Of a stretch of 64,000 nucleotides of DNA, positions 1 through 64,000 are shown in pieces. The notes below the pieces were generated by a model that was given only the letters and a program-made list of their open reading frames with translations, was not told the origin of the DNA and searched no databases. The DNA comes from Escherichia phage MIZ6, in sequence record OR192075.1, one strand, 5' to 3'. The first letter of the stretch is position 1, and each line of letters starts with the position of its first letter. The translations under genes were made by a program, and so were the position numbers.

Positions 1-1827
<1,827 letters not shown>

Positions 1828-1858
1828 CGATAATGCATAAAAAGATGAGGAAATTCTA

Positions 1859-3862
1859 ATGACTCTATTATCACCGGGTTTCGAAACGAAAGAAACTACT
1901 CTCTCCACTACCATTGTGCAATCTGCGACTGGTCGCGCTGCACTGGTAGGTAAATTCCAATGGGGTCCAGCTTTCCAGATTATTCAAGTAACTAATGAAG
2001 TTGAATTAGTTAATAAATTTGGTCAGCCGGATAATAACACCGCAGACTATTTCATGAGCGGGGCTAACTTCCTCCAGTATGGCAATGACCTGCGTGTTGT
2101 TCGTGTATTGAATAAAGAAAAAGCGAAAAACGCAACTGCCCTAGCTGGTAACATCGAGTTTGAAATCACAAACGAAGGTTCAAACTATGAAGTAGGCGAT
2201 ACCATCAAGATTAAACATAACCGTCAAGATATTGAAACGGCTGGTAAAGTAACTAAAGTTGATGGTGATGGTAAAGTTAAGGGTGTATTTATCCCAACTG
2301 GTAAAATTATCGCTCACGCTAAAGCAATCGGTGTATATCCAGAACTTGATGGCGGTTGGACGGCAGAGTTCACTTCTTCGTCAGGTAACGGTAGTGCGGC
2401 GCTGTCAGTAACTAAAATTGTTACTGATTCCGGTCTTCTGTTAACGGATCTGGAAACTTCCCGCGCCAATATCACAAATCAGACTTTCTTGACTAAACTC
2501 CAGAAGTATGATATGCCAGCGGTAAGCGCGATCTATGCTGGTGAGATTGGCAACTCGCTGGAAGTTGAAATTCTGGCACGTAGCGCGTTCAGTGGCGCGG
2601 TAGCACCTGAATTAACTATATATCCGTTCGGCGGAACTCGTGCCGCAGCACGCAACCTGATTCCATATGCACCGCAGAATGATAATCAATATGCATTTAT
2701 TGTTCGTCGCGATGGTGTTGTGGTAGAATCCTATGTACTGTCTACTCTGAAAGGGGATAAAGACGTATACGGCAATTCTATCTACATGGACGACTTCTTT
2801 GCTCGTGGTTCTAGCCAGTACATCTATGCAACCGCTCAAGGGTGGGTAGATGGTTTCAGTGGTATTATCTCTCTTGCTGGTGGTGTTTCTGCTAACGAAG
2901 CAACGACTGCTGGTGTTGGTGCTGATCCGTTCATCGGTGCGATGATGCAAGGTTGGGATCTGTTTGCTGAACGAGAATCTATTCATGTAAACCTGTTGAT
3001 CGCTGGTGCATGTGCTGGCGAAGGCGATGCGTTCTCTACCGTACAGAAACATGCTGTTTCCATCGGTGATGAGCGTCAGGATTGCTTAGTAATGGTTTCT
3101 CCGCCGCGTAGCACTGTTGTTAATATTCCGGTGACTACCGCAATTGATAACCTGATTGCATGGCGCGAAGGTTCAGGAAACTATAATGAAAACAACATGA
3201 ACATTAATACCACTTACGCGGTTATTGATGGTAACTACAAATATCAGTATGACAAATACAACGACGTAAACCGTTGGGTTCCGTTGGCTGCTGATATTGC
3301 TGGTTTGTGCGCTCGCACTGATGCTGTATCCCAGCCGTGGATGAGTCCGGCAGGTTATAACCGTGGTCAGATCATGAACGTGGTTAAACTGGCAATTGAG
3401 CCTCGCAAGGCGCACCGCGATCGTCTGTACCAGGCCGCAATTAACCCGGTAATCGGTGCTGGTGGTGAAGGGTTTATCCTGATGGGTGATAAAACCGCTA
3501 CGACTGTTCCTAGCCCGTTTGACCGCATTAACGTTCGTCGTCTGTTTAACATGCTGAAAAAGAATATCGGCGATTCAAGCAAATACAAACTGTTTGAAAA
3601 CAACGATAACTTTACTCGCGCTTCCTTCCGTATGGAGGTTTCGCAATATCTCAGCACGATTCGCTCTCTGGGTGGCATTTATGACTTCCGAGTACAATGC
3701 GACACCACGAATAACACGCCGGATGTAATTGATCGTAATGAATTTGTTGCTAGTATGTTCATCAAACCAGCAAAATCGATCAACTATATCATGCTCAATT
3801 TCACTGCTGTTGCAACTGGTGCTGATTTTGACGAAATTATCGGTCCAGCTAACCAGGCATAA
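1859..3862 (+). CDS. 18: Tail sheath protein gp18
   Basis: 667-aa ORF; N-terminus MTLLSPGFETKE and long conserved blocks match T4 gp18. Confidence 0.95.
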   Translation: MTLLSPGFETKETTLSTTIVQSATGRAALVGKFQWGPAFQIIQVTNEVELVNKFGQPDNNTADYFMSGANFLQYGNDLRVVRVLNKEKAKNATALAGNIEFEITNEGSNYEVGDTIKIKHNRQDIETAGKVTKVDGDGKVKGVFIPTGKIIAHAKAIGVYPELDGGWTAEFTSSSGNGSAALSVTKIVTDSGLLLTDLETSRANITNQTFLTKLQKYDMPAVSAIYAGEIGNSLEVEILARSAFSGAVAPELTIYPFGGTRAAARNLIPYAPQNDNQYAFIVRRDGVVVESYVLSTLKGDKDVYGNSIYMDDFFARGSSQYIYATAQGWVDGFSGIISLAGGVSANEATTAGVGADPFIGAMMQGWDLFAERESIHVNLLIAGACAGEGDAFSTVQKHAVSIGDERQDCLVMVSPPRSTVVNIPVTTAIDNLIAWREGSGNYNENNMNINTTYAVIDGNYKYQYDKYNDVNRWVPLAADIAGLCARTDAVSQPWMSPAGYNRGQIMNVVKLAIEPRKAHRDRLYQAAINPVIGAGGEGFILMGDKTATTVPSPFDRINVRRLFNMLKKNIGDSSKYKLFENNDNFTRASFRMEVSQYLSTIRSLGGIYDFRVQCDTTNNTPDVIDRNEFVASMFIKPAKSINYIMLNFTAVATGADFDEIIGPANQA

Positions 3863-3896
3863 TCAGTAAATTAGCATAGATTAAAAGTTAAATCAA

Positions 3897-3915
3897 GCGG
3901 GGAGAAGTTCCCCGC
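3897..3915 (+). other. GC-rich hairpin GCGGGG-AGAAGTT-CCCCGC between genes 18 and 19 (copy 1 of 2 identical)
   Basis: Perfect 6-bp stem, 7-nt loop; no T-run after it; identical 19-mer recurs at 4443..4461. Confidence 0.6.
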
Positions 3916-3935
3916 TCTATTAAGGAATATCAATT

Positions 3936-4430
3936 ATGGCACTCGATTTGAATGATATTACACGCGGTTTCGAGTCTGGCGATTTTGCTCGTCCTAACCT
4001 GTTTGAAGTTGAGATCCCGTATCTGGGGCAAAACTTTAAGCTGATGTGTAAGGCTGCGACTGTCCCGGCTGCTACCGTAGAAAAAATTGCTGTAGGCTAT
4101 CAAAACCGTAAAATTAACATCGCTGGCGACCGTGTATACGACGACTGGACCATCACTGTATTCAACGATGACGCACACAAGATCCGTGATGCTATCGTTG
4201 CATGGAGCGATCAGACACATGGCACAGGTTCGGCGATCACTGGTGCAACTCCTGCACAATATAAGAAACAAGCTATTGTTCGTCAACTTAACCGTAACAC
4301 CGAATCAACTAGCGAAAAAACATTGTACGGTATTTTCCCGACCAACGTTGGTGAAGTAACCCTCGATTGGGAACAAAACAACGAAGTTGAAACGTTTGAA
4401 GTTACTTTTGCTATCGATTGGGTAGAATAA
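3936..4430 (+). CDS. 19: Tail tube protein gp19
   Basis: 164-aa ORF directly after sheath gene; size and position as T4 gp19. Confidence 0.85.
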   Translation: MALDLNDITRGFESGDFARPNLFEVEIPYLGQNFKLMCKAATVPAATVEKIAVGYQNRKINIAGDRVYDDWTITVFNDDAHKIRDAIVAWSDQTHGTGSAITGATPAQYKKQAIVRQLNRNTESTSEKTLYGIFPTNVGEVTLDWEQNNEVETFEVTFAIDWVE

Positions 4431-4442
4431 ATATATTATCAT

Positions 4443-4461
4443 GCGGGGAGAAGTTCCCCGC
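4443..4461 (+). other. GC-rich hairpin GCGGGG-AGAAGTT-CCCCGC between genes 19 and 20 (copy 2)
   Basis: Identical 19-mer to 3897..3915; lies 27 nt before gene 20 ATG. Confidence 0.6.
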
Positions 4462-4488
4462 CTAATTTCTCCCAATTCGAGGTGAATA

Positions 4489-6054
4489 ATGTTTAGTAGA
4501 TTAAAAATGCTTGCGCGTTGGGCTGATTTTGACAACGACAAATACGAAGAACAAATTAAAGATAAAGCAGAGTCTATCGCCGCACCTAAAAACAATGATG
4601 GTGCTACGGAAGTAGAAATTAATGATAATTTACCTGCTAGCGCGTGGAACTCTCTTACCCAGCAATTTTACAGCACCGACCAGAAAATCAGCACAACTAA
4701 GCAATTAGTTAACACATATCGCGGTTTGATGAATAACCATGAAGTCGAAAACGCTGTACAAAATATCGTTAACGATGCGATTGTATTTGAAGAAGGTCAT
4801 GAAGTTGTTTCATTAAATCTTGAGGCGACTGGCTTTAGTGAATCTGTAAAAGAGCGCATTCATGAAGAATTTAAAGATCTTTTAAACACTATCCAGTTTG
4901 ATAGGCGCGGTCAGGATATGTTCCGTCGCTGGTATGTCGATTCGCGTATTTTCTTCCATAAAATCATCGGCAAAAATCCAAAAGATGGTATCGTAGAATT
5001 ACGCCAGCTTGACCCACGTAATCTTGAATACGTTCGAGAGATCATTACAGAAGACACACCGGAAGGTAAAATTTATAAAGCAACGAAAGAATATTTCATT
5101 TACACTGTAGGCAATAGCTCTTATTGCGCAGGTGGTCAAGTATTCTCTCCTAATAGTCGCGTTAAAATCCCGCGTAGTGCTATTACATACGCTCACAGCG
5201 GCTTGATGGATTGCGATGATAAATATATCATTGGTTATTTGCATCGGGCTGTTAAGCCAGCAAACCAGCTTAAATTGTTGGAAGACGCAATGGTCGTTTA
5301 TCGTATCACGCGTGCACCGGAACGCCGAGTGTTCTTTATTGATACCGGAAACATGAACAACCGCAAGGCTGCACAGCACATGAACTCAGTGGCACAGTCT
5401 TTTAAAAACCGCGTTGTTTATGATGCATCGACTGGTAAACTTAAAAACCAGCAAGCAAATCTATCAATGACAGAGGACTACTGGTTACAGCGTCGAGATG
5501 GTAAAGCAATCACCGACGTTACTACTTTACCCGGTGCATCCGGTATGAGTGATATCGATGATATTCGCTACTTTAACCGTAAATTGTATGAAGCGTTGCG
5601 TGTACCATTGTCACGCAGTAATCTCTCCGATGCTAATATGGTGATCGGTGGTGACGGTTCAGAAATTACTCGCGATGAGTTGGAATTTTCGAAATTCATT
5701 AGAACTCTGCAATCACAGTTTTCGGAAGTATTGCGCGATCCTCTGAAATATAATCTGATTCTCAAAAATGTAATTACGGAAGACGATTGGGATCGTGAAA
5801 TAAATAATATCAAGGTGGTTTTCCATCGGGACTCTTATTATACAGAAGTTAAAGACGCGGAAATTTTAGAACGTCGAATCGGTCTAATCGAACGTATTAC
5901 ACCTTACATTGGTAAATATTTCTCTAACCAGACAGTGATGCGTGACATTCTGAAATATACCGATGACCAGATGGACACCGAGAAGAAACAGATCGAAGAA
6001 GAAGCGAACGATCCGCGCTTTAAACAAACTCCCGATGAAATAGAGGATTTTTAA
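4489..6054 (+). CDS. 20: Portal vertex protein gp20
   Basis: 521-aa ORF; blocks such as IGYLHRAVKPANQLKLLEDA and TEDYWLQRRDGKA match T4 gp20. Confidence 0.95.
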   Translation: MFSRLKMLARWADFDNDKYEEQIKDKAESIAAPKNNDGATEVEINDNLPASAWNSLTQQFYSTDQKISTTKQLVNTYRGLMNNHEVENAVQNIVNDAIVFEEGHEVVSLNLEATGFSESVKERIHEEFKDLLNTIQFDRRGQDMFRRWYVDSRIFFHKIIGKNPKDGIVELRQLDPRNLEYVREIITEDTPEGKIYKATKEYFIYTVGNSSYCAGGQVFSPNSRVKIPRSAITYAHSGLMDCDDKYIIGYLHRAVKPANQLKLLEDAMVVYRITRAPERRVFFIDTGNMNNRKAAQHMNSVAQSFKNRVVYDASTGKLKNQQANLSMTEDYWLQRRDGKAITDVTTLPGASGMSDIDDIRYFNRKLYEALRVPLSRSNLSDANMVIGGDGSEITRDELEFSKFIRTLQSQFSEVLRDPLKYNLILKNVITEDDWDREINNIKVVFHRDSYYTEVKDAEILERRIGLIERITPYIGKYFSNQTVMRDILKYTDDQMDTEKKQIEEEANDPRFKQTPDEIEDF

Positions 6055-6297
6055 ATGAAACAATTTATCGAAGCAATTAAAACTCGCGATCTAACGCTGA
6101 TCGAAAAAGAATTTGATAAGATCATGGAGGCTAAAAAAGCCCAGATCATCGAATCCCAGCGTGTCGAAATCGCATCCAGTATCATGATCGAAGGTGAGGA
6201 AGAAAAAGACCGCGATGATGAAGAAGATATGGAAGATGAGGACGACGAAGACGAAGATCGCAAAGACGATAAAAAAGACAAAGAAGACGACGAATAA
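6055..6297 (+). CDS. 67: Prohead core protein gp67-like (acidic C-terminus)
   Basis: 80-aa ORF with Asp/Glu-rich tail, between genes 20 and 21 as in T4. Confidence 0.6.
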   Translation: MKQFIEAIKTRDLTLIEKEFDKIMEAKKAQIIESQRVEIASSIMIEGEEEKDRDDEEDMEDEDDEDEDRKDDKKDKEDDE

Positions 6298-6309
6298 TAG
6301 GAAGCCAAC

Positions 6310-6717
6310 ATGATTAAAGATTTTACTCCTAAAGCTGACTTAGAAACTTTTCTGCCGGAAGCACAGGAAAAATTGGACATGTTGGCTATGTTTGAGTCAG
6401 AAGAACTATTGAAAATCGTTGAAGGTATCTCCGAGGATGAGCCGGAACTGGCGGTAGCAATGCTGTCTATCATCGACGGAATTACTGTAAATGAAGCAAT
6501 GGTTAAACATGTAAACGCACGCGGGGAAGTTGCACGTAAGAAAGATCGCAAAACCCGTGAGCGCAATGCTTACATGACTACTGGCCTAAGCAAAGCTAAA
6601 CGCCGTCAAATTGCCCGTCGTGCTGCAAAAACCAAACGTGCAAATCCATCTATCGAACGTCATGCGGAACGTAAGCGCAAAAAAGCAATGCGTAAACGTA
6701 AGGCGTTAGGATTATAA
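6310..6717 (+). CDS. 68: Prohead core protein gp68-like
   Basis: 135-aa ORF with basic C-terminus; position between 67 and 21. Confidence 0.55.
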   Translation: MIKDFTPKADLETFLPEAQEKLDMLAMFESEELLKIVEGISEDEPELAVAMLSIIDGITVNEAMVKHVNARGEVARKKDRKTRERNAYMTTGLSKAKRRQIARRAAKTKRANPSIERHAERKRKKAMRKRKALGL

Positions 6718-6728
6718 CAGGAAACAAC

Positions 6729-7424
6729 ATGGAAAAGAACGAATTACTGATCGAACAATGGGGCGTTCCTTGTGCTCGCGGTAGTTCGTCATTGCTTGAA
6801 TCATTTGATGATAAGGCTACAGGAAATCTCTATATTCAAGGGATTTTCCTGCAAGCCGAAACGGTAAACCGCAATAAACGCTGGTATCCTCGCAGTGTTC
6901 TCGAAAATGCGGTTACTAAATACATACATGAACAAGTTGAGACACATCAAGCTCTAGGCGAACTTAATCACCCAGCAAGAGCAATGCCAGATCCATCTAA
7001 TGCTTGCATCATAATTGAAAAATTATGGTGGGAAGGTAATAACGTGATGGGTAAAGCCCGTGTTATTGAAGGGGATAAAGGCGCAGGTGATAAACTTGCT
7101 GCACTGATTCGCGCTGGCTGGATTCCTGGCGTTTCCTCCCGTGGGTTGGGTCGGTTGAAAGACTCTGGTCGCGGATACAATATTGTACAGGAAGGTTTTG
7201 TGTTGACGGTTGGTGTTGATGTTGTATGGGGTCCGAGCGCACCAGATGCGTGGGTAACTCCGGTGGTTGAGTCAACGGATAGCGATTCTAGCGCGTCAGA
7301 CGCACCAGAAATCGATAAAACCGAAAAAGTGACTAACCCTACAGCCTCGCAACAAAACATCGTAGAATCGAATAATAGCGCGTTTATGGCGCTCGCAGAA
7401 GCGTTATCTAAACGCTATAAATAA
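6729..7424 (+). CDS. 21: Prohead core protease gp21
   Basis: 231-aa ORF; ALGELNHP and AGWIPGVSSRGLG blocks match T4 gp21. Confidence 0.9.
   Translation: MEKNELLIEQWGVPCARGSSSLLESFDDKATGNLYIQGIFLQAETVNRNKRWYPRSVLENAVTKYIHEQVETHQALGELNHPARAMPDPSNACIIIEKLWWEGNNVMGKARVIEGDKGAGDKLAALIRAGWIPGVSSRGLGRLKDSGRGYNIVQEGFVLTVGVDVVWGPSAPDAWVTPVVESTDSDSSASDAPEIDKTEKVTNPTASQQNIVESNNSAFMALAEALSKRYK
7416..7423 (+). promoter_or_regulatory. Late promoter TATAAATA upstream of gene 22
   Basis: Exact TATAAATA overlapping gene 21 stop, 33 nt before gene 22 ATG. Confidence 0.7.
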
Positions 7425-7455
7425 TAACGTCGTTATCAACAAGAAGGTTATAACC

Positions 7456-8250
7456 ATGCTTAAAGAAATGCTGCTCGAAGAAGCAAAACAGATCACCGTA
7501 GACGTTGCTCTCGATGACCTGTTTGAATCCGTCGAACTGTCGCCGGAAGTAAAAGAAAATTTTGGTACTATCTACGCTCAGGCGGTAAAAGCTAATGCTG
7601 TTGCTCTGGCAGAAAGCCACATTGAAAAAATCGCCGCTAAAGCCGATGAACTGGTAGAATCAAAGGTCGAAGAAGCACGCACCGAGATTGAAACCAAACT
7701 GTACGAAGATGCAGATAAATTCCTGAATCACTTAGGCGCTAAATGGCTGGCAGAAAATAAAGAAGCCGTCACCCGTAATATTAAAGCGGATCTGTGCGAA
7801 TCCCTGATTGGTTCTCTGAAAGATGTTTTCGTTACTCACAATGTTGTAGTACCGGAAGAATCTGTAGACGTTGTTGCTGAACTTGACGAAGCACTCAAAG
7901 AAGAAAAAGAAAAAACCTCTGAACTCTTTGATGCCAAACTGCAACTTGAAAGCGAAATTCGTGGCATGAAGCGCGAACAAGCGATCAATGAAAGCACTCG
8001 TGATCTTTCCGATACTCAGAAAGAAAAAGTAACCGCGCTGATTGAAGGTCTGGAATATAGCGAAACTTTCGATAAGAAATTAACTGCAATTGTCGAAATG
8101 GTTGCTAAGAAAGAAGACAAACCAGCGAAGATTGAAGAATCACTAAATACTGATGCCGACAAGCTGAATGTTATTGCAGAAGCTGTCGAAGAATCAGAGA
8201 AAAAGGCAACTGTAGATTCCGGCGTATCCCGCTACCTGAATTTCATCTAA
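7456..8250 (+). CDS. 22: Prohead core scaffold protein gp22
   Basis: 264-aa acidic, helix-rich ORF between 21 and 23. Confidence 0.8.
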   Translation: MLKEMLLEEAKQITVDVALDDLFESVELSPEVKENFGTIYAQAVKANAVALAESHIEKIAAKADELVESKVEEARTEIETKLYEDADKFLNHLGAKWLAENKEAVTRNIKADLCESLIGSLKDVFVTHNVVVPEESVDVVAELDEALKEEKEKTSELFDAKLQLESEIRGMKREQAINESTRDLSDTQKEKVTALIEGLEYSETFDKKLTAIVEMVAKKEDKPAKIEESLNTDADKLNVIAEAVEESEKKATVDSGVSRYLNFI

Positions 8251-8268
8251 TGTAATTCAAATCTACTT

Positions 8269-8276
8269 TATAAATA
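8269..8276 (+). promoter_or_regulatory. Late promoter TATAAATA upstream of gene 23
   Basis: Exact TATAAATA 34 nt upstream of gene 23 ATG. Confidence 0.75.
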
Positions 8277-8309
8277 CTTTAGGTTAACAACAAACAAGGT
8301 TTAAAGAAC

Positions 8310-9908
8310 ATGAAAACTACCAAAGAACTGATGGAAAAATGGTCCCCGCTGCTGGAGAACGAAAAACTGCCGGAAATCGCAACTGCGTCTAAGCAGAAAC
8401 TGGTTGCTAAAATTCTGGAATCTCAGGAAGCGGATTTTGCTGTAGACCCGATCTATAAGGATGAAAAAGTTGTTGAAGCATTCGGTGGCTTTATCGCAGA
8501 AGCCGAAGTTGCTGGCGACCACGGTTATGACGCATCTCACATCGCGGCTGGTCAGACTACTGGTGCAATCACCAACGTAGGTCCGGCTGTTATCGGTATG
8601 GTTCGCCGTGCTATCCCTAACCTGATCGCATTTGATATTTGTGGTGTTCAGCCGATGAGCACTCCGACTAGCCAGATCTTTGCAATCCGTTCTGTATACG
8701 GTCCAGATCCGCTGGCAGGTGGCAATGCTCAGAATGTTCGTGAAGCATTCCATCCGATGTATGCACCTGATGCGTTCCATAGCTCTCTTGCTGCTAAAGG
8801 TGCAACTGTAGGTTCACCAACTGGTACTGCATTCGCTAAACTAACTCTCAGTACTCCGATTGATGCAGGTGATATTGTACATCACACCTTCGCAGAAACT
8901 GGCATTGCGTATCTGCAAAACGTTACCGCAGAACAAGTAACCCCGACCAAAGCTGGCAGCGAGTCCGAAGATGAAGTTGTCATGAAGCTGATGGAAGAAG
9001 GTAAACTGGCTGAAATCGCTTTCGGTATGGCGACTTCCATTGCCGAAATTCAGGAAGGCTTTAACGGTTCCAGCAATAACCCGTGGGCTGAAATGTCAAT
9101 GCGTATTGACAAACAGGTTGTTGAAGCGAAATCTCGCCAACTGAAAGCCCGTTACTCTATCGAAGTTGCGCAGGATCTGCGTGCTGTACACGGTATGGAT
9201 GCTGACGCTGAACTGAATGCTATCCTGGCTAACGAAGTTCTGCTTGAAATCAACCGTGAAATCGTTGACGTCATCAACTTTACCGCTCAGGTTGGTAAGA
9301 CTGGTATGACTCAGACCGTTGGTTCTAAAGCTGGTGTATTTGACCTGCAAGACCCGATCGATACTCGCGGTGCTCGTTGGGCTGGTGAATCCTTCAAATC
9401 TCTGATCTACCAGATCGACAAAGAAGCTGCTGAAATCGCTCGTCAGACTGGTCGCGGTGCTGGTAACTTTGTTATCGCTTCCCGTAACGTTGTAAACATT
9501 CTTGCTTCTGCTGATCAGGGTATCAGTCTTGCTATGCAGGGTGCTGCAAAAGGTCTGAATACCGACACCACTAAAGCTGTGTTCGCTGGTGTTCTGGCTG
9601 GTAAGTACAAAGTGTTCATCGACCAGTATGCTCGTCAAGACTACTTCACCGTAGGTTACAAAGGCGACAACGAAATGGATGCTGGTATCTACTATGCTCC
9701 GTATGTTGCTCTGACTCCGCTGCGTGCAACTGACCCGCAGTCTTTCCACCCGGTTCTGGGCTTCAAGACTCGCTATGGCATCGGCATTAACCCGTTTGCA
9801 GACAGCAAATCCCAGGCACCGTCCGCTCGCATCACCTCCGGTATGTTGAGCAAAGACAGCGTAGGTAAAAACGCATACTTCCGTCGTGTATGGGTTAAAG
9901 GTTGCTAA
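8310..9908 (+). CDS. 23: Major capsid protein gp23
   Basis: 532-aa ORF; typical T4 gp23 N-terminal propeptide region and conserved core blocks. Confidence 0.95.
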   Translation: MKTTKELMEKWSPLLENEKLPEIATASKQKLVAKILESQEADFAVDPIYKDEKVVEAFGGFIAEAEVAGDHGYDASHIAAGQTTGAITNVGPAVIGMVRRAIPNLIAFDICGVQPMSTPTSQIFAIRSVYGPDPLAGGNAQNVREAFHPMYAPDAFHSSLAAKGATVGSPTGTAFAKLTLSTPIDAGDIVHHTFAETGIAYLQNVTAEQVTPTKAGSESEDEVVMKLMEEGKLAEIAFGMATSIAEIQEGFNGSSNNPWAEMSMRIDKQVVEAKSRQLKARYSIEVAQDLRAVHGMDADAELNAILANEVLLEINREIVDVINFTAQVGKTGMTQTVGSKAGVFDLQDPIDTRGARWAGESFKSLIYQIDKEAAEIARQTGRGAGNFVIASRNVVNILASADQGISLAMQGAAKGLNTDTTKAVFAGVLAGKYKVFIDQYARQDYFTVGYKGDNEMDAGIYYAPYVALTPLRATDPQSFHPVLGFKTRYGIGINPFADSKSQAPSARITSGMLSKDSVGKNAYFRRVWVKGC

Positions 9909-9994
9909 TATAAGCCAATTCCTGAAAAACTCCGGTCGGGTGCAATACCCGACTTATCATAAACCTTATGACAGTGTAAAGTGTTAATTCCAAA

Positions 9995-10023
9995 GGGAAG
10001 ACTCGAAAGGGTCTTCCCTTTTT
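9995..10023 (+). terminator. Rho-independent terminator after gene 23
   Basis: Stem GGGAAGAC/GTCTTCCC, loop TCGAAAGG, followed by TTTTT. Confidence 0.75.
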
Positions 10024-10039
10024 GCGTATTATATCCCGT

Positions 10040-10047
10040 TATAAATA
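10040..10047 (+). promoter_or_regulatory. Late promoter TATAAATA downstream of gene 23 terminator
   Basis: Exact TATAAATA; precedes a ~340-nt leader and a small ORF. Confidence 0.5.
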
Positions 10048-10388
10048 AGGTTGCAAGCCTATATTCTACTGGGAGCGAAAATAGATACACACAACAAAGA
10101 CAGGAAGATGCAGAACATCGGTGGCTATGATATGTGTGATTGCTTTTGATGCTGGATTTATTAAAACACAACAAACAATTCCACCAATTTTCGTAGTAAC
10201 TGCATGGCAAAGGGACCAATGAATGAAATGAGCGTTCATGTTGATATTGGGTCGGATAGATTTGGTAGATATACAGATCTGGTGTATGCCGACCTTGTTA
10301 TGACATTCCAGCGTGACGCTAGCGGTAATTTTTGGTTTTGGTACGCTGTTCCCTGAATTAACCCAAAATTCTCCATAAGGAGGAATGC

Positions 10389-10541
10389 ATGAGTAAGAAA
10401 GAAAACAGCTATGTTATGACTCGTAAGGAATACAACGAATTGATGTTAGCATTAGCTTATGCAATTATTCGTTCTGATCATGCAATTAATCTGGTAAACA
10501 AAGTTAACCGTAGCGTTGATAATGTTTCTAGGAAGAAGTAA
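10389..10541 (+). CDS. Hypothetical small protein (50 aa)
   Basis: ATG preceded by AAGGAGG at 10377..10383; followed by terminator hairpin. Confidence 0.4.
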   Translation: MSKKENSYVMTRKEYNELMLALAYAIIRSDHAINLVNKVNRSVDNVSRKK

Positions 10542-10551
10542 GTTTATTTTT

Positions 10552-10580
10552 GGAATCCTTCGGATTCCTTTTTCTTTTTG
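10552..10580 (+). terminator. Rho-independent terminator
   Basis: Stem GGAATCC/GGATTCC, loop TTC, then T-run. Confidence 0.6.
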
Positions 10581-10588
10581 TATAAATA
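10581..10588 (+). promoter_or_regulatory. Late promoter TATAAATA upstream of gene 24
   Basis: Exact TATAAATA 38 nt upstream of ATG at 10626. Confidence 0.7.
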
Positions 10589-10625
10589 TGATATATCCAT
10601 TAAGGCAAATACAGGATTCATAAAC

Positions 10626-11867
10626 ATGACTCATATTTTTACTGAACTGTTGCGGGAATCTACTTCCTCAGTAGCTAACCAGACAGCGCGACCGCAACTA
10701 TTATCATTAACTCGCGCGGTAAACAACCTGATTTTCTCTGATCTGGTAGCAATCCAGCCAACGGATCAACCAGTATCTGCATTGTACGGCCTACGTTATC
10801 TTAATCATGATGGTCAGATGACTTTCCGAACTGCTGCAACCTACGGTGGCGCGGTTGGTGATCGCACAGAGATTGAAGAGTTTTCAAAAGAAAAATCTTA
10901 TGAAGAAGGCGCACTATTCAAATCAGGCGATGTTGTATACGAAGTTGTGACCGCTGGTACAGTCGGTGAAGATGCCGCAACTCCAGAAGCTGCGATCTTT
11001 AAAGGCGTAATGACAAACAAAATTCGTTTCTATAGCGATTGTGCATCGGTAGAATACTTTGAAGATAAAAACACCGAAATTGCGTCTACCTCTATGCAGT
11101 TTGACAAGTGGCAAGTTAATGTAGGTTCTCGTAAACTGAAAACCTCGTTCACCACTGAATTAATGCAGGATCTTGAGGCAAGCCAAATCAACTCTGAAAA
11201 CTCTGTAATTGATCTTCTGGCTACTGTTGCTTCCGAAGAGATCAACAAAGATATTATTCAGAAGTTGATCACTGTATCATCTCGCTATAAAATTAAAGGG
11301 ATCACCCCTGATGGCGTACTTTCTCTCGTTAGCGTTCAGGATGCACCAACACAAGCGCGTGAACTTTACCGCTATGCTTGCGAGATGAGCAATCAAATGT
11401 TGCGGACTTCCTCCTTTGCTGGTACATACGTTTTGGCGTCTTCTCGCGTGGTTGGCCTCCTGCAATCTTCCGGTTGGATGGAAGAAACCGACAATGCTCT
11501 AAGCGAAGGTCGTCTACGTTGCGGTCTGGAAGTGTACGCAGACACGACAACACCTTTCGATTATATGCTCGTTGGTTGTAAGCACATGATCGGTGATATG
11601 GAGAGTGTAGGTTCTCTGTTCTACTCCCCATATACAGAAGCCGACGGCGCTGGCGCGTATAAGAGTGTAATTGACCCTAATAGCTTCCAGCATCATGTAG
11701 CTATTATGAATCGTTATTCACTCTCTGTCAACCCATACACATCAAAAGTTGATCAGGAAGAACACCAGGTCATCAAGGGTGACGATTGGGGTAAAATGGC
11801 TGGACGTTCAGAAATGTCCTACATTTTAGGAATCGAACTGCCACCGCTTGAGATTGACAACGCTTAA
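10626..11867 (+). CDS. 24: Capsid vertex protein gp24
   Basis: Start moved to ATG 10626 (MTHIFTELLRES aligns with T4 gp24 N-terminus); track start 10578 is TTG inside the promoter box. Confidence 0.9.
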   Translation: MTHIFTELLRESTSSVANQTARPQLLSLTRAVNNLIFSDLVAIQPTDQPVSALYGLRYLNHDGQMTFRTAATYGGAVGDRTEIEEFSKEKSYEEGALFKSGDVVYEVVTAGTVGEDAATPEAAIFKGVMTNKIRFYSDCASVEYFEDKNTEIASTSMQFDKWQVNVGSRKLKTSFTTELMQDLEASQINSENSVIDLLATVASEEINKDIIQKLITVSSRYKIKGITPDGVLSLVSVQDAPTQARELYRYACEMSNQMLRTSSFAGTYVLASSRVVGLLQSSGWMEETDNALSEGRLRCGLEVYADTTTPFDYMLVGCKHMIGDMESVGSLFYSPYTEADGAGAYKSVIDPNSFQHHVAIMNRYSLSVNPYTSKVDQEEHQVIKGDDWGKMAGRSEMSYILGIELPPLEIDNA

Positions 11868-12455
11868 CTAAATATCTAACCAAGACAAGTCAGATCCGCC
11901 CAAGATTTTTTCGACGGCGGATCTATTTTCTTGATGATATAAGTTAAAACATGGTATCCCATGTCTACGGGCAACATAAACAGCAATTCTAGTTCCTCCA
12001 GAAACGATTCCATTAACTTCTTTCGCCCAGAATATCACACAATCTACAGGATCATCAAGTGTCTCACCTAAGACTTGAGCAACATTTCTAAAAAACAGAT
12101 TTTGCATGTATAACGGTATAGAACGAGGATTATCATAAACGTGTTCTAATTCATCCATCGCCAGATTTTTTTGTTCTAAGGTTTGCCATGCAATCACATC
12201 ATGACCGTTATGCTTGTGGTCATAAAACTTCCAATTTGGAATGAAAATTTTTCTATAATCTGGATCGTAATACCTCATGAAAGCATTGTCCATACCGTAA
12301 GCCCCTCCAGAATGCGCTACAACGCGATTTTCTGACAATACCCTCCCGATGGTACTAGCCATTATCAAAATGTCGCTAGGCGCTTTTCTAGAGCCTATTA
12401 AAGCACATCTACGAAGTGGTTTTACTCCAAATAGATCTTGTAACTGGTCAAACAT
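11868..12455 (-). CDS. SLOG-superfamily Rossmann protein (DprA/Smf-like)
   Basis: 195 aa; IGSRK ... SGGAYGMD ... RN ... SGGTRIA pattern resembles DprA/Smf nucleotide-binding fold. Confidence 0.45.
   Translation of the reverse strand: MFDQLQDLFGVKPLRRCALIGSRKAPSDILIMASTIGRVLSENRVVAHSGGAYGMDNAFMRYYDPDYRKIFIPNWKFYDHKHNGHDVIAWQTLEQKNLAMDELEHVYDNPRSIPLYMQNLFFRNVAQVLGETLDDPVDCVIFWAKEVNGIVSGGTRIAVYVARRHGIPCFNLYHQENRSAVEKILGGSDLSWLDI
11892..11932 (+). terminator. Possible terminator hairpin after gene 24 (long loop)
   Basis: AGATCCGCC ... GGCGGATCT inverted repeat followed by ATTTTCTT; overlaps 3' end of minus-strand ORF. Confidence 0.35.
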
Positions 12456-12607
12456 AATATTTCCTCCATAGAAAGCAATATCATACTACAAGTTAATAAC
12501 AAATACAAGTATCCGCGTAGCGGAAGCGAGCACAGCGAGCAATAAAACACTTCCAGTAATTGATTAATAAATGTTCGAAACAAATTTTTATTATTCTATA
12601 AGATAAG

Positions 12608-12633
12608 TCTTCGTTTTGATCATAATTTAATCA
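12608..12633. repeat. Direct repeat copy 1 (TCTTCGTTTTGATCATAATTTAATCA) in AT-rich noncoding region
   Basis: 26-nt exact match to 12758..12783, 150 bp apart. Confidence 0.7.
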
Positions 12634-12757
12634 TACATGTAAAAACTACACAAAAGGATATCGCTTCGCGAACTCCTACGGAGTATAACATTTGTGTTAC
12701 AATATGTAGTGATTAATAATTAACCAAAGATACATTTTTCTATGTTCTAAAGATCTT

Positions 12758-12783
12758 TCTTCGTTTTGATCATAATTTAATCA
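12758..12783. repeat. Direct repeat copy 2
   Basis: Exact 26-nt copy of 12608..12633. Confidence 0.7.
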
Positions 12784-12835
12784 AACAGTATTAATATTGT
12801 GCACATGTAAACTAAAATTATGTTAATAACAGATA

Positions 12836-12861
12836 CAAAAAAGCCGCCCCAAAGGACGGCT
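12836..12861 (-). terminator. Rho-independent terminator (minus strand)
   Basis: Hairpin AGCCG...CGGCT preceded on plus strand by A-run (T-run on minus). Confidence 0.55.
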
Positions 12862-12869
12862 AATGTTAA

Positions 12870-13307
12870 TTATTTGTTGATAACGATCTGATTTCGGCGA
12901 ATGGTAACATTACTCTTAGAGATGATCAGATCATCCGGCACTACGTTAGTTTTGTATGGCTGGAAGCGAACAAGCATCTGATTGCGTTTAGACCCTTCCT
13001 TAATCTTGATTTCCATCTGGATATTGTTGCCTACGTGAGCAACCGCAATTTCACCTTTATTCTCATAGACCCACTTGCTGGTAACGTCTCCCGCAAAAGC
13101 CTTAATAACTTGCAATGCTTCGTCGTATGCGGTAGAGCTGTGAACTTTCAGAAGGCCAGCCGTAGCAAGACGGGAGCAGGTGATCGCCGGAGATTGCCAA
13201 ACATCAACATTAATTTGCTCAATCAGAGTAACACCGCCCTGGTCAACTGCTTTGAATGCTTCGAACATTGCCTTTTTCATTGCTACGTGGTTTTTACGGA
13301 ATTTCAT
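12870..13307 (-). CDS. Hypothetical protein (145 aa)
   Basis: ORF with ATG start; no recognisable motif. Confidence 0.5.
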   Translation of the reverse strand: MKFRKNHVAMKKAMFEAFKAVDQGGVTLIEQINVDVWQSPAITCSRLATAGLLKVHSSTAYDEALQVIKAFAGDVTSKWVYENKGEIAVAHVGNNIQMEIKIKEGSKRNQMLVRFQPYKTNVVPDDLIISKSNVTIRRNQIVINK

Positions 13308-13353
13308 AATTAGTCACCTCTATTGATTAGTTATTCAGAATATTAATTACAAA

Positions 13354-13629
13354 TCAGGACATTGCCCGTTTGAATGCGTCCATTATAACAGTGTTATTTG
13401 GCTTGTCAACACGTTTTTGAACTTTATTTTTAAATTTTTTGTTGATGTGGTGTTTACGATAAACAACCTTTTCACGGTTGGCGTAAGCCTCGCGTGCGTC
13501 TTTTACCATCAACCATGCCTTAGCCGCATCTTGTCCGCTGATCCCGCCAATCTTCTTAGCAATATCAACAAAATTAAGACCGTGGTCTTCGCGTAGCATG
13601 TAAACCATTAACGCTGTTTTCTTGTCCAT
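13354..13629 (-). CDS. Hypothetical protein, possible helix-turn-helix (91 aa from internal ATG)
   Basis: ATG at 13629 overlaps upstream stop (ATGA coupling); track ORF extends to 13737 in frame. Confidence 0.4.
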   Translation of the reverse strand: MDKKTALMVYMLREDHGLNFVDIAKKIGGISGQDAAKAWLMVKDAREAYANREKVVYRKHHINKKFKNKVQKRVDKPNNTVIMDAFKRAMS

Positions 13630-13826
13630 CACTTCGCCCCATTGACGATTAACAGGATAGTGATCAGCACCGGAAACTGGATCATGATAGTGCCAATAAA
13701 CCGGATAAATGCATTTTCTGACTTCCACACATGACATGCGACTAGCTGATAGACCATTGTTGAAACCAGAACTAGGATATAAACCGAAAGCGGTGTAACT
13801 TCGATTAGTCGGGAAATCTCATTCAT
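13629..13826 (-). CDS. Small membrane protein (65 aa)
   Basis: Two hydrophobic stretches; SD GAGGTGA before ATG; consensus promoter upstream. Confidence 0.45.
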   Translation of the reverse strand: MNEISRLIEVTPLSVYILVLVSTMVYQLVACHVWKSENAFIRFIGTIMIQFPVLITILLIVNGAK

Positions 13827-13953
13827 ACTTCACCTCATACATTCATAAACACAACAACGAATAATACAGTAACAGTTATCAACGCCATTTTCAACCCCAT
13901 ATTCATAATATTTTCTTCGCCTCACTATGGACAATAGCATGTCGATGCGTGCC

Positions 13954-13981
13954 ATTATAGGCATCTAAATCGCTCTGTCAA
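13954..13981 (-). promoter_or_regulatory. Sigma70-type early promoter (TTGACA-16-TATAAT)
   Basis: Minus-strand TTGACA and TATAAT hexamers with 16-nt spacer upstream of 13629..13826. Confidence 0.6.
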
Positions 13982-13990
13982 GCACAAAAA

Positions 13991-14016
13991 CAAAAAAGCC
14001 ACCCCGAAGGATGGCT
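13991..14016 (-). terminator. Rho-independent terminator after hoc
   Basis: Hairpin AGCCA-CCCCGAAGGA-TGGCT with A-run on plus (T-run on minus). Confidence 0.6.
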
Positions 14017-14027
14017 GATAGATTTCA

Positions 14028-15242
14028 TTAAGCAGGATGCGTTTCACGAATGCGTAGAACTCGCTCTAACGTCTCTCGGTCCAGTTTATGTAACTCTTTG
14101 GAATGATACATGAAACCATTGCGAGATTCCATGCAAGTGCAATCACTATATTTTTCTTCCGCTGCCGCGATTGTCTCCAGATCTTTGGCGTACTTGCTGG
14201 TTGAATAAACTTCTCGATCACGCCACTCTAACCCAGCCTCATTGAATTTAACAATCTCGTCAAATACCCACCATCCAATGTAGATAAATGAAGTTTTGCG
14301 CCACGGGATCGGGTGTACGTAACGAAACATTTTAACAACTTCCATTGAACATTTTCGGCTTGTACTTGCTGCAACTTCTACTGTTTCATCTTCGATCTGT
14401 TGATATAGTTTAGCAACACACCAGAATTTGGCTGTGTCATCGTAAGTAGCACTCTCTTTGAACAGATGACCGTCTGGAGTGATAGAAAATCCTTCCAGTG
14501 CTTCGCCGACCTCACTACCGATCAGAGTCGGTGACATTTGCCCTTCGCGCTGCAAATACCAGTTATATTTGATCGTCAAATTAGGCATACCGCTAGAATC
14601 GCCTACAATGTTCTCTGACACAACATAATTAAGTAAGATCTCATTACCTAGTGCCACGGTCTTTGATTCCACCACATCCTGATCTACGTTCATTGTTGCC
14701 AGCATTATTTTAGTCGATGCGCTAGCGGCTGAATCTTCCGACTCACCCCACACTTTTACAGTATACACGCCGTTTTTATCTGCTGTAAATTCTTGGATCG
14801 TAATATCCTGTTTTGTTTCTATAACTTCTTCGCCCTTACTCCAACTATAATGTAGTTCATAGTTGTCTGCTGGAGTCTTCCCACCAGAAAAATTTACTGT
14901 TGCATGTAATTCTACGTCTGATTGTGATGATACGTAGAATTGCTGTGGTTCGGTGATATTTACGATTAATTCAGCTTCTTCCATGAGGAAAACTTCAGAT
15001 TCTACTGATTCCGTCGTATCGGTATCTTGTACCGTTACTTTATAGCTACCCGCATTTTCACTTGTTGCGTCTGCTACAGTTAGCGTAGCTGTGTTATTTT
15101 CATGCGGTTGGTCGTCTTTTGTCCATGTATATGTCAAATTGCTGGGTAATGGTTCGTCACCCGCTACAGTCGCCGTTAAGGTGAAACCATCTCCAGCAAG
15201 AAAACATCTTTTGTTAGATTGTATTGATACTGTGAAAGCCAT
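14028..15242 (-). CDS. hoc: Hoc-like outer capsid protein with Ig-like repeats
   Basis: 404 aa; three tandem Ig-like segments (LTYTWTKD...SYKVTV; YELHYSWSK...YTVKVWG) plus distinct C-terminal domain. Confidence 0.65.
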   Translation of the reverse strand: MAFTVSIQSNKRCFLAGDGFTLTATVAGDEPLPSNLTYTWTKDDQPHENNTATLTVADATSENAGSYKVTVQDTDTTESVESEVFLMEEAELIVNITEPQQFYVSSQSDVELHATVNFSGGKTPADNYELHYSWSKGEEVIETKQDITIQEFTADKNGVYTVKVWGESEDSAASASTKIMLATMNVDQDVVESKTVALGNEILLNYVVSENIVGDSSGMPNLTIKYNWYLQREGQMSPTLIGSEVGEALEGFSITPDGHLFKESATYDDTAKFWCVAKLYQQIEDETVEVAASTSRKCSMEVVKMFRYVHPIPWRKTSFIYIGWWVFDEIVKFNEAGLEWRDREVYSTSKYAKDLETIAAAEEKYSDCTCMESRNGFMYHSKELHKLDRETLERVLRIRETHPA

Positions 15243-15507
15243 ATAAAGCCACTCCCATCGAAAATCCGAATTTAATTAATTGAAATAGTTGATTGTCATC
15301 AACCAGATAACCATTGCGAGATTCCAATACATGAGTATTAGAATAGTGATGCAACGAGGCCGAAATAGTATCGATCTCGTCTGGGTATTTGTTCTATTTG
15401 ATGTAATACATTGATTTTGTTAGACATGTAGTATCCTCTTTTTAATTGCATAACGGAACTACAATTAAAATTATAACAAATATTTCACAACTTTTATCAC
15501 CCAAAAA

Positions 15508-16236
15508 TTACTTGAGTGTGTGGAATTGGCTATGTTTAGTCTCTCGCACCTTGACAGACCCATCGCGTTTGATATAATAGATCAGTGACTTGAGGGTGTC
15601 GTGTACATACGCGTGCGGGAAACGCTCTGGATACTTCTTCCAATCTGGAGTATTAACGATCCAGTCGAAAATCCACCACGGGCAGGAGTAGTAACCACGA
15701 CCGCCACCGATCAAACAAATGGTCGGACGGAAACCAGTAAGATCGCAAAATGAATCAGTGTCATGTGCAGGAGAACGATGCTCTGCTTCGTCAGAGAAAA
15801 TGTTGGCTACCGGAGATTCTACTTTAACTTCCGGTACAACCACAATTTCAACTGGTACTGTGTGTGGTTTGGCTTCTTCTACAACTGTAACTGTAACTGT
15901 AATTGGTTCTTCTTTTTGTTCTGGTTCTTTCATTGCTTCAACCAGAGACGGATCAACTTCGTCGAATACTACTTTATCATCTGCGGTATCTGCTGCCAGA
16001 ATAAGATCGTTAATACTGGTTCCTTCTGCCGGAGTTTCTTCTTCCATTTCGGAAGCCAGTTTAGTTAATTCGGTTTCTACGAACTCGATCATGTTCTCTA
16101 GTGATAACGTCTTTTTGACCTTAATATCAAATTGTTTCGCGTAGTCCGCTAATTCTGTTTTAGCGGTTTTCTGTGCTTCTTTGTCGTCGGACGCCGCAAT
16201 AGCGCGGAGTTCTTCGAAATATTCTTTATCAAACAT
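15508..16236 (-). CDS. Hypothetical protein (acidic N-half); T4 inh sits at this position
   Basis: 242 aa; SD GGAG before ATG; no confident motif. Confidence 0.5.
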   Translation of the reverse strand: MFDKEYFEELRAIAASDDKEAQKTAKTELADYAKQFDIKVKKTLSLENMIEFVETELTKLASEMEEETPAEGTSINDLILAADTADDKVVFDEVDPSLVEAMKEPEQKEEPITVTVTVVEEAKPHTVPVEIVVVPEVKVESPVANIFSDEAEHRSPAHDTDSFCDLTGFRPTICLIGGGRGYYSCPWWIFDWIVNTPDWKKYPERFPHAYVHDTLKSLIYYIKRDGSVKVRETKHSQFHTLK

Positions 16237-16262
16237 GTTATTCTCCTGATTGGGGGTGTTTG

Positions 16263-16270
16263 TATAAATA
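16263..16270 (+). promoter_or_regulatory. Late promoter TATAAATA upstream of uvsW
   Basis: Exact TATAAATA 37 nt upstream of ATG 16307. Confidence 0.65.
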
Positions 16271-16306
16271 TTTGTATACTGTATTTATTGAGTGAGGCTA
16301 TTCGCT

Positions 16307-17809
16307 ATGCAAGATATTAAAATTCACTTTCTGAACTACTCCCATGTTCAAATTGAATGTAGCGATTCAATTTTATTAGAAATGCGAGATTATTTTAGTT
16401 TTGAAGTCGAGGGAGCGCGGTTTCAAAAAAGATTTAAGTATGGTGGATGGGATGGGCGTATTCGTCTTTTAGATTACAACGGAAAGCTGCCAATCGGCCT
16501 AACTAAAACCGTGGGAATCTTCGCTAAAAATATGGGCTATAGCGTATGGGTAGATCCTCGCTTATTCGAAAAAGAACAAGTTACAGAAGAAGAAATTACA
16601 AAATGGTGTAATGACTTAGAATTATATTCCGGCGCTAACAGGATCACCCCGCATTGGTATCAATCAAAGGCCGTCTTTGAAGGTATTCATCATAAACGCC
16701 GTATGTTAGTTTTGCCTACGTCCGCTGGTAAATCTGCGATTGCTTGTATGTTGTCTCGTTGGTACTTAGAGAACTACGAAGGGAAAGTGTTGATCATCGT
16801 TCCTACCACGTCGCTAGTGCTGCAAATGCGTGATGACTTTGTTGATTATCGCCAGTTTCCTTATGAAGCAATTCATACTATCATGAGCGGTACTAGTAAA
16901 CACGTAGGTGATCGCCTGATCGTTGTTAGTACGTGGCAATCTGCATGTAAACAACCTCGTGAGTGGTTCCAACAATTCGGGATGGTTATTGTTGACGAAT
17001 GTCACAAGGCCACTGCTAAAAACCTGCTAAACATCGTTACTGATATGGAACATTGCCAGTTTAAGATCGGCATGACTGGTTCCCCTCGTGACGGGAAAGC
17101 TAACATGATGCAGTATGTCGGGCTTTTCGGTGATATTTCTAAGATCGTGAGTATTGACCGCCTGATGGAAGAAGGTCAAGTGACAAAACTGAAAATTAAC
17201 TGTCTTTTCCTTCGTTATACCGATGAGGAATGTAGCGCGGTTAAGGGGCGAGAATATGCGGAAGAGATCAAGTATATTACGTCTAATCCACGACGAAATA
17301 AGTTTGCTTGTAATTTGGCGCTAAAACTCGCTAAGAATGGCGAAAACGTATTCCTGATGTTCCGCAATACTAAGCACGGAAAACTTATGTATGACGCGTT
17401 ACAGAAGGTACACGACAAGGTTTATTATATTGACGGTGGAGTTAAGACAGAAGAACGTGATGAATTTAAGAAATTAGCGGAAGGGGAAACAGGGATCATT
17501 TGTGTTGCGTCTTATGGTGTGTTCTCTACTGGTGTTTCAATTAAGAATTTGCACCATGTTATTTTCGGTCATCCCGTGAAGGAATCAACTATCGTTCGTC
17601 AGAGTATCGGTCGTGCATTGCGTAAACATGGTTCGAAAGACATTGCAACGGTCTGGGATCTTATAGATCATTTGGCAGTGAAGACAAAGAGCAAGAATGC
17701 TAAAAAACAGTTTAGCCACCTTAATTATGCTCTTAAACATGCCCTTGAAAGAATAAAAATTTACAACACCGACCGATTCGAATATGTCACGAAAACCATC
17801 GAGATTTAA
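16307..17809 (+). CDS. uvsW: UvsW recombination/repair helicase
   Basis: Start moved to ATG 16307 (track start is GTG); PTSAGKS Walker A and DECH box; resembles T4 UvsW along whole length. Confidence 0.95.
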   Translation: MQDIKIHFLNYSHVQIECSDSILLEMRDYFSFEVEGARFQKRFKYGGWDGRIRLLDYNGKLPIGLTKTVGIFAKNMGYSVWVDPRLFEKEQVTEEEITKWCNDLELYSGANRITPHWYQSKAVFEGIHHKRRMLVLPTSAGKSAIACMLSRWYLENYEGKVLIIVPTTSLVLQMRDDFVDYRQFPYEAIHTIMSGTSKHVGDRLIVVSTWQSACKQPREWFQQFGMVIVDECHKATAKNLLNIVTDMEHCQFKIGMTGSPRDGKANMMQYVGLFGDISKIVSIDRLMEEGQVTKLKINCLFLRYTDEECSAVKGREYAEEIKYITSNPRRNKFACNLALKLAKNGENVFLMFRNTKHGKLMYDALQKVHDKVYYIDGGVKTEERDEFKKLAEGETGIICVASYGVFSTGVSIKNLHHVIFGHPVKESTIVRQSIGRALRKHGSKDIATVWDLIDHLAVKTKSKNAKKQFSHLNYALKHALERIKIYNTDRFEYVTKTIEI

Positions 17810-17815
17810 TAAATA

Positions 17816-17839
17816 GGGGCTTTAATGCCCCTTTATTCT
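17816..17839 (+). terminator. Terminator/attenuator hairpin after uvsW
   Basis: GGGGC-TTTAAT-GCCCC followed by TTTATTCT. Confidence 0.5.
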
Positions 17840-17852
17840 ACGGAGATTAAAA

Positions 17853-18089
17853 ATGATTAGCTTTAAACGTTTTTTGGTTGAGGCCGCTATTGACGGTTTC
17901 ATGCGTAAGATTTATTCTTGTAATACTATCGAGGGATTAAATGAACTTGAGGCATATTATGAGAAGCGCAAGAAAGAAACAGAATTGAAACCTGCTGATG
18001 ATATTTCGATCCGTGATGCCATCGCTGGACGCCGTAAGCAATTGGAAGCGGACAACGAGCCAGAAGAGGAGCCGGAAGAGGATTTTTAA
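17853..18089 (+). CDS. uvsW.1: UvsW.1-like small acidic protein
   Basis: 78-aa ORF directly after uvsW, as uvsW.1 in T4. Confidence 0.6.
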   Translation: MISFKRFLVEAAIDGFMRKIYSCNTIEGLNELEAYYEKRKKETELKPADDISIRDAIAGRRKQLEADNEPEEEPEEDF

Positions 18090-18094
18090 GATAT

Positions 18095-18119
18095 AAAAAA
18101 GCCCCATCAATGATGGGGC
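18095..18119 (-). terminator. Rho-independent terminator (minus strand)
   Basis: Hairpin GCCCCATC-AAT-GATGGGGC with T-run on minus strand. Confidence 0.6.
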
Positions 18120-18152
18120 AAAATAAACCAATTAAAATCGGTTATCAACAAA

Positions 18153-18329
18153 TTACATTAACAGCATTGTTTGCTCTACGAGTTGTTCTTGTTCTTCGCC
18201 GTTCGCATCTTCACTAATCGAACGTTCTGTTACTAGCTGTAAGCAGTAGCCAGTGTGAACAACGCCGTTTTCTGTCTGGACTGCTAACGCATCCTCGACA
18301 GGTTGTTTACAACAAATACAGATTTTCAT
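18153..18329 (-). CDS. Hypothetical Cys-rich small protein (58 aa)
   Basis: ORF below track cutoff; N-terminus MKICICCKQP; lies between uvsY and terminator. Confidence 0.3.
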   Translation of the reverse strand: MKICICCKQPVEDALAVQTENGVVHTGYCLQLVTERSISEDANGEEQEQLVEQTMLLM

Positions 18330-18350
18330 AAAAATTCCTCCTGCATGTAT

Positions 18351-18758
18351 TTAGCGACCAGATTCCAGCATACGCAATTCTATAGCATTCTTGATCGCAA
18401 ATCCACGAGATTTAACGATATCAAGTGCGCGACCAGCAAAATCCATTACCATCTGGTAATATGCAATTTTCGTATCAAGCGGTAAGATCTCGTCGTCTGC
18501 TGCCATGACAACTTTCAATTCTGATTTCTCATATTCAGCACGACACCAGTCATCACTACGGTTAGTGTAAAAGTCAAGACGATTTTTCATAGCCTTTTTC
18601 TTTTTAGCCTCAAGAGCAATCGTCTCTCTTTTCGCCTCGCTGTAAATCCTTAACCACTTTGAGTATACTACCGGATTATTCAGCGCCTCCCATTGCAACT
18701 TAGTCGCATCGATCTTCATGTCAGCTTCTAATTGTTCTTTCAAATCGTTTAGGTCCAT
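18351..18758 (-). CDS. uvsY: UvsY recombination mediator
   Basis: 135 aa; KSRGFAIK and YSKWL blocks match T4 UvsY. Confidence 0.9.
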   Translation of the reverse strand: MDLNDLKEQLEADMKIDATKLQWEALNNPVVYSKWLRIYSEAKRETIALEAKKKKAMKNRLDFYTNRSDDWCRAEYEKSELKVVMAADDEILPLDTKIAYYQMVMDFAGRALDIVKSRGFAIKNAIELRMLESGR

Positions 18759-18805
18759 AATATCCCCTTATTCACACTAAGACCTATATCATATCACACA
18801 CAAAA

Positions 18806-19192
18806 TCACTTTGCAAGTCTTATGCGTAGTTGTTCAAGATCATCTGGGTTATCTATTACTGAAAAGTAGATTGATACTATGATTGAGTTATCGTCGTACT
18901 GCGGGGTTACTTCTACTGTCAGGTTTCGGACCCGTGGTTCATAGTTTCGGATCGCCTCATTGATGTTTTTTGATAAGGTATCCACTGTCAGTGGGTTCAT
19001 GTTCTCAAACAGTGATTTATTGAGATCGCATCCAAACAGTGGATCAAATGGACGAGATCCCTTGCGAGTAGTCACGATCAGTAGAATAGAATCCTTAACC
19101 GCTTTAATCCCTATGTTCTTTTTAACGTCGTTATTCCACGATCTGGATATATTGAGATCCAAATCAGTATACATCTGATTAATAGTTGCCAT
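18806..19192 (-). CDS. 25: Baseplate wedge protein gp25
   Basis: TTRKGSRPFDP.FGCDL and FSVIDNPDD blocks match T4 gp25; start moved to ATG 19192. Confidence 0.9.
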   Translation of the reverse strand: MATINQMYTDLDLNISRSWNNDVKKNIGIKAVKDSILLIVTTRKGSRPFDPLFGCDLNKSLFENMNPLTVDTLSKNINEAIRNYEPRVRNLTVEVTPQYDDNSIIVSIYFSVIDNPDDLEQLRIRLAK

Positions 19193-19200
19193 GTTATACC

Positions 19201-19830
19201 TCAAAGAATTTTAAGGAAACTGGATAGACCTGATAATGAATATACACCAGATTCCCCGCATTCGCACTTGATCGGTACTGCCAGCGTGATTTGATTTCTT
19301 GTTAGCTCGTCGATCACTTCTTCCACTTTATCCGTGGTAAGCATATCCAGCACGCGGTCAAAGTCCTGTGCGTTCAGGTCGTCTATATTGAATTGCTGAT
19401 CGCCGATCACGATATATTCGATACATGCAATTACCATCTGCATAATATCAACATCTTCTGTAAACTTAGGTTGACGAAATTTTATTTTTACTTGCCCTAA
19501 GTCCAGAATATACGGTTCAACTTCTGGTATCTGTGTGCGTGAAACATCAAGAGAGTATACTTTCTCTTTATTGCATACACCACACACCCAAGTAGCATCA
19601 ATTTTCATCTTATTGAGGCTGTGACACCATAAGAGAAGAAAAATATATTCTGCTTCGCATTTCTCTAGCTCTAATGCATTGATCCCCGTACATTCATGTA
19701 TGATCTCTATAACAACCTCTGACAGCTTGCCAGTCTCTTTTGCTGCTACCAGTTTTTGAAATTCGCCGAAGGTGAAAGCACGGGCGTGTATCAACTTTTC
19801 GCCTAATTGGATCTTGAAAAAGTATTGCAT
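19201..19830 (-). CDS. 26: Baseplate hub protein gp26 (by synteny)
   Basis: 209-aa ORF upstream of gene 25, divergent from gene 51. Confidence 0.55.
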   Translation of the reverse strand: MQYFFKIQLGEKLIHARAFTFGEFQKLVAAKETGKLSEVVIEIIHECTGINALELEKCEAEYIFLLLWCHSLNKMKIDATWVCGVCNKEKVYSLDVSRTQIPEVEPYILDLGQVKIKFRQPKFTEDVDIMQMVIACIEYIVIGDQQFNIDDLNAQDFDRVLDMLTTDKVEEVIDELTRNQITLAVPIKCECGESGVYSLSGLSSFLKIL

Positions 19831-19872
19831 AATAAAACACCCTTTATAAACACATAGAATTATTTAGTATTT

Positions 19873-19880
19873 TATAAATA
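19873..19880 (+). promoter_or_regulatory. Late promoter TATAAATA upstream of gene 51
   Basis: Exact TATAAATA 21 nt upstream of ATG 19901. Confidence 0.65.
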
Positions 19881-19900
19881 CCCGAAAGGGGGATTATACC

Positions 19901-20671
19901 ATGAATATTATCAGAATAAAACTACCGGAAGGTGTGCAGAGATTTAAACCATTCACGGTAAAAGATTATAGAGATTTCCTTCTGGTGTCAACTGAAATTA
20001 AGATGAATCCAGAAGAAGAACAAACGATTCTTGATGAGCTATTAGAAGAAATATATCCAGACGTAGATCCGGCATTTCGTGAATATATTTTCCTGAATGT
20101 CTTTACTAGTTCAATTGGTAAAACTAAGATACCGCTTTGTTTTACTTGCCCGACTTGCAACAAAGAAAGAAAAATGTTGCTTAACTTACAGATTGAAGCA
20201 CTAAAACCAATCGTTCTAGAGGCCGCAGGGCTTAAAATAACTTTCCGGTATGTTAAACCATCAACCGACTATGCAAAAACGTTTCTGGATGCGATAGAGC
20301 GTGTATCTGACGGTATTAATGATTATCTATGGACTGAATTACCGGAAGAAGTTAGAGACCAGGTTATCGATTCAATCTCATTTGCTGAATTTGAAGAAGT
20401 TGTCAAGCAGATGCACACAATCAAGATCGAACAAAAGATATCTTGTTGTGAAAGTCATGACCTGAAATACATAGGTCTTCTTCCATTATTCAAATTGTTG
20501 TTGAATCCAGATGAGTTATTCATCTTTTATCGAATAAACCATCTATTGGCAAAATCAAATTATTCTATCAGTGATCTTATGGATATGTTACCGGTCGAGA
20601 GAAACATTGCACTGACACTGGTCGAGAAAGACGTAAAAGAGGCAAATAATGCAAAGAACGGGGTTTCCTAA
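19901..20671 (+). CDS. 51: Baseplate hub assembly protein gp51 (by synteny)
   Basis: 256-aa ORF heading the 51-27-28-29-48-54 block. Confidence 0.55.
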   Translation: MNIIRIKLPEGVQRFKPFTVKDYRDFLLVSTEIKMNPEEEQTILDELLEEIYPDVDPAFREYIFLNVFTSSIGKTKIPLCFTCPTCNKERKMLLNLQIEALKPIVLEAAGLKITFRYVKPSTDYAKTFLDAIERVSDGINDYLWTELPEEVRDQVIDSISFAEFEEVVKQMHTIKIEQKISCCESHDLKYIGLLPLFKLLLNPDELFIFYRINHLLAKSNYSISDLMDMLPVERNIALTLVEKDVKEANNAKNGVS

Positions 20672-21758
20672 TGTCTCAATAAAACTTTATCAGGATTATG
20701 AGGCATTTCTAAATCATCGCTTTATAGAATTGGGTGCTACCTTTGTTACAATGACTCTGCGTGATTCGATTCGTGGGGTGAACGAAGGATTGTTGCAATT
20801 CTATGATAATAAGGCGATGCATACAAAATTAAACGGGAGAGAGATCATTCAGATTTCGCTATCCACTGCTAATACAGATGAAGTGTTTAACCGAATCTAT
20901 GGGATCTCTCATAGCAATGTAACAATTGACCAAAAATCTGACAACATTTTAACATTCCAGTTAAAGAGCTATCACGAAACACTAAACCTTAAATTTTCTC
21001 GCTCATTGACAAATAACGCTGTTAATAACGTAACTAGCATGATTGATGCCATCTATAAGGAAGTTCCTTTATGGAAACCTACTATAAAGGGTGATAACGT
21101 TGTTATTCCTCGTTGTCCGTGGGTTAGTACCATAAATGACTATATGGATTTTGTGAGGGCATACGGGCAAAGCGTAGAAACAGAGTCTTTCGTGTATTGC
21201 TGGGAAGATTTTGATGGTATAACGATCGCTGGACACGATACAATATTAAAAAATGAGCCAATACCAGCTATAATCTGTGAGCCTAGACTCATGGGGCAAT
21301 TTATTGATATGTCGCCTAATCTGATGGTTTTTAATTTCGAGTGGCAGACTAAGAGCAATGCTAAAGTTAAAAATTCATTTAGCAATGTGACATACACAAC
21401 TATTGATTTTGTTACTAAGCAGTATAATAAAATTATTGTTGGTAATGGGGATAATATTGCACACTTTGCTCATGGTGGCGCTTATGGCGATTTAACTTAT
21501 AAGAATGCGTTTTTGGAAGGTTCTAAACTTGCCACAATAGAACAATATGATTCATATGCTACCGCCGTGTGTCACGGTAATTTTTCGTTGCGCCCCGGTA
21601 TGGTTATTCGATTCTTTGATGAGAAGCAACAAGCACGCAATGATTTTATTGTTGACGAAGTGGTGCATGAAATTAGCCGAGAGCAATCATTAACTCACCT
21701 GTATATGATCGGTAACAGCGAAGAATTACAGGAAGTCAAATTTGAAGGTAAGATATAA
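20649..21758 (+). CDS. 27: Baseplate hub subunit gp27
   Basis: 369-aa ORF; size and position as T4 gp27. Confidence 0.65.
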   Translation: MQRTGFPNVSIKLYQDYEAFLNHRFIELGATFVTMTLRDSIRGVNEGLLQFYDNKAMHTKLNGREIIQISLSTANTDEVFNRIYGISHSNVTIDQKSDNILTFQLKSYHETLNLKFSRSLTNNAVNNVTSMIDAIYKEVPLWKPTIKGDNVVIPRCPWVSTINDYMDFVRAYGQSVETESFVYCWEDFDGITIAGHDTILKNEPIPAIICEPRLMGQFIDMSPNLMVFNFEWQTKSNAKVKNSFSNVTYTTIDFVTKQYNKIIVGNGDNIAHFAHGGAYGDLTYKNAFLEGSKLATIEQYDSYATAVCHGNFSLRPGMVIRFFDEKQQARNDFIVDEVVHEISREQSLTHLYMIGNSEELQEVKFEGKI

Positions 21759-22276
21759 TGACAGAAACTAAACCTATGTTAAAATTTGTTGTTCCTGTAA
21801 AAAAATTAGAGATAAACGGGAAACATATCAAGATTCCAAAAATGGGGATTAAGCAACATCGATTATTAAAAGATGTTCGTAGCTGTGATGAAACATTAAA
21901 GATTCTTCTTGATTCAATCTGTCCTGGGTTAAACGCTGCCGAGTCTGAATTGGTTATGCTTAACCTTTGTGCGTTTAATGGTAAGTGTCTGGAAGAAAAA
22001 GATGGTCTTAAGCTGTCTGATGTGTATATTTGTACAGAGACTGAATTTACTTTAAATGGTAAAGTCTTTAAATTTAAAAATCCAATGTACACTTCTGACC
22101 CCATTATCGATGACGCTGATTTCTTGAGTCATCATTATCACGATCCTAGTGTAGACTTCCATGATTTCCCAGCTTTTATTATGGATTGGGCTACAGGATT
22201 AAGAAAAACTATTGCGCTGGATACACCGGAAGGTACTATCTATGGTGGAATTAACATATTGGATCGCCTATCATGA
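21758..22276 (+). CDS. 28: Baseplate hub distal subunit gp28
   Basis: 172-aa ORF; ATGA overlap with gene 27. Confidence 0.6.
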   Translation: MTETKPMLKFVVPVKKLEINGKHIKIPKMGIKQHRLLKDVRSCDETLKILLDSICPGLNAAESELVMLNLCAFNGKCLEEKDGLKLSDVYICTETEFTLNGKVFKFKNPMYTSDPIIDDADFLSHHYHDPSVDFHDFPAFIMDWATGLRKTIALDTPEGTIYGGINILDRLS

Positions 22277-24006
22277 ATGACGCATTAACATCATTTCGCG
22301 GGATGCGCAAGGAAGCGGAAGAAAACCCGATTGATAAACTTAACAAATTAGATAAACTTGATTCTATTGATAATTTGCAAGCCGCTACCGAATTGGTGGC
22401 AGAGACAGTAGAACAAAAATCTAATGAAGTTGTTGGTGCGGTAGAGGATAACACCGCAGCCAATGAATTGACGGCAGAAAATACACAATCTACCGCTGGC
22501 AATACCCAAAAAACTTATGAAGAATTGCAAAAACTCAATAATTTCTCTTCTCAGATGAATGAGAAATTACGTGGTTTTGGTGTTATGATGGAACGTAGAT
22601 TTGGTGTTGTCAGTAAAATGGCTAGCGGTATTGGTGCGATTGAAGAAGCACTGAAAAAACCGGAACAACCGCAAACAATGCCATCACCTCAGCCAGTTTT
22701 GCCTACTGTACCGGAACAGCCTAATAATGACAACTATCAAGGTCTTCCAAAGAAAAAACCGGATGTTGAGGAACGGAAGAAAAAGAACGCCGCAGATAAG
22801 CGCAATGCGGATTCTATGGAAAATCTTCTTAAAGTTGTTCGTGGAGGATTTAAAGAAACCATAGGTATCTCTAATAAGGTCTTAGGGATGTTATTTAAGA
22901 TCACCTTGACCGCTATGGCAGAAGCCGCAAAATGGGGCGCTATTTTGATGGGTATTGTTTTTGCCATTGATACCCTTATGATTCATTTCAGATATTGGAG
23001 TGATTTATTCGAAACAAAATTTGATGAATTTATGGATAAAGCCGGAGAATGGGCTGGACCAATTAGTGATATTCTAACAACTATTCGTCAAGTTCGAGAT
23101 TATTGGTCTAAAGGCGAATATGGAGAGTTAATTAAATCTCTTGTTATGGGTATTGGTGATGCATTCTATAAAACCTTTATCCAACTTGATCGAATTATCA
23201 CTACTGGTATTGCTAAAATTCTTCGCATGATCCCTGGTATGGGTGATTATGCCGATAAGTTAGAATACGGTGCTTTAAAGTCTGCTGTCGCTCAAGGCTA
23301 TACGCCAAATGAAAGAGAACTCGAATTAATGGATAAGGTCGAGTCTGAACATGAAGAAGACAAATATGGAGAGCGTACTGGTTGGACCGGAAAAGCCCGT
23401 GATATTGGCGAAGCTATTGGGGATTCTATTAAGGATAAAGTTAACGAAGGTCTTGTTAGTCTGGGCTGGCGAGATCAAAAGGATGTTGACGCAGAGAAAC
23501 GACAAGAAGAATTAAAACGCGGGGAATATAAGTCTGTTTCTGCTGAACAACGATCTGCTAGTCGTAAACTTAGAATTAAAAGCGAGGGCGCGATCAATAA
23601 TATTAATGAAGTTATGGAGAATTTGAGCGGTGACTATGACAAAGAAAGAATGGGAGAGTTGAAAAAGGATATTGATGTTTACCGTGAGCAAGTTCAAGAT
23701 CCTACATTAGTTGAAAGTGATCGTTCTCAGTTAGAGCGTCTTATTGAAAAATTTGATGAGATGTATGCTGATAAAACTAAGGGTGCGGTTCCAACTAATC
23801 CTGTTCCTGCAACTGAAACGGAAACAGCAAAACAAGCGGAACGTACTGAACAAATGCAGAAACAAGCTGCAATCCAGCAACAAACGACAAATCAGACCTC
23901 AAACGTAAATAATACACAAATTGTAACAAACAATAGAACTGTTAAACAGGGTGCACCAACAACTAGAATTGATGCCCCCGGTACAATTAATATGGGGAAC
24001 TTTTAA
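22273..24006 (+). CDS. 29: Baseplate hub subunit / tail length determinator gp29
   Basis: 577-aa ORF, helix-rich with Gln-rich C-terminus; position as T4 gp29. Confidence 0.65.
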   Translation: MNDALTSFRGMRKEAEENPIDKLNKLDKLDSIDNLQAATELVAETVEQKSNEVVGAVEDNTAANELTAENTQSTAGNTQKTYEELQKLNNFSSQMNEKLRGFGVMMERRFGVVSKMASGIGAIEEALKKPEQPQTMPSPQPVLPTVPEQPNNDNYQGLPKKKPDVEERKKKNAADKRNADSMENLLKVVRGGFKETIGISNKVLGMLFKITLTAMAEAAKWGAILMGIVFAIDTLMIHFRYWSDLFETKFDEFMDKAGEWAGPISDILTTIRQVRDYWSKGEYGELIKSLVMGIGDAFYKTFIQLDRIITTGIAKILRMIPGMGDYADKLEYGALKSAVAQGYTPNERELELMDKVESEHEEDKYGERTGWTGKARDIGEAIGDSIKDKVNEGLVSLGWRDQKDVDAEKRQEELKRGEYKSVSAEQRSASRKLRIKSEGAINNINEVMENLSGDYDKERMGELKKDIDVYREQVQDPTLVESDRSQLERLIEKFDEMYADKTKGAVPTNPVPATETETAKQAERTEQMQKQAAIQQQTTNQTSNVNNTQIVTNNRTVKQGAPTTRIDAPGTINMGNF

Positions 24007-25064
24007 TGAAAATTAGTGTTATCAATGATGCCGTTGATAGCTTTAAAGCGGGGGTTAAAACCTCCGCTGGTTTTACCTCAAAAAATAAAGGGAAAACATT
24101 AACCGCTCAATTCCCCGCTGAACGTGCTAGCGGTAATGATGCTAGCGGTTATTATATCAACGACTTATATAATAATGGTCTGTTATTCACTGCATACGAT
24201 TATACATCTCGTACTACTGGATCGTTGCGTGATTTCAGGAAAAAGAAAAATGTTGCTAGCGGTTTTGGCGGTAGCGTTAATATCGCTGGTTTTGATTTAA
24301 ATTTGGGAGGGAGAAATGCTGCATTTGACCGCGAGGCAATTGCTAATATTCTTCTTCCTCGTAGTCAATCTGACGTTGACGCTGCTAGCCATAAGTTTAA
24401 TGATGTTGGTGAATCTGTCATTTCTCGCGGCGGTGGTACTTTAGGCGGTGCTCTTTCTAATATGGCATCTACTGCCGTTTTTGGTGGTATCGAAAGTATT
24501 ACTGGTGGATACCTTGCCGATCACGGTGAACAGATTTATAATACTGCGCGAAGCATGTATGCTGGTGCTGACGCACGAACTAAAAACTACGTATGGCATT
24601 TAACCCCACGTAGTATTGAAGACCTTCGCAATATTCTGATCATATACGAAACGTTTTTAGAATTGTCTTATGGATCTAGTGGTATTTCCAGCACCGCAAA
24701 AGAATTAAAAGCGGAAGTTGATGCGTGGTATAAAAATACACTATTGAGAAAATCCACCCCAGAGGAAGCGAAGAGAAATGATACTCTGTTTGAAGGGATC
24801 ACCGATTTTCTATCAAACGCAATTACTGTATCTAACCCGACAATATGGATGATCTCTAACTTTGGTAAGCGTACATCGTTTGAAGGGCGTAGCGATGCAT
24901 TTGGTCCCGCTCAGATCTCAAGTGTACGTCTGGACAAGTCGCCTGATGGTAAGTTTAATGGCCTTGCTATTTCTCCTAACTTGCCTAGTACATTTGTTCT
25001 TGAAGTATCATTTAGAGAGATCTTGACACTTTCCCGTGGTACTATATTTGGGAGTGCGGTATAA
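24006..25064 (+). CDS. 48: Baseplate tail tube cap gp48
   Basis: 352-aa ORF; position and size as T4 gp48. Confidence 0.7.
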   Translation: MKISVINDAVDSFKAGVKTSAGFTSKNKGKTLTAQFPAERASGNDASGYYINDLYNNGLLFTAYDYTSRTTGSLRDFRKKKNVASGFGGSVNIAGFDLNLGGRNAAFDREAIANILLPRSQSDVDAASHKFNDVGESVISRGGGTLGGALSNMASTAVFGGIESITGGYLADHGEQIYNTARSMYAGADARTKNYVWHLTPRSIEDLRNILIIYETFLELSYGSSGISSTAKELKAEVDAWYKNTLLRKSTPEEAKRNDTLFEGITDFLSNAITVSNPTIWMISNFGKRTSFEGRSDAFGPAQISSVRLDKSPDGKFNGLAISPNLPSTFVLEVSFREILTLSRGTIFGSAV

Positions 25065-25996
25065 TGTTTGATTTAAATGACTTTAACGAACAAGCCGCTA
25101 ACCTTGACTTTCAGCGATCTAACTTATTCAGCGTGGCATTTGCCACCACTCCAAGTAATAAGACACAAGCGATCCTAGAAAGTATGGGCGGTGCGGTATA
25201 TGATATTATACCAAATGCATTAAATGACTATTTCGGGATTACTCGTGGTGATTATACTGACGCATTAACAAATCTTGCTGTACAGGGTGTTAGGCGTGCT
25301 GTTGATTCATCTGGTGTCAAAAAGTATCTTTTAGGTGCAATGTCATCCCGCGTAGTTCAATCTCTTCTGGGGCAATTTGATGTTGGTACGTATGCGCTTG
25401 ACTGGTTCAATATGGCATATAAGACAAGCGGTCTTCTGGTGTATGCTGTTAAGGTTCCAGAAAACAGATTGAATTATGAAATGGACCGTAACCACAATGC
25501 ACCAAACATTCGAATTACCGGACGTGATTTTGATCCGCTTGTGTTGAGCTTTAGAATGGACTCTAGCGCATCAAACTATAGAGCAATGCAAGATTGGGTT
25601 AACTCAGTAGAAGACCCCGTCACAGGGCTTCGTGCGCTTCCTGTTGACGTTGAAGCGGATATTCAGGTCAACTTACATAACCGAATGGGAGTCCCTCACA
25701 CGATCATGATGTTTAATGGTTGTGTTCCTGTTGGTGTGAGTGCACCGGAATTAACCTATGAAAACAACAACGAAATTACAACATTCGATGTTACTTTTGC
25801 GTATAGGACTATGCAAACTGGTGCTGTAGGAGAGCAAGCCGCGCGAGAATGGATTGAGGATAAGGCAATAAACGCAATAACAAACACTTTCGGCAATAAT
25901 TTACTTGATAGTGGGTTATCTGCTGCTGGTAATGCTTTATCGCGTCTAAATGGCGTTGGTGGGCGTGTGGTGAATACTGTCACTAACTGGTTCTGA
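25064..25996 (+). CDS. 54: Baseplate tail tube initiator gp54
   Basis: 310-aa ORF; N-terminus MFDLNDF; gp19-like fold signature; position as T4 gp54. Confidence 0.75.
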   Translation: MFDLNDFNEQAANLDFQRSNLFSVAFATTPSNKTQAILESMGGAVYDIIPNALNDYFGITRGDYTDALTNLAVQGVRRAVDSSGVKKYLLGAMSSRVVQSLLGQFDVGTYALDWFNMAYKTSGLLVYAVKVPENRLNYEMDRNHNAPNIRITGRDFDPLVLSFRMDSSASNYRAMQDWVNSVEDPVTGLRALPVDVEADIQVNLHNRMGVPHTIMMFNGCVPVGVSAPELTYENNNEITTFDVTFAYRTMQTGAVGEQAAREWIEDKAINAITNTFGNNLLDSGLSAAGNALSRLNGVGGRVVNTVTNWF

Positions 25997-26005
25997 TAAG
26001 CGAAA

Positions 26006-26034
26006 GGCGGGGATTATCCCCCGCCTTTTTATTT
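26006..26034 (+). terminator. Rho-independent terminator after gene 54
   Basis: GGCGGGG-ATTAT-CCCCCGCC followed by TTTTTATTTT. Confidence 0.75.
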
Positions 26035-26514
26035 TGCTAAATCATTGCAATATTTTAGTGCCTTAGTTTGAAATTCTGCGCTGTTAAGTTCTTCATAACG
26101 GTCATAATCACCGTTTAATGCTGTCTTTCTTGCTTCTTGCTCTATCTGCATGTCAGACATGATAATACAGCGATCCCGTGCTTTCATCTTCTCAAGTTGT
26201 ATAGACTCTTCTTTCTGCTTGCGCAATTCTTCTTGACGCTTCTTTTCTTCTTGTGCTTTCTCTTCCCGCGCTTCTTTGATTGCATCCTTGAACATCTGCG
26301 TTTGTGGTGCTAAACCAACTTTAACGCGATCCACGTCTCGACGTTCCATTTTAGAAATAAAGCATGATTCGATCTGATCATCACTTGCATATGCTGCTTT
26401 ACATTCACGAAGCAAGAAAACCGGATCTGATTTAGCATTCATCATAGCTTCCATGTTGGCACAACCAGTAAGCATGAATGCAGCCGCAAGACCAATCAGT
26501 TTAATCATTTTCAT
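26029..26514 (-). CDS. Predicted lipoprotein with coiled-coil region
   Basis: 161 aa; signal peptide with lipobox LTGC; charged Glu/Lys/Arg-rich helix. Confidence 0.6.
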   Translation of the reverse strand: MKMIKLIGLAAAFMLTGCANMEAMMNAKSDPVFLLRECKAAYASDDQIESCFISKMERRDVDRVKVGLAPQTQMFKDAIKEAREEKAQEEKKRQEELRKQKEESIQLEKMKARDRCIIMSDMQIEQEARKTALNGDYDRYEELNSAEFQTKALKYCNDLAK

Positions 26515-27335
26515 TTAGTCACCTCACCGAAAATTGTAAATTGTCTACGATTCTCATCGCCGAAAGATTCTACTACGTCGTTTACCTTGACGCAAGTCCC
26601 GCGCGGTAAAATTACTTCACATTCGCAAGGGTTCCATGCAATTGACCCAACAACAAAACCTTTATGGTCTTTTACGTCAATTACCCATGATACATTACAA
26701 GAATGTTGCATCTTTCCGGTCATGGATTCATATCGATTCTCACAATAAAGGCTAGTGCTATTTGAAAGCCAGCCTCCAAAGATGATCGGTGTCATGCTGG
26801 TCGATACAAAGTTTTTAAAGGTAAACTCCTTATCTTCAATAATACGCTCTATTGTCTGAATGTCAAGATGTTGACCGCGATAAAGAGTACCGTTTAACTT
26901 TTCGGTTTTATCCATGACACAATCCATCAAATCAACAATCTCTGATATCTCATCGGTCATGTCTTCTTCCCCTAAGAGAGCACCATTTACCCATTCGTAT
27001 TGTTCAGACACATAATCACAGATTGCATTATATTCTGCTGGGGTTATGTTGTTATGTTTGTAATGTTTGAATACATTATCTCCAAAGTCTTCGGAGTGTA
27101 CTTCATACATCACATTAATGATTTTCTTGACAAATCCATAATCTTGTGTCTCACGCTCAAGGAAGCGGATAACCTTCACATAATCATCAAAGTTAATCTG
27201 ATCGCTGATCATCTCAGTGATCATGTAACCATTAATCCCCTCAATGTCATATGTTTCGATGTAATTATCCATACGTTCCATCATTGATTCGCGTGATTCT
27301 TCTGAAAGACGAAAATCCTGTAATTTCTTGAACAT
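26511..27335 (-). CDS. ADP-ribosyltransferase (Alt/Mod-family paralog)
   Basis: 274 aa; R-S-E triad context LYRG ... FVSTS ... CECEVILPRG parallels Alt. Confidence 0.7.
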   Translation of the reverse strand: MFKKLQDFRLSEESRESMMERMDNYIETYDIEGINGYMITEMISDQINFDDYVKVIRFLERETQDYGFVKKIINVMYEVHSEDFGDNVFKHYKHNNITPAEYNAICDYVSEQYEWVNGALLGEEDMTDEISEIVDLMDCVMDKTEKLNGTLYRGQHLDIQTIERIIEDKEFTFKNFVSTSMTPIIFGGWLSNSTSLYCENRYESMTGKMQHSCNVSWVIDVKDHKGFVVGSIAWNPCECEVILPRGTCVKVNDVVESFGDENRRQFTIFGEVTK

Positions 27336-27354
27336 TTTAAACCTCCCATATAAC

Positions 27355-27386
27355 AGAAAACGGGGCTAGTATAAAACTAGTCCCCG
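27355..27386 (-). terminator. Terminator-like hairpin after alt
   Basis: CGGGGCTAGT ... ACTAGTCCCCG imperfect stem preceded by plus-strand A-run. Confidence 0.45.
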
Positions 27387-27413
27387 TTTGAGTCAACCAT
27401 TATTTCTTAAAAA

Positions 27414-29465
27414 TTACATTTTAAATTTATCTGGCATTGCGTCTACAGATACCAGATCAGCGATAAGCTGACGTAGAGTTGCCTTATCTGCTTTCTTACG
27501 TTCGGTTTTAGCTTCGCTAATGAAGCTGGAGAAAGACAGGTCAGAAGCAGGTTTAACAACACCTTCACGGATGAATGCATCACCGTCCGCGATCATCTCA
27601 CCAGATTCTTGTAATGCTGCCAGTTCACTTTTGTTCATAATATGTGCCTCAATGTAATAAGTTTCTTGTGAATCCGTCGATGCCGTAGCACGAGTTACCG
27701 TATCAAAGGATAACACAACACCGCGAGGAAGTAAAATCTCGCATTCTTTGTAAGCAAATGCTTTGTTACCTACTGGCAATACAGGGATGTTTTCCGCGCC
27801 AGCAATGGAGAAAGCAACATTAGCGCCACCTTCACCGCGAGAGCCAGCCATAGAATCAACACCAGCAATGGCACTAGCCACGTTTGCATTCCAGCCACCA
27901 AAAATGTTAGGTGCAAGGGAAGTGCTCACATAGTTTTTAAAGTAAAACGCTTTTTGCTTACGTGCAGTTTCCCACATTTGAGACCGGAAGTCCATACCAC
28001 GATACAGAATAGTACCCGGATCAAGTTTAACGCCATAGTTAGAGAAGGCATTATCCAGTGCATCGCACATCTTGACCAATTCTTCTGGATCTGCGATTCC
28101 CTCAAACTCTTCCAGCTTACGATCAGTTAGGAAGTTGTTCATATTGATGTATGCTGCATCGGCATATTCGCTCAACACAAAACCTTCCGCGCCCGGCAGA
28201 TCAAGATCAATATCTGCCATCATTTCACCCATGTTGCTAGCAATTGCTTCAAACATACCGGACGCAACATTACGAAGGGCATCGGTTTTAATCTGGGTGA
28301 TATGACTACGCAGCATTTCAGCTTTTACATCTGCTGGCATAGACTGGTCTACTCGATCCATTGCCAGGGCGGTGATCTTGTTTTCGAATACTTCCTCGCT
28401 CATGATTTCTTTTAAGCGTTTGATTGAGGCTGCGATAACTTCCGCAGACAACGGATCATATTGATCCTGAACTTTTACCAGTTCGCTTACTGCGTATTTT
28501 GCATCGGCTTCGCTTTCAAAAATAGTACGCATGAAACCATAGCGAGTGATAATATCACTTGTCCAGTCATTCAGAGAACGAGCGGTTGAACGTTCTAAGG
28601 CTTGACGATCAATCAGAGTATTAAACTGTTTCTTAGGTTCGGCTTCGGTGATATCTTCTTCCGGTTTAAGATTAATTTTTTCTGGATGATTCACATAGTC
28701 GCTGTTATAGGTCGCTTGAGTTTTCAGCATTTCTTCTTTAGTCAAACGAGATTTAGCCGCTACGCGTTGTTCTGCTTCCGCGTTTCGTTCTTCTTCTGAC
28801 ACAAGACTAGCCGCATACGCCTCATCTTTAGTCAGAGATTCACCAGTAGCCTTAGATACCCAGCGATCACCTAAATCACTTTCTACTTTAGTGAACAAGG
28901 ATTCATCAAGTTTAATCCCTTTAATCTTATCAATCGCCATCCCGCGACGCTTGACAACAACTAAAGCGATCTTTTTGCTGGTCATTACTTCCTGCTGGAA
29001 TACTTCAAACTTCGGTGTACGACGCACCAGACGCTCTATAACGCGCTTAACCAGTTCGGTCTTACCTTTCATGCGGGATACGTTAAAACGGAACATAACA
29101 GCGTCTAATTGCGCTTTACGGGCTGTTTCCATAACCACATCAAAAGCACTTGCCATAACTGCAATCGGGTTATCGCCTAGACCATTTTTAAGCTGTACAA
29201 TACGACCGCTTTTGTTCATTTCGCACAGTACAACATGTGCGGTCTTGTCACCCATACGAATGATTTTAGGTGTTTTGTTGGTGAAGTTACAAAGACGGAC
29301 AATCACATCTTTATCGCGTGTCTGTACTGCAAAAAGCTGTTTAGGATTCTGCTTAGGCTTTAAGCACTGTACCGGAGCAATACTGCCAAAGTTTTCTTCC
29401 TCTTCCGTCAACAGCCATTTCTCGAAAGATTCAATCATTAGATCGTCGATTTCTAAGTTAAACAT
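27414..29465 (-). CDS. alt: ADP-ribosyltransferase Alt
   Basis: 683 aa; LYRGMDF ... YVSTS ... YKECEILLPRG; size and position (after gene 54) as T4 Alt. Confidence 0.8.
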   Translation of the reverse strand: MFNLEIDDLMIESFEKWLLTEEEENFGSIAPVQCLKPKQNPKQLFAVQTRDKDVIVRLCNFTNKTPKIIRMGDKTAHVVLCEMNKSGRIVQLKNGLGDNPIAVMASAFDVVMETARKAQLDAVMFRFNVSRMKGKTELVKRVIERLVRRTPKFEVFQQEVMTSKKIALVVVKRRGMAIDKIKGIKLDESLFTKVESDLGDRWVSKATGESLTKDEAYAASLVSEEERNAEAEQRVAAKSRLTKEEMLKTQATYNSDYVNHPEKINLKPEEDITEAEPKKQFNTLIDRQALERSTARSLNDWTSDIITRYGFMRTIFESEADAKYAVSELVKVQDQYDPLSAEVIAASIKRLKEIMSEEVFENKITALAMDRVDQSMPADVKAEMLRSHITQIKTDALRNVASGMFEAIASNMGEMMADIDLDLPGAEGFVLSEYADAAYINMNNFLTDRKLEEFEGIADPEELVKMCDALDNAFSNYGVKLDPGTILYRGMDFRSQMWETARKQKAFYFKNYVSTSLAPNIFGGWNANVASAIAGVDSMAGSRGEGGANVAFSIAGAENIPVLPVGNKAFAYKECEILLPRGVVLSFDTVTRATASTDSQETYYIEAHIMNKSELAALQESGEMIADGDAFIREGVVKPASDLSFSSFISEAKTERKKADKATLRQLIADLVSVDAMPDKFKM

Positions 29466-29505
29466 TTTATATCCTCTAGTTGATAACCTATAAACCTATA
29501 TTTAT

Positions 29506-29534
29506 GAAAAAGGGGCTTAACGCCCCCTTTTATT
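29506..29534. terminator. Bidirectional terminator hairpin
   Basis: AAAAA-GGGGC-TTAAC-GCCCC-CTTTTATT. Confidence 0.6.
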
Positions 29535-29745
29535 ATAATGCACCATCGAGTAATTGCTCTAAGGTGTATCCTGAATAGTCTTTTTCAATAAGGGTATATT
29601 TTCCTACTCGTTTAATACAACCGCGCATTTCAACGTATTCTGCGTAGTTGATGGTACGAGTTGTTCCATCTTCCAGTAATGCAGTACCGATTTCGTTAAT
29701 GCGGTCATAAGTTACGTCGGTAATGATGATTTCGATGTTAGCCAT
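29533..29745 (-). CDS. Hypothetical early protein (70 aa)
   Basis: SD GGAGTATCAA before ATG; promoter cassette upstream. Confidence 0.5.
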   Translation of the reverse strand: MANIEIIITDVTYDRINEIGTALLEDGTTRTINYAEYVEMRGCIKRVGKYTLIEKDYSGYTLEQLLDGAL

Positions 29746-29781
29746 TTGATACTCCTTAGTAGTTCGTTTCGGTATGGGTGT

Positions 29782-29810
29782 ATTATGCTATACACCCTCT
29801 GTTATGTCAA
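29782..29810 (-). promoter_or_regulatory. Early promoter cassette (TTGACA-17-CATAAT) with inverted repeat over -10
   Basis: Minus-strand TTGACA; inverted repeat GGGTGTAT/ATACACCC 29776..29797; conserved leader + SD. Confidence 0.55.
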
Positions 29811-29816
29811 CAACTT

Positions 29817-29996
29817 TTAGAACATTTTTGAAATTAATTTTGCTTTGATTTCGCAGAGAACACCTAAAGATTTCTCGTCACCCGCTTTTGCTGCTTCTGA
29901 TTGCATTTTTGAAATGGCTTCAATGTCAGTGCAATTATAAGCCGCTTGAACTTTAGCGATTGCGATGATTGCCGATTCGATGGTTAAGTGTTTCAT
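29817..29996 (-). CDS. Hypothetical early protein (59 aa)
   Basis: ORF just below track cutoff; ATG preceded by GGAGAATCAAAC; promoter cassette upstream. Confidence 0.45.
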   Translation of the reverse strand: MKHLTIESAIIAIAKVQAAYNCTDIEAISKMQSEAAKAGDEKSLGVLCEIKAKLISKMF

Positions 29997-30028
29997 GTTT
30001 GATTCTCCTTTCGTTTCGGTATGTGTGC

Positions 30029-30058
30029 ATTATAGGGGGATCACCGATCCCCTGTCAA
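30029..30058 (-). promoter_or_regulatory. Early promoter cassette (TTGACA-18-TATAAT); spacer is GGGGATC-ACC-GATCCCC palindrome
   Basis: Consensus hexamers; spacer palindrome contains two GATC sites. Confidence 0.6.
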
Positions 30059-30065
30059 CAACTTT

Positions 30066-30584
30066 TTAGTTATTTTTTAATTGCTCATCTTGTAATAGGG
30101 CAATAACATGCTGTCGATGTTCTTCCGATTGAGGCACACCGAAAAAGTTTGTTTTGTAGAAATACTCTAATCGGTCTTCTCGTGTGCTCTCTTCCATCAT
30201 GATCGCGGGTAGTCCGAGATTTCGGAAACGTCGCTTTTCTGCTGGCGTAAAATCACTGTAATACAACATAGAATCATCATTACCAGCAATGCTAAACTCA
30301 TCATTCATAAAGGAGAATATTGCGTTTAAACGCTGTTTACCGTCCACGATTTCGATCTCATAGCGAGAGCCATCATCAATCTTAGCCATTGCGATAGCAC
30401 CAACCGGAAAATCATTAATCAGGTTTTCGATAAACATACGTTTGTTTTCGGTGTCCCATACCAAAGGACGCTGATAATCTGGGTTCATGTTGATATAGCC
30501 ATCTTCTAACCACGCCTCATAAACAGAGATGACAAAGTTTTTAGTATTGGTATAGTAACGGCGTTTAGGCGTTAAACGGTTCAT
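30066..30584 (-). CDS. DUF262 (ParB/Srx-like, GmrS N-domain-like) protein
   Basis: 172 aa from ATG 30584 (SD AGGAG upstream); motifs DYQRP and VDGKQR typical of DUF262. Confidence 0.55.
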   Translation of the reverse strand: MNRLTPKRRYYTNTKNFVISVYEAWLEDGYINMNPDYQRPLVWDTENKRMFIENLINDFPVGAIAMAKIDDGSRYEIEIVDGKQRLNAIFSFMNDEFSIAGNDDSMLYYSDFTPAEKRRFRNLGLPAIMMEESTREDRLEYFYKTNFFGVPQSEEHRQHVIALLQDEQLKNN

Positions 30585-30585
30585 G

Positions 30586-30918
30586 TTATAGTCTCCTGAA
30601 TGGATCATCACGTAAATCAATATCTTTTAAGAACTCATCCCATGAATGGCGGATATTGTTCTTAATTCTCCAGATAAGCGCAGGGATTGAACGCTCTCCC
30701 ATCTGGAAGTAGGGATCATATGATCCGTATGCCCAATATGCTACTACAATTCCACAATCAGCGCAATAGTATTCTATTTCACTTGCTGGCGACCAAATTC
30801 CATCAATATGATCGGTGATCCTGCTTTCGATGTTATGGCTATGGCAATCAGGGCAACGGATGCAATGACCTTGTTTATCGTAATTTGACGTTAGAGAATA
30901 CTTAAACAATCTCATCAT
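30586..30918 (-). CDS. Zn-ribbon protein, possible degenerate HNH-like His-Me finger
   Basis: 110 aa; CIRCPDCHSH ... DHID ... CADCG; stop abuts downstream ATG. Confidence 0.45.
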   Translation of the reverse strand: MMRLFKYSLTSNYDKQGHCIRCPDCHSHNIESRITDHIDGIWSPASEIEYYCADCGIVVAYWAYGSYDPYFQMGERSIPALIWRIKNNIRHSWDEFLKDIDLRDDPFRRL

Positions 30919-31631
30919 AGATCCTTATTGGCTTCAAATACTGCCTTTGCGAATCCTCGCGGGGTAAGTGACCTGATAGTCTTTGTTCTGGTTCCTTTCC
31001 CGCCTAGCTTAGAATGCTGTTTACTGTACCCTTTATTAATCTGCAACGGTTTCTTTTCTGGCATTATAAAGCCTTGTCCGGTCCATAAGCAAGTCTTTTT
31101 CGGGTACATATCACGGGCGGCAATATACTCAGGAAACGTAGGATGTTTATCATCTTCCGGCAAATAACCGCCATATTCCCACGGATGGAACATGTAATCA
31201 GGCTTACGCCACATACTAGAGATAACGCTTACAGGATTCTCTATCATGTAGGGAACTCCTATCCATTCACCCAAATAAGCGGTTATTTTAGCTGCCCGTA
31301 CATCATGAACTTGAATCAATGGTCCTTGTTCTCGTTTCTTTCGTTCAAAGTGCGCAGCGCCACTAACAGCTAAATTGGTGCACGGTGGGAATGCAAATAT
31401 AATATCCGGTTTCCCCCATTCAAGGTCCATTGCTCTTTCCAGCCAGTTCAAATCAATCCAGGTGTTTACATAGGTAATGTTTGGATGTTCAAATCTGGTA
31501 TTATACTTTTTGTATGTACCGTGGTCGGCGTCATCCGCATTAAAGCAGACTACCTTATGACCTGCTTTAGCCCATTCTAGCCCCATTATCCCCGATCCGT
31601 CAAAGTTGCAGAATATTAATTTTTGTTTCAT
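30915..31631 (-). CDS. Minimal C5-cytosine methyltransferase-fold protein
   Basis: 238 aa; FDGSG (motif I-like), FPPCT (motif IV PC-like), ENP (motif VI-like) at DNMT-like spacing; too short for a full TRD. Confidence 0.45.
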   Translation of the reverse strand: MKQKLIFCNFDGSGIMGLEWAKAGHKVVCFNADDADHGTYKKYNTRFEHPNITYVNTWIDLNWLERAMDLEWGKPDIIFAFPPCTNLAVSGAAHFERKKREQGPLIQVHDVRAAKITAYLGEWIGVPYMIENPVSVISSMWRKPDYMFHPWEYGGYLPEDDKHPTFPEYIAARDMYPKKTCLWTGQGFIMPEKKPLQINKGYSKQHSKLGGKGTRTKTIRSLTPRGFAKAVFEANKDL

Positions 31632-31873
31632 ATACGACCCTTTAACCCAGCACAGATTTTAGTCGGTTCTTTACCGTGCCACATTAAGTAAAGTCCGTTA
31701 ATGCGACCTTGTTTTGTGTGTGATTCTTTTCTGATCTTCTTATAGTGTCGTGCTTCCTCAACTGATTGTTTAGAATACCAATCATAAAGGAAGAGGCACA
31801 AAGGCCAACCATTAGCGGCCTTAATGCAGTTATTAAGAAATTCCTTATTGCGTTTAATTAATTTTCTTTTCAC
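31628..31873 (-). CDS. Hypothetical basic protein (81 aa)
   Basis: GTG start overlapping upstream stop (GTGA); GGGGG SD-like upstream. Confidence 0.4.
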   Translation of the reverse strand: MKRKLIKRNKEFLNNCIKAANGWPLCLFLYDWYSKQSVEEARHYKKIRKESHTKQGRINGLYLMWHGKEPTKICAGLKGRI

Positions 31874-32121
31874 GCTGCCCCCATTGGTTTGATAGTAACA
31901 GAATCTAAAAGACCTTTGTTAGCCAGTTCGCGGCAAGTTTTCAGATCCGCAACTTCCCAGCCAGCCGCAATCAGGTTATCAATGAGGCTGTTAGCAACTT
32001 CTTCGCTCATGAAAGAGCACTGTTTGCCTATGGTGTAGCGTACACGCTGTAATTTCAGTTTACGGAAGCCTTTAACGTTCAGGTCTTTAGCGATTTTCTT
32101 TGCGGTTTCGATGTTAGCCAT
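31870..32121 (-). CDS. Hypothetical protein (83 aa), first gene of operon
   Basis: ATG preceded by GGAGAATCAAAC leader. Confidence 0.5.
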   Translation of the reverse strand: MANIETAKKIAKDLNVKGFRKLKLQRVRYTIGKQCSFMSEEVANSLIDNLIAAGWEVADLKTCRELANKGLLDSVTIKPMGAA

Positions 32122-32161
32122 TGTTTGATTCTCCTAAGTGGTATCTCGTCTTGATGGTTGT

Positions 32162-32191
32162 ATTGTAGGGGATCTCCCGATCCCCTGTCAA
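32162..32191 (-). promoter_or_regulatory. Early promoter cassette (TTGACA-18-TACAAT), palindromic GATC spacer
   Basis: Spacer GGGGATC-GGGA-GATCCCC; heads the five-gene operon 30066..32121. Confidence 0.55.
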
Positions 32192-32205
32192 CACTTTTTA
32201 TAAAA

Positions 32206-32373
32206 TTATTTGTTAATTTCTGGTGCGTTGCTCGGATAGTAACCTTCTTTAACACCAAGATATTTTGCAACCATTCCTACAATCTTCTGTGCTACTACAA
32301 TGTCAAATTTCAGATAATCTTCGCCGTGGGTTTCAATGATATATGCTTCACATGCTGCTTTAGTCTCGAACAT
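32206..32373 (-). CDS. Hypothetical small protein (55 aa), paralog of 36524..36691
   Basis: 3' 72 nt identical to 36524..36595; SD GGAGAATCAAA before ATG. Confidence 0.5.
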   Translation of the reverse strand: MFETKAACEAYIIETHGEDYLKFDIVVAQKIVGMVAKYLGVKEGYYPSNAPEINK

Positions 32374-32407
32374 TTTGATTCTCCTATTTCGTTTCGTTAT
32401 GTGTGTA

Positions 32408-32436
32408 TTATAGGGGATCTCCCGATCCCCGTCAAC
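32408..32436 (-). promoter_or_regulatory. Early promoter cassette (TTGACG-17-TATAAT), palindromic GATC spacer
   Basis: Spacer GGGATCGGGAGATCCCC. Confidence 0.55.
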
Positions 32437-32448
32437 AACTTTTTAAAA

Positions 32449-32922
32449 TTATTTGCACCAAATTCGAATGATTTCGTCTCGTTCAAATTTTTGCCAGATT
32501 ACTCGGTCGCCCGCTGCCATAATACTGACAAATCCAGTTATATTTCCGGTGTACTTGCTTTTAGTTTCTGCATCATATTCAAAGAATGGAGCTTTAAGAT
32601 CGCTAAACTCATCTTTTCCCACAAACTTCATAACATGACGGTGTGCGTAATATTCGCTTCTTAGTGTTGTTGTGATAGTTCCGTCATCATTTGATTTCAG
32701 ATGCAATTCGGCATCTTCATAAAGACTTGCATCTCGTTGTTTACTTTCGATACCATCATTATATGTTGATTTGGTTGCACTCCAACATTGATATGTCTTA
32801 TCTACATTTTCGATCTTTTCCTGTGTCATGTCAAAAAGCGGCGCAACCTTTTTCTTAGCCGCGTGCGCAACGTTGGTCATAGACAGTGCCGCAACAACCG
32901 CAATAGCAATAATTTTCTTCAT
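32449..32922 (-). CDS. Predicted secreted/periplasmic protein
   Basis: 157 aa; N-terminal signal peptide MKKIIAIAVVAALSMTNVAHA followed by AKKK. Confidence 0.55.
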   Translation of the reverse strand: MKKIIAIAVVAALSMTNVAHAAKKKVAPLFDMTQEKIENVDKTYQCWSATKSTYNDGIESKQRDASLYEDAELHLKSNDDGTITTTLRSEYYAHRHVMKFVGKDEFSDLKAPFFEYDAETKSKYTGNITGFVSIMAAGDRVIWQKFERDEIIRIWCK

Positions 32923-32983
32923 AATATCATCTCCTTTGGTTTATATGGCGGGAGTATCTTAGCAATACTCCCTTAATACTATA

Positions 32984-33265
32984 TTATTCGTGATTAGTTT
33001 CGATGTTGTGCATTTTGCACCAGTTCAGCCAATCGCCCAGATCTTGATAGTTGATGCTTTTATCTGCTGCCATCGTTTTTGTCTTGATACCCATATGTGC
33101 GTTATGAGTAAGCATTTTTACAGTGAACTCAATTTTATCGCCTTTAGCTTTAACATCAACCAGTTTGGTCCACTGGCTACCAGCGCCGCGAATGTTCATG
33201 CCAACGATGTTTCCGATGTATGCTTCTTTGTTTTTCAGGATTTCGGTTGCTTTGATGAATTTCAT
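32984..33265 (-). CDS. Hypothetical early protein (93 aa)
   Basis: Conserved leader and promoter cassette upstream. Confidence 0.5.
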   Translation of the reverse strand: MKFIKATEILKNKEAYIGNIVGMNIRGAGSQWTKLVDVKAKGDKIEFTVKMLTHNAHMGIKTKTMAADKSINYQDLGDWLNWCKMHNIETNHE

Positions 33266-33298
33266 TTTTGATTCTCCAGTTCGTTTCGGTATGGGTGT

Positions 33299-33327
33299 AT
33301 TATGCTATGTTCTTACTTTGGTGTCAA
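33299..33327 (-). promoter_or_regulatory. Early promoter cassette (TTGACA-17-CATAAT)
   Basis: Minus-strand hexamers; A-tract upstream of -35. Confidence 0.55.
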
Positions 33328-33335
33328 CAACTTTT

Positions 33336-33605
33336 TTAGATATTTTCAGAAATAAATTTTAAAACTTGACGTAAATGTTTCTCATCTTTGATAGTCGCCG
33401 GAAGTTCTTCTTTTACTTCCTGTGCAAGATAGATATTTCCGTTCCAAGTGAAAGATCCGTCTTCGTTTACGCGATAGCTGAACATCCACTCGCAATCATT
33501 TTCGATTTCATATACACACAGAAGGGTGTAATCGTTAAAGCTATTGATTTCAAGGTCGAAGCCGTGACGTTTTGCAAAGTTGGTAGTGGTTTTAGTCAGT
33601 GCCAT
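33336..33605 (-). CDS. Hypothetical early protein (89 aa)
   Basis: Conserved leader GGAGAATCAAACA before ATG. Confidence 0.5.
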   Translation of the reverse strand: MALTKTTTNFAKRHGFDLEINSFNDYTLLCVYEIENDCEWMFSYRVNEDGSFTWNGNIYLAQEVKEELPATIKDEKHLRQVLKFISENI

Positions 33606-33645
33606 TGTTTGATTCTCCTAAGTGGTATCTCGTTTCGATGGGTGT

Positions 33646-33674
33646 ATTATGCTATACACAGGATCTGGTGTCAA
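33646..33674 (-). promoter_or_regulatory. Early promoter cassette (TTGACA-17-CATAAT)
   Basis: Minus-strand hexamers; partial inverted repeat over -10. Confidence 0.55.
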
Positions 33675-33696
33675 CAACTTTTTTAAAAAATAGGCA

Positions 33697-33722
33697 ATAA
33701 AAAAGCCGACACTATGGTCGGC
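33697..33722 (-). terminator. Rho-independent terminator
   Basis: GCCGAC-ACTATG-GTCGGC with A-run on plus strand. Confidence 0.65.
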
Positions 33723-33727
33723 ACATT

Positions 33728-33982
33728 TTAAAAATTCTTGCTATATATGCAAGCCTCATAATCTAGAGGATGACCGCCAATCCTACCAGGCTTAATATTC
33801 CAACCGCATCGATATTTGCTGACCATGCTAACCGTTTCGGTTCTTAGAGCATTTCTTTGCAAATCATACCCCCTAAATTCTTGTCTATAAGGACAGTCCG
33901 CTTTGCAAGTTGGCGGTTCTACGTCATTTAGCGGGTCAGAAGCAGTTGGCTTTATTATCAATTCTTTGTTTGCAATAATCAT
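33728..33982 (-). CDS. Hypothetical protein (start uncertain)
   Basis: Track ORF 33728..34045 overlaps upstream gene; internal ATG at 33982 chosen; Cys-containing. Confidence 0.3.
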   Translation of the reverse strand: MIIANKELIIKPTASDPLNDVEPPTCKADCPYRQEFRGYDLQRNALRTETVSMVSKYRCGWNIKPGRIGGHPLDYEACIYSKNF

Positions 33983-34115
33983 AAGCACATCCCATTGAAG
34001 GCAATTTAACATCTTCGCAATAAGTGTTGAATCCGTCAAATACAATCACTTCGTATTTGACTCCATCGGCGATAGCTTTTACTTTATACCATCCATGCTT
34101 GTATAAAATCTTCAT
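33936..34115 (-). CDS. Hypothetical small protein (59 aa)
   Basis: ATG at 34115 preceded by GAGGGAAATAAAG; track ORF extends with TTG start. Confidence 0.45.
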   Translation of the reverse strand: MKILYKHGWYKVKAIADGVKYEVIVFDGFNTYCEDVKLPSMGCAYDYCKQRIDNKANCF

Positions 34116-34148
34116 CTTTATTTCCCTCAATCTCGTTTCGATTGGTGT

Positions 34149-34177
34149 ATTATGCTATAGGCGTGAACTGGTGTCAA
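34149..34177 (-). promoter_or_regulatory. Early promoter cassette (TTGACA-17-CATAAT)
   Basis: Minus-strand hexamers. Confidence 0.55.
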
Positions 34178-34202
34178 TGCCTTTTTTTAAAATTTTATGC
34201 AA

Positions 34203-34227
34203 TAAAAAAGCCGACACTAAGGTCGGC
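34203..34227 (-). terminator. Rho-independent terminator
   Basis: GCCGAC-ACTAAG-GTCGGC with A-run on plus strand. Confidence 0.65.
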
Positions 34228-34235
34228 TAATAAAA

Positions 34236-34544
34236 TCATTTAGACAAATAATCATTCTGTGCAATCCGGTCGGCGTATGCTGGTGTTATGTCAATCGCCA
34301 GCACTTTAACGCGTGCTTTCTTGCGACCTGGGTTTTCTCGTAACCAGTGCTCATGACCGTGAACATTTTTATACTTTGATGCTGTTTCGAAAGTACGGAT
34401 CGGACCTGGGTAATCAGCGTAAAGGATCTCTAGATCTTCGGTGATGTAAAAATATACATCGTAATTGCTGTTCTCTAGCTTAAGCAGAGACTTTCGGAAC
34501 ATTGGGAGATTTTCGCGGGTAAATTCAAAGATATTATCTTTCAT
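34236..34544 (-). CDS. HxHW-motif small protein family, member 1
   Basis: 102 aa; YDVYFYITEDLEI ... HGHEHWL ... VKVLAIDI. Confidence 0.5.
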   Translation of the reverse strand: MKDNIFEFTRENLPMFRKSLLKLENSNYDVYFYITEDLEILYADYPGPIRTFETASKYKNVHGHEHWLRENPGRKKARVKVLAIDITPAYADRIAQNDYLSK

Positions 34545-34567
34545 AGTATTATCCTCAATAGTTGGAT

Positions 34568-34588
34568 GAAAAGGGGCGTTAACGCCCC
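34568..34588 (-). terminator. Terminator-like hairpin
   Basis: GGGGCG-TTAA-CGCCCC with flanking A/T runs. Confidence 0.5.
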
Positions 34589-34594
34589 CATATA

Positions 34595-34882
34595 TTAAAA
34601 CAGTCCTTCCTGTACACCGTAGTAGAGTTCGTCGCTGATAATTTCATTAATGCGACGGTGTGCATATTCCTGATTTGCGAAGTTGTCAGCAAGTTCTACT
34701 TTAGTTTCGCCGTCATGAGTCCATTTAGTGATAACTTTACCATCTGCAAATTTGAAGTTGAACTCTTTAGCTACTGCATCGCGTACCAGACGTGCAAACT
34801 TATTGTTGCGGATTGCATTGTCGGTTTCGTGTGCAGCGTGAGCAAATTTGTTAACTTTCAGAGTGATAGTGATGTATGCCAT
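34595..34882 (-). CDS. Hypothetical early protein (95 aa)
   Basis: Leader GGAGAATCAAATT before ATG. Confidence 0.5.
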   Translation of the reverse strand: MAYITITLKVNKFAHAAHETDNAIRNNKFARLVRDAVAKEFNFKFADGKVITKWTHDGETKVELADNFANQEYAHRRINEIISDELYYGVQEGLF

Positions 34883-34928
34883 AATTTGATTCTCCTAGTT
34901 AGAAAGTGTATCTCGTTTCGATGGGTGT

Positions 34929-34957
34929 ATTATGCTATACACCCGATCCGTTGTCAA
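34929..34957 (-). promoter_or_regulatory. Early promoter cassette (TTGACA-17-CATAAT) with inverted repeat GGGTGTAT/ATACACCC
   Basis: Perfect 8-bp inverted repeat 34923..34944 overlapping -10. Confidence 0.55.
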
Positions 34958-34963
34958 CACTTT

Positions 34964-35242
34964 TTATAAAATAATTTTTTGATATTTTTCTATGATGTTT
35001 GTGTAGGTCACATCAACCGCTAGCACCGTTGCTTCGAATCCACCGTTTAGCCAATGGCTATGGTCATGATCGTGAAAGAAACCAAGACCAGTACGAAGAC
35101 CTTCTTTATATTCGGCGCGTACATTTAGATCATCATCGATAAACAGATAAAACCATGAATTTTTACTAGGATTGATGATACAACCTTTCAGATTAGGGAG
35201 AATATCACGACTAAGAATAAACTTATCACCTACTTTTAGCAT
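34964..35242 (-). CDS. HxHW-motif family, member 2
   Basis: From ATG 35242 (SD GTGAGGAAA); FYLFIDDDLNV ... HDHDHSHWL ... VLAVDV. Confidence 0.5.
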   Translation of the reverse strand: MLKVGDKFILSRDILPNLKGCIINPSKNSWFYLFIDDDLNVRAEYKEGLRTGLGFFHDHDHSHWLNGGFEATVLAVDVTYTNIIEKYQKIIL

Positions 35243-35256
35243 AATATTTTCCTCAC

Positions 35257-35565
35257 TTATAAAGTTTGACCGTTGTTTTTCGCGTAATGCTGAATGCGTG
35301 CTTGATCTGCTTCCGCTGGTGATAGATTCCATGCGATCACTACAACTTCTGACGCATCATGATCATTATCACTTACCCAATGATTATGATTCATACAATT
35401 GTTTGCTATCGCGTGAGAAAATGATCTCATTACCGGAGACGTATAATCATAGTAACGGATTTTCAGATTTTCATCAACGTACAAGTAGATCGTATACGGC
35501 TTATATTCAGTAACCAGTAACAGACAGTTACGCAATTCTGGGAAAATCTTTTTAGTTAATTTCAT
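35257..35565 (-). CDS. HxHW-motif family, member 3
   Basis: From ATG 35565 (SD CGAGGATTA); IYLYVDENLKI ... NHNHW ... VVVIAW. Confidence 0.45.
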   Translation of the reverse strand: MKLTKKIFPELRNCLLLVTEYKPYTIYLYVDENLKIRYYDYTSPVMRSFSHAIANNCMNHNHWVSDNDHDASEVVVIAWNLSPAEADQARIQHYAKNNGQTL

Positions 35566-35566
35566 T

Positions 35567-35785
35567 TTATAATCCTCGGTCGCGGCTATAGTACACGGTA
35601 CGCCATACAATTTCATGTTTCGTGTCGCTCCAGCACACGATCTCATTTACTCTTAAATCTTTGTTATCAACAAAAGATGAACATTGTGACGCTTCTTTCA
35701 TCATTTTATCTGCTGTTTTCTCATCAAATACAGCACAGATTTCTTTATACACTCGATAATCTTTGAATTGACTCTGGATACCCAT
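35567..35785 (-). CDS. Hypothetical small protein, paralog of 35745..36002
   Basis: Shared FK.Y..Y ... KMM.EAS.C.SF motif with neighbour; 41-nt out-of-frame overlap. Confidence 0.4.
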   Translation of the reverse strand: MGIQSQFKDYRVYKEICAVFDEKTADKMMKEASQCSSFVDNKDLRVNEIVCWSDTKHEIVWRTVYYSRDRGL

Positions 35786-36002
35786 AATTAACACCATTCC
35801 AACCAATTGTTTTTGAGAAAACGTTTATCCACTGTTGAGTGTAGCATGTTTCTTTCCATGATACAATACGAGTAGAATAATGGTTTTTGTTTCCAGAAAA
35901 GGACGGGCATTTTGATGCATCTTCCATCATCTTTTCGGCGAACTCTGGTGCGTATACTCGCAGGATCTGTTGATATGCTTTGTATTCTTTAAATTTGCTC
36001 AT
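35745..36002 (-). CDS. Hypothetical small protein, paralog of 35567..35785
   Basis: MSKFKEYKAY ... EKMMEDASKCPSF. Confidence 0.4.
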   Translation of the reverse strand: MSKFKEYKAYQQILRVYAPEFAEKMMEDASKCPSFSGNKNHYSTRIVSWKETCYTQQWINVFSKTIGWNGVNYGYPESIQRLSSV

Positions 36003-36267
36003 AATCATTCACTACCTTATCAGCTTCTTTTGTTGTTTTTACATCAACTGCGATAACTCGTAAAGGTTCGTCATGGTTCCACCAGTGGTCATGAATATCA
36101 GCTTGTGATTTATCACCAAAGGAATCACGAATATCATTTTTACATTTATAGCTAATGTGACCTTCATAGTCAACATAAAGGTAATTATCGAAAATCGGCG
36201 TTTTTAAGATCATACCGAAAAATCTTTCTTTGTGTGTCTTATCCAGCGTTGCAGTAATTCGCATCAT
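35989..36267 (-). CDS. HxHW-motif family, member 4
   Basis: NYLYVDYEGHI ... IHDHWW ... VIAVDV; SD AGAGGAATA. Confidence 0.5.
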   Translation of the reverse strand: MMRITATLDKTHKERFFGMILKTPIFDNYLYVDYEGHISYKCKNDIRDSFGDKSQADIHDHWWNHDEPLRVIAVDVKTTKEADKVVNDYEQI

Positions 36268-36279
36268 AATATATTCCTC

Positions 36280-36459
36280 TTAGAAAGGGATGGTCATTTC
36301 TTGAGCTTGTACGTTCTCGTTAGGATTAAACTTCATCCAGCCGATATTGTCTACCAGCATATGCACATTTTTATCATATCCTACGTGGGTAGTCAATACT
36401 GTATGTGCTTTACCTTCAATGATGAGTTCCATGTACTTCTGAACTTCGATAGCTTTCAT
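36280..36459 (-). CDS. Hypothetical small protein (59 aa)
   Basis: ATG preceded by GGAGAATCAAA; promoter cassette upstream. Confidence 0.45.
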   Translation of the reverse strand: MKAIEVQKYMELIIEGKAHTVLTTHVGYDKNVHMLVDNIGWMKFNPNENVQAQEMTIPF

Positions 36460-36491
36460 TTTGATTCTCCGTTTGTTGTCTTGATGGGAGT

Positions 36492-36520
36492 ATCTTACTA
36501 CTCCCTTTAATCATTGTCAA
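36492..36520 (-). promoter_or_regulatory. Early promoter cassette (TTGACA-17-TAAGAT) with inverted repeat GGGAGTA/TACTCCC
   Basis: Minus-strand hexamers; heads the run 36459 down to 34964. Confidence 0.5.
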
Positions 36521-36523
36521 CTA

Positions 36524-36691
36524 TTATTTGTTAATTTCTGGTGCGTTGCTCGGATAGTAACCTTCTTTAACACCAAGATATTTTGCAACCATTCCGGTGA
36601 TCTTCTGTGCTACTACGATATCGAATTTCAGGTAGTCTTCACCGTGGTTTGCTACAATGTATGCTTCGCATTCTGCTTTAGTCTGGAACAT
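36524..36691 (-). CDS. Hypothetical small protein (55 aa), paralog of 32206..32373
   Basis: 3' 72 nt identical to 32206..32277. Confidence 0.5.
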   Translation of the reverse strand: MFQTKAECEAYIVANHGEDYLKFDIVVAQKITGMVAKYLGVKEGYYPSNAPEINK

Positions 36692-36723
36692 TTTTGATTC
36701 TCCTATCTCGTTGGTATGTGTGC

Positions 36724-36752
36724 ATTATAGGGGATCACCGATCCCCTGTCAA
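36724..36752 (-). promoter_or_regulatory. Early promoter cassette (TTGACA-17-TATAAT), palindromic GATC spacer
   Basis: Spacer GGGGATCACCGATCCCC. Confidence 0.6.
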
Positions 36753-36757
36753 CAACT

Positions 36758-37051
36758 TTATAATGCTTTATATGCGTATTTCATAAATTTGTCTGCCACT
36801 TCATTGGCATGTTCAGATTCTACGCCTGATTCGAGAACAATAGCTAGGTCGGTTTCGTCATTCCCGCCGTACCAATGATTTGATGTTCGATTTTTTTCAA
36901 TTGGAAATTGGTCACTTTTATCTGTGCGACAAAATACATCTAAATGCTCGTCGATGTAAAAGATCCAATCTTCATAAAGAATAACGGTATTAGCCAGATT
37001 TTTATTGCCTTCAACGAAAGGTTCGGCTACAAACAAATTAGTATGTTCCAT
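36758..37051 (-). CDS. HxHW-motif family, member 5 (divergent)
   Basis: From ATG 37051; ILYEDWIFYIDEHLDV ... SNHWYGG ... LAIVLESG. Confidence 0.4.
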   Translation of the reverse strand: MEHTNLFVAEPFVEGNKNLANTVILYEDWIFYIDEHLDVFCRTDKSDQFPIEKNRTSNHWYGGNDETDLAIVLESGVESEHANEVADKFMKYAYKAL

Positions 37052-37067
37052 AGTATTTTCCTCAAAA

Positions 37068-37259
37068 TTATACAGCTTCGTAAACTTCCCAATGTCCAAC
37101 ACCAGCACGCTTAACGAAAAGGTTTTCTTTTATGTTATTCATAAACGTCTGGATGGATTTAATGCGGTTTGAAGGTTTCCATTCTTCGTTGGTATTGCGT
37201 CGATACATCATAACATTACCAGTTCGCTTATATTCAGCAACCATTTTAAGACCACACAT
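37068..37259 (-). CDS. Hypothetical small protein (63 aa)
   Basis: SD TTGAGGATAA before ATG. Confidence 0.45.
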   Translation of the reverse strand: MCGLKMVAEYKRTGNVMMYRRNTNEEWKPSNRIKSIQTFMNNIKENLFVKRAGVGHWEVYEAV

Positions 37260-37315
37260 AATATTATCCTCAATTTGTGGGAGAGTATTACCCTCCCGAT
37301 TATTGTTATACTACA

Positions 37316-37618
37316 TTACGCAAAATGGCGTGTCAATGCTTCTTTTGCTGTTCCGCTAAGATTCTCGATCTCTCCTGGCATAACATCAACCGCAAGAACT
37401 TCTACAACATCCTCTGATCCTAACCAGTGAGTATGACCTTTGTAGAACTTGATATCCCATTTATCGCTATCGCTAGCCCACCACACATCACCGTCGATAA
37501 AGTTGATGTAAAGCACACTACGCCACATTGAATTAATTACTTTCAATACTGCGCCTTTCATCTCTTCCACGGTGTGGTCTTCCATTTTGAAGACCTCACC
37601 TACCTGAACTTTTGCCAT
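37316..37618 (-). CDS. HxHW-motif family, member 6
   Basis: LYINFIDGDVW ... GHTHWLG ... VLAVDV; SD AGAGGTGA. Confidence 0.5.
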   Translation of the reverse strand: MAKVQVGEVFKMEDHTVEEMKGAVLKVINSMWRSVLYINFIDGDVWWASDSDKWDIKFYKGHTHWLGSEDVVEVLAVDVMPGEIENLSGTAKEALTRHFA

Positions 37619-37635
37619 TTAGTCACCTCTCTTTA

Positions 37636-37815
37636 TTACATAACAATCACGCCAGCCGTTGAAAGTTGATGTTTCAACTGAGCATTTTCTGCTACCGTCA
37701 AATCAATGATTTCTTGTGACGCTGCAATCATATAGCCATTGGTGATATTGTTTTGCATCAGTTCAATGGTTTCTTCGTTGTAGCGGATTTTAGCGATGAT
37801 TTCGTTGAAGTTCAT
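37636..37815 (-). CDS. Hypothetical small protein (59 aa)
   Basis: ATG 37815 preceded by GGAGAATCAATT; track ORF extends with TTG start. Confidence 0.45.
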   Translation of the reverse strand: MNFNEIIAKIRYNEETIELMQNNITNGYMIAASQEIIDLTVAENAQLKHQLSTAGVIVM

Positions 37816-37849
37816 AATTGATTCTCCTAGTTCGTTTCGGTATGTGTGT

Positions 37850-37878
37850 AGTATAGGGGATCGGTGATCCCCTGTCAA
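37850..37878 (-). promoter_or_regulatory. Early promoter cassette (TTGACA-17-TATACT), palindromic GATC spacer
   Basis: Spacer GGGGATCACCGATCCCC on minus strand. Confidence 0.55.
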
Positions 37879-37886
37879 CAACTTTT

Positions 37887-38198
37887 TTAAAGTTTTTCCA
37901 TGATAACGGTCATAATTACATCTTCTGCGCGAGCGGTCAGATTATCAGCGTCAGCATGTGGGCGGCTGGTTGTTACAGAGATAACACCGTTGCGCACTGG
38001 TTTGATGTTGATATCAAGATGATCCGCGAAACGTTCGCCAGTTACAGAATGAATTTTGGTGTTAAATTCTTTTGCCAGTGCCTTGCGAACTTCACGAATC
38101 AGGGTAGCGTTTTTCAGTTGGTTCTCCGCGCTCATGGTCTTCTGGGTGTTCATGGTTCCGTCGAAGTCAATCATTGGCAGCGTTACGATGTATTTCAT
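37887..38198 (-). CDS. Hypothetical early protein (103 aa)
   Basis: ATG 38198 preceded by GGAGAATCAAAA. Confidence 0.5.
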   Translation of the reverse strand: MKYIVTLPMIDFDGTMNTQKTMSAENQLKNATLIREVRKALAKEFNTKIHSVTGERFADHLDINIKPVRNGVISVTTSRPHADADNLTARAEDVIMTVIMEKL

Positions 38199-38243
38199 TT
38201 TTGATTCTCCGTTTAAGAAAGTGTGTTTCGTTTTGATGTGTGT

Positions 38244-38272
38244 AGTATAGGGGATCACCGATCCCCTGTCAA
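38244..38272 (-). promoter_or_regulatory. Early promoter cassette (TTGACA-17-TATACT), palindromic GATC spacer
   Basis: Spacer GGGGATCGGTGATCCCC. Confidence 0.55.
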
Positions 38273-38284
38273 CAACTTTTTGAA

Positions 38285-38761
38285 TTATTTTTCTTGATGC
38301 TCGCGATCGTACTTTTCGAAATAAAATTCTACTGGCTGGTCGTGGATTGACAGCAAGCCAAAGCGTTTAGCCGCTCGCAATCCCATATTGCGCTGAATGT
38401 ACTTCTGGAAGTTCTCGCGTATACACTTACGCCAGTATTCTAAGCCCATACAGCTTTTATAAAGATTGCATTGCACACACGCCGGATTCATGTTATAAAG
38501 TATATCATGCTCCGGTTTATGCATTCCTACAACCTTATATTTCCATGATCCATCATCATTACGGGCAATTCGTCCATTTTCATCATAGACTACCTTTGAG
38601 CGTCGCAATACTGGTTTGATGTGGTCTGCGTGCCAGCGATCCCCTAGTTCCTCGCCACAATAGGCACAACGTCCACCATATTTCATTTTCAGGATCTGGC
38701 GTTGCTCTTTCTTTGACAATTTTTTAGGTTTAGGGGCTTTCGCCCCTTCATTATCACACAT
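38285..38761 (-). CDS. HNH endonuclease (free-standing, homing-endonuclease-like)
   Basis: CAYCG ... HADHIKP ... N ... CVQCN ... K motif; overlaps ligase stop by 8 nt. Confidence 0.7.
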   Translation of the reverse strand: MCDNEGAKAPKPKKLSKKEQRQILKMKYGGRCAYCGEELGDRWHADHIKPVLRRSKVVYDENGRIARNDDGSWKYKVVGMHKPEHDILYNMNPACVQCNLYKSCMGLEYWRKCIRENFQKYIQRNMGLRAAKRFGLLSIHDQPVEFYFEKYDREHQEK

Positions 38762-40250
38762 CGAATACCTCTTTTACTGTATTTGCAGTGGTCTTGTCGT
38801 AGCGAATACGTTTGATGATTGGGAGAAATAAAGAGAACTCCGGTTCATCTTCTTTACGTGATTTGCTGCGGATATACCCGTTGCATGTCATCTCAATAAC
38901 TTTTCCAATCAGGTTATGACGGTCAGCCCATAACATTTCTCGGTCGAGTTCATTTCGACGATCGAACGGAATTACACGTTCAGTACCATCATCACCTTTT
39001 TCGGTTGTAGTGTCGGTTAATCCCGATCCGGTGTTAGTCATCATTCGTCCGCACGCACTACGGACAGTAAAACCGCCTACCTTATTGGGGTCTTTACTAT
39101 GCGGATATACATCAACAATTTCCGCGTCGAAGTCAATCACTTCTTTAAATTTAACCTGATCTTTACTACGGCGATCTTCAAATACACCATGTAAATTTTT
39201 AAGGATAATACCTTCTAAGCCCATGTTGACATAACGATGATATACTTCGCGAGCTTCATCGATATTGTTAACTACAGTGTTTTCGATGATCTGAACACGA
39301 GGATCGTTAAGTTCTTCAACAATCTGTTTTAGTTCTTCGAATCGATCTTTATATTGCTTCGTTGCTTTCTCGTTTCCGTAATACACATCACGGTCGATAA
39401 CATCCCAGACAGTGTAAACAATACATTGGGCTTCTTCTTTTGGAATAGTTCCTTTAAGTGATTTGTTGAGGATACCATTTCCGGTCTGACGATCTGCAAC
39501 AACGGATTCTTTCACTGCTTCCGCTACTGGCGTTAATGGCATTTCCTCTTCTTCAAATATCCATGACAGAGTACCATCATAAACGCTTTCAACGAAGTTC
39601 TGCGCTGGTGTTTGCGAAAGGGTAGGCATATATACCAATTCGCCATCTAGAACAATTCCACGGCCTCGTAGACGCTCTAAAACCGCAAACAAATCATCAA
39701 GCCCTTGATAGGTATTACCTGAGCGGGTATAGATTGCTAATGTTTCCCCGTCAATATCAGCCATACCACGAGCGCCATCGCTTTTAAGTTGTGCATACGC
39801 CGGATACTTGATATTAGCAATAGTCTTATCAGAACATGACGATGCAAGGTGGCACGGCTGCTGGGGGATCAGTTTCTTCCATACCTTGTTTGCAGTAGTA
39901 GCGGAACAACCACATTCCAGATCACGATTCAGGACCATCATTGCAACTTTAGCATCATCTTCTGACAAGCAAGTCAGAGTATCGGTAACTAGCTGTAATG
40001 CTGCATTACCAGTTACTTGACGCGTGGCAAGTTTATTTTTAAAGACCTGTAATGCACCGGATAAAGACAATACAGACGAATAGCGAGACGGTTTATCGTA
40101 TTTCTTTACGCCAAACGTAACCTGTTTGCAATATGCCAGATAAAAGCATTCTTTCAGCGTTTCATTGCTCGCGGATTCTTTCAGAATCTTTTCTTTCAGC
40201 GATGTTTTGTCTGTTGCTGCAAGCTGATTAATGATATTAAGAATTGACAT
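38754..40250 (-). CDS. 30: ATP-dependent DNA ligase gp30
   Basis: Start moved to ATG 40250 (SD GAGGTG); catalytic lysine motif KSDGAR; resembles T4 DNA ligase along whole length. Confidence 0.95.
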   Translation of the reverse strand: MSILNIINQLAATDKTSLKEKILKESASNETLKECFYLAYCKQVTFGVKKYDKPSRYSSVLSLSGALQVFKNKLATRQVTGNAALQLVTDTLTCLSEDDAKVAMMVLNRDLECGCSATTANKVWKKLIPQQPCHLASSCSDKTIANIKYPAYAQLKSDGARGMADIDGETLAIYTRSGNTYQGLDDLFAVLERLRGRGIVLDGELVYMPTLSQTPAQNFVESVYDGTLSWIFEEEEMPLTPVAEAVKESVVADRQTGNGILNKSLKGTIPKEEAQCIVYTVWDVIDRDVYYGNEKATKQYKDRFEELKQIVEELNDPRVQIIENTVVNNIDEAREVYHRYVNMGLEGIILKNLHGVFEDRRSKDQVKFKEVIDFDAEIVDVYPHSKDPNKVGGFTVRSACGRMMTNTGSGLTDTTTEKGDDGTERVIPFDRRNELDREMLWADRHNLIGKVIEMTCNGYIRSKSRKEDEPEFSLFLPIIKRIRYDKTTANTVKEVFDV

Positions 40251-40716
40251 TTTCACCTCGTTTTGTTAAACGTTCACGAATATCATTGAGGATACTACAA
40301 AATTCCGATTCAGTCAATATAGTCTTTAACGGATCAGTTCCACCTATGCTATGACGTAATTTCTTATTTCCGGTAGAGAGTAATGCTTTACAAAATTCTG
40401 GGTTATTCCGTGCCATCGTAACAAATGCCAGATGTACCAGTCTGTAATAATGCTCACTCATTCGATGAATCGGGCGACCCTGAAAATATAACATGTGATT
40501 CTCAATCTTTTCAGTTCTTCCGGTTCTTTTTGCTTTGCCACCGTGCATCAAAAAGATTTCTCTTTGTCTCTGAGGGTTCTTAAATCTTAGCCCCTGTAAA
40601 AATCCTTCTGTGCTGTTAATATCGCAACCAAATAGACGGAATGGTCTTTTATTGAAATTACTCAATTCACCCGATGGATAAGGTCCACCCGCATAGATAT
40701 CAATTTCAGAAGTCAT
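40237..40716 (-). CDS. NADAR-like (YbiA/DUF1768-like) domain protein
   Basis: 159 aa; IDIYAGGPYPSGELSNF ... FRLFG ... STEGFLQGLRF resembles NADAR N-terminal signature. Confidence 0.5.
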   Translation of the reverse strand: MTSEIDIYAGGPYPSGELSNFNKRPFRLFGCDINSTEGFLQGLRFKNPQRQREIFLMHGGKAKRTGRTEKIENHMLYFQGRPIHRMSEHYYRLVHLAFVTMARNNPEFCKALLSTGNKKLRHSIGGTDPLKTILTESEFCSILNDIRERLTKRGENVNS

Positions 40717-40870
40717 TGAAACTAATCTCGCTAATCAGAGAGAACGGATCATAATCGTCATTAGGAATATCGATAGTAATCGAATGAGGGTTTACCCATA
40801 CACCAAACTGGTCTTCTTCGGTGAATACTTCGGTATGGATTTCGTGGATGTTTACATTCATAGTTTTCAT
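40706..40870 (-). CDS. Hypothetical small acidic protein (54 aa)
   Basis: ATG preceded by AAGGAA; overlaps next gene start by 11 nt. Confidence 0.3.
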   Translation of the reverse strand: MKTMNVNIHEIHTEVFTEEDQFGVWVNPHSITIDIPNDDYDPFSLISEISFNDF

Positions 40871-40914
40871 AATAAAATTTCCTTAATAATCAATAACTTA
40901 CAAAATCATATAGC

Positions 40915-40942
40915 CAAAATATAGGCGGGATTATTTCCCGCC
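40915..40942 (-). terminator. Rho-independent terminator after gene 31
   Basis: GGCGGGA-TTATT-TCCCGCC with T-run on minus strand. Confidence 0.6.
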
Positions 40943-40953
40943 GTTTAAAATCA

Positions 40954-41277
40954 TTAACCGTAAACTACCACAATATTCTGTTTGTGCGTTACAGTCCATT
41001 TCAGGTCGATCTCTTCTTCCTTCTTAACGCCGTTAATAACGTCTGGATGAGGAACTTTATTCATCTTGCCATGTGGCAGTAAAACAGTTTTACCCAGCAA
41101 TTCTTTATCTACCGTTTCACCGATATCAATAATCTTACCTACCAGCGGAATCTCGCCCATAGTGCGCTTTTGCTCAATAATGATCCCCATAGAGCTTTTT
41201 ACTTCTGTCCCTGCGCTTTCTGCTTTAGCTTCAATAATCACATAGTCACCAAGTGCTTTAGGAGTTTTAACGGTCAT
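40954..41277 (-). CDS. 31: Co-chaperonin gp31 (GroES-like)
   Basis: 107 aa; GDYVII ... VPHP pattern and position as T4 gp31. Confidence 0.65.
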   Translation of the reverse strand: MTVKTPKALGDYVIIEAKAESAGTEVKSSMGIIIEQKRTMGEIPLVGKIIDIGETVDKELLGKTVLLPHGKMNKVPHPDVINGVKKEEEIDLKWTVTHKQNIVVVYG

Positions 41278-41318
41278 AATTTTATTACCTCTTCAAATCA
41301 ATACAGTTTAATGATGAA

Positions 41319-41633
41319 TTATTTATAAATTTCGACGATCTGCGCTGGAGTCAGCCCGTCTACATTAATCAGACTATCAAGCCCAAAACTACGGAAACCT
41401 TCAACTGCAATTTCATATACTGGCAAAGATGTTTCTGATTCTTTACGCGGTTTTTCAACATTAGGAACTAACCACTTTTCGTATGTTTCGAAAGGCATCA
41501 GTGCCGGATCTCGCGTGGCGATCATCTCACGGACAGTACCATCTTTCTTAGTAAACTGCAAAGAGTGAGTACCGACCGAAAACATTTTCTTTAGTGCTTC
41601 ACGAAGTGCGATATTATCAACTTGTTCAGTCAT
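41319..41633 (-). CDS. Hypothetical protein (104 aa)
   Basis: ATG at 41633; overlaps cd stop. Confidence 0.45.
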   Translation of the reverse strand: MTEQVDNIALREALKKMFSVGTHSLQFTKKDGTVREMIATRDPALMPFETYEKWLVPNVEKPRKESETSLPVYEIAVEGFRSFGLDSLINVDGLTPAQIVEIYK

Positions 41634-42132
41634 TATCAATACCCTTCAAATCAGTCAATAATGCTTTTGGAATACGCGTGATCGTAATATCTGCATTATT
41701 CAGAATATCAGCCCAATCACGCCCACCATTTCGATCATATGTGTCGCAATAGTATAGATGTTTAATTCCACTGTTTGCAATTGCTTTAGCGCAATCTGGA
41801 CACGGTGAAGCAGTACACCACATACTAGCGCCTTCAATCGATACACCGCTACGTGCAGCAAACAAAATAGCATTTAATTCAGCGTGGATTTCGTTTTTCT
41901 GTGACCATGCGCTATGTTCTGGTCGTTTTTCTGGGATCATTTTGCCGTCATCATCCAGCCAACCGTTTTTATGTGCATGACAGCTACAATTTACTTGCCC
42001 TGCTGGAGTTCCGTTAAATCCAGTAGAAATGATTCGCCCGTCTTTTTCAATTAGTGCGCCTACCTTCCACGAAACGCATTTAGAGTTCTTTGCGATTAGA
42101 TAGGCGATCTGCATGTAAGTTTGTGACAACAT
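41626..42132 (-). CDS. cd: dCMP deaminase
   Basis: HAELNAI ... PCPDCAKAI zinc-binding deaminase motifs. Confidence 0.9.
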   Translation of the reverse strand: MLSQTYMQIAYLIAKNSKCVSWKVGALIEKDGRIISTGFNGTPAGQVNCSCHAHKNGWLDDDGKMIPEKRPEHSAWSQKNEIHAELNAILFAARSGVSIEGASMWCTASPCPDCAKAIANSGIKHLYYCDTYDRNGGRDWADILNNADITITRIPKALLTDLKGIDND

Positions 42133-42158
42133 AATATAATCCTCACATCACATATTAA

Positions 42159-42362
42159 TTAACCGTATACGCGAAAGTATTCTACTGATCCGTCGCTATA
42201 CTGTTTTACATTGAATGTATTCACACCATGATTATTTCTCATGATGACATATACACTGCGACGTTCATCGCTAAACGGCATAACTGGCGCTGGTTCAATA
42301 TCAACACTAAAACCACGTTTAGCAAGTGCTTCGCCTAATTGCTTGAGTTTATCGGTAAACAT
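42159..42362 (-). CDS. Hypothetical small protein (67 aa)
   Basis: ATG overlaps pseT stop (TAATG). Confidence 0.45.
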   Translation of the reverse strand: MFTDKLKQLGEALAKRGFSVDIEPAPVMPFSDERRSVYVIMRNNHGVNTFNVKQYSDGSVEYFRVYG

Positions 42363-43240
42363 TAAAAGTCTCCGTAGTTAACCTGAAAACATTCTACACC
42401 AATTGAGCGGTACATGTCAACCACTTGATCACGGTCATCTACTGCCAACACAACATGATAACGCGGTGCAATTTCAGAGAAGAAAATCTCTTTCTTCACT
42501 TCATGATCAGGACGACGATCATTAGTTTCACGTTGAAAATGATCGCTAGGTTCAATACCCTGTTCACGCAGCCATTGCAGAGTATCTTCTTCGCAAACAT
42601 CCTCACGCCCTGAGCATGTAATGATACGATAACCATTATCACGATACAGTTTAAGCATTTCGATCACTTGCGGACGCGGTTTATCTTCTTTGACCTTTGT
42701 CCAGTCAAACGGATGACGACCGCCCTTATCCGCTAATGTTCCATCAATATCAAAGATCACTGCCTTCGGCAGCATGGTATTCGGTTTGTATACTTCTTGA
42801 CCCATATATTCCTGCATCAGATAAAATTGGTTGCGCAAATTAGAAAGTGGAATTGCTTTCTCGCCGCGATAGAAATTACGTTTCTTTAGTGTCTCAAATG
42901 ATTCATTGAACACTTGTTCAGTATACACCGCGTTAAATTCTTTTGCAAGTTCTTTGTAGAATACACGATGTTTTTCTTTCAGGTTGGTATCGGAGATAAT
43001 GATACTCAATCCGCGTGATAGAGTCTCACGAGCAATCATTCTCTGAATAGACTCTACCAGCTTTTCTTTTTCCTTAGTATACTTGTATTTCAAATGTGAG
43101 TCAACACCAAACAACATAAGACGAAGATCATCACGATTCACATTACGATAATTACTAAACCGTTTACACGTTTCCATAGCCCATGTAGTTTTACCGGACC
43201 CAGAACAACCAACGGTTAAAATCACTTCACATTTCGGCAT
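42362..43240 (-). CDS. pseT: Polynucleotide kinase / 3'-phosphatase
   Basis: From ATG 43240; Walker A GCSGSGKTT and HAD phosphatase motif VIFDIDGTL. Confidence 0.9.
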   Translation of the reverse strand: MPKCEVILTVGCSGSGKTTWAMETCKRFSNYRNVNRDDLRLMLFGVDSHLKYKYTKEKEKLVESIQRMIARETLSRGLSIIISDTNLKEKHRVFYKELAKEFNAVYTEQVFNESFETLKKRNFYRGEKAIPLSNLRNQFYLMQEYMGQEVYKPNTMLPKAVIFDIDGTLADKGGRHPFDWTKVKEDKPRPQVIEMLKLYRDNGYRIITCSGREDVCEEDTLQWLREQGIEPSDHFQRETNDRRPDHEVKKEIFFSEIAPRYHVVLAVDDRDQVVDMYRSIGVECFQVNYGDF

Positions 43241-43692
43241 TATTTCTCCTTCGGTTTGCACCGTTCCTCATTAAGTTCTTTTCGATAATAACACATGATC
43301 AACTTACTTTCAAGTGTATATCTCTTAATATCCGCAAGCCAGACTCTGAATTTTTGGGAGTCCTCCCACGACATAGAAACTCTAGGTTTACCGTCTATTG
43401 TATCCACTTTCAGGTCAATGTCAACTTTTTCTATTGGTGCTGGTAGTTGAGGATGTAATTTCGGTTCCTGTGAATAATGGTCCATTGTACACGAAGAAAG
43501 AGCAAATACAATAGGTACAACGAAGACATGGATTATTGCGGTCTGAAAATTCTTATGTGCTTTCTTAAACATCCAGTGTATCACGAAAATTGAAAACACC
43601 ATCAGGATAATAATGCTTGCACATATCCCCAGATAATCAACCAGATTAAAATTGCTTATCTGCTCTTGCGTAGGCAATATTTCTATGCTCAT
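43240..43692 (-). CDS. Putative o-spanin-like lipoprotein (start uncertain)
   Basis: Lipobox-like FALSSC after hydrophobic segment; position equivalent to T4 pseT.2. Confidence 0.4.
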   Translation of the reverse strand: MSIEILPTQEQISNFNLVDYLGICASIIILMVFSIFVIHWMFKKAHKNFQTAIIHVFVVPIVFALSSCTMDHYSQEPKLHPQLPAPIEKVDIDLKVDTIDGKPRVSMSWEDSQKFRVWLADIKRYTLESKLIMCYYRKELNEERCKPKEK

Positions 43693-44012
43693 TTAGTAGC
43701 CTCCTTTAATTCTTCGGTAAACTCCTTAAATGAATCATTAAGCTGTTTCTCTACCAACTTGGGTTTTTGTGCTACTACATAGCCTCGTGTAGCGTCTTTC
43801 ATTGCTTTGTTTTGTTCTTCTGCAAACTTAGTTCTTATTCCGTACATATCCTTTTGTAGTGAGTCTACGACCTTCATCTTTTCATCTGTCTTTTTCTTAT
43901 ACTCTGTAAATTCCTGATTCAGTCGATCTACCTCCTTTTTATTTTCCCACCACATATTGCCACCTACCCCCAGCAACACAGATATGATAACAATGTATAT
44001 CAGCTTTGACAT
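43689..44012 (-). CDS. Putative i-spanin-like protein (N-terminal TM + coiled coil)
   Basis: From ATG 44012 (SD GGGGG); TM helix then charged helical region; position equivalent to T4 pseT.3. Confidence 0.45.
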   Translation of the reverse strand: MSKLIYIVIISVLLGVGGNMWWENKKEVDRLNQEFTEYKKKTDEKMKVVDSLQKDMYGIRTKFAEEQNKAMKDATRGYVVAQKPKLVEKQLNDSFKEFTEELKEATK

Positions 44013-44026
44013 ATTACCCCCAACGA

Positions 44027-44050
44027 CAAAAGGCGGGGAACTAGCCCCGC
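44027..44050 (-). terminator. Rho-independent terminator after rnlA
   Basis: GCGGGG-AACTAG-CCCCGC with A-run on plus strand. Confidence 0.55.
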
Positions 44051-44056
44051 TTATTA

Positions 44057-45226
44057 TTACCAATCAATCTTATCAGCCGGAATCAGTTTCTTATAATTCC
44101 GTAGATAGTAAGTTTTCATTGAATCCAGAATACGGTCATAATCAAGACCATCAAATGCAATCATCAGACACATGAAAATATATGCTTGTGCATCACCATG
44201 TTTACGTGATTCGATAGTCGCATTGGATGCATATGTCTTTCTGTCTTCTCCCGCGTGTGCGTTATAAAATTCTGTTGCTGTCGTGAAGGCATTGCGAAGA
44301 ATAGACCTGAATGCCTCCTCGAATAGCTCGATTCGTTCCAGTGCTTCCGGTTCGCCTTCATATGCAGCACGCAAATCATCGGTTTCGCTTTCTACGACAT
44401 AGTAGATCAGATTATTAGGAAACATCGATGTGTTTTTAATGTTATGCACACCAATATACCATTCACTCTTCACTTTGAACATTTGACCGTCTTTAGTGCG
44501 TGCAACAATTCCTTCGATACCTTCTGCGGTCCGAACTTCATCAAGAATATTGCTAAAACGCGCTGAATCAACCTGTAACGCATTTACCAGATGAGGACGT
44601 AGGATTGCGTCAGCAAATAGCATTTGATGCGGTACGTACTCTCCTGTGACGTTATGGCGTACATTCAGAAGTGTTAGCGACGGTTCAGAATATTCTACAA
44701 CAATTCGGTTGCTGGGTGCTGTATATTCAAAGTTGAAAGTATAATCAGACCCAATATCAGCAATCTTAGCGCGTAGATCCGCATACTTCTCTGAATACAG
44801 AAGACCGTTTGCTCTCTCTGCCTGGCTTGAGTACAAGGCCGCTTTAGACTTCAACTGAACATAGCCGTTATCAATGTAGGTGCTTACTAGACTACCGTCC
44901 ATTTTGTCCATGACCATTTCCACATCTTCCGGCTTAAAGCGAGCGCGATCATTCTCGCCTAAATTAAAAAACTTCTCCATAGGACGAGATGCAATGCGGA
45001 CCGGACGACCTTTATCGTCAATTTCAAACATGATCCCGCGACACTCTAACGCATCTGGTTTATTCCACATTTCCGGTTTGCTCAAGTACAGATAACTAAA
45101 AATGCGCATACGGGTTTGCATCGCCGTAATTTCATCTTTGTAATAGAACGTATCAGATCCGTCACATAGTGCCATCAGATTTTTGAACAATGCTAAAACT
45201 TTTTTGTTGTTTTCTTTTGTTGACAT
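44057..45226 (-). CDS. rnlA: RNA ligase 1
   Basis: PDALECRGIMFE and RIASRPMEKFFNL blocks match T4 Rnl1. Confidence 0.9.
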   Translation of the reverse strand: MSTKENNKKVLALFKNLMALCDGSDTFYYKDEITAMQTRMRIFSYLYLSKPEMWNKPDALECRGIMFEIDDKGRPVRIASRPMEKFFNLGENDRARFKPEDVEMVMDKMDGSLVSTYIDNGYVQLKSKAALYSSQAERANGLLYSEKYADLRAKIADIGSDYTFNFEYTAPSNRIVVEYSEPSLTLLNVRHNVTGEYVPHQMLFADAILRPHLVNALQVDSARFSNILDEVRTAEGIEGIVARTKDGQMFKVKSEWYIGVHNIKNTSMFPNNLIYYVVESETDDLRAAYEGEPEALERIELFEEAFRSILRNAFTTATEFYNAHAGEDRKTYASNATIESRKHGDAQAYIFMCLMIAFDGLDYDRILDSMKTYYLRNYKKLIPADKIDW

Positions 45227-45623
45227 AATTTGTGTTCCATTCTGGTTTAAATTTGGTGATCAAAACAGGTTCTTCGATATCGGCAGTGCTTATAATATCC
45301 TTACCCGTTGGATTCTCGATGTACAACTCAAAGCACTGTCGGTAATAGAATGTTACTGTCTTACCTTCCTCTAGCGCCTTATGAATATTCTTACTCTTGC
45401 GAGTATCCGCTGTTGGTGTTTGTCTGTTAATGCTAGTCCGGTAATAATTGATCCGCTTTCTGAGATTGACAGTCTGACCAATGTATACCAGTTCATCATC
45501 AACAACAATAGCGTAAAGAACATTTAAACGGTTCTTCTGAGGCGGCAGAATCACATCACCATCTTTACACTCTAAACATGAATATTTAACGAATCCATAG
45601 TTTTCTATTAGCTCATTAATCAT
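45162..45623 (-). CDS. denA: Endonuclease II (GIY-YIG)
   Basis: YAIVVDDELVYIGQTVNLRKRINYYRT matches T4 EndoII GIY-YIG core. Confidence 0.8.
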   Translation of the reverse strand: MINELIENYGFVKYSCLECKDGDVILPPQKNRLNVLYAIVVDDELVYIGQTVNLRKRINYYRTSINRQTPTADTRKSKNIHKALEEGKTVTFYYRQCFELYIENPTGKDIISTADIEEPVLITKFKPEWNTNYVNKRKQQKSFSIVQKSDGTM

Positions 45624-45640
45624 TATCCTTTCCTCACGTC

Positions 45641-45666
45641 ACAACAAAGGCGGGATTTCTCCCGCC
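45641..45666 (-). terminator. Terminator-like hairpin
   Basis: GGCGGGA-TTTC-TCCCGCC. Confidence 0.45.
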
Positions 45667-45673
45667 CACCTTA

Positions 45674-46072
45674 TTAACTTTCCAGAATATCGCGAGCTTC
45701 GTTACGCTCCTTGATGATTTTCAGGACAAATTCCAGTTTTTCTTTGTTCAGTGTTCCGTTTTCCATTGCTTCTTTGACGGTAAACACTCCGCCACCTTGC
45801 CCGTATACAGTGACAGTGATTTCACCTAACATCGTGGTATGAAAACCGCCAATTTTCGGTGATTCGAAAGAAACAATTACCTCGCGAACAGTATTACCGT
45901 CGTTGATTTCTGAGAGGGTAATGTCGTTTTTGTAGGCGGTTGCTTTAACCATACGGATCAGCATAGTCTGATCTGGGGAGATGGTCATTTTGTCCATTGC
46001 ATGTTGCAATGCAGCGTAACCGAAAACTTTAACGAAGTCCAGAACATCTTTGCGAGTTTGAAATTTAATCAT
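45674..46072 (-). CDS. Hypothetical protein (132 aa)
   Basis: SD AAGGAGTAC before ATG; promoter cassette upstream. Confidence 0.5.
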   Translation of the reverse strand: MIKFQTRKDVLDFVKVFGYAALQHAMDKMTISPDQTMLIRMVKATAYKNDITLSEINDGNTVREVIVSFESPKIGGFHTTMLGEITVTVYGQGGGVFTVKEAMENGTLNKEKLEFVLKIIKERNEARDILES

Positions 46073-46105
46073 CTTGGTACTCCTTAGTTGTTTTGGTGTG
46101 GGAGT

Positions 46106-46134
46106 ATCTTACTACTCCCGTGATATGCTGTCAA
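46106..46134 (-). promoter_or_regulatory. Early promoter cassette (TTGACA-17-TAAGAT), inverted repeat GGGAGTA/TACTCCC
   Basis: Minus-strand hexamers. Confidence 0.5.
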
Positions 46135-46142
46135 CTGCTTTT

Positions 46143-46292
46143 TTATGCAACCGCAAACATCAACATTTGAACATTCTTGGCTGTCTGGCTTTCAAAGTTC
46201 TGACATTCTTTGATAATGTCCTCTACTTTCTCGCCGGAGATCTCCGCGTAAGTTTCGATTGCCATTTTCAGTACCGCGTCAAAGTTGTTCAT
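46143..46292 (-). CDS. Hypothetical small protein (49 aa)
   Basis: ATG preceded by GGAGAATCAAA; intact after anchoring to flanking ORFs. Confidence 0.4.
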   Translation of the reverse strand: MNNFDAVLKMAIETYAEISGEKVEDIIKECQNFESQTAKNVQMLMFAVA

Positions 46293-46332
46293 TTGATTCT
46301 CCTTAAAGTGTATTTCGTTTCGATGGGGGGGT

Positions 46333-46361
46333 ATATTACTACCCCCGTTTCATGCTGTCAA
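46333..46361 (-). promoter_or_regulatory. Early promoter cassette (TTGACA-17-TAATAT)
   Basis: Inverted repeat GGGGGTA/TACCCCC over -10. Confidence 0.5.
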
Positions 46362-46580
46362 CTACTTTTTAATGACAAGTTCGAATTTTGCTACCTTGCG
46401 TCCTCGTTTATTGAAAGCAACCCACGGACGGTTTTCAATGTAGAACAATTCTTCACCAATAATGAATACTGGCTGATTGTAAAGGCGACCCATCAGGTCA
46501 CGCTGGCGAATGGTAGTAGATTCGTATACTTCGCCTACTACAAAGTGTTTGCTGATAGAGTCGGTGCAAGTAAATTTCAT
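46362..46580 (-). CDS. Hypothetical early protein (72 aa)
   Basis: Leader GGAGAATCAAA before ATG. Confidence 0.5.
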   Translation of the reverse strand: MKFTCTDSISKHFVVGEVYESTTIRQRDLMGRLYNQPVFIIGEELFYIENRPWVAFNKRGRKVAKFELVIKK

Positions 46581-46611
46581 TTTGATTCTCCTTTGTTTTC
46601 TTGATGGGAGT

Positions 46612-46641
46612 ATCTTACTACCCCCCGTTATTCAGTGTCAA
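46612..46641 (-). promoter_or_regulatory. Early promoter cassette (TTGACA-18-TAAGAT)
   Basis: Inverted repeat GGGAGTA/TACCCCC variant. Confidence 0.5.
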
Positions 46642-46648
46642 CTACTTT

Positions 46649-46867
46649 TTACTTGTTGTATTCATTCCACCACTGGGTGAGCTTATCAATTATTTTTGTG
46701 TTTCTATCCAACTTCTCCCACCGTTTTCTATGGTTTATCAACCGGAATAGGTAAGGTGTACTTGTTAAGTGAACTCGGTCAATGTAGTGATTGATGTACT
46801 GCTTTTCGATTCTAAGTTTCATCTTTTTACGATGAAAATATGCAATGACTTGTTCTTCTGTTTCCAT
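46649..46867 (-). CDS. Hypothetical early protein (72 aa)
   Basis: SD GGAGGAACAT before ATG. Confidence 0.5.
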   Translation of the reverse strand: METEEQVIAYFHRKKMKLRIEKQYINHYIDRVHLTSTPYLFRLINHRKRWEKLDRNTKIIDKLTQWWNEYNK

Positions 46868-46891
46868 ATGTTCCTCCGTTTCGATGGGTGC

Positions 46892-46920
46892 ATTATGCTA
46901 TACCCCGATCCGATTGTCAA
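46892..46920 (-). promoter_or_regulatory. Early promoter cassette (TTGACA-17-CATAAT)
   Basis: Minus-strand hexamers. Confidence 0.55.
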
Positions 46921-46931
46921 CACCCAATAAC

Positions 46932-46955
46932 AAAAAAGTCGCCACTATGGGCGAC
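46932..46955 (-). terminator. Rho-independent terminator
   Basis: GTCGCC-ACTATGG-GCGAC with A-run on plus strand. Confidence 0.6.
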
Positions 46956-46967
46956 TTTGAACAAACA

Positions 46968-47444
46968 TTAATCATGACCGTGATTTGCAATATCCGCTCG
47001 CGTCTTATCTTTGTGATTTCCTACGTCAAAGACACGATAACCATTTTCACGCAAAACTTTAATCACTTCTGGGTTATCCTCAAAGACTCCGACAACTTCA
47101 TCTTTATCAAAGGATTTAATTACCTCTAATTTGATGTGATAGTCTTTACGGGAATCGGTACGGCCTCTCATAAAGATTTTATCAAAACACACCCCGTTAG
47201 AAATTAACCAATCAATTGTTTCCATGTAAGCATGTGAACTTCGTCCGGTGAGGATGTAAATCAAATGCCCGTTGTCGGAAAGAGCATTAATAACACGAAT
47301 TACATCGTAAATGGGGGAATCTCCCCCACATGCCTTGTTATATTCGATCCATGACTCGACTTTATCAAGATTTTCGGTTGGCATCTTTGCTAGTCGATGC
47401 GTTGGATCTGTGATCGTAAAATCTAAATCGACAAAATATATCAT
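46968..47444 (-). CDS. HAD-like phosphatase/nucleotidase
   Basis: FVDLDFTI (DxDxT-like motif I), ILTGR, C-terminal FEDNP. Confidence 0.45.
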   Translation of the reverse strand: MIYFVDLDFTITDPTHRLAKMPTENLDKVESWIEYNKACGGDSPIYDVIRVINALSDNGHLIYILTGRSSHAYMETIDWLISNGVCFDKIFMRGRTDSRKDYHIKLEVIKSFDKDEVVGVFEDNPEVIKVLRENGYRVFDVGNHKDKTRADIANHGHD

Positions 47445-48604
47445 AGATATTTCCCGAATCGGTTGTAGTCGTCGTCTGTTAAATCGGTATTAACCTGAGA
47501 TACCAGATACATGATCTCTACTTCCTGCGCTGCATTCTGTACTTCGTCAGAGTTCAACCATTTACGCATCCACGGTAACGGATGACGACGAACACTAAAC
47601 GGGCTTTTCAGTCCGGCAGCACGCATACGGGAATCTGCCAGGTATTCTATATAGGTTTTCAGAATTTCCGGTGACAGGTTAGGAATTGCCCCCATTGCGA
47701 ATAGGTGGTCTACCCATTCTTTTTCTTGCTCGACAACATCCAGAAAGATTTTCGTTGCTTCGCCTTCAAGTTCTTCCGCAATCTGTTTCCACTCATCACC
47801 ATCAACCCCCGTTTGCCATTGACGAATAATGTATTGTGTGCCTTTTAAGTGAAGTTGTTCATCACGCGCAATAAATTTCATGATCTTCGCGTTACCTTCC
47901 AGTAAACCACGTTCGGCAAAGCTGAAAGTACATGCAAAGGACACATAAAAACGGATTGCCTCCAGTGCATTAACGCAATGCATACACAGATAGAGTGATT
48001 CCATCAGATTGCGTTTAGTTTCTTCCACGTACGAAATGCTATCAGAATATGCATCAAGGTCAAATTCATTTTCAGAAGAACGACTAAAACTTTCTTTAGC
48101 GTCCTCGTATTCACGGATTTTCACCAGAACATCATCATAATATTTCCCGATAGATTCCGCTCGCTTCATGATAGCAGGGTTATCGATGATCTGGTCGAAC
48201 TCACTAGCCGGATCAATGAAACAGTTACGCATAATGTGTGTATAGCTTCGGCTATGAATCGTTTCGCTGAATGTCCATGTTTGCAACCATGTATCGAGAG
48301 TTGGATCAGATACAATTGGACCAAATGCTGCGGACGGTGCGCGACCTTGAATAGAATCAAGTAATGTCTGATACTTCAAGTTTTCAGTAAAGAAACGCTT
48401 TTCAACGTCACCCATATTAAGATATTGAATGCGGTCGGTTGCAAGTGAAATTTCTTCTGGACGCCAGAAAAATGACAATTGCTTTTCGATCAGTTCTTCA
48501 AATACTTGATGACGCTGAATATCATAGCGAGCTATACCCAACCCACTACCCAGAAACATCGGTTCGTTCATAATATCAACATGTTCGCGGTTAAATACGC
48601 TCAT
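47441..48604 (-). CDS. nrdB: Ribonucleotide reductase small subunit
   Basis: Di-iron ligand motifs (ETIHSRSY, ERGLLEG context); 387 aa. Confidence 0.95.
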   Translation of the reverse strand: MSVFNREHVDIMNEPMFLGSGLGIARYDIQRHQVFEELIEKQLSFFWRPEEISLATDRIQYLNMGDVEKRFFTENLKYQTLLDSIQGRAPSAAFGPIVSDPTLDTWLQTWTFSETIHSRSYTHIMRNCFIDPASEFDQIIDNPAIMKRAESIGKYYDDVLVKIREYEDAKESFSRSSENEFDLDAYSDSISYVEETKRNLMESLYLCMHCVNALEAIRFYVSFACTFSFAERGLLEGNAKIMKFIARDEQLHLKGTQYIIRQWQTGVDGDEWKQIAEELEGEATKIFLDVVEQEKEWVDHLFAMGAIPNLSPEILKTYIEYLADSRMRAAGLKSPFSVRRHPLPWMRKWLNSDEVQNAAQEVEIMYLVSQVNTDLTDDDYNRFGKYL

Positions 48605-48619
48605 TAATTCACCTCACTA

Positions 48620-48787
48620 TCACTTTTTAACACAAAAGAACTTAGTATTTCTGTTTATTTCGCTATCCTGCTGCAATTCCTGCACAGCTTCAAAACAATT
48701 TTGATATGATGAAAACTCTACGCTGGTAACAGTTCCTTTATTATATACGCCTACGCTAACGGAAAGCAATAACCATAATGTAGTCAT
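48620..48787 (-). CDS. Small membrane/secreted protein, tandem paralog 1 (55 aa)
   Basis: MTTLWLLLSVSVGVYN hydrophobic N-terminus; start overlaps upstream stop (TAATG). Confidence 0.4.
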   Translation of the reverse strand: MTTLWLLLSVSVGVYNKGTVTSVEFSSYQNCFEAVQELQQDSEINRNTKFFCVKK

Positions 48788-48960
48788 TAGTTCACCTTTT
48801 GTTTTTCAACGCAATATAGATTCATAAAGCGTTTATTGTCTTCGCTGATAATCTCGCGAGCTTTAACGCAATCCTGCTTTGTTGCAAACTCAATGCTTGA
48901 CATATTTCCGTAATTATACATTGAATTGCTTATTGCAATCAATAACCATACAGTAGCCAT
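48787..48960 (-). CDS. Small membrane/secreted protein, tandem paralog 2 (57 aa)
   Basis: MATVWLLIAISNSMYN; shares SS.EF and C.K.E motifs with paralog 1. Confidence 0.4.
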   Translation of the reverse strand: MATVWLLIAISNSMYNYGNMSSIEFATKQDCVKAREIISEDNKRFMNLYCVEKQKVN

Positions 48961-49127
48961 TATCCGACAACCTCAAAACATTTATCATCAGGAAGAATCG
49001 CCCATTCTACACCGTATTCATCCTCGACGTAGTAGCAAGTCCCATCATGTCGAGCATCATATTCATCACCAACAACAAAGCTATCAGCTAGTTCAAAATC
49101 TACAGCAACACATTTTAATTTGGTCAT
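48960..49127 (-). CDS. Hypothetical small protein (55 aa from ATG 49127)
   Basis: SD GTGAGGATTT before ATG; track ORF extends to GTG at 49190. Confidence 0.4.
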   Translation of the reverse strand: MTKLKCVAVDFELADSFVVGDEYDARHDGTCYYVEDEYGVEWAILPDDKCFEVVG

Positions 49128-49158
49128 AATAAAATCCTCACTTGTTTTTGATGGTTGT

Positions 49159-49187
49159 ATTATAGCGGGGATTTCTCCCCGCGTCAA
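49159..49187 (-). promoter_or_regulatory. Early promoter cassette (TTGACG-17-TATAAT), spacer palindrome CGGGGA-TTTC-TCCCCG
   Basis: Sits 9 nt below nrdA stop. Confidence 0.5.
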
Positions 49188-49195
49188 CACTTATT

Positions 49196-51439
49196 TTACA
49201 GCTTGCAAGATGAGCACTCGCTAGAGTCTTCCGTACCATCTGCACCGTCGCGAACGTTCGCATAATACAGGGTTTTCAGACCGTAATATTGAGCAAACAA
49301 CATATCATCTAAAACATCAGCAATATCGACTTTACCCGTCTTATAAGTGCTTGGATCGTAGGATGTGTTGGAACTAATCGCCTGATCTACAAACTTCTGC
49401 ATGATCGCTGCCAGTGTCAGATAAGGCTTGTTACCTTTCTTGATCAGTGTCCAAAGCAGGTCAATAACATCAGCATTATTCTCTACGTTCGGAATAACCT
49501 GATTAAATTGCCCTTCTTTCGATCCTTTAACCGATACAATACCGCGAGGCGGTTCAATACCGTTTGTGCTGTTAGATACCTGAGAAGACGACTCACAAGG
49601 CATCAGAGCCGAAAGCGTACTGTTACGAATGCCATATTTTTTCAGGTCTTCGCGCAGTTCTTCCCAATCCATCTCATATACCGGATCAACCAGTTCATCT
49701 ACTGTCTTTTTGTACCAGTCGATAGGCAGTTCACCGCGACCATAACGTGTTTCGTGCATCAGTTCGCAAGCACCCTTCTCTTTAGCCAGTTGCACACTAG
49801 CCTTAATCAGAGCATATTGCAAGCGTTCAAACGTTTTATGCGTAAACTCGTTAGCGTCTTCATATGTGAAGAAATTATCCGCGAGATACGATGCAAAGTT
49901 AGTCACCCCAACACCCAGAGAGCGACGTTTTTTGGCTGTCAGAGCTTGCTCTACAGGATAATCCTGGTAATCTAACAGGTTGTCAAGTGCACGCACCATA
50001 ACCATAGCAATGCGTTCTACTTCTTCCATATTTTCGATATCAAAGTTTCCTAAAACATATGCTGCCAAAGTACATAGGCTGATCTCTGAATCATCACGAC
50101 CCATCGGTTTTGTAGGCAGAGCAATTTCACAACACAGGTTGGATTGTTTAATCGGTGCTACATTACGAATAAACGCCCCGTGATTGTTCATGTTGTCTGT
50201 GAACGTTGGGTAGATTCGACCAGTGTTAAAACGTTCAATTGCCACCGCTAAAAACAGGTCTTCGGCTTTAACACGAGTTTTACGAACACTCGGATCTTTT
50301 TCCAGTTTTTCGTAAAGCTGGCGGAAACCTTCCTCATCTCGGAAGTATAGATCCCACAACAAGCCACCTGCAACATCTGGACTAAACAGAGTAATGTAAT
50401 CCCGTTTAAGGAATCGCTCTACCATCAGGTTATTAATCTGTACGCCGTAATCAAGATGACGAATGCGGTTATCTTCCACCCCCTTATTGTTCTTTAACAC
50501 AATCAGACTTTCAAACTCTAAATGCCACATTGGGTAATAGAGAGTCGCCGCCCCGCCACGAATACCGCCTTGTGAGCATGACTTAACGGCAGTCTGAAAA
50601 TGTTTCCAGAATGGGATAACGCCAGTATGACGAACTTCACCATGCCCGATCTTAGATCCTTCCGCGCGAATCATGCCAGCGTTGATACCGATACCAGCAC
50701 GCTTGCTAATATACTTGATGATTGCATTTGCTGTTTCGTTGATGCCCTGCAATGAGTCATCACTTTCAATCACCACACACGAACTAAATTGGCGTGTTGG
50801 GGTACGCACACCTGCCATAATCGGAGTAGGCAGAGAGATTTGCTTATTCGCAACAGCATTATAAAAATCAATCACATGTTCAAGTCGATTTTCGGTCTCT
50901 TCTTGATGCAAGCACATACCGATCAGCATATACGCAAATTGCGGTGTTTCGATGATTTTCTTAGTGCTGCGATCCTGAACAAGATATTTCTCTTTTAACT
51001 GCATCGCACCAGCATAGGTCATTTTAAAATCAAGTTTATGGTCGATGAATTTCTCCAGATATTCCACTTCTTCACGGGAATACTTTTGCAGAATTTCGCG
51101 ATCATATTTTCCGATTGCAATATTACGCTCAATATGGCTATAAAAATCAATAGGTTGGAATTGACCGTATACTGATTTACGAAGCGCGAACATTGCAAGG
51201 TTACTTGCTACATATTGATAATCGGGTGTTTCTACCGTGATGTTATCTGCGGCGACCTTAATCAATACTTTCTGGATATCATTGGTAGACATACCTTCTG
51301 TCAGAAGTGGTTCAACCATATCAAACAATTCATATGGATCAACGTTATGACCTTCGGCTGCCGCTTCCAGAATTTTCATTACTTTTTCTTTTTCAAACGG
51401 AACAGTCAGACCGGAAGACTTAACAACATTTTTAATCAT
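49196..51439 (-). CDS. nrdA: Ribonucleotide reductase large subunit
   Basis: 747 aa; N-terminal ATP-cone and catalytic Cys/Asn/Glu blocks. Confidence 0.95.
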   Translation of the reverse strand: MIKNVVKSSGLTVPFEKEKVMKILEAAAEGHNVDPYELFDMVEPLLTEGMSTNDIQKVLIKVAADNITVETPDYQYVASNLAMFALRKSVYGQFQPIDFYSHIERNIAIGKYDREILQKYSREEVEYLEKFIDHKLDFKMTYAGAMQLKEKYLVQDRSTKKIIETPQFAYMLIGMCLHQEETENRLEHVIDFYNAVANKQISLPTPIMAGVRTPTRQFSSCVVIESDDSLQGINETANAIIKYISKRAGIGINAGMIRAEGSKIGHGEVRHTGVIPFWKHFQTAVKSCSQGGIRGGAATLYYPMWHLEFESLIVLKNNKGVEDNRIRHLDYGVQINNLMVERFLKRDYITLFSPDVAGGLLWDLYFRDEEGFRQLYEKLEKDPSVRKTRVKAEDLFLAVAIERFNTGRIYPTFTDNMNNHGAFIRNVAPIKQSNLCCEIALPTKPMGRDDSEISLCTLAAYVLGNFDIENMEEVERIAMVMVRALDNLLDYQDYPVEQALTAKKRRSLGVGVTNFASYLADNFFTYEDANEFTHKTFERLQYALIKASVQLAKEKGACELMHETRYGRGELPIDWYKKTVDELVDPVYEMDWEELREDLKKYGIRNSTLSALMPCESSSQVSNSTNGIEPPRGIVSVKGSKEGQFNQVIPNVENNADVIDLLWTLIKKGNKPYLTLAAIMQKFVDQAISSNTSYDPSTYKTGKVDIADVLDDMLFAQYYGLKTLYYANVRDGADGTEDSSECSSCKL

Positions 51440-51486
51440 ATTACCTCACTTCATATTTTAGCAGGAACAAGTTTATCCTCCATATT

Positions 51487-51502
51487 GGGGGCTTTCGCCC
51501 CC
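51487..51502. other. GC-rich hairpin GGGGGC-TTTC-GCCCCC between td and nrdA
   Basis: T-rich tail is on the plus strand, opposite to both flanking genes. Confidence 0.5.
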
Positions 51503-51507
51503 TTTGT

Positions 51508-52740
51508 TTATACTGCCATTTGAGCGGTGATCGCTGGATGGCTTTGATAGTTGTGAATTTTAAAGTCTTTCGGAGTCTTTGTCAATACCTCATCTAAAGA
51601 TTTAAATTCCGGCAACTCAATTGTTGGTTTATCAAACGGAACACGGCTTAACTGTTCCATAACTTGATCAAAGTGGTTTTTGTAAATGTGAGTATCTCCA
51701 CCAGAGAAAATCAGTTCTCCTACCTCAAGATCACACATTTTCGCTATGATGTGAGTTAACAGCGCATAGCTGGCAACATTAAAGGGCAAGCCCAAAAAGC
51801 TGTCTACGCTTCGCTGAAACCACATACAAGACAGTTTACCTTCATTGACGTAGAATTGCACGAAAGGATGACATACACCCAATACAGCATTATGTGTTCC
51901 TTGTACGTTCCATGAGTCAATGATGATACGTCGATCCGTTGGATTGTTTTTAATTTGTTCAATCACGTTTTGTAACTGGTCTTCCCAAATCTTCGGGCGA
52001 TAGACATATTCTTCATCGTCTTTAGTGCTCGATGTGTCTACGTCCATACTAGCAAAGATCGTGGTATCTGGTGCTAAAATATCCCCACCCAGATAATCAC
52101 TATCAAGTAGATAACCGAAATAACCATCATCTACCCATTCCTGGAATCCCCACAAGCAATATGCATCATTAACAAAATTAGATTGAGTCTTCCAGTGATC
52201 TGCTACTAAGAATTGATTATATTCAGAATCAAACTCTTCATAACGCATACCACGCCAGATAGCACATAAACGGTCTTCTGTGTCGTTGGTTGGCGTAAAG
52301 TCTTCTACCCACGGGTGTTTAAATGTATGTGTATATTTGCTCTTAACGCGCTTAATTTTGATTTCACCGTGTGGATGAATCGGTTTGCGTCGCCATGCCA
52401 TACCATACATATTGCCGACATTATAACCATTGAATCGCAAAGGATTCTTTTCTTTCATATCAAGACAGTTGCCGCGCCAAATGTCGAAGGCTTCTTCGTC
52501 AAACTTTCCGCGTGTAATTTCCTGTAAGCGACGGCGGTCAAGTGATCCCTCCATAAACCATAGCAATTCGCCAATTACAGAGGCTGTAGCCATCTTTTTA
52601 GTGGTCAGTAACGGAAACCCCTTGCTTAAGTCAATTCGCATCTCTGCGCCGAATTTAGAGAGCGTACCTACCCCCGTTCGGTCTTCACGAGGCCAACCGT
52701 TATCAAGAACATCACGCAATAGTTTCAAATATTCTTTCAT
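51508..52740 (-). CDS. td: Thymidylate synthase with ~135-aa in-frame insertion
   Basis: NPTDRRIIIDSWN, VCHPFVQFYV, GGDTHIYKNH (Asn retained); 410 aa versus ~265-290 typical. Confidence 0.85.
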   Translation of the reverse strand: MKEYLKLLRDVLDNGWPREDRTGVGTLSKFGAEMRIDLSKGFPLLTTKKMATASVIGELLWFMEGSLDRRRLQEITRGKFDEEAFDIWRGNCLDMKEKNPLRFNGYNVGNMYGMAWRRKPIHPHGEIKIKRVKSKYTHTFKHPWVEDFTPTNDTEDRLCAIWRGMRYEEFDSEYNQFLVADHWKTQSNFVNDAYCLWGFQEWVDDGYFGYLLDSDYLGGDILAPDTTIFASMDVDTSSTKDDEEYVYRPKIWEDQLQNVIEQIKNNPTDRRIIIDSWNVQGTHNAVLGVCHPFVQFYVNEGKLSCMWFQRSVDSFLGLPFNVASYALLTHIIAKMCDLEVGELIFSGGDTHIYKNHFDQVMEQLSRVPFDKPTIELPEFKSLDEVLTKTPKDFKIHNYQSHPAITAQMAV

Positions 52741-52981
52741 CCCACATCACCTTTTTCTTGTTGATTGCTTTCTTACGCAGTTTTGCTACTGTCTCGTCAA
52801 TATCGATAAAGACAACGCCACGGTCGAATACAGTAGCAGGTCTTGAGATATCGCTATTTTCTTGCACAGGAAGCCATGATGCGCTCGCTTCATCATAGAG
52901 ATATTGTAAACCGTAATAATCTACGGCTACTGCGTAGTTTTCACTGGTAGCCGTCCATAATTGAATAATACCGACTTTCAT
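52712..52981 (-). CDS. Hypothetical protein (90 aa from ATG 52981)
   Basis: ATG overlaps upstream stop (TAATG). Confidence 0.4.
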   Translation of the reverse strand: MKVGIIQLWTATSENYAVAVDYYGLQYLYDEASASWLPVQENSDISRPATVFDRGVVFIDIDETVAKLRKKAINKKKVMWDERIFETIA

Positions 52982-53073
52982 TATTGTTCCCGTCCGCAAT
53001 GTAAGCACCGACTACCAGCAAACATTAAAGATTCACCACAATGTTTGCACTCATAATCTGTCAGAATTTTCAT
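52981..53073 (-). CDS. Tiny Zn-ribbon protein (30 aa)
   Basis: MKILTDYECKHCG ... CLHCG, two CxxC pairs. Confidence 0.3.
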   Translation of the reverse strand: MKILTDYECKHCGESLMFAGSRCLHCGREQ

Positions 53074-53074
53074 G

Positions 53075-53644
53075 TTACGCCTTCTTACGTTCTAAAATTT
53101 GTTCGCTGATCAGGTAATTATCAAGGAAGTAATTATGTTCTTCTTTGGTTACAAAGTCAAAATATAATTCCTGAATCATTTCCTTAGAGATACCAACATC
53201 ATATTCAAATGGATCGTTGATCCCTGAACGTTGAACATACGTTAACACAATACGGTCCGCAAAGTCAACCGCTTTTTCAATCAGGGAAGGTCCGCCGATA
53301 ACACTTACCAAACCTTGCGTTTTCTCTAGGGCTTTTAACAGATCCTTCAATTCAATTCCAGTATACACATCAGGTTGGTCGCCATTTTTAGCTTTCGGTT
53401 CTGGCTTGCTGGTATCGGTGCTAATAACCACATTCAAACGTCCCCAAAGTGCTTTAGGCAGACTTTCAAAGGTATTACGTCCCATTACTACCGCAGCAAA
53501 ATCAACCTCGCCAATAGTGCGGATTTTAAAGTTTTCCATATCTTTTTTGATTGGACGCCCCCACGGTAAACCGCCTTTAAAACCAAAAGCCCAATTTTCA
53601 TCCGACATTTTAGTGTCACCAATCGCAAATACACATTGAATCAT
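53075..53644 (-). CDS. frd: Dihydrofolate reductase
   Basis: 189 aa; GLPWGRP and NVVIS motifs. Confidence 0.85.
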   Translation of the reverse strand: MIQCVFAIGDTKMSDENWAFGFKGGLPWGRPIKKDMENFKIRTIGEVDFAAVVMGRNTFESLPKALWGRLNVVISTDTSKPEPKAKNGDQPDVYTGIELKDLLKALEKTQGLVSVIGGPSLIEKAVDFADRIVLTYVQRSGINDPFEYDVGISKEMIQELYFDFVTKEEHNYFLDNYLISEQILERKKA

Positions 53645-53659
53645 AATATAAATCTCCTA

Positions 53660-53989
53660 TCAAATCAGTTTAAAGAAGTTTTCGTTTACATTTTCTTCTG
53701 TGATTGCTGTCTTAAATTCTTGACCGTTATCCGGTGTGATGAAATAACGGTCAGAATAATCACGAAAACGTTTTAAGTGAGATACCCCAACATTAACACC
53801 ATTTTCCCAAAAACGAAAGGTAATCATTTTTGGTTCATATCGATAGTCGCTGGTTAACACAGTACCATCACCGCGACGGGCTTCATAAACCGTAATACAT
53901 TCACGATTAGCGGCTTTAAGGCATTCTTCAATAGTGCCGCACGAGATAATACTTACTTTTTCATCTACGATTTGTTCTACAGTCCACAT
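53660..53989 (-). CDS. Hypothetical protein (109 aa)
   Basis: SD AGAGGATTAT before ATG; promoter cassette upstream. Confidence 0.5.
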   Translation of the reverse strand: MWTVEQIVDEKVSIISCGTIEECLKAANRECITVYEARRGDGTVLTSDYRYEPKMITFRFWENGVNVGVSHLKRFRDYSDRYFITPDNGQEFKTAITEENVNENFFKLI

Positions 53990-54020
53990 AATATAATCCT
54001 CTCTTTGTTTTGATGTTTGT

Positions 54021-54048
54021 ATTATACACTATTGCGTTGCGCTGTCAA
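54021..54048 (-). promoter_or_regulatory. Early promoter cassette (TTGACA-16-TATAAT)
   Basis: -35 overlaps stop of upstream gene. Confidence 0.5.
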
Positions 54049-54374
54049 CCTTTTTGTTCCATGAAAAGCGGTGCTGTTTCTTCTTTCAGTTTAATAACTA
54101 GCGCGGAAACTTCATCAAGAAAATCTTTTTCCATATGAGCAAGCATTGATTTAGAATCTTTGATGACTTTCAAAGAATATTCACTTAGATTTCCTTGTCC
54201 TAACAATAATGCAGGATACACACTATGTGGGATCTCGATTTCATGATATTCGCTCATATTATAATATTTGTGAATTTTTAAATCTATATTTCTTCGTTGT
54301 ACGTCCACATCAGCAATGACATACAGAAGTTCGATTTTATCACTTTTCTGGGAAAGGGTAGCATTCAAAAACAT
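54045..54374 (-). CDS. Hypothetical protein (109 aa)
   Basis: SD CGGAGGATTAA before ATG. Confidence 0.5.
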   Translation of the reverse strand: MFLNATLSQKSDKIELLYVIADVDVQRRNIDLKIHKYYNMSEYHEIEIPHSVYPALLLGQGNLSEYSLKVIKDSKSMLAHMEKDFLDEVSALVIKLKEETAPLFMEQKG

Positions 54375-54403
54375 TGTTAATCCTCCGTTGTTTCGATGAG
54401 TTC

Positions 54404-54431
54404 ATTATACATTACCTCGCCAACATGTCAA
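54404..54431 (-). promoter_or_regulatory. Early promoter cassette (TTGACA-16-TATAAT)
   Basis: Minus-strand hexamers. Confidence 0.5.
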
Positions 54432-54454
54432 TACATTTTCATAAAATTTTAGGC

Positions 54455-54483
54455 AATAAAAAAGCCTCCCCGAAGGAAGGCTT
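54455..54483 (-). terminator. Rho-independent terminator after gene 32
   Basis: AAGCCT-CCCCGAAGGA-AGGCTT with A-run on plus strand. Confidence 0.6.
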
Positions 54484-54492
54484 TAAAATTCA

Positions 54493-55461
54493 TTACATCC
54501 CTAACAGAGCGTCAAGATCATCCAGATCAGAAGCGGAGGAAGTACCGCCACCCAGGTCCAGAGATGCCATCAGGTCATCAGCGGAAGAATCTAACGCCGT
54601 GCTAGCTGCGTTAATACCAACTACAGTGCTAGCTGCGGTAGTACCAGCGTCGAATGCATTCATCTGTGCGTCAAAATCATCAAGCTGGCTGTTAATCGCT
54701 GCCGCAGCACTGGAAGCCGCAGCACCAGCTACCATAGAAACGCCCATAGTTTTCTTAAATTTGGTTTCCAGTTCATCGAACGGTTTAAACTGGCTAGGCG
54801 CTACAATCTCACTCAGATCAACCATGTTTTCCATCAGATATTTCTGATATGCTTCGTCTTCAATTTTCGGAAGCTGTGATTGCTGCATGAAACGAGAATC
54901 ATCATAGTTCTGGTGTTTATCAACCTTCTTAGCTTTCAGGAGGAAGTTAGCACCGGAGAACACACAAGTTACATCTACCGGAACTTCGCCCATGTCGGTA
55001 TTCACGTTCACCATTGCAACGATCTTATCATAAATTTTCTGACCGAAGCGGAATTTGAATACCTTACCTTCATTTTCTGGTGCTTGAGGATCTTTCAGTA
55101 CCAGAATGTTTGCGTAGTAAGACGCTTTACGCTTAATCAGTTGCCATTCGGTTTTATCGGTATTGTATAGGTCTTTTTCGTTAATATATTTGCACACAGG
55201 GCAAGAATCAAAATCACCGTGGGTGCTGGAGCAGTTTTCCCAATACCATTTACCATTAACTTTGAAGGAATGGTTTACCAGTTTCACAATCGGCAGACCG
55301 TCTTCTGTCTTAGACGGCAGGAAGCGAATCAGGGCTTCACCGTTACCTGCTGCATCAGTCTTAATCTTCCACTCTTTCGGATCTTCTTTGGAGAAACCGT
55401 TGCCACCTTTCAGTGCGGCCAGTTGAGCTTGCAGTTTGGAAGAATCTTGGCGTTTAAACAT
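54493..55461 (-). CDS. 32: Single-stranded DNA-binding protein gp32
   Basis: From ATG 55461; [13 protein letters not shown], zinc ligands H-C-C-C, acidic C-terminus. Confidence 0.95.
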
Positions 55462-55521
55462 ATTCACTATTCCTTCTTTTGATTAATTTACTAGACTATT
55501 ATACAGATTTAAATTTACTTG

Positions 55522-56202
55522 TCAACTATTTGTTTCGGCTTTTAATTGAGATATTTCTTTACACTCTTTAACTACTTTAACAAATAATGCTCTTGCTTTT
55601 GCGGCGTCAATAACAAGTAGTTTCTTGTACGCCTTCATTTTAACACTATAAGTTTGCCAAATCAAGTCTTTGGCTACCTTGTCGTGTTCGTCGATTATAT
55701 TTAGAAAGCTATCTAACAACATAAAAGACTCAAACGATATAATCCGATTTTGCAGTAGTTTAAAGATACCGCTAGTTTCGGTTGCGGGATTGTATGTGAT
55801 TAGCTCTTTAAGAGTAACCCCGCGTTTCTCGGAGAAGTATACCAGACTTTTAATGTCATCGTCAAATCGTGTTGCTGCATCGGTTATCTTTCCTATGTAT
55901 TCCATATAAAAGCCGTATGCGTCAACATCAGTGATTTCACCTACCCATGCATCGGTATTGGCTACCAGATTGCTTAGGAATAGGAAGTATAGTTCTCTTA
56001 GATTGTACTTTTCCGCTAATTTTGCGAAATAATACTTATCTCTGCGTTTATTGAATGCGGCATCAGACAACCGCATCCTCCAATTGTATTTTACACAATC
56101 ATAACGCCCGTTCATATGAGCTTTCATCATGCAATATAACATATACACAGATTTAGCATTAATTCGCATATCTGGATCTGGAGGAAGACGGTTTCTGATC
56201 AT
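55522..56202 (-). CDS. 59: Helicase loader gp59
   Basis: KSVYMLYCMMKAHMNGRYD and YFAKLAEKY blocks match T4 gp59. Confidence 0.9.
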   Translation of the reverse strand: MIRNRLPPDPDMRINAKSVYMLYCMMKAHMNGRYDCVKYNWRMRLSDAAFNKRRDKYYFAKLAEKYNLRELYFLFLSNLVANTDAWVGEITDVDAYGFYMEYIGKITDAATRFDDDIKSLVYFSEKRGVTLKELITYNPATETSGIFKLLQNRIISFESFMLLDSFLNIIDEHDKVAKDLIWQTYSVKMKAYKKLLVIDAAKARALFVKVVKECKEISQLKAETNS

Positions 56203-56211
56203 ACATACCCC

Positions 56212-56481
56212 TTAAATATCGAGAGTGTTGGTCGGTTCGTCGATCACTCCCTTCCTGAGCGTTCTATTTACTATACATTCTTGTGTGATCTTGTCAATAA
56301 TGGACACCGGAATATACTTCTGATAGTGACCATATTCGATAGAGTTTTCCTCTACAAACTGCGTTGTCGCTTCAAGATAAGTCAACCCCTCTTCAACAAC
56401 CAGTTTTTCGATTGCAAGACCGTTTGCTGTTTTATTCGCGGCTTTTACCGCATGTTCATTAAGCATTGAACACCCGATCAT
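56212..56481 (-). CDS. Possible late transcription co-activator gp33 (by synteny only)
   Basis: 89-aa ORF between gene 59 and dsbA, where gene 33 lies in T4; alternative ATG at 56466. Confidence 0.35.
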   Translation of the reverse strand: MIGCSMLNEHAVKAANKTANGLAIEKLVVEEGLTYLEATTQFVEENSIEYGHYQKYIPVSIIDKITQECIVNRTLRKGVIDEPTNTLDI

Positions 56482-56734
56482 AGAGTTCTACTGCTTCATC
56501 GCGTTCTGCTTCGAAGGTTTCGCGCTGTTGTTGGTGATACAGTTTAAACAGAATGCCCCACATTTTACCATCTACGCCTAATTCTTCTTTAGCACGCTGC
56601 TTGATCTCTTTGATCTTATCGCCGTATGCTTCTTGAATGGTTTTCTGATCGCTGGCTTCTTTAATCAGTTGTGCCAGGGTATTTCCGTGCACTGCTTCGT
56701 CAAATACTACTTTTTCTTTTTTCTGTTCAGTCAT
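56459..56734 (-). CDS. dsbA: dsDNA-binding protein DsbA
   Basis: VFDEAVHG ... LGVDGKM ... VELYD blocks match T4 DsbA. Confidence 0.75.
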   Translation of the reverse strand: MTEQKKEKVVFDEAVHGNTLAQLIKEASDQKTIQEAYGDKIKEIKQRAKEELGVDGKMWGILFKLYHQQQRETFEAERDEAVELYDRVFNA

Positions 56735-56738
56735 AATA

Positions 56739-57335
56739 TTAACCCTCTTTCGTCATTAATTGAAAACCACGTTCAGCTTTTGAGATTTCGCTAGGACTTA
56801 AATCGTCACCAACATATTCTAGCATCATTTCTCGGATAATGTCAAGTGCTTTTTCATCACCTGATTTTAACTCGAACTCAAGTTCATAGTGAGCATCTCC
56901 AATTCCTTCGCCTAAACGTCGATAATAGAAAGTGTCTTTGCACATTTCCACTATACCACAACCCATATCTAGAGTCAATGACTTGCGATGTGTCATTATT
57001 TGCATTAGAGGAATGACATGTTCTGAGTTCACCCCTAGACTATCAACAAAATGGGCGAACTCATCCCATTTTGAAAACGTCATTTCCTCACGGTTGAACA
57101 GTCCAGATTCACCATCGACAATTTTGACCATGACTAATGTTCTATAAACGTCAAGTCGTGCATAAATTCCTTTTCGACGTAGTGCATGGTCTTCGGTATC
57201 ATAATAAAATTCGTGTTTTAATATGTTATCTCGGTCGACGAGATTGTACCCGTCATACATTGCCACCCACACATCACAGATTGTTTCCACGCCTTCATGT
57301 GAATGAGCATAGTATTTTAATTCAAGCTCTCTCAT
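56739..57335 (-). CDS. CYTH-like (triphosphate tunnel metalloenzyme) domain protein
   Basis: 198 aa; N-terminal ELELKY (ExExK), central YDTEDHALRRKGIYARLDVY, C-terminal HYELEFELK. Confidence 0.5.
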   Translation of the reverse strand: MRELELKYYAHSHEGVETICDVWVAMYDGYNLVDRDNILKHEFYYDTEDHALRRKGIYARLDVYRTLVMVKIVDGESGLFNREEMTFSKWDEFAHFVDSLGVNSEHVIPLMQIMTHRKSLTLDMGCGIVEMCKDTFYYRRLGEGIGDAHYELEFELKSGDEKALDIIREMMLEYVGDDLSPSEISKAERGFQLMTKEG

Positions 57336-57345
57336 ATGTCAACCC

Positions 57346-58293
57346 TTAGAACTCACCAATTTTCTGCAACATTTTAACTAACGCATTTGTTACAAAATAG
57401 TTATAAATTTTACCGCGTGGTGCTGGTTTAGATTTTTCCCATGCTAACAAAATTTCATATTCGATGTTATCGGGAATAAATTCAAAATCAATAAGTTCGC
57501 GGTTTTCGTCAAAGCGTCGTGCTTCTTCCTCTGTCATCAAAGACTTTGGATCTTCGGCATCGAAAATTTGCTCTAACCATTTGGTTGCAATTGGTTTAGC
57601 TCGTTCCCCTTCCAGTCGTGAGATAATGAAATCGCTACGGCACTTGATAGAAGCTACACCGTCTTTTGCGTCACCCTTAACACATTTTACCATAAGGTCT
57701 TTGTAAGGGCTACCGTATTTGCATTTCTTCCATGCTTTCTGTACTGGTGCCCACTGTTTCACGTTTTTGTATTTGTGCAACTGTGTGTAGTCACCATCGC
57801 CGGAGTTGATTAGCACCTGGCGACCTTCTACAGAAAACTTTTTAGTTAATACAGCGATTATATCATCCGCTTCAACTTTGTCAACCTTAATAACGTGATA
57901 AGGCATGTTCTCTTTAAACTCTTCGGTGATCTTATTGATCGCAGCAAAGATCATCTCCCAATCACGCGGATCTGCGTCTCGTTTTTCCTTACGGTTGCGT
58001 TTATAGTAAGGGGCGATATCACGTCGCCAGTAACCTTTACTTGAATCAAAGGCAAGTACCGTAATTGGGTATTGCTCTTTGAATTTTGTCATATTATAAC
58101 GCATGGTGTCAAGGATAAGATGACGGATCATGCCTTCATTAATAGGATCTTCCGGTTTAAAGGTATGCGAGATAGTAGCAATCATAAGCTGCGACATATC
58201 AATCAAATGCACACCTTCCGGCAGTTTATCTTCTGGATCATCGAAGAAATCATTAAGTGTAGCGGTAGTTTTTGTAAACGGGTTATACGTCAT
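57346..58293 (-). CDS. rnh: RNase H (5'-3' exonuclease / flap endonuclease)
   Basis: EADDIIAVL and SGDGDYTQL acidic motifs; resembles T4 RNase H. Confidence 0.9.
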   Translation of the reverse strand: MTYNPFTKTTATLNDFFDDPEDKLPEGVHLIDMSQLMIATISHTFKPEDPINEGMIRHLILDTMRYNMTKFKEQYPITVLAFDSSKGYWRRDIAPYYKRNRKEKRDADPRDWEMIFAAINKITEEFKENMPYHVIKVDKVEADDIIAVLTKKFSVEGRQVLINSGDGDYTQLHKYKNVKQWAPVQKAWKKCKYGSPYKDLMVKCVKGDAKDGVASIKCRSDFIISRLEGERAKPIATKWLEQIFDAEDPKSLMTEEEARRFDENRELIDFEFIPDNIEYEILLAWEKSKPAPRGKIYNYFVTNALVKMLQKIGEF

Positions 58294-58295
58294 AA

Positions 58296-58481
58296 TTAAG
58301 TTCTCTCCACTCTCACAACAACATATTCACCAAACGAGTTAGATACTTCACGGTCATACCCGTACTTTTCCATAACTCGCAGAATTGCATTGTTTAATTC
58401 GGCACGGAAATAATTATAATCCTTATCAGGGATTCTGTCAACTACCCATTTTGCACCTTCTGACAAATCAACTTTAACCAT
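58296..58481 (-). CDS. Hypothetical small protein (61 aa)
   Basis: ORF abutting rnh. Confidence 0.4.
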   Translation of the reverse strand: MVKVDLSEGAKWVVDRIPDKDYNYFRAELNNAILRVMEKYGYDREVSNSFGEYVVVRVERT

Positions 58482-58519
58482 AATATATCATCCTCTTTTG
58501 TTTCTATCAAGCCTTATTT

Positions 58520-58527
58520 TATAAATA
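58520..58527 (+). promoter_or_regulatory. Late promoter TATAAATA upstream of gene 34
   Basis: Exact TATAAATA; SD AAAGGAGA; ATG 58556. Confidence 0.7.
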
Positions 58528-58555
58528 TGAACATACTATAAAAGGAGACCCAATA

Positions 58556-61500
58556 ATGGCAGATTTTTCTCAACATTTCAAGGCCACATTTGGCTTTGAC
58601 GCTGGTAATGAAAAGGTCGTCAATGTAGCATACGCAGATAAAAACACATCAACGGATGCGGTCAACGTTGAATTTTTCAATTACCATAATGGTATTACTC
58701 AGTATGACACAACTCGCGGTTATGATCAATACGGAACTACAATCTATCAAAACCGTCCGTATTATGCAAAAGAAGATATCACAAAGCCAGCAGGTGATTT
58801 TGACCCGACTAAATGGCAAGCACTGCGCACCGATCCACGTTGGGATTATATTGCAGCAACTTCCGGTGATACTCCTTTAAAGTCTGGTGATTATATCGCA
58901 GCAGATGGTCAATTTGCAAACTTGACTTTCTCTATGCCAACTAAACCAGCAGAGGGAGACACTATAACAGTAAAAGATATCGGTGGCAAGTGTGGTGTTA
59001 ACGAATTATCGTTCTTGAGTTCAGGACATGAGTTTTACCATAACGGTAATGTGTATAACCGAAAATGGTATTGCACTACCCCGTATGCAATGAACTATTT
59101 CATCTTTGTTCGGAATCGTTGGCATGTTTATCAGACGGGAACAGAGCCGCGCGGTGTGTACGCACAGCCAGCGATTGATGCTATTCAAATGCAGAATGGT
59201 GACCAGGTATTTCGTCGTAGTTCGTTGGGTAATATTACCTTAGTGCTTCCTAAGTTTGCCAACAATGGCGACATGATCCAGACTACAGACCTTGACGGAT
59301 TAACCGCAACCAACCACGTTACGGTTAAAGTTCATGAGCACGCAGAAGAACAATCAATTGGCACGTCCGGTCTAAAAGAGATTATCGGTAAGCGTAGCGG
59401 TCATGGTGTATTCATCTTTGACAAGACGGAAAACTTATGGCGTTTGTGGGATGGTGATCAGTCTGTTCGTCTTAAACCGATCATCGATGACACTCGCTTG
59501 CAACCTAATAGCTATGTTGCTGTATTTGGTGATCGTGATGTTACTCTGACGCTGCCGACCAATGTCGAGCCGGGTGATCGTATTCAAGTTTCTATGCAGT
59601 ATATGCACGGAAACCAGAATTGCCGTATTATCACCCCCACAGAGGATACAAAAATCCTTATGCAGAAAAACATGGTTCAGTTTCCTAAGCGTAGCGAGTA
59701 CCCATTCAACGGGACCGACACATGGAAGGAAGTGTCTGAATTGTCGTTCAATGCGGCTAGTGATTATGTACCTTATCTGGAGTTCTCTTATTCAGAAGGT
59801 GATGATGGTAAGAAACATTGGCTGGTAGCACACTCTCATCCGATCGTCGAACGAGTAGACCCTACTCGTAAAGAGCGTGTTGGTGTAATTGCACTGGCTA
59901 CCCAGGATGAAACAAACAAAAACCATGAAGATAATCCTAGCGACGAAGTTGCGGTGACTCCAAAGGTTCTGGCTAATAAAACAGCCAACGAAACTCGACG
60001 CGGTATTGCTCGCATTGCAACTCAAGCGGAAACGCATCAAGATACTGGTTCCAACTTCCTGGATGATGTTATCGTTACGCCTAAAAAGTTAAATGACTGT
60101 GTTGCTACCGAAGCCCGTCGTGGTGTGATGGAAATTGCAACCCAGCACGAAACCAATGAAGGTTTAGACGATACCCGCGCTATTACTCCTAAGAAATTAG
60201 AAGAACGTCGCGCTTCCGAAGATCTCGCTGGTATTGCTGAAATTGTTCAGGTTGGCGGTAGTGCTGCCGCTCGACGTGGCGAAGCTGGTACAGGGATCTA
60301 TAACATCAACGACCATGCTAAAATTGTTACGCCAAAAAACATCAACGAGGTCAAGGCGACCGAAACTTCCCGTGGTGTTGGCTATCTGGCAACTGACGCG
60401 GAAGTGCAAGGGGCTACAGAATCAACCCCGCAAGATGCTTTACTAATCACGACTCGCACGCTAACGAAACGTACTGCTACCGAATCGCGCACTGGTATCG
60501 CTGAAATTGCAACTCAGGAAGAAACAAACTTAGGTCAAAGTGATAACCATATCATCACGCCTAAAAAGCTGCATACTCGCCGCGCAACGGAAACTTTACA
60601 TGGTTTAGCAGAAATTGCAACTCAGCCGGAATTTGACGCAGGTCTTGACGATGCTCGCATTTCTACTCCATTGAAGATTAAAACCTTCTTTGAGAATGCA
60701 CAGCGTTTGAAAGTAGATCCGACTCAGGGGCTTAACCTTACTGGTGATTTGTGGCAAGGTATCATGATCAGCGGTCTGGATGCAACCGAAGACACAAAAG
60801 GTGTCGCTAAAGTTGCTACTACTCAGCTTACGGATGCTGGTCAAGATGATACTACAATCATCACGCCTAAAAAGCTGCAAGGCAAAAAAGCCACCGAAGG
60901 TAAAGAAGGTATTATCCGCGTTGGTACTCAAGCCGAAACCGTGGCTGGTACACTGGCTAATGTAGCAATTTCTCCGAAGAACTTCAAATATGTTGTTCAG
61001 ACAGAGGATACATGGAAAGCAACCGAAGCTCGTCGTGGTTTCTTGAAAGTTGCTACTCAGGAAAACTGTTTTGTTGGTGACAATCTGCAAGGTTCTACTC
61101 AAGAACTAGGAAACTACCAGCATGACGGAATTGCTGTTACTCCGAAAGGATTAAACTACGCACTTGCTAATTTCTTACCTAAGATGGCAACCGCTCAGAA
61201 TAGTTTGAAATTGGGTAACGTAGAGGCCGCTAAATGGGCGCGTAGAGACATTGACCAGACCATAGAGAGCAATTACACGTTTAATAAAAACGTTAACGTG
61301 AAGGGCGATTTAGGGTGCTTAAAATCTGGTTCCTTTGAAACTCTTTCTGTGACTAAGAACTCTACTGATGTTCCGAGTAATGGTCATCTGGTGTTGGGTA
61401 AGCGTGGAGTTGACGGTCACACCGGAATTACTCTGCATGGTACAACCGCATCGGAAGGCATGAAAAACTCGTGGTCTATTATCGTTGGTGGTACTGGAAC

Positions 61501-62296
61501 AGCGCAAGTTGTTGATAGTGATGCTATCGCTTTCGGTCAAATCAATGATGGTGGAGTCGTCGAGCATTACGCCTTTGCTGTGGAACACAATGGCGACGCG
61601 ACAGCATATAGAGACTTTATTGCAGGTCGTAACCTGTATGCGAAACAAGGCGGTTTATACATTGTTGACCAGTCTAATCCGGCAATGACTCGTTCCCCAG
61701 ATGGTATGCTGAATATCGGTCACGGTGGAAGTGTTAACATCAAGGCAGGTCATCAAACGTTAACTACCGAGATCGCCGGACAGAAATATCAGATCGTACA
61801 CGCAGGAAACGCTGACGAAGTTCTTAACCGTCAGTTTGTTAAGAATGCTGGCGATACAATGGTCGGCAAGCTGACTATGGATAATGCGCCTATTGTTTCT
61901 GTTAAGCATGAAGCTAGCGCGGCAACCGCTCCGGCAATCGGCAACATCGGTTTCTGGAATATGCGAGTTACTACCCAGAACATCAAAGAAACTTATCCAG
62001 AGAAGAAAAACGGTACTCTGATGCAATGGGGTACTGACGCGGACGGGCTTACCCAGCTTTGGTCCCCTGATGGTACTCATAAACATTATATCCGTTCCGG
62101 TACTGGTGGTCAATGGACCGCATGGGGTGAAATTTACACCAAACAGAATAAGCCTACCGCTCAGGAAATCGGGGCAGTAGTTGCAGAAGGTGGTTTAATG
62201 AACTCTATGACGGTTCGTGATTGGATCAAAGTTGGTAATGTTAAAATCATCGCCAATAATCTGACTCGTACCGTAGACTTTATCTGGGAAGACTAA
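58556..62296 (+). CDS. 34: Long tail fibre proximal subunit gp34
   Basis: 1246 aa; repeated ITPKKL / GIAEIATQ fibre motifs. Confidence 0.85.
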   Translation: MADFSQHFKATFGFDAGNEKVVNVAYADKNTSTDAVNVEFFNYHNGITQYDTTRGYDQYGTTIYQNRPYYAKEDITKPAGDFDPTKWQALRTDPRWDYIAATSGDTPLKSGDYIAADGQFANLTFSMPTKPAEGDTITVKDIGGKCGVNELSFLSSGHEFYHNGNVYNRKWYCTTPYAMNYFIFVRNRWHVYQTGTEPRGVYAQPAIDAIQMQNGDQVFRRSSLGNITLVLPKFANNGDMIQTTDLDGLTATNHVTVKVHEHAEEQSIGTSGLKEIIGKRSGHGVFIFDKTENLWRLWDGDQSVRLKPIIDDTRLQPNSYVAVFGDRDVTLTLPTNVEPGDRIQVSMQYMHGNQNCRIITPTEDTKILMQKNMVQFPKRSEYPFNGTDTWKEVSELSFNAASDYVPYLEFSYSEGDDGKKHWLVAHSHPIVERVDPTRKERVGVIALATQDETNKNHEDNPSDEVAVTPKVLANKTANETRRGIARIATQAETHQDTGSNFLDDVIVTPKKLNDCVATEARRGVMEIATQHETNEGLDDTRAITPKKLEERRASEDLAGIAEIVQVGGSAAARRGEAGTGIYNINDHAKIVTPKNINEVKATETSRGVGYLATDAEVQGATESTPQDALLITTRTLTKRTATESRTGIAEIATQEETNLGQSDNHIITPKKLHTRRATETLHGLAEIATQPEFDAGLDDARISTPLKIKTFFENAQRLKVDPTQGLNLTGDLWQGIMISGLDATEDTKGVAKVATTQLTDAGQDDTTIITPKKLQGKKATEGKEGIIRVGTQAETVAGTLANVAISPKNFKYVVQTEDTWKATEARRGFLKVATQENCFVGDNLQGSTQELGNYQHDGIAVTPKGLNYALANFLPKMATAQNSLKLGNVEAAKWARRDIDQTIESNYTFNKNVNVKGDLGCLKSGSFETLSVTKNSTDVPSNGHLVLGKRGVDGHTGITLHGTTASEGMKNSWSIIVGGTGTAQVVDSDAIAFGQINDGGVVEHYAFAVEHNGDATAYRDFIAGRNLYAKQGGLYIVDQSNPAMTRSPDGMLNIGHGGSVNIKAGHQTLTTEIAGQKYQIVHAGNADEVLNRQFVKNAGDTMVGKLTMDNAPIVSVKHEASAATAPAIGNIGFWNMRVTTQNIKETYPEKKNGTLMQWGTDADGLTQLWSPDGTHKHYIRSGTGGQWTAWGEIYTKQNKPTAQEIGAVVAEGGLMNSMTVRDWIKVGNVKIIANNLTRTVDFIWED

Positions 62297-62301
62297 TTAA
62301 A

Positions 62302-62317
62302 GGGGGCGAAAGCCCCC
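62302..62317 (+). other. Hairpin GGGGGC-GAAA-GCCCCC between genes 34 and 35
   Basis: GNRA-type tetraloop; no T-run after it. Confidence 0.5.
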
Positions 62318-62329
62318 TATGGGGTTATT

Positions 62330-63469
62330 ATGACACAAGATATAGAATTACGCAACACTGGAATTAGGTTTGCGCATTTCGACGAAGACTCTGCGACATT
62401 TACCAGCATTTCAGAAAATAACTCTGTGATGTATAAGCTGGAAGTGCGCGGATCTAATGCGGATTCTACCAAACCAGCAAGAATTAGATTTAATGGAGTG
62501 GAGATCGTTGGCACTGGCTATGAAAATGGCCTAAATTTTAAAGTTCTTACTCCAACTGGACAACTACACGAAGAAAAGGTATTCTATGGTCGCGGTGCTG
62601 TTTTGGCAATGCGTGATTATCTTTCTTTGCTGAAAGGTGACTATATCATTGCGATGGCAACGCATGGAGAATTGTTTGCAGATCCGATAAGTGATGTTGT
62701 ATTTTCTAAGATGGGATCTGTATCATTCCCGAATCACATTTTGCTACAGCAAATGCCTCGCGTATCCTATGCAGCAATTTATTCTACTAAAATGGGTAAA
62801 ATTGTGTGCGAAGGGATGCAAGCGACCCACGGGGAAGGACAAGATTCATCTATACAAATTGAGAAGGTTTATGATACTATAGATGATCTTGCTATAACAG
62901 GAACACCACAACGATTTTTAGATTATCCGGTTGAGTATGTTAGCGAAGATGCCGAACATTTCGAGCTAATACAATGGCCTCGTGATGAGACCAGCGCACC
63001 ACTTGAGGATTTTAACATAAAGGCAGGTGACAAACTATCAATATCCTTTGAATTGTTCCGTGATAGTGCCGCAGCCGCAGCCAACGTAACAGCGCGTTTC
63101 TATCACAACTACTTCACCGATGGACAATATCAAACTGGTGTTCGATACAATGCCAGCAAAAAAGACCAATGGGAAAAGTTTGAAGCCGTCTATACCGTAC
63201 CGGAAGGTGTCGATAGTGTAGTAACTGGTTGTATCAGATATCCAACCAACTCCAATGAAGGTATTGTTAAAATTAGAAACATACTAATAACGCCGATCAG
63301 TGGAGTGGTCAAAACTACTGGTCCTACTTCATTTGGTGTTAATGGTGTTAGAACAACTCATATTCAGGATAACGGTGATTTTACTAACCCTGTAATGAGT
63401 CTTCTTAAGCTGCCTAGAGACAATAAACATATCACATCCAACAACTTTAAAGAGTTCGATGTTGATTAA
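62330..63469 (+). CDS. 35: Long tail fibre hinge protein gp35
   Basis: 379-aa ORF between genes 34 and 36. Confidence 0.65.
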   Translation: MTQDIELRNTGIRFAHFDEDSATFTSISENNSVMYKLEVRGSNADSTKPARIRFNGVEIVGTGYENGLNFKVLTPTGQLHEEKVFYGRGAVLAMRDYLSLLKGDYIIAMATHGELFADPISDVVFSKMGSVSFPNHILLQQMPRVSYAAIYSTKMGKIVCEGMQATHGEGQDSSIQIEKVYDTIDDLAITGTPQRFLDYPVEYVSEDAEHFELIQWPRDETSAPLEDFNIKAGDKLSISFELFRDSAAAAANVTARFYHNYFTDGQYQTGVRYNASKKDQWEKFEAVYTVPEGVDSVVTGCIRYPTNSNEGIVKIRNILITPISGVVKTTGPTSFGVNGVRTTHIQDNGDFTNPVMSLLKLPRDNKHITSNNFKEFDVD

Positions 63470-63481
63470 CATTTTTAACAA

Positions 63482-63509
63482 GCCGATCCATGTGGTCGGC
63501 TTTATTTTT
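63482..63509 (+). terminator. Rho-independent terminator after gene 35
   Basis: GCCGATC-CATGTG-GTCGGC followed by TTTATTTTT. Confidence 0.65.
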
Positions 63510-63631
63510 ATACAGTTGGTTAAAATGTAACCAAAACGAAGAAAGATCTTTAGAATAATAGAAAATTTGTTTCGGTTAAAAATTAGTCAGTGCCTCCGGC
63601 ACGTCGCGAAGCGATATTTTTGTTAACATTC

Positions 63632-63639
63632 TATAAATA
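63632..63639 (+). promoter_or_regulatory. Late promoter TATAAATA upstream of gene 36
   Basis: Exact TATAAATA 33 nt upstream of ATG 63673. Confidence 0.7.
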
Positions 63640-63672
63640 CTCGGAACTATAACTAATTTTTGAGGTTACTTT

Positions 63673-64000
63673 ATGGCAGATTTGAAATATGGATCTACTG
63701 TAGGTGGATCTCCCATTTGGACGCAAGGAAACTTGACGATCCAGCCAGCGGGGGATCAGCTTTTCTACAAAGGTCATAAAATCTATACCGCTTTTGATAG
63801 ACCTTCGGCTACCGATTTTGATGCTGTTAGTGCATCCGAAGGTGGCACATTTCAAAAGCAAGTTCATTTCGAGGAAGGTTTAAGCGTAGGTAGCGCATCG
63901 GCTGGAGAAACCAAAAAGAATGGTATCTTTAAAGGTCAGAGTGACGCTGCTAATTTTGACGGCGTAAGCTGGGGTTTGCATTCATGGAAGTCAATCGGCT
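63673..64000 (+). CDS. 36: Long tail fibre protein gp36 (3'-truncated by window end)
   Basis: N-terminus MADLKYGSTVGGSPIWTQGN aligns with T4 gp36 N-terminus. Confidence 0.8.
   Translation, partial: MADLKYGSTVGGSPIWTQGNLTIQPAGDQLFYKGHKIYTAFDRPSATDFDAVSASEGGTFQKQVHFEEGLSVGSASAGETKKNGIFKGQSDAANFDGVSWGLHSWKSIG

Follow-up and report, generated by a model that had tools for sequence, protein, structure and literature searches.

The td gene of Escherichia phage MIZ6 occupies positions 51508..52740 of the window, by which we mean the whole 64,000-nucleotide stretch analyzed here (from record OR192075.1), and lies on the minus strand, as do all of the features described below. It encodes a ThyA-type thymidylate synthase (TS) of 410 aa plus a stop codon that carries an embedded domain, an assignment based on the open reading frame list, Pfam, NCBIfam, and PHROG. 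The gene stands in the usual order gp32-frd-td-nrdA, and the source genome is that of an RB49-like, T4-type coliphage (Krischvirus). MIZ6 Td is 100% identical to the Td of Sf20, MIZ2, and other phages and 99.5% identical to that of RB49. In Pfam, PF00303 (Thymidylat_synt) matches the product in two stretches with an E value of 1.1e-84, above the curated cut-off; NCBIfam and PHROG also identify it as TS, and the gene is annotated as td in RB49, Phi1, and others. A phmmer comparison with PDB sequences aligned aa 1-82 with residues 1-82 of E. coli ThyA and aa 254-410 with residues 110-264. The N-terminal part of the synthase (aa 1-125, 52366..52740), which runs to the loop ending in YGMAWRRKPIHPHG, aligns with ThyA residues 1 to about 103. 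The C-terminal part (aa 251-410, 51511..51990), which holds the catalytic Cys290 and the dUMP- and folate-binding residues, aligns with residues 110-264 (2e-47). When the td product was aligned with E. coli ThyA and 32 other TSs, R21, R270/R271, C290, R310, S311, D313, N321, H351, and Y353 were found in invariant or nearly invariant columns. In E. coli ThyA, the catalytic Cys and the residues that bind dUMP and folate are R21, R126/R127, C146, R166, D169, N177, H207, and Y209. Judged from this alignment, the TS core of the td product is complete, with all catalytic and binding residues present, in agreement with the preliminary description of a complete 410-aa TS with the core motifs.

The protein is much longer than its core requires. 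W116 and R117 are invariant in the 33 TSs, and the multiple alignments place all of the extra length in one block between this pair and the invariant D254-Q255, where the span from W-R to D-Q measures 136 residues in MIZ6 Td and 5 to 34 residues in eight insert-less TSs. Because phmmer aligns aa 1-82 and 254-410 to ThyA, the extra length forms a single block and is not distributed over several loops. The site corresponds to the loop WPTPDGRHIDQ of E. coli ThyA. The single in-frame insertion suspected at the outset is therefore borne out, and the alternative that the additional residues are spread over normal loops is not, since one loop takes all of them. The location first given, about 135 extra residues at 52008-52422, needs correction: it translates to aa 107-245 and covers most of the insert but lies some 20 codons upstream of aa 126-250 (51991..52365), the insert of about 125 aa net that we delimit by alignment boundaries and homology and describe below as a truncated, signature-less IPA-HNH-type domain. 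The enrichment in Trp, Tyr, and acidic residues noted earlier holds, with 4.0% W, 7.2% Y, 12.8% D, 7.2% E, and a net charge of −12, compared with 2.5% W, 2.5% Y, 6.3% D, and a net charge of −1 for the core. With a GC content of 0.397 and a GC3 of 0.352, the insert lies only slightly below the core (0.423 and 0.414), and so shows no sign of recent import. The same gene is found at ≥90% identity in 58 phage genomes of Krischvirus (RB49, Phi1, JSE, ECD7, and others); since all 58 carry the insert, an assembly artefact or a chance event can be ruled out.

An AlphaFold2 (AF2) model of the full protein, built on an alignment of 33 sequences, reached a pLDDT of 94 and a pTM of 0.92, with the blocks of the insert at 88-98, as confident as the core, except for one loop at aa 171-180 (pLDDT 73). 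The insert is modeled as two long strands (aa 119-130 and 245-253), four helices, and a short hairpin. The N-terminal stalk strand GEIKIKRVKSKY (aa 125-136, 52333..52368), placed within the model strand E119-130, carries the motif x-I-x-I-x-R-K common to 25 inserts. The C-terminal stalk strand EEYVYRPKIWE (aa 243-253, 51982..52014), supported by the model strand E245-253 and by the conservation of the junction, leads into the TS helix starting at D254-Q255. Between them lies the helical core (aa 156-207, 52120..52275), with the elements DRLCAIWRGMRYEEF, HW..F.NF, and NDAYCLWGFQEWVDDGY, which was delimited from conservation, the alignment with IPA-HNH proteins, and the AF2 helices at aa 153-170, 181-193, and 199-204 (pLDDT mostly >90). 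The lower-confidence loop contains EYNQ (aa 173-176, 52213..52224), a 12-nt in-frame indel that is polymorphic among relatives and appears as a gap in the genes of Phi1 and P0002; the long TS inserts considered below read RVYNPRKNH at this point. A degenerate remnant of a His-Me-finger-like motif, LLDSDYLGGDILAPDTTIFASMDVD (aa 211-235, 52036..52110), was recognized from a table of motifs and from the model strands E210-213 and E228-231, after which the helix present in the model of a long insert is missing. The strands at 119-130 and 245-253 presumably pair into a beta stalk that carries the domain, and the high pTM suggests that the position of the insert on the TS is fixed. The insert is thus predicted to be a compact, independently folding alpha/beta knob on a stalk, a prediction which we take as a lead and not as proof. 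Structure prediction therefore agrees with the earlier suggestion of an inserted domain. A Foldseek search of the PDB with the model of a long insert returned nothing significant, with Tudor/SH3-like noise for its N-terminal beta module, and a sequence-profile search of the PDB returned nothing.

The relatives of the insert were found by sequence. When the insert alone was used as the query in tblastn, it matched, apart from Krischvirus, TS genes of jumbo phages of E. coli and Klebsiella (UE-S1, 2e-13; KP13-7, 1e-12), a gene of Vibrio phage D181 annotated as 'HNH endonuclease' (3e-6), and, weakly, free-standing 'HNH endonuclease' genes. The D181 gene product is itself a TS-family protein of 477 aa, and UE-S1 Td has 517 aa; both carry a longer insert in the same loop. 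Several genes for TSs with the module are mis-annotated, that of D181 among them. Searches with the UE-S1 insert hit PHROG families annotated as 'HNH endonuclease' (E 4e-32, 6.5e-25, and 9e-21) and 1306 phage records. In hhalign, six RB49-type inserts aligned with five free-standing genes, including ICP1 gp59, with a probability of 94% (E 1.5e-7, 68 columns), and all 25 TS inserts aligned with the same five genes with a probability of 99.8% (E 1e-29). Barth et al. (2023; PMC10448857) based their definition of the IPA-HNH homing endonucleases on three proteins, ICP1 gp59 among them; the HNH-like domain of these enzymes is too divergent for Pfam HNH_3 and is usually followed by AP2. The core of the insert aligns with the Y..W..M..RCY ... 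TV..W..F.NF of the IPA-HNH genes. At the level of profile comparison, the insert is shown to share ancestry with the His-less HNH-like domain that forms the N-terminal part of the free-standing IPA-HNH endonucleases. No Pfam or NCBIfam model covers the insert or its free-standing relatives, and neither AP2 nor any other Pfam domain was found in the MIZ6 insert. Membership of the I-HmuI type is not claimed, since hhalign of the inserts against I-HmuI detected no similarity, although MAFFT lines the motifs up. The free-standing relatives occupy classic locations of homing-endonuclease genes: fPS-9 g047 lies between two terminase open reading frames, ICP1 gp59 and alia gp039 follow the DNA polymerase, and the relative in D325 lies between primase and polymerase.

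The MIZ6 protein is one member of a wider family. A full-length search of an index of 5.8 billion proteins gave 25 clusters of long TSs of 401-613 aa. When a profile of the inserts was run on 1.84 billion cluster representatives, 13,664 of them matched at E ≤0.001; the best 150 included 50 complete and 8 partial TSs with an internal module and 88 non-TS proteins. With at least 58 of the best 150 representatives, TS genes that contain the module are frequent in metagenomes. Ten long non-TS hits contained no recognizable host domain, and TS therefore looks like the specific host. The five genomic contexts retrieved were all phage-like, one of them being on a 'bacterial' MAG contig, and the isolates that carry the module belong to at least four named groups: Krischvirus, Asteriusvirus, the Vibrio phages D181/D69, and Tenacibaculum phage PTm5. 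Nearly all embedded copies share the same loop and the same junctions, x-I-x-I-x-R-K at the start and Y-R-P/Q-x-I-x-x-D-Q at the end. In PTm5 the module lies elsewhere in TS, in the loop between IWRDW and YGVQW, a position that indicates a separate insertion. The presence of the module is patchy among close TSs, the extein of P0024 being 79-81% identical to the insert-less P0027. Across 75 embedded copies (2775 pairs), extein identity and insert identity were uncorrelated (Spearman 0.015), and in some pairs (for example, 65% versus 46%) the inserts resembled each other more closely than the exteins. This pattern suggests movement of the module between td genes, but fast-evolving exteins could give the same pattern. 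A search for a donor copy among the six-frame open reading frames of the 64-kb window found no second homologue of the module. As far as these searches reach, the insert defines a large, undescribed TS subfamily.

Within this subfamily, the inserts fall into long and short forms. Long TS inserts of about 195-285 aa consist of three parts, an N-terminal SH3-like beta module, the helical core, which ends in two strands and a helix, and a small C-terminal module, a helix-turn-helix-like tail, after 'LNGGG'. The short inserts (127-145 aa) are without the N-terminal beta module, the C-terminal module, one loop, and the final helix. Shortening took place at least two times, once in the RB49-type clade and once within the jumbo-phage clade, where it affected P0009 and P0013. 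The signature D-K-D..N is intact in 68 of the 75 long TS inserts and 79 of the 88 non-TS homologues and in none of the eight short inserts; because the sample of the best 150 hits favors well-scoring and hence intact copies, the first two fractions may be too high, but the contrast with the short forms is not affected. Of the 75 long TS inserts, 73 have the loop Tyr, as do 87 of the 88 non-TS homologues, and six of the eight short inserts have Leu or Ile instead. Intact homologues read xLDKDYYGSNxYSPDTCxFxxxxxN where the MIZ6 insert has LLDSDYLGGDILAPDTTIFASMDVD, that is, D-K-D...Y-S...C...N has become D-S-D...L-A...T...D, and five of the seven positions have been replaced (K to S, Y to L, S to A, C to T, and N to D). 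The MIZ6 insert has Ser and not His at the D-x position, Leu at the position of the loop Tyr, and Asp in place of the Asn, and so lacks the catalytic His (or PacI-type Tyr) and the Asn/His metal ligand of the His-Me finger (HNH, beta-beta-alpha-metal) superfamily. Of 19 long inserts, 17 have a net charge of +2 to +18, the others being P0014 (−1) and P0020 (−5); the six RB49-type inserts range from −11 to 0. We infer that the long embedded modules act, or once acted, as endonucleases that home into the td site coding for WR...DQ.

Although the RB49-type inserts have lost most of the signature, they are not drifting freely. Among seven Krischvirus genes, the insert had dN/dS values (Nei-Gojobori) of 0.12-0.37 and the core values of 0-0.08. 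In the comparison with the 87%-identical gene of P0002, the insert had a dS of 0.59 and a dN of 0.081 (omega 0.137), the core had an omega of 0.096, and neutrality of the insert was rejected with a binomial p of 3e-9. The frame, free of frameshifts, and a length of 127-140 aa have been kept in T4-like lineages whose exteins are as little as 62% identical. W45, W66, F72, and D75-D87 (insert numbering) are invariant in the six RB49-type inserts, in which the block DAYCLWGFQEWVD is strongly conserved. Trp, Phe, Tyr, Leu, Pro, and Gly make up most of the residues that do not vary among the short forms; because these are also conserved in the free-standing relatives, they look fold-determining. The insert is maintained by purifying selection, which does not in itself reveal its purpose. 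The most likely reason for its retention, with about an even chance, is that the folding and stability of the TS now depend on it and that only a precise deletion could remove it.

Taken together, the insert is probably the trimmed and inactivated remnant of an IPA-HNH homing endonuclease. In this history, an endonuclease element would have entered a tolerant surface loop of td in frame. The intact chimeras, which are found in E. coli and Klebsiella jumbo phages, Vibrio phage D181, and metagenomic phages, plausibly still cut insert-less td alleles. The RB49 lineage lost both flanking DNA-binding modules, together with the helix that ends the core; most of the signature residues were replaced, and the domain turned acidic. 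The remnant would be translated as part of the TS and removed by neither RNA splicing nor protein splicing, so that the RB49 form may be regarded as a decayed end state comparable to a mini-intein without splicing. We propose more tentatively, and with less than even confidence, that the TS-embedded IPA-HNH represents a further lifestyle of homing endonucleases in addition to the intron-borne, intein-borne, and free-standing ones, in which the nuclease is made as an unspliced domain within an active host enzyme, homes to one specific site of td that encodes a loop, and decays where it stands to a permanent 'mini' domain, and that the RB49 knob may keep td immune to the jumbo-phage versions.

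The strongest alternative accepts the same origin but holds that the domain has been exapted for a new, non-nuclease role that serves the TS or the phage; we consider it less likely. The domain may offer a docking surface to partners of the dNTP-synthesis complex, regulate the activity or stability of the TS, or protect the td allele. In the last case, the insertion might conceivably destroy the target of the intact endonucleases of jumbo phages, so that its precise loss would be punished in mixed infection, and Asteriusvirus phages, which share the host species, do carry intact embedded endonucleases. Exaptation would also account for the insert dN/dS of 0.14, which is near the core value, for the length and frame kept down to 62% extein identity, for the high model confidence and pTM, and for the conserved block. 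However, the invariant residues are mostly aromatic, hydrophobic, Pro, or Gly, as in the free-standing homologues, which suggests maintenance of the fold and not a new site. In addition, the net charge of the short forms is not conserved (−11 to 0), no partner or activity is known, and in-frame trimming is ongoing, as seen in the EYNQ indel. The preliminary idea of an inserted domain with its own function is upheld in its first half only: the domain is confidently predicted (AF2 pLDDT 94), and it may have a function of its own, but the ancestral signature residues and DNA-binding modules are gone.

That the insert still acts within the TS as a homing endonuclease, or at least as a sequence-specific DNA binder, is very improbable. 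In favor of this reading stand the homology to a homing-endonuclease family and the purifying selection on the insert, but the replacement of five of the seven signature positions, the deletion of the helix after the two strands and of both flanking DNA-binding modules, and the net charge of −12 all argue against it. There is equally little to recommend a descent in the reverse direction, in which an old accessory domain of a TS subfamily gave rise to the free-standing genes. The conservation of the junction strands in nearly all embedded copies does suggest one old origin of the main site. However, the homologues outside TS exceed the embedded copies by far in number and diversity (13,664 representatives at E ≤0.001; 1306 phage records), and they have the architectures (AP2, NUMOD-like) and the locations of homing endonucleases; moreover, PTm5 has its module in a second TS loop, and close TS pairs differ in the presence of the module.

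Two kinds of removable element were considered for this site. A group I intron, as in the td gene of T4, is rejected, because the 410-codon reading frame is open throughout and Rfam finds no intron at 51300-52900, where no family matched at E up to 1 except for a chance miRNA match. The insert is thus unspliced at the RNA level. A typical intein is rejected as well. No Hint or intein domain of Pfam was found at E up to 10 in the insert, in the whole proteins, or in the longer homologous inserts, the predicted fold is unlike Hint, and the junctions (PHG/EIKIK and YRPK/IWEDQ, the slash marking the boundary) have neither a conserved Cys, Ser, or Thr nor a His-Asn among the 25 aligned inserts. Both negative readings of the preliminary description, that the continuous frame excludes a T4-like intron and that the boundaries of a typical intein are missing, are confirmed by these results, and the insert is predicted to stay in the mature protein. 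That it is an unconventional intein or another self-removing element, which would leave a mature TS without the insert, is hardly credible: its roughly 130 aa match the size of a mini-intein and, like inteins, it occupies a conserved site in an enzyme of nucleotide metabolism without disturbing the frame, but it lacks the Hint domain, the junction nucleophile, and the His-Asn, its predicted fold is helical with a two-strand stalk instead of a Hint horseshoe, and AF2 makes it integral to the TS with a pTM of 0.92.

To our knowledge, homing endonucleases in essential genes have been thought to survive only by way of self-splicing introns, inteins, or intergenic sites. If the relic of a homing endonuclease lies in frame in td, as we think probable, such elements can therefore inhabit a core metabolic gene without an intron or intein. 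The series from intact to trimmed modules is a natural experiment on the way from a selfish insertion to a fixed protein domain. It also marks a permissive insertion site in TS, a classic drug-target enzyme, and the RB49-like and Asteriusvirus phages of E. coli offer a testable system for endonuclease-mediated competition in co-infection. We rate the interest of the TS-embedded family as moderate to high and that of this degenerate copy as moderate.

According to the systems already described, the insert can be compared with several kinds of extension and mobile element. Other TSs are extended in loops, as in the small-domain insert of L. casei and the inserts of eukaryotic TSs, and these sites resemble the RB49 site in being tolerant surface loops; the RB49 site is presumably the second insert site of eukaryotic TS. 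However, those extensions are short, unstructured or small, and without homology to mobile elements, unlike the MIZ6 insert. In the literature searched, no known TS subfamily extension matched the insert, and neither an IPA-HNH module inside TS nor its reduction series was described. The td group I intron of T4 with I-TevI is located in the same gene of the same phage family and is likewise a homing-endonuclease element, but it belongs to another endonuclease family and leaves at the RNA level, whereas the MIZ6 insert is translated. The T4 intron site is probably further downstream than the MIZ6 insert, near the GLPFN region.

The closest known relatives are the IPA-HNH genes of ICP1 (gp59, gp115/116, and gp209; PMC10448857), whose core domain is homologous to the TS insert. 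They share with the TS-insert family the motifs Y..W..M..RCY, TV..W..F.NF, and LDKD....YSP.TC.F.....N, and both are associated with essential genes of nucleotide metabolism or replication. However, the IPA-HNH genes are free-standing with a C-terminal AP2 and vary in presence among relatives, whereas the MIZ6 domain is embedded, truncated, and signature-less, lacks AP2, and belongs to a type of insert that is fixed in all 58 Krischvirus records. Neither thymidylate synthase nor in-frame embedding is mentioned in PMC10448857. PacI and the His-less His-Me finger nucleases (group 20 of Jablonska et al. 2017, PMC5714182) are also among the closest known systems.

The fusion of endonucleases to host proteins has precedents. 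In the account given in PMC7902536 of the work of Gibb and Hausner (2005), LAGLIDADG open reading frames are fused in frame to the fungal mitochondrial rps3. As described there, this is like the TS insert in that the coding sequence of an endonuclease shares a frame with that of a host protein and no splicing element is involved, although the endonuclease family, the organelle genome, and the host protein are different. In phage Aeh1, a mobE-type insertion splits nrdA into two genes (Friedrich et al. 2007, as related in PMC10448857). On that account, it resembles the td case as an HNH-family gene inside a T4-like nucleotide-metabolism gene, with no intron or intein and with the host function retained, but it yields two polypeptides, whereas MIZ6 Td is one continuous polypeptide. 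The unspliced in-frame fusion of a homing endonuclease (rps3) and the insertion of an HNH gene into a T4-like nrdA as a split gene are thus already known, as far as these secondary accounts describe them; the IPA-HNH module embedded in TS is a widespread and apparently undescribed arrangement. Inteins differ from it in having a Hint domain and junction nucleophiles, neither of which is found in the TS insert. Nevertheless, inteins and mini-inteins are similar to the TS inserts in being blocks derived from selfish elements that lie in frame in a conserved enzyme and occur sporadically among related host genes, and in both cases there are full-size forms with the endonuclease and reduced forms without it.

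The interval between gp32 and frd, close to td, is a variable hot spot of mobile genes. In the window (53660-54374), this interval holds only two ORFs of 109 aa each. The close relatives represented by contigs L014 (1671-2693) and L015 (1476-2693) carry a CapR-domain gene of 340-405 aa between gp32 and frd, which is of the T5orf172 type and homing-endonuclease-like. There is an additional HNH_3 gene upstream of gp32 in L015. The spacer between td and nrdA of the window (51440-51507) is 68 nt long and contains no gene; a DNA methylase gene is inserted at this place in phage 011D4 (1576-1830 of locus L010), and L015 has a DNA methylase gene after nrdA (7587-8426). The start of td is overlapped by 29 nt by an ORF on the minus strand (52712-53008), which encodes 98 aa from a GTG start, whereas RB49-like records annotate this ORF (RB49ORF236c) as 89 aa. 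This ORF is conserved in all relatives fetched.

Within the td insert, a 12-nt in-frame indel (window 52213-52224) encodes EYNQ, residues 173-176 of the product, and separates the RB49-type alleles of 410 aa from the Phi1-type alleles of 406 aa, which include the cluster representative P0002. The EYNQ site lies in the sole lower-confidence loop of the insert, and the corresponding loop is longer in the long inserts.

The endonuclease-type module is also present in other TS proteins. The 527-aa TS of Tenacibaculum phage PTm5 (L007, 1608-3191) has the same module in another loop, which is flanked by IWRDW and YGVQW. Farther downstream, the stretch from the catalytic Cys region to MYQRS is interrupted by an additional, unrelated insertion of about 45 aa. 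The representatives P0019 (613 aa) and P0245 (739 aa) are module-bearing TSs with an extra N-terminal extension of about 100-130 aa, and in several representatives, such as P0137, P0139, and P0202, a further gap of 15-35 aa splits the C-terminal part of TS. A CDS of Vibrio phage D181 (L001, 2644-4077) is annotated as an HNH endonuclease but actually encodes a 477-aa TS-family protein with an embedded module, as does the equivalent CDS of Vibrio phage D69. The TS core of the D181 protein is divergent, with GSFYN in place of GLPFN and a weak Pfam score (1.9e-47); the protein could therefore be a pyrimidine-modifying enzyme of another kind.

Nine representatives (P0125, P0128, P0130-P0133, P0142, P0154, and P0165) are non-TS proteins of 430-720 aa in which the module is internal or duplicated, with two to six matched stretches, and no partner domain was recognizable in them by Pfam. 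Among the free-standing relatives, the one closest to the long TS inserts is g047 of Yersinia phage fPS-9 (L004, 1507-2043), a 178-aa protein without AP2. Its gene is flanked by two ORFs annotated as DNA packaging, and the endonuclease gene appears to have split a terminase gene at this locus.
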